Assembly: GCA_048939765.1 (NCBI GenBank)
Contig: JBHLPF010000024.1
Location: forward strand, 1 to 13,675
DNA from: Promethearchaeota archaeon
GTDB lineage: Archaea > Asgardarchaeota > Thorarchaeia > Thorarchaeales > Thorarchaeaceae
Direction of reading: 5' to 3'
DNA length: 13,675 nucleotides
A program made the position numbers and the translations under genes. The notes beneath the pieces were generated by a model, which saw only the letters and a list, made by a program, of their open reading frames with translations, ran no database searches and was not told where the DNA came from. Shown piece by piece: positions 1 to 13,675 of this stretch (positions within the stretch are counted from its first letter, which is position 1; every line of letters begins with the position of its first letter).

Positions 1-106
1 TGTAGGTCGATGCAGGATTGACCAAAGATGAATGTCCATTATTCGCAGGTGCTACAAACAGTAAGACCAAGAATATAGCTAAGAAACTACCTTTCCTCAA
101 AGGCAT
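1..106 (-). CDS. 5' end of a probable secreted or membrane-anchored protein (runs off the window)
   Basis: Manual translation from ATG at 106 gives MPLRKGSFLAIFLVLLFVAPANNGHSSLVNPASTY..., i.e. a basic n-region, hydrophobic h-region and APA cleavage-like site. GGAGGT lies just upstream (109-114, short spacing). The frame stays open to position 1. An in-frame TTG further upstream is an alternative start. Confidence 0.7.
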   Translation of the reverse strand, partial: MPLRKGSFLAIFLVLLFVAPANNGHSSLVNPASTY

Positions 107-323
107 AGACCTCCATTGCCAATCCTCTCTCAAGACTCCGACATGGTCACTAGCGTGCAGCTGGCGGTGTCGTGCTGGTTGATGGATTGCACACGCATAT
201 AATAAACAATGGCGTGCCAATCTGGTTCTTCAGACAATCGCCCTTGACGCTTTTTCGACAACTCGACTCAAACCAACGAGTTTGCTACATAGAAATTCGC
301 GGAGGGTTTTGCCTAATATGACT

Positions 324-1013
324 CTACTCGTTGAAGAGATAGGAAGCGTATCCTACAAATTGATAGTCCAGCCGGTCCTTCATGTCCGCTAGCAAATCAA
401 AAACACTGTTCTCCCGATGGTCACGAGGGTGAACTCCTATTTGAACAGAGCCTCCCAATTCTACCTCCAGCAATTGATTGGTGAACGACGTCGATTTTGT
501 GCCTTGACTGACAAGTAGGTCCGCAGTGGTCAAAACAGAGGAGTCAGAGAAACGATGGATGTTGTTGCCTATTGTACAATAGCTCATCCCCGCGTCTTGT
601 GCAGCGCCAGCAACTCGCTGGGGCGCTTTCCATAAGGGGGGTACAAATCCTACCGGTTTCTTCCCGATATGGTCAGAGATCATTGCCTTCCCAGACTTTA
701 TCCTTGGCAAGACGCGATCTCTTTCCATTTTCTGGAACTCGTCCATTGAGCCAGACTTAGTGAAATGGCTATATCCGTGCAGGGATAGTTCCAGATCCAA
801 AGAAGCTAGAAACTCGGAGAAGAGTGGATTGTGCTCAAGACTGTTGGATTTCTTGAGTGCATACATCGGGGTAACAAGCAAAGTGAAATTTGAGATACCG
901 AGGTCGATCAACTTATCGTACGTGATGACGACATCATCCTCAAAGGCAGGACTCACATCATGTAGTGAAAGAAGGGCTAGTCCGTCCTCCACATAGCGCG
1001 GTCCTTTGCTCAC
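324..1013 (-). CDS. Polysaccharide deacetylase / DUF2334-like (NodB/CE4-fold) metal hydrolase
   Basis: Motifs SLHDVSP, ELSLHGYSH, GFVPPLW and IGVHPRD match the CE4-like/DUF2334 pattern. GTG start. Confidence 0.8.
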   Translation of the reverse strand: MSKGPRYVEDGLALLSLHDVSPAFEDDVVITYDKLIDLGISNFTLLVTPMYALKKSNSLEHNPLFSEFLASLDLELSLHGYSHFTKSGSMDEFQKMERDRVLPRIKSGKAMISDHIGKKPVGFVPPLWKAPQRVAGAAQDAGMSYCTIGNNIHRFSDSSVLTTADLLVSQGTKSTSFTNQLLEVELGGSVQIGVHPRDHRENSVFDLLADMKDRLDYQFVGYASYLFNE

Positions 1014-1092
1014 TCAGTCGCCCCCATATAGTGGCGGTTTGTGCCTTGATGAACACCACTCTTCCCTGAACTCATCTCTCGTCCAGTTCCAA

Positions 1093-1329
1093 CTAAGACC
1101 CACGTGTCCATTGCTTGTATGCGAGGTCCATGTCCTTCTCAGTGATAGTCTTGCGTCCAGCATGGTCTGTGAGTTCATATGCGCGTTTAGCCAGATTCTC
1201 ACCGATTTCTTCAAGAATCTGTGCCAGTCGTTCTGCACCTTTGTCACTGACTCGCCCAGCACCAGCCTTTCTGATCAGTCTATCAACGGGTGCCACGGGA
1301 ATGATTCTATCTTTTCTTGACCTTGGCAA
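1093..1329 (-). CDS. Archaeal histone (HMf/HMt family)
   Basis: 78 aa with the histone-fold signature IPVAPVDRLIRKAGAGRVS...HAGRKTITEKD. TTG start preceded by GGAGA. Confidence 0.95.
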   Translation of the reverse strand: MPRSRKDRIIPVAPVDRLIRKAGAGRVSDKGAERLAQILEEIGENLAKRAYELTDHAGRKTITEKDMDLAYKQWTRGS

Positions 1330-1382
1330 TACTATTCTCTCCGCACATTAGGCATGCACTGGGGCTGTTCGTAGCTAGATGA

Positions 1383-1390
1383 TATTTAAA
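1383..1390 (-). promoter_or_regulatory. Probable TATA box of the histone gene
   Basis: TTTAAATA on the minus strand, about 55 nt upstream of the TTG start, preceded by purine-rich AAGAGG (BRE-like). Confidence 0.6.
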
Positions 1391-1481
1391 GCCTCTTACA
1401 TCTCTGTATGACAGCTTTAGAGGCTTAAGAGCGCCCCCCTGAGGCTCTTGAGGTTTCTAGTAAGAGCATAGTGAAGCGCGC

Positions 1482-2690
1482 CTAACTCGGTCTCAGTCTG
1501 ATTATGCGTGCCTGGGCAACCTGCTTCTTCAAAACATCCAAGTTCATGTTTTCTTCTGCCTTTTCAACCTCTTCAGATTCTCCTCTGGTCACTGGATATT
1601 TCGGTGCCAGTGTGCAGCACGAGAGACCTTCCTCCGCAAACTTGTAAGTCCCAATCCTCTGTGCCAAAGCCTCAATGTCTGATTTATCATCCCCAGCGCA
1701 TGGACGGAGTATAGGGAAGTCGCAGACTGCAGTATTGATTGCTCTGAGATTCTTTGTAGTCTGTGAGGCCTGCTCCCCAATAATCTCGCCAGTAACGATC
1801 GCGTCAGCCTCCTCTATGATGGCAATCTCTCTTGCCATTCTTAGCATATTCCTTTTGCAGAATAAACAGGTCATTTTCGGAGGCCCATGGATTTCAGCCT
1901 CACCCAGATCTTCTCCATGCGGGATGATGTATAGCTTGACTTCAAAATTATGAATGTAGTTTGCCAGTAGCTGTGCTTGCTGGGTTACAGTGGCACTGCA
2001 GTCATCAGTTGCATAAGGCGTGTTGTCGAAATTGACAAACACGGGAATGCAACCTCGCTTCATCACCTTGTAAGCCGCAATAGGAGAATCCAGACCACTA
2101 GAAAGAGTACAGACCACCTTTCCCTGGGATCCAGTAGGCATCCCGCCCACCCCTGCAATGGTGTCTATAAAGAGATAGGCACTCTGATTTCGAACCTCAA
2201 CATAGATTGACTGCTCAGGGGATGTAAGGTCGACCGTGAGTTCTAAATCTGGAAGGCCTGTTAAGATTGCAGCACCAAGCTTCTCCCTAATATCCTGACT
2301 GGAATAATCGTGCGTTCCTATCCTTCTAGAGCCAACAGCAAATGTCTTGCTCTTGACGAAGCTTTTTCGAGCCATCTCAAGACCAGTTTCAAGAATAACA
2401 TCTAGTTTGGAATCAACCACAATAACAGGAGAAACAGAAACGACTCCGAATATTCCTGATGCGATGGTGCTGGCTTCTTGTGTCATTTCAGTTACAATGA
2501 AGATACGGCCGTATTCTCTGCGAACCTTGGCAAAATCAACTCCAGCTTCACGCAGTGCCGCTTTAATGTGCCTGATTAGCAGGTCTTCCATGTGCCTTCT
2601 CGTCTGTTTGGATTTGATTCCAATTTCGCCATATCTAACAAGAACTTCGGAGTAGTCTGGACTCATATCAAAGATCCTCAGGACGGACAA
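1482..2690 (-). CDS. thiI: tRNA 4-thiouridine(8) synthase ThiI (NFLD-THUMP-PP-loop, no rhodanese domain)
   Basis: VRYGEIGIKS N-terminus, THUMP (VDLTSPE), GVGGMPTG, PP-loop variant LSSGLDS, CLFCKR, TGEIIGEQASQT and ILRP. In-frame ATG at 2666 is an alternative start. Confidence 0.95.
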   Translation of the reverse strand: MSVLRIFDMSPDYSEVLVRYGEIGIKSKQTRRHMEDLLIRHIKAALREAGVDFAKVRREYGRIFIVTEMTQEASTIASGIFGVVSVSPVIVVDSKLDVILETGLEMARKSFVKSKTFAVGSRRIGTHDYSSQDIREKLGAAILTGLPDLELTVDLTSPEQSIYVEVRNQSAYLFIDTIAGVGGMPTGSQGKVVCTLSSGLDSPIAAYKVMKRGCIPVFVNFDNTPYATDDCSATVTQQAQLLANYIHNFEVKLYIIPHGEDLGEAEIHGPPKMTCLFCKRNMLRMAREIAIIEEADAIVTGEIIGEQASQTTKNLRAINTAVCDFPILRPCAGDDKSDIEALAQRIGTYKFAEEGLSCCTLAPKYPVTRGESEEVEKAEENMNLDVLKKQVAQARIIRLRPS

Positions 2691-2796
2691 TAAGATTTGA
2701 TATTCGCGAATAAATCATTGCCAAGAGGAAGTGAACAAGGGGACAACCTTATCAGCTTGATGCAATATATCACAACACGCAGGTGGGGCGAAATCG

Positions 2797-3753
2797 GTGC
2801 GTATAGAATCCTCTTCAATGAGAGATGCTGATACTGCAGCATTGGCAAAAGTAACATTCCAAGCTAGACAGGCTTCGGTGAGAGGGAGTCCCGATTTTTC
2901 GGTTGCGAGGTTCAAGGAATCACTCGATGCAGCCGCTGATGACGATAATCTAAAGGTACTTCTCTGCATGTCCAATGGGTCAGAAGACTTGTTGGGTTGG
3001 CTCAGTCTCCATACGGGATTTGCGAGGATGGTCTTCATTGGAGAGTGGCATCCTGAGGTGTTGCCAAGCGATAGCTATGGAGTCGTGGCGAGGAAGCTAA
3101 TTCGGGAGGCGAAGAAGGAAACCAGGAGAATGGGAAGGGAGAGACTAGAGGCTCAATTCAATAGAATCACGAGCAGGGTCAGACCACTACTTCACAGATA
3201 TGAGGGCTGGTATAGGGAAGAGAGATTCAGATATGCAACGGAGGAAACCTATATGGAGGCCTCAATCAATGAAAACTTTCCTGAGTTTGAGGAATTTGAT
3301 GAGCTCGATATACGGCATATCTCCGAGATTAGCAATGAGGATCTTTTTGAACCATTCTTTGACTCATTTTTAGACAGTAAGGATGGTCTCTTTCTTTCTC
3401 TATCAAAGGACCAGCAGATGGATGCCTTCAATTATTGGTTCAGCAGAACAAGACAGTTCGTTGACGATGCAACGCTGTGCACACTAGACAATGATAGAGT
3501 GACTGGATTCATAGTAGTGAGAGAGGAGGAGGGAAAGGCGCATGTTGGGCCAATTGGGGTCCATCCGAAGCATAGAGGCAAGGGTATAGCTCGCAACCTT
3601 CTCGCAAAAAGCATGGATTCCATTAGACGGCAAGGATTCAAGAAAGTCGCCTTGGAGATGGATATCTTGAACACTCCGGCTATGAAACTCTACCAGCAAT
3701 TTGGATTCCAATCCATCCACAATTCTGTTTACTACTACTGGAATGCCACATAA
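2797..3753 (+). CDS. Tandem-domain GNAT family N-acetyltransferase
   Basis: The C-terminal domain has an acetyl-CoA motif IGVHPKHRGKGIARNLL and NTPAMKLYQQFGF. The N-terminal half carries a degenerate copy (VLPSDSYGVVARKLI...WYREERF). AATATAT lies at 2764-2770 upstream. Confidence 0.88.
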   Translation: MRIESSSMRDADTAALAKVTFQARQASVRGSPDFSVARFKESLDAAADDDNLKVLLCMSNGSEDLLGWLSLHTGFARMVFIGEWHPEVLPSDSYGVVARKLIREAKKETRRMGRERLEAQFNRITSRVRPLLHRYEGWYREERFRYATEETYMEASINENFPEFEEFDELDIRHISEISNEDLFEPFFDSFLDSKDGLFLSLSKDQQMDAFNYWFSRTRQFVDDATLCTLDNDRVTGFIVVREEEGKAHVGPIGVHPKHRGKGIARNLLAKSMDSIRRQGFKKVALEMDILNTPAMKLYQQFGFQSIHNSVYYYWNAT

Positions 3754-3979
3754 CAAGAGTTCCAAGCGTTCTCATCTCGCATCCAGCGTTTTGATATTCG
3801 GAAACAGACTGGCGGAGCAGACCTTGATTTCAAATGAGGGACCGCTGGTTTTTCACGCAAGAACAGCATAGTGTACGGTGGCCAAGTACATGAGATGTAA
3901 GCCAAGACCCCGGTGACCGCTCCTAAAGGAGCTATCATTTGAACTGAAACACCAGGTGGAGGAGGGGGAGATTTGAGGA

Positions 3980-4741
3980 CTATACATCAAGAGATACAGC
4001 GCCATTGAGACCGTTGACTCGCATCGTCTGGGCTTTTTCGTCTGCTTTGACCTTCACATAATATACAGGAACATAGAACCCGTCAAGGCGTTTGAAAGCC
4101 AGAGTATGTTCAGTGACTCGCTTTGCATCAGATGGTCTGCTTCCCGCAAGCTTGGCTACTGTTTTGACAACTTTCTCAATCGAGTTGTACTTGCCTGAAG
4201 CTATCTTGTTACTACGAATCCATGCAGGCGTCGCCTTCTTCTTACCTGGCCCTTTCAGTAGTTTCTCGACCGCATCAGCTGGACCGCCTGTCTTCCCATC
4301 AACAGTCATCCCATCAGATCGCTTAAGCTCAAAGAGTTCAATCAACTCAAGATGGAGGGCTCTACCTGGAACTGTCTTGCCCTTTTTCGGCAGGATTACC
4401 TCTTTGCCAACAAGAGCACCTGACACCTGTTCGTTGACACCGAGTTCTTGATTTCTAAGACGGAGGAACTTCAATTCGAGAATTGCATCATAGATGCAAT
4501 AGAATTCATACTTCAAAGAGGGCTTGGCAGCCTTTGCTGCTGTGGGGGATACTCCCAGAAAATCTGCTCCATCCTTGAGGGCATTCTTCATGGCTTTCCC
4601 TGGATCCACTTTCTCTTTGAAGTAGAATAGCTTCTTCTTCCTTTGATCAATCTTCATCTTGACGTGAGCACCTTTTATCTTGAACATTGATGCTGACACC
4701 TTGGGCTTCGCGGACTTCTTCTTGGCCAATATTGACACCAT
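3980..4741 (-). CDS. Basic (Lys-rich) hypothetical protein
   Basis: 253-aa ORF with protein-like composition and a C-terminal FYVPVYYV...VNGLNG beta motif. A TATA-like CTTATAG lies about 20-26 nt upstream, so the mRNA may be leaderless. Function not recognised. Confidence 0.75.
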   Translation of the reverse strand: MVSILAKKKSAKPKVSASMFKIKGAHVKMKIDQRKKKLFYFKEKVDPGKAMKNALKDGADFLGVSPTAAKAAKPSLKYEFYCIYDAILELKFLRLRNQELGVNEQVSGALVGKEVILPKKGKTVPGRALHLELIELFELKRSDGMTVDGKTGGPADAVEKLLKGPGKKKATPAWIRSNKIASGKYNSIEKVVKTVAKLAGSRPSDAKRVTEHTLAFKRLDGFYVPVYYVKVKADEKAQTMRVNGLNGAVSLDV

Positions 4742-4791
4742 GCTAGGAAAGACCCCTCAGCTATAAGTCATCTTTGGCGGCTTGCTACAAT

Positions 4792-6537
4792 TCATTTGTG
4801 TGAAAATGCAGCCTTGATTTTATCACCAGATTCGAATATTCGAGCAAAGCCCACACGCTCAAATTGGAGAAAAGTGCCTTCCACCATAGAACGCAGCCCT
4901 GGTTCACCTAGCCCGGCCGATATCTCTCCATCAATCATCGTCAATTCGACTGGCACTGAGTCAGTCTTTGGAATCCAATGAATGATTGAGCCTTTAACTT
5001 GCCGCACTTCATCAACATCTAAGCTGTGGAATGTGCCTATTGGCTTCTTGCCCTTTTTCAGAGTGAAATTTGCAAAATCCTTCAGTCTGAAGAGTTCTCC
5101 TCCAGATAGTTTCCTATAATCTACGTCAGATACGCCAACTCTCACAAGCGAGTCAGCCTTGTGACGTGAAAGCGGTATAATGCGAGTTCCGCGTTTCGGA
5201 AAATCTGGATGTACTGGAGCTTCTGCGGATTGCATATCTTCAGGAACTTGATGCAAATCTAGCCAAACAGGCGATGCTACAAAGAATGCCCGTGGAGCGT
5301 CGGCATCACGAAGCTTGCGATTCTCTGCGTATACAGCCTTCATTGACATTGAGATATCGGTGATACTGAGACCCAAATCTAGCAGTGCTTTTCTAATGGC
5401 ATCGGGATGTATTCCCCGCTTCTGCAATGACTGCAGACTCCATGTTCGGGGGTCATCCCATCCCGTGTAGATACCCTCGAGCACTTCCTTTCGTGACTTA
5501 CTCTTGCTGAGCTTGGCATCCTGGAATTTTAGCCGACCAAAATAGATGAGCTCGGGATGCTGCCATCCATAGATATTCCAGATGTGTTGCTCAATCTTGC
5601 CCTCTTTCACTAGGTCTTTGCCCCGAATAATATGCGTGACTCCCAACTCATGATCGTCAATGCCCCATGAATATTCCAGAAGGGGCCAAACGCGATATTT
5701 CGTGCCTACTCGGTGGTGTTCCGTTTCGGAGATTCGAAGAATCACATGGTCCCGCATTGCGGGGTCCGGATCAGTCATGCCTGTCCTGAGCCGTACAGCC
5801 GCGCTTCTCTCAGGATAAGTTCCATCCAACATCTTTTCCCATCGGGCAAGGTTCTCCTCCGTAGTGAGAAAGCTACAAGTGCATGCCTTTCCTTTGACCT
5901 TATGCTCGGTCCTCCAGACATCTGCATCACAGTCGCATACGTAGGCTTCGTTCCGATTAATGAGGTCAACTGCATATTTGTAGAAGATCTCTAGCCTGTC
6001 AGATTTGTAGATGGTGCGTTGCCAATTGACATTGAGATATTCGAGCCCTTCTGGAATAAGGTCAAAGGCTTCTGGCTCCACTGCTTTATCGGCTGAACCA
6101 ATTGTATCATCGAAGACGAGAATCAATTCGCCATCATACCGCTTGACATAGTAATCATTGAGGATGACCATTCTTGCATTGCCTATATGCAATGGGCCTG
6201 AAGGGAACGGTGCCAGCCGCATTACAACTTTTGGCCACTGGTCAACATTGGGAAGATCTGGAAGCTCTCTATCTTCAGCAACCTCGGGAGTTATTTCCAA
6301 CATCTCAGGGGCTATCTTCTTGAGCTCGGCTCGTTGCTCCTCCACTGACATCTTCTCAACTTCTGTCACTAGGCGTTGAGCAATCTCCTTAATCTCACGA
6401 GCACGAGAACGGAGGTCCGCTCTAGCACCCATTATCGCACTCATAACAGACTTCACTGTCGGTTTGCCGTCATACTTGACACCATTGTCTAATACGAATT
6501 TGCGAACCTCGTTCTCAAGAATGTCCAAATGCAACAA
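4792..6537 (-). CDS. gltX: Glutamyl-tRNA synthetase (archaeal type)
   Basis: RLAPFPSGPLHIGN (HIGH), FDDT, Zn-site CDC...CTC, THIIRGKD, KLSKS (KMSKS), GWDDPR and C-terminal QFERVGF. The start is one of the TTGs at 6537/6534/6528, with an in-frame TGA further upstream. Confidence 0.97.
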   Translation of the reverse strand: MLHLDILENEVRKFVLDNGVKYDGKPTVKSVMSAIMGARADLRSRAREIKEIAQRLVTEVEKMSVEEQRAELKKIAPEMLEITPEVAEDRELPDLPNVDQWPKVVMRLAPFPSGPLHIGNARMVILNDYYVKRYDGELILVFDDTIGSADKAVEPEAFDLIPEGLEYLNVNWQRTIYKSDRLEIFYKYAVDLINRNEAYVCDCDADVWRTEHKVKGKACTCSFLTTEENLARWEKMLDGTYPERSAAVRLRTGMTDPDPAMRDHVILRISETEHHRVGTKYRVWPLLEYSWGIDDHELGVTHIIRGKDLVKEGKIEQHIWNIYGWQHPELIYFGRLKFQDAKLSKSKSRKEVLEGIYTGWDDPRTWSLQSLQKRGIHPDAIRKALLDLGLSITDISMSMKAVYAENRKLRDADAPRAFFVASPVWLDLHQVPEDMQSAEAPVHPDFPKRGTRIIPLSRHKADSLVRVGVSDVDYRKLSGGELFRLKDFANFTLKKGKKPIGTFHSLDVDEVRQVKGSIIHWIPKTDSVPVELTMIDGEISAGLGEPGLRSMVEGTFLQFERVGFARIFESGDKIKAAFSHK

Positions 6538-6663
6538 CTCTGGAACAAATCCTTGTCCGACTCATTTAACGTTAACTGGATGACAAAACGGTATCACAGG
6601 GACACGCTTATTTGGCAAAAATGAGGGTTCGTATGTATTACTACGATTCCATGGTGCAGAAAT

Positions 6664-6960
6664 GTGTCGGAACTGAAATGTTGCAAGATATGCGGTGCAT
6701 TCTATACCTGTGATCACAAGGGGGAGTGTTGCCCAGAATGTGAGCATTACGACCCCATAGACAATCTGTGTATGGCTGGCCATCTCAAGAAGAAAGCAAT
6801 GCGAGATGCCACACTGGAAGAGAGAAATGAAGATGTCGATCCTGACACATTCCTATTTGAGGATGACGACGAAGACGAGTTCGACGATGATAGCAATTTG
6901 CCTCCAGAACGCGAACTTGAAGAGGAGGATGAATTCTTCGACGACGACGATTGGGATTGA
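6664..6960 (+). CDS. Small Zn-ribbon protein with a highly acidic C-terminal tail
   Basis: CKIC...CPEC plus additional Cys/His residues. The last ~40 aa are Asp/Glu-rich and end in FFDDDDWD. GTG start, divergent from gltX, and its stop lies 2 nt from the convergent gene's stop. Confidence 0.8.
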   Translation: MSELKCCKICGAFYTCDHKGECCPECEHYDPIDNLCMAGHLKKKAMRDATLEERNEDVDPDTFLFEDDDEDEFDDDSNLPPERELEEEDEFFDDDDWD

Positions 6961-6962
6961 TT

Positions 6963-7757
6963 CTAAGGCGCCAGCAATATAAGATTGTAGAAGTAAAGTC
7001 CCAGCAATCCTAATGCGATGAGCACAAGCAGGGTTGCGTTTCCCACTAGCCACATGCGGGCATTCTGTTTTGAGATTTTGATTGGACCCAATGGTTTCAG
7101 TCCAGTTGGAGCACTGCTGGTGACATCTACAGAACGCCAAACTATCTCCAATGGATTTGCGTCACTGGGGAATATATCCAAATAGAGATGTGAAGCGTAT
7201 CCAATTAGGAAGAGGGCTGTGATGTAATATTCAGTATGAGCTCCGATGCTCAACGAGTATGAAGACACAATGCTTTGCGCAACATTGACAAGTGTCATCA
7301 AGACAATGAGCAGGGGGAGAACAATTGAATGGAAAATTATGTTTCTGTGTCTTGCTATTCCTAGAAATGGGATGTCCCAGTCAGGCATGAGCGCGCCTGA
7401 CATCGTAATCACGGCGCCGATGAAGATCGAGATGTCCCCAATGAAAGGAATTCCCGAAGTCCATTGGTAGTAGACAGCTCCACATAAGGAACCTATGCAG
7501 AAAGTCATGAATGACATCGCTCCCACAGCGCCACGATTGCTACTTGTACGGTTGGCCATGTCCTTGTTGGGAGCTTTGAAGAACAAGATTGGGACGGCAA
7601 CAATGGTGAGGACGATACCGCCTGCAACGTAGTAGAATAGCAGATCAAAGAGAAGGCCTGAGCCTGTTAACCAGACACTGAAGGCATAGATTAGTGTGTA
7701 TAATCCTACAAAGAGAGAGAATGCGAAAATCATATGTGACAGACGGTTCATTGACAA
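6963..7757 (-). CDS. Multi-pass membrane metal-dependent hydrolase (YdjM/DUF457-like)
   Basis: About 6-7 hydrophobic segments. Motif order SH...GALMPDWD...HRNIIFHS...GYASHLYLD is the H / PDxD / HRxxxHS / SHxxxD signature. ATG at 7751 is an alternative start. Confidence 0.8.
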   Translation of the reverse strand: MSMNRLSHMIFAFSLFVGLYTLIYAFSVWLTGSGLLFDLLFYYVAGGIVLTIVAVPILFFKAPNKDMANRTSSNRGAVGAMSFMTFCIGSLCGAVYYQWTSGIPFIGDISIFIGAVITMSGALMPDWDIPFLGIARHRNIIFHSIVLPLLIVLMTLVNVAQSIVSSYSLSIGAHTEYYITALFLIGYASHLYLDIFPSDANPLEIVWRSVDVTSSAPTGLKPLGPIKISKQNARMWLVGNATLLVLIALGLLGLYFYNLILLAP

Positions 7758-7790
7758 CTCCTCAATGCCGTTGATTGACTTACGAGTGTC

Positions 7791-10094
7791 TTATTTCTTT
7801 CCCCGAAGTCCGGGAAACCAATACTGTGTACTCTTTGAATAACTCCGCTGCATTTTGGCGACGCCCTCTTCGACCAACAAATCCAGAGCGTTCTTGACAC
7901 GCTCTTCAGTCCAACCAAGCTTCACAATCGCCGCCTCAATCGTCAAACTTCCATCCCCGTCTGCTGCTAGACTCATGAGCTGCTGAGGATCATCAGTCAA
8001 TGCGACTGGAATGAATTTTACAATCACTGCTCCGCTCTCGAGTGTGGAAAGCCCTTCGATGAGACCTTCCTTAGACATATCCTTGATGATGTCTTCCGCT
8101 TCATCTGAACTAGTGGCCCAGCCCATATTGTCAAGACGCAAAAGGAGTTCGGAGAAGAGCATCACTCCACCAGACTCCCTGGAATCTTCGGCAAGTCGTA
8201 GAATGTCTCGTCTCACGCCATCAATGCGATCGTCTCGTTTGAGGAGGCCTTTGACCATGCCTCGCTTCTTTCTTGCCTGAGCAATCCAGGCTTCCGGATC
8301 ATATCCTAGCTCAGATAGCAATTCGACCAGCGCACTTCTGTATGCTGGAATCTTTAGAAGTGTAGTCCCTTGTTTCTCGAATGCTTCTCCGAGTCTTTCT
8401 CGAATTCGTTCAATTCTGTTTGCACGATCAAGAAGGACATCCAGCTCCTTATCCAATCTCTCTTCTTTTGAGAGTGGGCTAAGTACTACCGGAACGACGA
8501 TATTTCCTGGTGTATTGAGTGTGAACTCCAAATGGCGTTCACGATAGCCTTTGGCACTAACTCGTCCCTCATAATTGCTCTTTGGAAGGGAGGCTTTTAT
8601 CACTCCTTTGGAGTCTGAACTCGCGGTAAAAGCACCCAACTCGAGAAGAGCTTCAGGCACCGGATTTCCTGAATCGTCGTACACATGGAATCTAACCCTG
8701 CAAGCTGCATCTCCCGCCGGGAAGACCCTGGACTTTTTCACCCTCCTTGCTTTGACACTCTGCTCAGGAATCCCGTCGAGAATTGAGTCCAGCTCCTGCA
8801 TCATTGATCTTTTGACCAAGCCATCTGCTATGAGAGCTTGAGTCCCTTCTCGAAGCAACTCGCGAGCATGTTTTGATGCTAGAAGACTCATCTCTGTTGA
8901 GAGTTCTCTGATGTGTTTCCTCAGGGTCACATCATTGTTTGCACGACTAGCGATTATGCTTGCTATGGCACATATTGCATCTGATGACGGTATGAAGACA
9001 TCAGCAAATTCTCGCAACCGCCCAACTTTTTGCCGCTCATCCTTTAATCGAGAAGGCGGATATACCGTGATTTGTAAACGCCCTTTCTTGGAGAAACCAG
9101 CCATGATAAATGGAATTAGAAGAATTGATACTTTATCCTTTATTTCAATCCCTCTTAATGGTACAAGGTAATCATCTAGTAGCTCCTTTTGTTTTCGAAT
9201 CGAGGAGCTCATTGTGTTAATCTCATTACGCAGAAGCTCTTCCTGCTCTAGCAGCTTCTTTGAAGTGTCACGAGCGCGTCCAAGCAATTCTTCGAGCCGT
9301 GCCTCATCCCTCTCTAGCGCATCAGCTCTTGCCTTTCTTTCACGTTTCAATTCTGCGGCATCGCGTCTTTGCTCCAAACGAGAATCGAGCATTTCAATCT
9401 CTCTCTTCAAAAAGTCTATTCGTTGCTCTAGCCTACTGGTTTTATGAGATGACTCGGATTTGCTCTCATCGACAATATGCTGGATTCTCTGATGAATCAT
9501 ATCTAGCAGTCTTGAGAGAAGGTCATTGGCCGAGTCAACGGTGCTGGAAGTTTCGTAAAGAGTGTCAAACAGACGAGATGCTTCTTTGCTACTAATGGCC
9601 TCGGGTAAAACAAGACCAAATGACTCCACAACGTCATTTATTGGCCAATCCATAAGGTCTGAAATCCCATCAGCTTGCTCTCCAGATAGCAATCCAAGAA
9701 TGGTCATCTCAGTATTCCTCATCAGAGAGGCGACAAGGTCGTGTGTATCCTCAATGCACTTTTGGAGCCGTTTTGCGGTTTCAGCTGATTCAATGCATTT
9801 CTGAATGCCTGAGATATCAATCCCACTCATGGGTAACAAATTCCCAGAGCTAATTCCAAGCAGCTCAATCAAGAAGCAGAAATTGGGTATCGAAGACTGC
9901 ACGACCATTACGGGATAGTATGTCTTGAGGACAAACTCCAGTTCTTGGCCATTCCGGGCTTCAAGAGCACGCATTACCATTGATGCAAGAACATAATCCT
10001 CAGGAACAGCCTGCTCCATTGGTGGACCTCCTGCCAACTGGATACTACGGGCTGCTGTTGTCGGGATGATGAGAGTGTCCTTCTCAATGTCCAT
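7791..10094 (-). CDS. Multidomain protein: N-terminal alpha/beta + coiled coil, carboxypeptidase-regulatory-like beta-sandwich, C-terminal ESCRT-II Vps22/Vps36 (EAP30)-like tandem winged helix
   Basis: The C-terminal ~220 aa show Snf8/Vps22 hallmarks: PAYRSALVELLSELGYDP, SGGVMLFSEL, FIPVALTDD, LGWTEERVKNALDLLVEEG and YWFPGL. The beta-sandwich reads VRFHVYDDSGNPVPEA...SDSKG...SAKGY. A heptad-rich region spans about 9200-9520. GGAG SD at 10104-10107. Confidence 0.85.
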   Translation of the reverse strand: MDIEKDTLIIPTTAARSIQLAGGPPMEQAVPEDYVLASMVMRALEARNGQELEFVLKTYYPVMVVQSSIPNFCFLIELLGISSGNLLPMSGIDISGIQKCIESAETAKRLQKCIEDTHDLVASLMRNTEMTILGLLSGEQADGISDLMDWPINDVVESFGLVLPEAISSKEASRLFDTLYETSSTVDSANDLLSRLLDMIHQRIQHIVDESKSESSHKTSRLEQRIDFLKREIEMLDSRLEQRRDAAELKRERKARADALERDEARLEELLGRARDTSKKLLEQEELLRNEINTMSSSIRKQKELLDDYLVPLRGIEIKDKVSILLIPFIMAGFSKKGRLQITVYPPSRLKDERQKVGRLREFADVFIPSSDAICAIASIIASRANNDVTLRKHIRELSTEMSLLASKHARELLREGTQALIADGLVKRSMMQELDSILDGIPEQSVKARRVKKSRVFPAGDAACRVRFHVYDDSGNPVPEALLELGAFTASSDSKGVIKASLPKSNYEGRVSAKGYRERHLEFTLNTPGNIVVPVVLSPLSKEERLDKELDVLLDRANRIERIRERLGEAFEKQGTTLLKIPAYRSALVELLSELGYDPEAWIAQARKKRGMVKGLLKRDDRIDGVRRDILRLAEDSRESGGVMLFSELLLRLDNMGWATSSDEAEDIIKDMSKEGLIEGLSTLESGAVIVKFIPVALTDDPQQLMSLAADGDGSLTIEAAIVKLGWTEERVKNALDLLVEEGVAKMQRSYSKSTQYWFPGLRGKK

Positions 10095-10182
10095 TGGGGT
10101 CCACTCCTTTCGTTGACAAAGAAAGCCTTTTCATCCTTTCTAAAACCTCATCCGATAGTTTCCGGGAGCGCTTTCTCAGGAT

Positions 10183-10548
10183 TTGGAGTACAAAAAAGCA
10201 ATGAAGAGAAACAAACCAGTCCTTGATCCATATTGCATTCATTGCGGCAGTTACAAGGGTATAGGATTCTGCGAAAATGAGTCCTGTCCGGGCTACACTG
10301 CAGAGGATGGACGAAGACAGGTCAAAATGAAATCTACATGTGTCCTTTGTAGGAATGATGCAGCTCTTTCGTGTAATCGTTGCGGTAGCATGTACTGTGA
10401 TGCGCATTCAGTGAATGGTGGTAATCGCCAGTTCGAAGGACTAGATCATCATATCGGATTATGTGCAATCTGTGGGGTTTCTGTATGCGAAAATTGCTGG
10501 ATTTTGGATGAAAAGGGGAACATCCAATGCATTGAGCATTTCGAATAG
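10183..10548 (+). CDS. Multi-zinc-finger protein (B-box-like / treble-clef repeats)
   Basis: 14 Cys in 121 aa: CxxC, Cx4C, CxxC-x7-CxxC-x4-CxxH, CxxC-x4-CxxC-x10-CxxH. Start is TTG 10183 or ATG 10201. Confidence 0.8.
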   Translation: MEYKKAMKRNKPVLDPYCIHCGSYKGIGFCENESCPGYTAEDGRRQVKMKSTCVLCRNDAALSCNRCGSMYCDAHSVNGGNRQFEGLDHHIGLCAICGVSVCENCWILDEKGNIQCIEHFE

Positions 10549-10614
10549 GGCTGAGGGAGTACATAACGGTCATTCTTTTATGCAATGATTGCCTGTCCGA
10601 GATGGGAACGACAA

Positions 10615-11718
10615 ATGCCAGAAGCCGCCTTCATCGTTCAATTGGATGACTTTCACGGGTTTCTTGTGAAAAAGCGTCATCCCTCTTCTCTTGCATTGAC
10701 AGAGACCATGCTCAATCTCGTCTATTTTGAGCACCAGCAAGGAAAAGAAGAGGAAATCAGAGATTCTGAGATTGAAGGGATGAGAATTGCTTCCTTTGCC
10801 ATGGAAGCCTTCCCAGGGTGGACAGTGTGCTATGTGCTAAACGAGGATGATGTTCTGGAGGAGATCTCTCAAGACCTCAAAGGAATGGGTAGATTCATGC
10901 TGGAACTCATGGATGCCGACCCAGAATCATTGGATATTGAAGAAGTCTTGGCTAAGAGAAGCTCCATGCCCGTTTTCGATGATGAGCAAAAAGCAGCTGC
11001 TATTTACATGACACCGTCCTCGGCCCTTCTTCTGGAAAGGCTCCACACGGAAGGTGTTGAGAGCACTGCCAAACTGTCTATGTGGCTGAAGAATCAGATT
11101 CAGAGTGACAATGTGGACTTGAGGGAGGCTATTGCGCCCTTGATGGATTCAGGCATCGTGGTTGTAGAGATTGTCGGTAAGTTGGAAACAGCTTTCCTGT
11201 TGAAAGATGTGTTTCCACACAGATCTCCACCAGCTAAGTCATTCGGGGCTACTGGTGTTGCTCATCCTAATTTGATGCTCCGGTATCAAGAGTACTTGAA
11301 GAACTTCTTTTCTCCAGACCCACCAGCAAAGGGCTACAATCCCACTTTGCCTGTTACCGATCCAAATTCGCCGATCCTAGAAGATAGAGAGAAGATTGCG
11401 AGAATTATAGCAAATAGCATCAACTACGCAGTTCTAGACTGCCTCAGAAATGGGCCGCTTCGATTGGGTCAAATTGCCAGTGAGATCTCATTCCCGGATG
11501 GTGTCGTGCAGAGGGCTCTATGGGCTATGGAAGCAGAAAGAATTGTTGCAAATTTCGAGGAAGAAGGAGTTTGGGCACTAATCACGAATCCAAAAATGGA
11601 AATCTTCATGCCGGAGTATATTCTTCCGATAGTCGCAGCAAGAATTGAAGAGAAGAAGATTAGTTCAGATACAGCAAGAAGATATTTGGAGCTTCTCGTG
11701 CAGACTTGGAGTGAGTAA
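10615..11718 (+). CDS. Longin/uDENN (NPRL2-like) N-terminal domain protein with C-terminal winged-helix domains
   Basis: The ORF opens at 10585, but ATG 10615 gives MPEAAFIVQLDDFHGFLVKKRHP, the hhhxFDxxxGxxhxxxxP start typical of uDENN/NPR2 longins. WH-like segments are LLLERLHTEG...LMDSGIV and AVLDCLRNGPLRLGQIA...ALWAMEAERIV. A TATA-like TTTTAT lies at 10576-10581. Confidence 0.65.
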   Translation: MPEAAFIVQLDDFHGFLVKKRHPSSLALTETMLNLVYFEHQQGKEEEIRDSEIEGMRIASFAMEAFPGWTVCYVLNEDDVLEEISQDLKGMGRFMLELMDADPESLDIEEVLAKRSSMPVFDDEQKAAAIYMTPSSALLLERLHTEGVESTAKLSMWLKNQIQSDNVDLREAIAPLMDSGIVVVEIVGKLETAFLLKDVFPHRSPPAKSFGATGVAHPNLMLRYQEYLKNFFSPDPPAKGYNPTLPVTDPNSPILEDREKIARIIANSINYAVLDCLRNGPLRLGQIASEISFPDGVVQRALWAMEAERIVANFEEEGVWALITNPKMEIFMPEYILPIVAARIEEKKISSDTARRYLELLVQTWSE

Positions 11719-11719
11719 G

Positions 11720-12571
11720 TTGATTCGAAGTGTCTATATTTTGGGTCAAGAAGGAGACGTTCTCTACTCCAAAGAATATGCCAAGAGTGACTCAAAGGCA
11801 AGTCTGGTCGAGTTTCTTGTGAATCTTGTCCAGTTCCTTCGGAATGTCGATCTTGAAGGAAAGACGGAGTTCATGAACGTTGCTATTTCCCGAATATTCT
11901 TCGCTCAAAGAGACCTCTTCACCTTCGTCTTCATTGCCGATAAGGCAGACGATGCGGTTCAGATTGAAGACAAGATGACTCAAATGGTTGAAACCTTCAT
12001 GAAGGACTTTGCTAACCTAGCGGCTGCGAAGCAGCCCTTGGATGGATTCGATGCCAAGGTGGATGAAATTGCAGTAACCATGGTCAAAGTGGCAATCCTT
12101 GGTTTCGCGGGTGTGGGCAAGACAACGACTCTGCATTTGTTGAGAGGAGAAACACTACCGCTTGTTCATGATCCAACAATTGGCGTAAGCATCAAGCGGC
12201 TCCCTGAAGAAGTCCAGAATGCCAACATTGTCCTCTGGGACTTGGCTGGACAATCAAGGTTCAGCATCCTCTGGGCAAAGATGATTGCAAATGCCCAGGT
12301 GGTCGTTATCGTTACGGATAGCACGCTCGAGAACGTCCTGCGAAGCAAGAAACTTGTCACCCTAGTAAAGGATGAGGTTCCTGAAGCAAAGGTAATTGGA
12401 ATCGCAAACAAGCAGGACTTACCAACAGCCTTGACCCCTGAGAGAGTAGGACAGATTCTCGGGATACCAACCTATGAATTGGTTGCGATTGATATTTCAT
12501 ACAGAGACCGACTTATTCAGATAATTCGCAAAGCGATTCTTGAGGGGAAGGCTGAAACCAAGGCTGCTTGA
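11720..12571 (+). CDS. Longin-domain / Arf-like small GTPase fusion
   Basis: G1 GFAGVGKTT (12101-12127), G2 PTIG, G3 WDLAGQ and G4 NKQD. N-terminal MIRSVYILGQEGDVLYSKEY...FTFVFIAD...FMKDF...FDAKVDEI is longin-like. The TTG at 11720 has GGAGTGA (11708-11714) upstream and sits 1 nt after the upstream TAA, so it is preferred over the ORF-track start at 11645. Confidence 0.9.
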   Translation: MIRSVYILGQEGDVLYSKEYAKSDSKASLVEFLVNLVQFLRNVDLEGKTEFMNVAISRIFFAQRDLFTFVFIADKADDAVQIEDKMTQMVETFMKDFANLAAAKQPLDGFDAKVDEIAVTMVKVAILGFAGVGKTTTLHLLRGETLPLVHDPTIGVSIKRLPEEVQNANIVLWDLAGQSRFSILWAKMIANAQVVVIVTDSTLENVLRSKKLVTLVKDEVPEAKVIGIANKQDLPTALTPERVGQILGIPTYELVAIDISYRDRLIQIIRKAILEGKAETKAA

Positions 12572-12644
12572 GGGAGTTTCAGGAATCTTCTCAACATGCT
12601 CAAAGCACGTGAATTCAAGTTTTATGTGGAATATCCACCACGGC

Positions 12645-12699
12645 AAAGGTTAAGAACCATACACAAGCAGTATCGTTATAGTAGGCTACACTAAGGTGA
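12645..12699 (+). promoter_or_regulatory. Probable BRE/TATA (AAAGGTTAAGAA) and Shine-Dalgarno (AGGTGA, 12694-12699) for the 12706 gene
   Basis: An archaeal-type purine-rich BRE plus TTAA core lies about 50 nt upstream of the ATG. AGGTGA is 6 nt before ATG 12706. Confidence 0.55.
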
Positions 12700-12705
12700 C
12701 ATTTC

Positions 12706-13251
12706 ATGGCCTTTGACATAGGTGAATTAACAACAAAACTGAAAGAGATCGAAACCTACGCTATGAAGGTTGCAGAAACCAAGAAGCTTGCCGATCAGTT
12801 GGCTGAGAACCTCGCCAAGATGAAAACGGCAATAAACAAGACGATTAATGATAGCTTCACAGAAATTGCTAATCAGATTGATACCCTGAGAAAGAATATG
12901 GAGGAAATGGAGAGCGTGAAGGCGACTGCACCTGCTGTGGCCGCACCTGTTGCTGAACCCACTCCGGCTCCTGCACCAACAGCAGAACCAACGCCCACAC
13001 CCGAACCAACTCCTGCAGCAGCTCCAACTCCCGCGCCAGCAGCTGCACCACCTGCAGAACCAGTTGCAGCTGAAGGCAGTGATCAACTAGATTTTCTGCT
13101 TCAACAGAAGGACCGGCTAAAGGCTTCACTCACGGATCTTCGATTTGACTACATGAGAGGCTATATTCCAGAGGATGATTACAAATCTAAAGAAGCAGAG
13201 CTCGATTCTCAGCTCGAAGAGATTGATCGTCAGATTGCCGGTCTGAAGTAG
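12706..13251 (+). CDS. Coiled-coil protein with Pro/Ala/Thr-rich linker and C-terminal SHOCT-like helical hairpin
   Basis: N-terminal ~70 aa with heptads, a linker of APAV/EPTP repeats (about 12920-13075), and C-terminal LTDLRFDYMRGYIPEDDYKSKEAEL. Strong SD and triple stop TAG TGA TGA. Confidence 0.85.
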   Translation: MAFDIGELTTKLKEIETYAMKVAETKKLADQLAENLAKMKTAINKTINDSFTEIANQIDTLRKNMEEMESVKATAPAVAAPVAEPTPAPAPTAEPTPTPEPTPAAAPTPAPAAAPPAEPVAAEGSDQLDFLLQQKDRLKASLTDLRFDYMRGYIPEDDYKSKEAELDSQLEEIDRQIAGLK

Positions 13252-13264
13252 TGATGATACAAGG

Positions 13265-13313
13265 TGACCAATAGCCCGAAAGAGGGCTTTGGTCAGCCCG
13301 TAGCTTCTTTTTC
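13265..13313 (+). terminator. Stem-loop followed by a T-rich tract between convergent genes
   Basis: TGACCAA (13265-13271) pairs with TTGGTCA (13289-13295), and AGCCC (13273-13277) pairs with GGGCT (13284-13288), closing a GAAAGA loop. CTTCTTTTTC follows. Confidence 0.55.
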
Positions 13314-13408
13314 CAATTTCACATTCATATGTATGTCAATTGCCAGCAATGTGGTGAGATTGAGTTTGGAGCGAGGATTGTACCATCCAAGGCACTAAAG
13401 GATGATTC

Positions 13409-13675
13409 TCACTTATTGGATTTCTTGGTCGTCTTCTTGGCCTTTGGCTTCTCTTCGGCCTTTTTCTTAGTCTTCTTTGTAGTGGTCTTTTTAGCTGCGG
13501 ACTTGGCTTCAGCGTTCTTAGTTGACTTTTTGGCCGTGGTCTTCTTAGGTTTCTCCTCAGCCTTCTTCTTCGTGACCTTCTTCTTCGGCTTAGCCTCTTC
13601 CTCAGCCTTCTTCTTCGTGACCTTCTTCTTCGGCTTAGCCTCTTCCTCAGCCTTCTTCTTCGTGACCTTCTTCTT
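13409..13675 (-). CDS. 3' end of a protein with a Lys/Ala/Thr/Glu-rich low-complexity tail (partial)
   Basis: Manual translation gives KKKVTKKKAEEEAKP-KKKVTKKKAEEEAKP-KKKVTKKKAEEKPKKTTAKKSTKNAEAKSAAKKTTTKKTKKKAEEKPKAKKTTKKSNK* with TGA at 13409-13411. The frame is open to the window edge. Confidence 0.85.
   Translation of the reverse strand, partial: KKKVTKKKAEEEAKPKKKVTKKKAEEEAKPKKKVTKKKAEEKPKKTTAKKSTKNAEAKSAAKKTTTKKTKKKAEEKPKAKKTTKKSNK
13554..13675. repeat. 45-bp coding tandem repeat (2 identical full units plus a 32-bp partial unit)
   Basis: Units 13631-13675 and 13586-13630 are identical, and 13554-13585 is a partial copy. Each unit encodes KKKVTKKKAEEEAKP. Confidence 0.95.

Follow-up and report, generated by a model that had tools for sequence, protein, structure and literature searches.

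Do the six genes on either side of this divergent intergenic region encode one machine, coupling an ESCRT-II-like protein to a small GTPase, or two units that only share a neighborhood? The window, i.e., the whole stretch of 13,675 nt analyzed here, from a Thorarchaeota (Asgard) genome, contains all six open reading frames (A to F) where the original prediction had placed them (Table 1), with A and B on the minus strand and C, D, E, and F running divergently on the plus strand. The divergence of B and C is present as predicted, but the gap is most likely longer than 88 bp: this length corresponds to a C start at TTG 10183, while the ATG at 10201 is most likely the start codon, which leaves 106 bp. 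GGAG motifs are found upstream of both codons; the ATG is preferred because of the N-termini of the orthologues and its upstream GGAG. D is read from 10615 and E from the TTG at 11720, 1 nt past the TAA of D.

Table 1. Features of the six-gene locus, in window coordinates.
Feature	Position	Strand	Description	Basis
A	6963-7757	-	Multi-pass membrane protein of the YdjM family (predicted metal-dependent hydrolases)	PF04307
B, whole gene	7791-10094	-	767 aa; divergent from C, D, E, F	
B residues 1-450	8745-10094	-	Head module	AF2 model
B residues 464-538	8481-8705	-	Transthyretin-like/carboxypeptidase-regulatory beta-sandwich	VIA; sub-cut-off Pfam PF13620
B residues 543-767	7791-8468 (incl. stop codon)	-	Vps22/EAP30-like helical domain and two winged helices	Foldseek, VIA, tblastn
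B/C divergent intergenic region	10095-10200			Sequence reading
C	10201-10548	+	Small Cys/His-rich protein, about three zinc-binding clusters; ORF open from TTG 10183	
D	10615-11718	+	NPRL2/FLCN-type longin (1-116), two winged-helix domains (~120-235, 250-335), C-terminal helical tail	
E	11720-12571	+	Longin-like head (1-~105) fused to Arf-like G domain (122-272); TTG start	
F	12706-13251	+	Coiled coil, Pro/Ala-rich linker, C-terminal helical hairpin	

Nearly all the predicted domains are confirmed. For B, the EAP30 score in Pfam stays below the cut-off (23.2 vs. 26.8 bits), yet the fold is confirmed on the AF2 model (pLDDT 82.9): Foldseek retrieves human VPS22 (3cuq_A, E = 1.8e-5) and yeast Vps22 (1u5t_A, E = 5e-5), with VIA Z-scores of 11.2 and 10.6, respectively, and the C-terminal 225 residues keep the entire Vps22 fold. 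The expected extra Vps22-like fusion outside the ESCRT locus is, hence, real. The similarity extends to the sequence, as B matches the Vps22 within the ESCRT locus of a genome of another class (G036) at E = 6.7e-28 in tblastn, much like the canonical Vps22 of the source genome itself (5.4e-26). Compared to the Vps22/SNF8/EAP30 subunit of ESCRT-II in eukaryotes and Asgard archaea (cog.002769, PMC10936438), B has the helical domain and the two winged helices in common, but it measures 767 aa instead of ~250 and adds two parts, a transthyretin-like sandwich and a 450-aa head in which a long helical hairpin is found. Its gene also lies away from Vps25, Vps4, and ESCRT-III, is repeatedly lost, and varies in step with the gene for a YbdK-like ligase. 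With occurrences almost confined to genomes of the Thorarchaeia type, this Vps22 paralog is Thorarchaeia-restricted.

The sandwich superimposes on 5aq0_B over 78 residues (VIA Z 13.2, rmsd 1.4), and Pfam PF13620 scores 22.8 bits on it, under the cut-off. In the AF2 model of the head, residues 1-165 form an alpha/beta part, residues 169-309 a helical hairpin 140 residues long, and residues 323-441 another part, of alpha/beta-helical type; the head has no match in Pfam and no sequence match in the PDB. An exhaustive profile search identified 197 relatives, mostly stand-alone archaeal proteins of 530-550 aa. B probably originated when this widespread 540-aa archaeal module and a beta-sandwich were joined to a Vps22 core.

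On the other arm, the predicted pair of a longin-winged-helix protein and a longin-GTPase is borne out: D and E are translationally coupled in the source genome and adjacent across Asgard classes, and D is probably produced in step with E. D has no Pfam match. Its AF2 model (pLDDT 90.8) consists of one longin and two winged-helix domains, and at full length, Foldseek matches it to the NPRL3/NPRL2 chains of GATOR1 (E = 9.5e-5). The D family occurs in 198 of the 301 Asgard genomes over which it was counted, within a comparison set of several hundred related genomes. E exceeds the Pfam Arf cut-off by far (69 vs. 22.3 bits), with all G motifs present and conserved, and a PDB profile search returns Arl5 at 9e-21. 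The best scores of its G domain are against Arf/Arl proteins and the GTP-binding structures 8oun, 8oum, and 8oul, which we take to be Asgard Arf structures. The N-terminal head of E appears longin-like, by a beta-beta-alpha-beta-beta-beta-alpha topology read from the sequence and weak sigma-adaptin matches only. Judging from its motifs, E would be a catalytically complete Arf-like GTPase in which this head replaces the amphipathic helix. F (CdvA Pfam match under the cut-off) follows E in 31 of 34 Thorarchaeia loci, three more having a partial match only. By profile comparison, its hairpin is homologous to a 106-120-aa protein downstream of E in Jord- and Freyarchaeia (hhalign E = 2.4e-5, probability 75%).

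The D-E(-F) tandem was found in all 32 informative Thorarchaeia loci and in all six Jord/Frey loci, and D-like genes lie less than 2 kb from E-like genes in about 20 of the 39 Loki/Hel/Hermod/Hod loci. D-E-F is, thus, an old, Asgard-wide small-GTPase operon. The longin domains of D and E would pair, as in NPRL2-NPRL3, FLCN-FNIP, and Mon1-Ccz1, and set or read the nucleotide state of the G domain of E, with F as a putative coiled-coil adaptor or effector. D may act as GAP, GEF, or scaffold; no conserved Arg was seen in its longin domain, at variance with the known longin regulators, and an arginine-finger GAP mechanism is therefore not indicated.

Among the eukaryotic longin systems (GATOR1 NPRL2-NPRL3, FLCN-FNIP, C9orf72-SMCR8, and Mon1-Ccz1), the D longin is nearest to NPRL2 (VIA Z 11.1), while it reaches Z 10.9 with a Loki roadblock-longin protein; as in NPRL2/NPRL3, winged-helix domains follow the longin. 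The D gene is paired with that of a small GTPase bearing a second longin-like domain, which makes a longin heterodimer adjoining the G domain plausible. The differences are that GTPase and second longin are one polypeptide, that E is Arf-like and not Rag-like, and that D-E lacks a DEPDC5 or DENN partner. Zhu et al. (2025, PMC11914678) note additional domains, longin among them, at the N-terminus of some AArfs. Like the AArf/ArfR proteins (PMC11914678; Vargova et al., bioRxiv 10.1101/2024.02.28.582541), E scores as Arf/Arl in its G domain, but its G5 is atypical (VAID), and it has a TDSTLEN motif that is invariant. As far as these two papers were searched, they contain no gene-neighborhood analysis and do not mention that the E orthologous group has the D family and a small coiled-coil protein as fixed partners. 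A conserved Asgard operon does combine a LAMTOR1-like roadblock protein, a Rab-like GTPase, and a DENN protein, and NPRL2-like longin families, possibly including D, have been reported from most Thorarchaeia MAGs (Liu et al. 2020/2021, bioRxiv 10.1101/2020.10.19.343400). The logic is shared, namely that a conserved Asgard neighborhood joins a small GTPase to a regulator of the longin/roadblock superfamily, but the families of D-E-F differ from those of this operon: a longin with two winged helices, an Arf-like GTPase with fused longin, and a coiled-coil hairpin protein.

The claim that both arms form one co-regulated ESCRT-II-like/GTPase module is not supported. The synteny between them speaks in part for it but mainly against it: the arms are divergently adjacent in 29 of the 32 informative Thorarchaeia loci, but the flanking housekeeping genes (GluRS, ThiI, eS25, NTP-transferase, AlaX, and M20) are as syntenic within the family as the six genes. 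B was not found in six Thorarchaeia genomes of the family with 95-99% completeness (G019, G041, G042, G052, G062, and G120), all of which keep D; at the three loci inspected (G019, G041, and G052), B is cleanly missing from the syntenic site and D-E-F is intact. Outside Thorarchaeia, no EAP30, Vps25, or Vps4 genes were found near E-type GTPases in 46 loci. A Thorarchaeia-only module, in which B, recruited beside D-E-F, would cooperate with the GTPase switch and share a bidirectional promoter, with secondary losses in a few lineages, is, thus, unlikely. Besides the adjacency, this reading has in its favor that G025, from the sister family f2, holds B, C, E, and F in one six-gene block in a genome otherwise shuffled relative to the source genome, and that the ~700-aa homologues of the B head in other Asgard families start with an N-terminal longin domain (the B head could, for example, bind the longin platform). 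Even in G025, however, D is absent from the block, its gene being on a different contig, and E-F and C-B are separated by eS25 and an unrelated gene. Longin domains are, moreover, promiscuous in Asgard proteins (bioRxiv 10.1101/2020.10.19.343400). Together, this suggests that B and D-E-F are neighbors by descent and not one machine. An evolutionary connection of ESCRT-type with longin domains has a precedent in Asgard archaea, where multidomain proteins unite longin and adaptin-appendage domains with ESCRT domains (Vps28-C, steadiness box; Makarova et al. 2024, PMC10936438). Those fusions are within one protein and ESCRT-I-type, whereas the proposed link between B and D-E is by gene adjacency alone, involves a Vps22 core, and fails in the comparisons.

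The presence of B appears to follow other genes instead, X and Y, of which Y encodes a giant YbdK-like amide ligase and X lies upstream of Y; both are on contig C16 in the source genome. In G025, in G029 (family f6), and on the metagenome contig L074, B, X, and Y are co-directional and tightly spaced, and B-X-Y is one operon in families f2 and f6 and on this contig. In family f1, Y is present in eight of the nine genomes with B; it was not found in five of the seven genomes without B, and a sixth (G019) has only a truncated, divergent copy. The exceptions are G086, with B but no Y, and G224, a fragmented assembly with Y in which B was not found. This co-variation comes from ~16 genomes, which are related, and from losses that perhaps occurred independently 3-4 times. 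As B and Y are on different contigs in the source genome, losing both would take more than one deletion.

B could also be an alternative ESCRT-II subunit, replacing or supplementing the canonical Vps22 in the Vps25/ESCRT-III/Vps4 pathway, with the head and sandwich for cargo or membrane targeting and the GTPase and ligase as incidental neighbors. This is decidedly improbable, despite the complete Vps22 fold and a resemblance to the Vps22 of another class as close as that of the canonical protein. As noted before, Vps25, ESCRT-III, Vps4, and ubiquitin genes were not found in the window; this canonical ESCRT locus is on contig C60 of the same genome. In the loci examined, B never adjoins Vps25, Vps4, or Snf7; a canonical Vps22 homologue persists in near-complete Thorarchaeia genomes without B, as G019 shows, and the B-X-Y operon and the co-loss of B and Y would be left unexplained.

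A, a YdjM protein by Pfam (30.4 bits, cut-off 29), follows B at 33 nt in all family-f1 loci, but in G025, G029, and L074 the two genes are not adjacent. C has an ANCHR-like B-box match below the threshold (23 vs. 27 bits); it is present in 21 of the 32 informative Thorarchaeia loci, absent from 11, and is therefore dispensable. That A, B, and C make up a separate membrane-anchored unit, independent of D-E-F and X-Y, in which A recruits B and the zinc-finger protein C is a cofactor, is hardly credible. In its favor, C remains divergent to B in G025, and G052 lacks B and C and has A in three frameshifted pieces; against it, A and C are intact in G019 and G041, which lack B.

It is, hence, probable that the genes of the window fall into two functionally separate units, which have been neighbors since the Thorarchaeia ancestor and are kept together by ordinary synteny, B belonging with the X-Y ligase system. 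The second unit would consist of B, its downstream gene A, and, facultatively, C. Y and X are most likely the functional partners of B, which may serve as an adaptor within the ligase system or between this system and ESCRT.

Two observations concern the relation between the arms. The persistence of the B-C-E-F block in the shuffled G025 could reflect selection and counts against the two-unit reading. Among the ~700-aa homologues of the B head, three have Pfam Longin matches of 16-18 bits and one a Clat_adaptor_s match of 22.6 bits; the head of E aligns weakly with the longin of one of them (22% identity, E = 0.06), a faint clue to a possible domain-fusion link with longin systems.

Six open reading frames, A and B on the minus strand and C to F on the plus strand, had been proposed for the window, and all are present. 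The domain assignments made with them, namely YdjM for A, a Vps22 fold for B, a longin domain plus winged helices for D and Arf for E, are borne out by profiles or models. The start of D lies at 10615 and that of C is probably the ATG at 10201; in that case, the divergent gap between the two arms measures about 106 bp, instead of the 88 bp in the original prediction. The window components all belong to known Asgard families or are variants of them. The interpretation is partly supported, but not in its claim of a single module linking ESCRT-II to a GTPase.

Features discussed in the text; positions are those of the window unless a contig or locus is named
Feature	Position	Strand	Remark
Gene A	6963-7757	minus	Pfam YdjM (PF04307)
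Gene B	7791-10094	minus	767 aa, ORF confirmed
Genes X and Y, window genome	contig C16:3960-8097 (locus L076)		overlapping pair
A in three pieces, genome G052	L070:8466-9237		different frames
B homologue with unrelated start, genome G004	L029:8668-10908
Longin-headed relative of the B head	L063:9327-11453	minus	other Asgard family
98-aa ORF	6664-6960	plus
73-aa ORF	6562-6783	minus	overlaps the 98-aa ORF
Region of the eS25-like gene (241 aa)	13329-13675, onward to C8:14372	minus	long repeat tail runs into the window end
194-aa ORF	13329-13913	plus	opposite the eS25-like gene
1276-aa protein	L005:6167-9997 = C8:19167-22997	minus	6 kb past the window

E is an Arf-like GTPase. It matches the Arf family (PF00025) with 69.4 bits against a Pfam cut-off of 22.3, its G1-G4 motifs (GxxGVGKTT, PTIG, WDLAGQ with the switch II glutamine, and NKQD) are invariant in 15 orthologues, and a PDB profile search retrieves Arl5 (9e-21) and Arf1 (7e-20). 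An identity as SR-beta or Rag-type GTPase was rejected, as the SRPRB and Gtr1_RagA matches are far weaker than that to Arf. The N-terminal amphipathic helix or myristoylated glycine of Arf proteins is absent from E, which carries instead a domain of about 105 residues with a longin-like beta-beta-alpha-beta-beta-beta-alpha topology, as read by eye from the sequence, not computed. Profile matches of this head are weak (Clat_adaptor_s, sigma-adaptin, E 0.018; Fuz_longin_1, E 0.064); Clat_adaptor_s is matched by five of the 15 orthologues, and an ESM Atlas search with residues 1-120 returned no usable match.

D is not matched by Pfam. In its AF2 model (pLDDT 90.8), two ArsR-like winged helices come after a longin domain; they make up the C-terminal part, where regulators of this kind carry an NPRL2-specific or DENN domain. 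By VIA, the longin domain is closest to NPRL2 (9o5d_D, Z 11.1) and to a Lokiarchaeota roadblock-longin protein (8yqg_B, Z 10.9), with further matches to Lst4 (Z 9.7) and FNIP2 (Z 9.4). The best Foldseek matches of full-length D are GATOR1 NPRL3/NPRL2 (E 9.5e-5 to 7.5e-4, probability 0.96-0.99), with a TM-score of only about 0.2. As hhalign between the head of E and the longin domain of D is not significant (probability 1.7%), homology of the two longins is not shown by sequence. The D family, which 198 of the 301 Asgard genomes sampled contain, often as several paralogs, has a conserved WDD..G motif (D11, G15) in the beta1-beta2 loop, which recalls the WD/GP motifs reportedly discussed for GAP-type longins. 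A longin-domain GAP would be expected to have a catalytic arginine finger together with a GP-type motif (Traffic 2025, PMC12290439). No arginine reaches 70% conservation within the first 135 columns of the D-family alignment, which span the longin domain, and D is therefore not called a GAP.

D and E are translationally coupled, with 1 nt between the TAA of D and the TTG of E. The third gene, F, encodes a coiled coil joined by a Pro/Ala linker to a helical hairpin; for a CdvA or SHOCT-like hairpin, the CdvA match is 22.1 bits, under the cut-off of 30. A scan of the species-representative genomes with the E family yielded 80 loci. At six loci of Jordarchaeia and Freyarchaeota, D and E stand in tandem with a small protein downstream, and the profile of this protein aligns with the C-terminal hairpin of F (hhalign E 2.4e-5, probability 75%), a likeness detected by profile comparison alone, as BLASTP between the two gave no match. 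With this shared tandem and the hairpin alignment, D-E-F is an old unit. In the Loki, Hel, Hermod and Hod lineages, E lies within 2 kb of a D paralog, or of two, at about 20 of 39 loci, usually in convergent orientation. The E-type longin-GTPases of the Loki, Hermod and Hel loci (L120-L154) are longer, and the aligned members from family f9 have a C-terminal helical extension of about 60 residues. In these loci, E typically lies between two D-family paralogs on the opposite strand, in contrast to the tandem D-E of the Thor, Jord and Frey lineages.

The longin domain of D may pair with the longin head of E, as in NPRL2-NPRL3, FLCN-FNIP, C9orf72-SMCR8 and Mon1-Ccz1. Such a platform would control or sense the nucleotide state of E, and F could serve as adaptor. 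Several Asgard classes share this operon, which combines a longin/winged-helix protein with a longin-Arf-like GTPase and a protein of coiled coil and hairpin; it is a clean candidate for a first biochemical study of an archaeal longin-GTPase regulatory pair.

On the other arm, B is a second, much enlarged Vps22 of Thorarchaeia. The window is the start of contig C8 in an Asgard MAG of 3.37 Mb (88.5% complete), in which B is an additional copy, since an ordinary ESCRT locus with Snf7, Vps4, Vps25 and a 257-aa EAP30 protein lies on contig C60. Against EAP30 (PF04157), B scores 23.2 bits, under the Pfam cut-off of 26.8; precomputed PF04157 matches are present on several of its orthologues. The AF2 model, built from 24 homologues (pLDDT 82.9), shows in order an alpha/beta domain, a helical hairpin of 140 residues, another globular domain and a sandwich of the transthyretin type (VIA Z 13.2). 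The C-terminal part has a Vps22 fold, with the helical domain and the two tandem winged helices typical of Vps22. Foldseek aligns this fold with human VPS22 (3cuq_A, E 1.8e-5), 2zme_A (3.3e-5) and the yeast structure 1u5t_A (5e-5), and VIA gives Z 11.2 for residues 677-767 and 10.6 for residues 543-767. A Vps22 gene of another class, adjoining Vps25 and Vps4 in genome G036, matches the Vps22 part of B with a tblastn E of 6.7e-28, comparable to the 5.4e-26 obtained with the canonical Vps22 of the window genome. This makes B a real paralog and not a chance pair of winged helices. Neither Vps25, Vps4 nor Snf7 lies near B in any locus examined.

Of the two remaining genes, A matches the YdjM inner-membrane family over residues 88-202 (30.4 bits, cut-off 29), and is a predicted hydrolase by family annotation. 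C, a small protein, has about three Cys/His clusters; its ANCHR-like B-box match (23.0 bits) is under the Pfam cut-off of 27, and that of its orthologue in G025, a genome of the sister family f2, is 20.1 bits.

Precursors of eukaryotic membrane traffic are sought in Asgard genomes, and a locus that connects ESCRT-II with an Arf-like GTPase under longin control would have resembled a proto-endosomal system. This was the proposal for the two arms, and their order, A-B / (C)-D-E-F, is indeed kept in the 15 relatives fetched around B. However, the genes on either side (GluRS, ThiI, eS25, an NTP-transferase, AlaX and an M20 peptidase) are kept as well, and with such equally syntenic housekeeping flanks, synteny inside the family (f1) says nothing specific about the six genes. 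Among the 34 Thor loci of the E scan, 32 are informative: B is divergent to D in 29 and missing in three, and C occurs in only 21. Outside this lineage, the 46 non-Thor E loci yield no match with B, the two EAP30 queries, Vps25 or Vps4.

With a profile of its residues 1-450, B is detected in 66 of the 76 family members, and is not found in six genomes that are 95-99% complete (G019, G041, G042, G052, G062 and G120), all of which have a D orthologue. At the syntenic site of G019 and G041, B alone is missing between A and C; in G052, both B and C are missing and A lies in three frameshifted pieces. D-E-F is intact at these three inspected loci: B is separable from D-E-F. In G052, 98% complete and also without the ligase gene Y described below, the split A and the missing genes are possibly a case of joint decay. 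The components of the two arms do not consistently co-occur, as these six genomes show, and their adjacency is conserved neither beyond the background synteny nor across distant lineages.

The best evidence for a single module comes from G025, which is shuffled relative to the window genome and still holds E, F, C and B in one block. However, eS25 and an unrelated gene sit in the same block, between F and C, and in size it does not stand out from the other synteny blocks of these 19 kb; the D-like gene of this genome is on another contig, beside the NTP-transferase. Another genome, G004, which has A-B without C-F, was discarded as evidence: the first 95 residues of its B are replaced, and the one-contig assembly is only 77% complete. 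The approximately 95 initial residues are unrelated to those of B and the assembly contains no C-D-E-F arm, either by a true rearrangement or by a misjoin. The link from ESCRT-II to the GTPase is most likely a lineage-specific juxtaposition. A proto-endosomal reading is premature, as adjacency within one archaeal family is no evidence of shared function.

An exhaustive profile search with B residues 1-450, the head module, retrieves 197 proteins. The non-Thor relatives are mostly stand-alone archaeal proteins of 530-550 aa, aligned over nearly the whole module; this stand-alone form is widespread in archaea and carries no annotation. Longer forms, of about 700 aa and present in family f12 among others, have an N-terminal longin domain, with Pfam Longin scores of 16-18 bits in three proteins and a Clat_adaptor_s score of 22.6 bits in another. 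Such forms in other Asgard families include the L063 protein, P0102, P0104 and P0176. The head of E shares 22% identity over 100 residues with one of them (E 0.06). To judge from these fusions, the head-module family may work with longin domains, a weak hint that also counts, weakly, for a connection between the two arms. The head itself has no PDB profile match under E 0.8 (residues 1-170), and whole-model VIA, in which the sandwich, the winged helices and a generic coiled coil prevail, gives no assignment for residues 1-165 and 323-441. As an identity for the head, arCOG09748 (Makarova 2024) was also considered. The gene neighbours of a stand-alone homologue (P0081) and of a 720-aa form (P0101) are all unrelated or unannotated.

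A different partner of B is suggested by gene order and distribution. In G025, in G029 (family f6) and on a metagenome contig, the last with a B homologue of 778 aa, X (about 200 aa) and then Y (1050-1140 aa) come after B in the same orientation, as an operon. These genes overlap or are about 20 nt apart in G025 and G029, with larger gaps on the metagenome contig. The N-terminus of Y matches YbdK-type carboxylate-amine ligases (Pfam GCS2; PDB 1r8g, E 1.5e-4), and Pfam gives no match for the X homologues of G025 and G029. In the window genome, X has 238 aa and Y 1146 aa, with a long tail that weakly matches a transglutaminase Ig-like domain.

Full-length Y is present in eight of nine f1 genomes with B (G000, the window genome, G098, G018, G024, G017, G245, G294 and G092), the exception being G086. 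Of the B-less genomes, G041, G042, G052, G062 and G120 have no detectable Y, and G019 has only a truncated, divergent copy; in G224, Y is present, split at contig ends. G041 lacks both genes, and its congeners G245 and G294 have both. As B and Y lie on different contigs in the window genome, joint loss points to functional dependence and not to a single deletion. That the presence of B follows that of Y is suggestive, these being related genomes with perhaps three or four independent events.

B may act as an adaptor, either within the X-Y ligase system or at a step after it, possibly leading to ESCRT. Its tracking of an amide ligase of the YbdK/Pup-ligase (PafA) fold hints at a non-ubiquitin tag-and-adaptor system. 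In a much bolder and quite improbable scheme, B would read a mark set by the X-Y ligase, near which a vWA protein is found, and hand targets to the membrane or ESCRT, gated by the longin/Arf-like switch. If true, the system would parallel ubiquitin-ESCRT sorting without need of ubiquitin, with a small GTPase in control.

Several of these families have been described. Longin-GTPase fusions and NPRL2-like longin families have been reported in Asgard archaea, Thor included (Liu et al., bioRxiv 10.1101/2020.10.19.343400), as have Arf proteins that carry additional N-terminal domains, longin among them (Zhu et al., PMC11914678). GAP-like Asgard longins have been discussed (PMC12290439), and fusion proteins of ESCRT domains and longin described (Makarova et al., PMC10936438). 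A literature search of incomplete coverage returned no account of the locus, the D-E-F operon, the 767-aa Vps22 paralog or the B-Y link.

Some neighbouring genes deserve mention. The 98-aa ORF, with a Cys-rich head and a very acidic tail with a Trp-Asp end, is a conserved neighbour of A (47-87% identity) in nearly all Thor loci, the B-less ones included. The 73-aa ORF is conserved in close relatives only and is probably a shadow frame; the Phe/Leu-rich 194-aa ORF likewise looks like a shadow of the Lys/Glu-rich repeats in the eS25-like tail. The winged helix of eS25 weakly matches EAP30. Further downstream, the 1276-aa protein has TPR repeats and, at its C-terminus, a carbon-nitrogen hydrolase domain, along with a faint MIT-like match.
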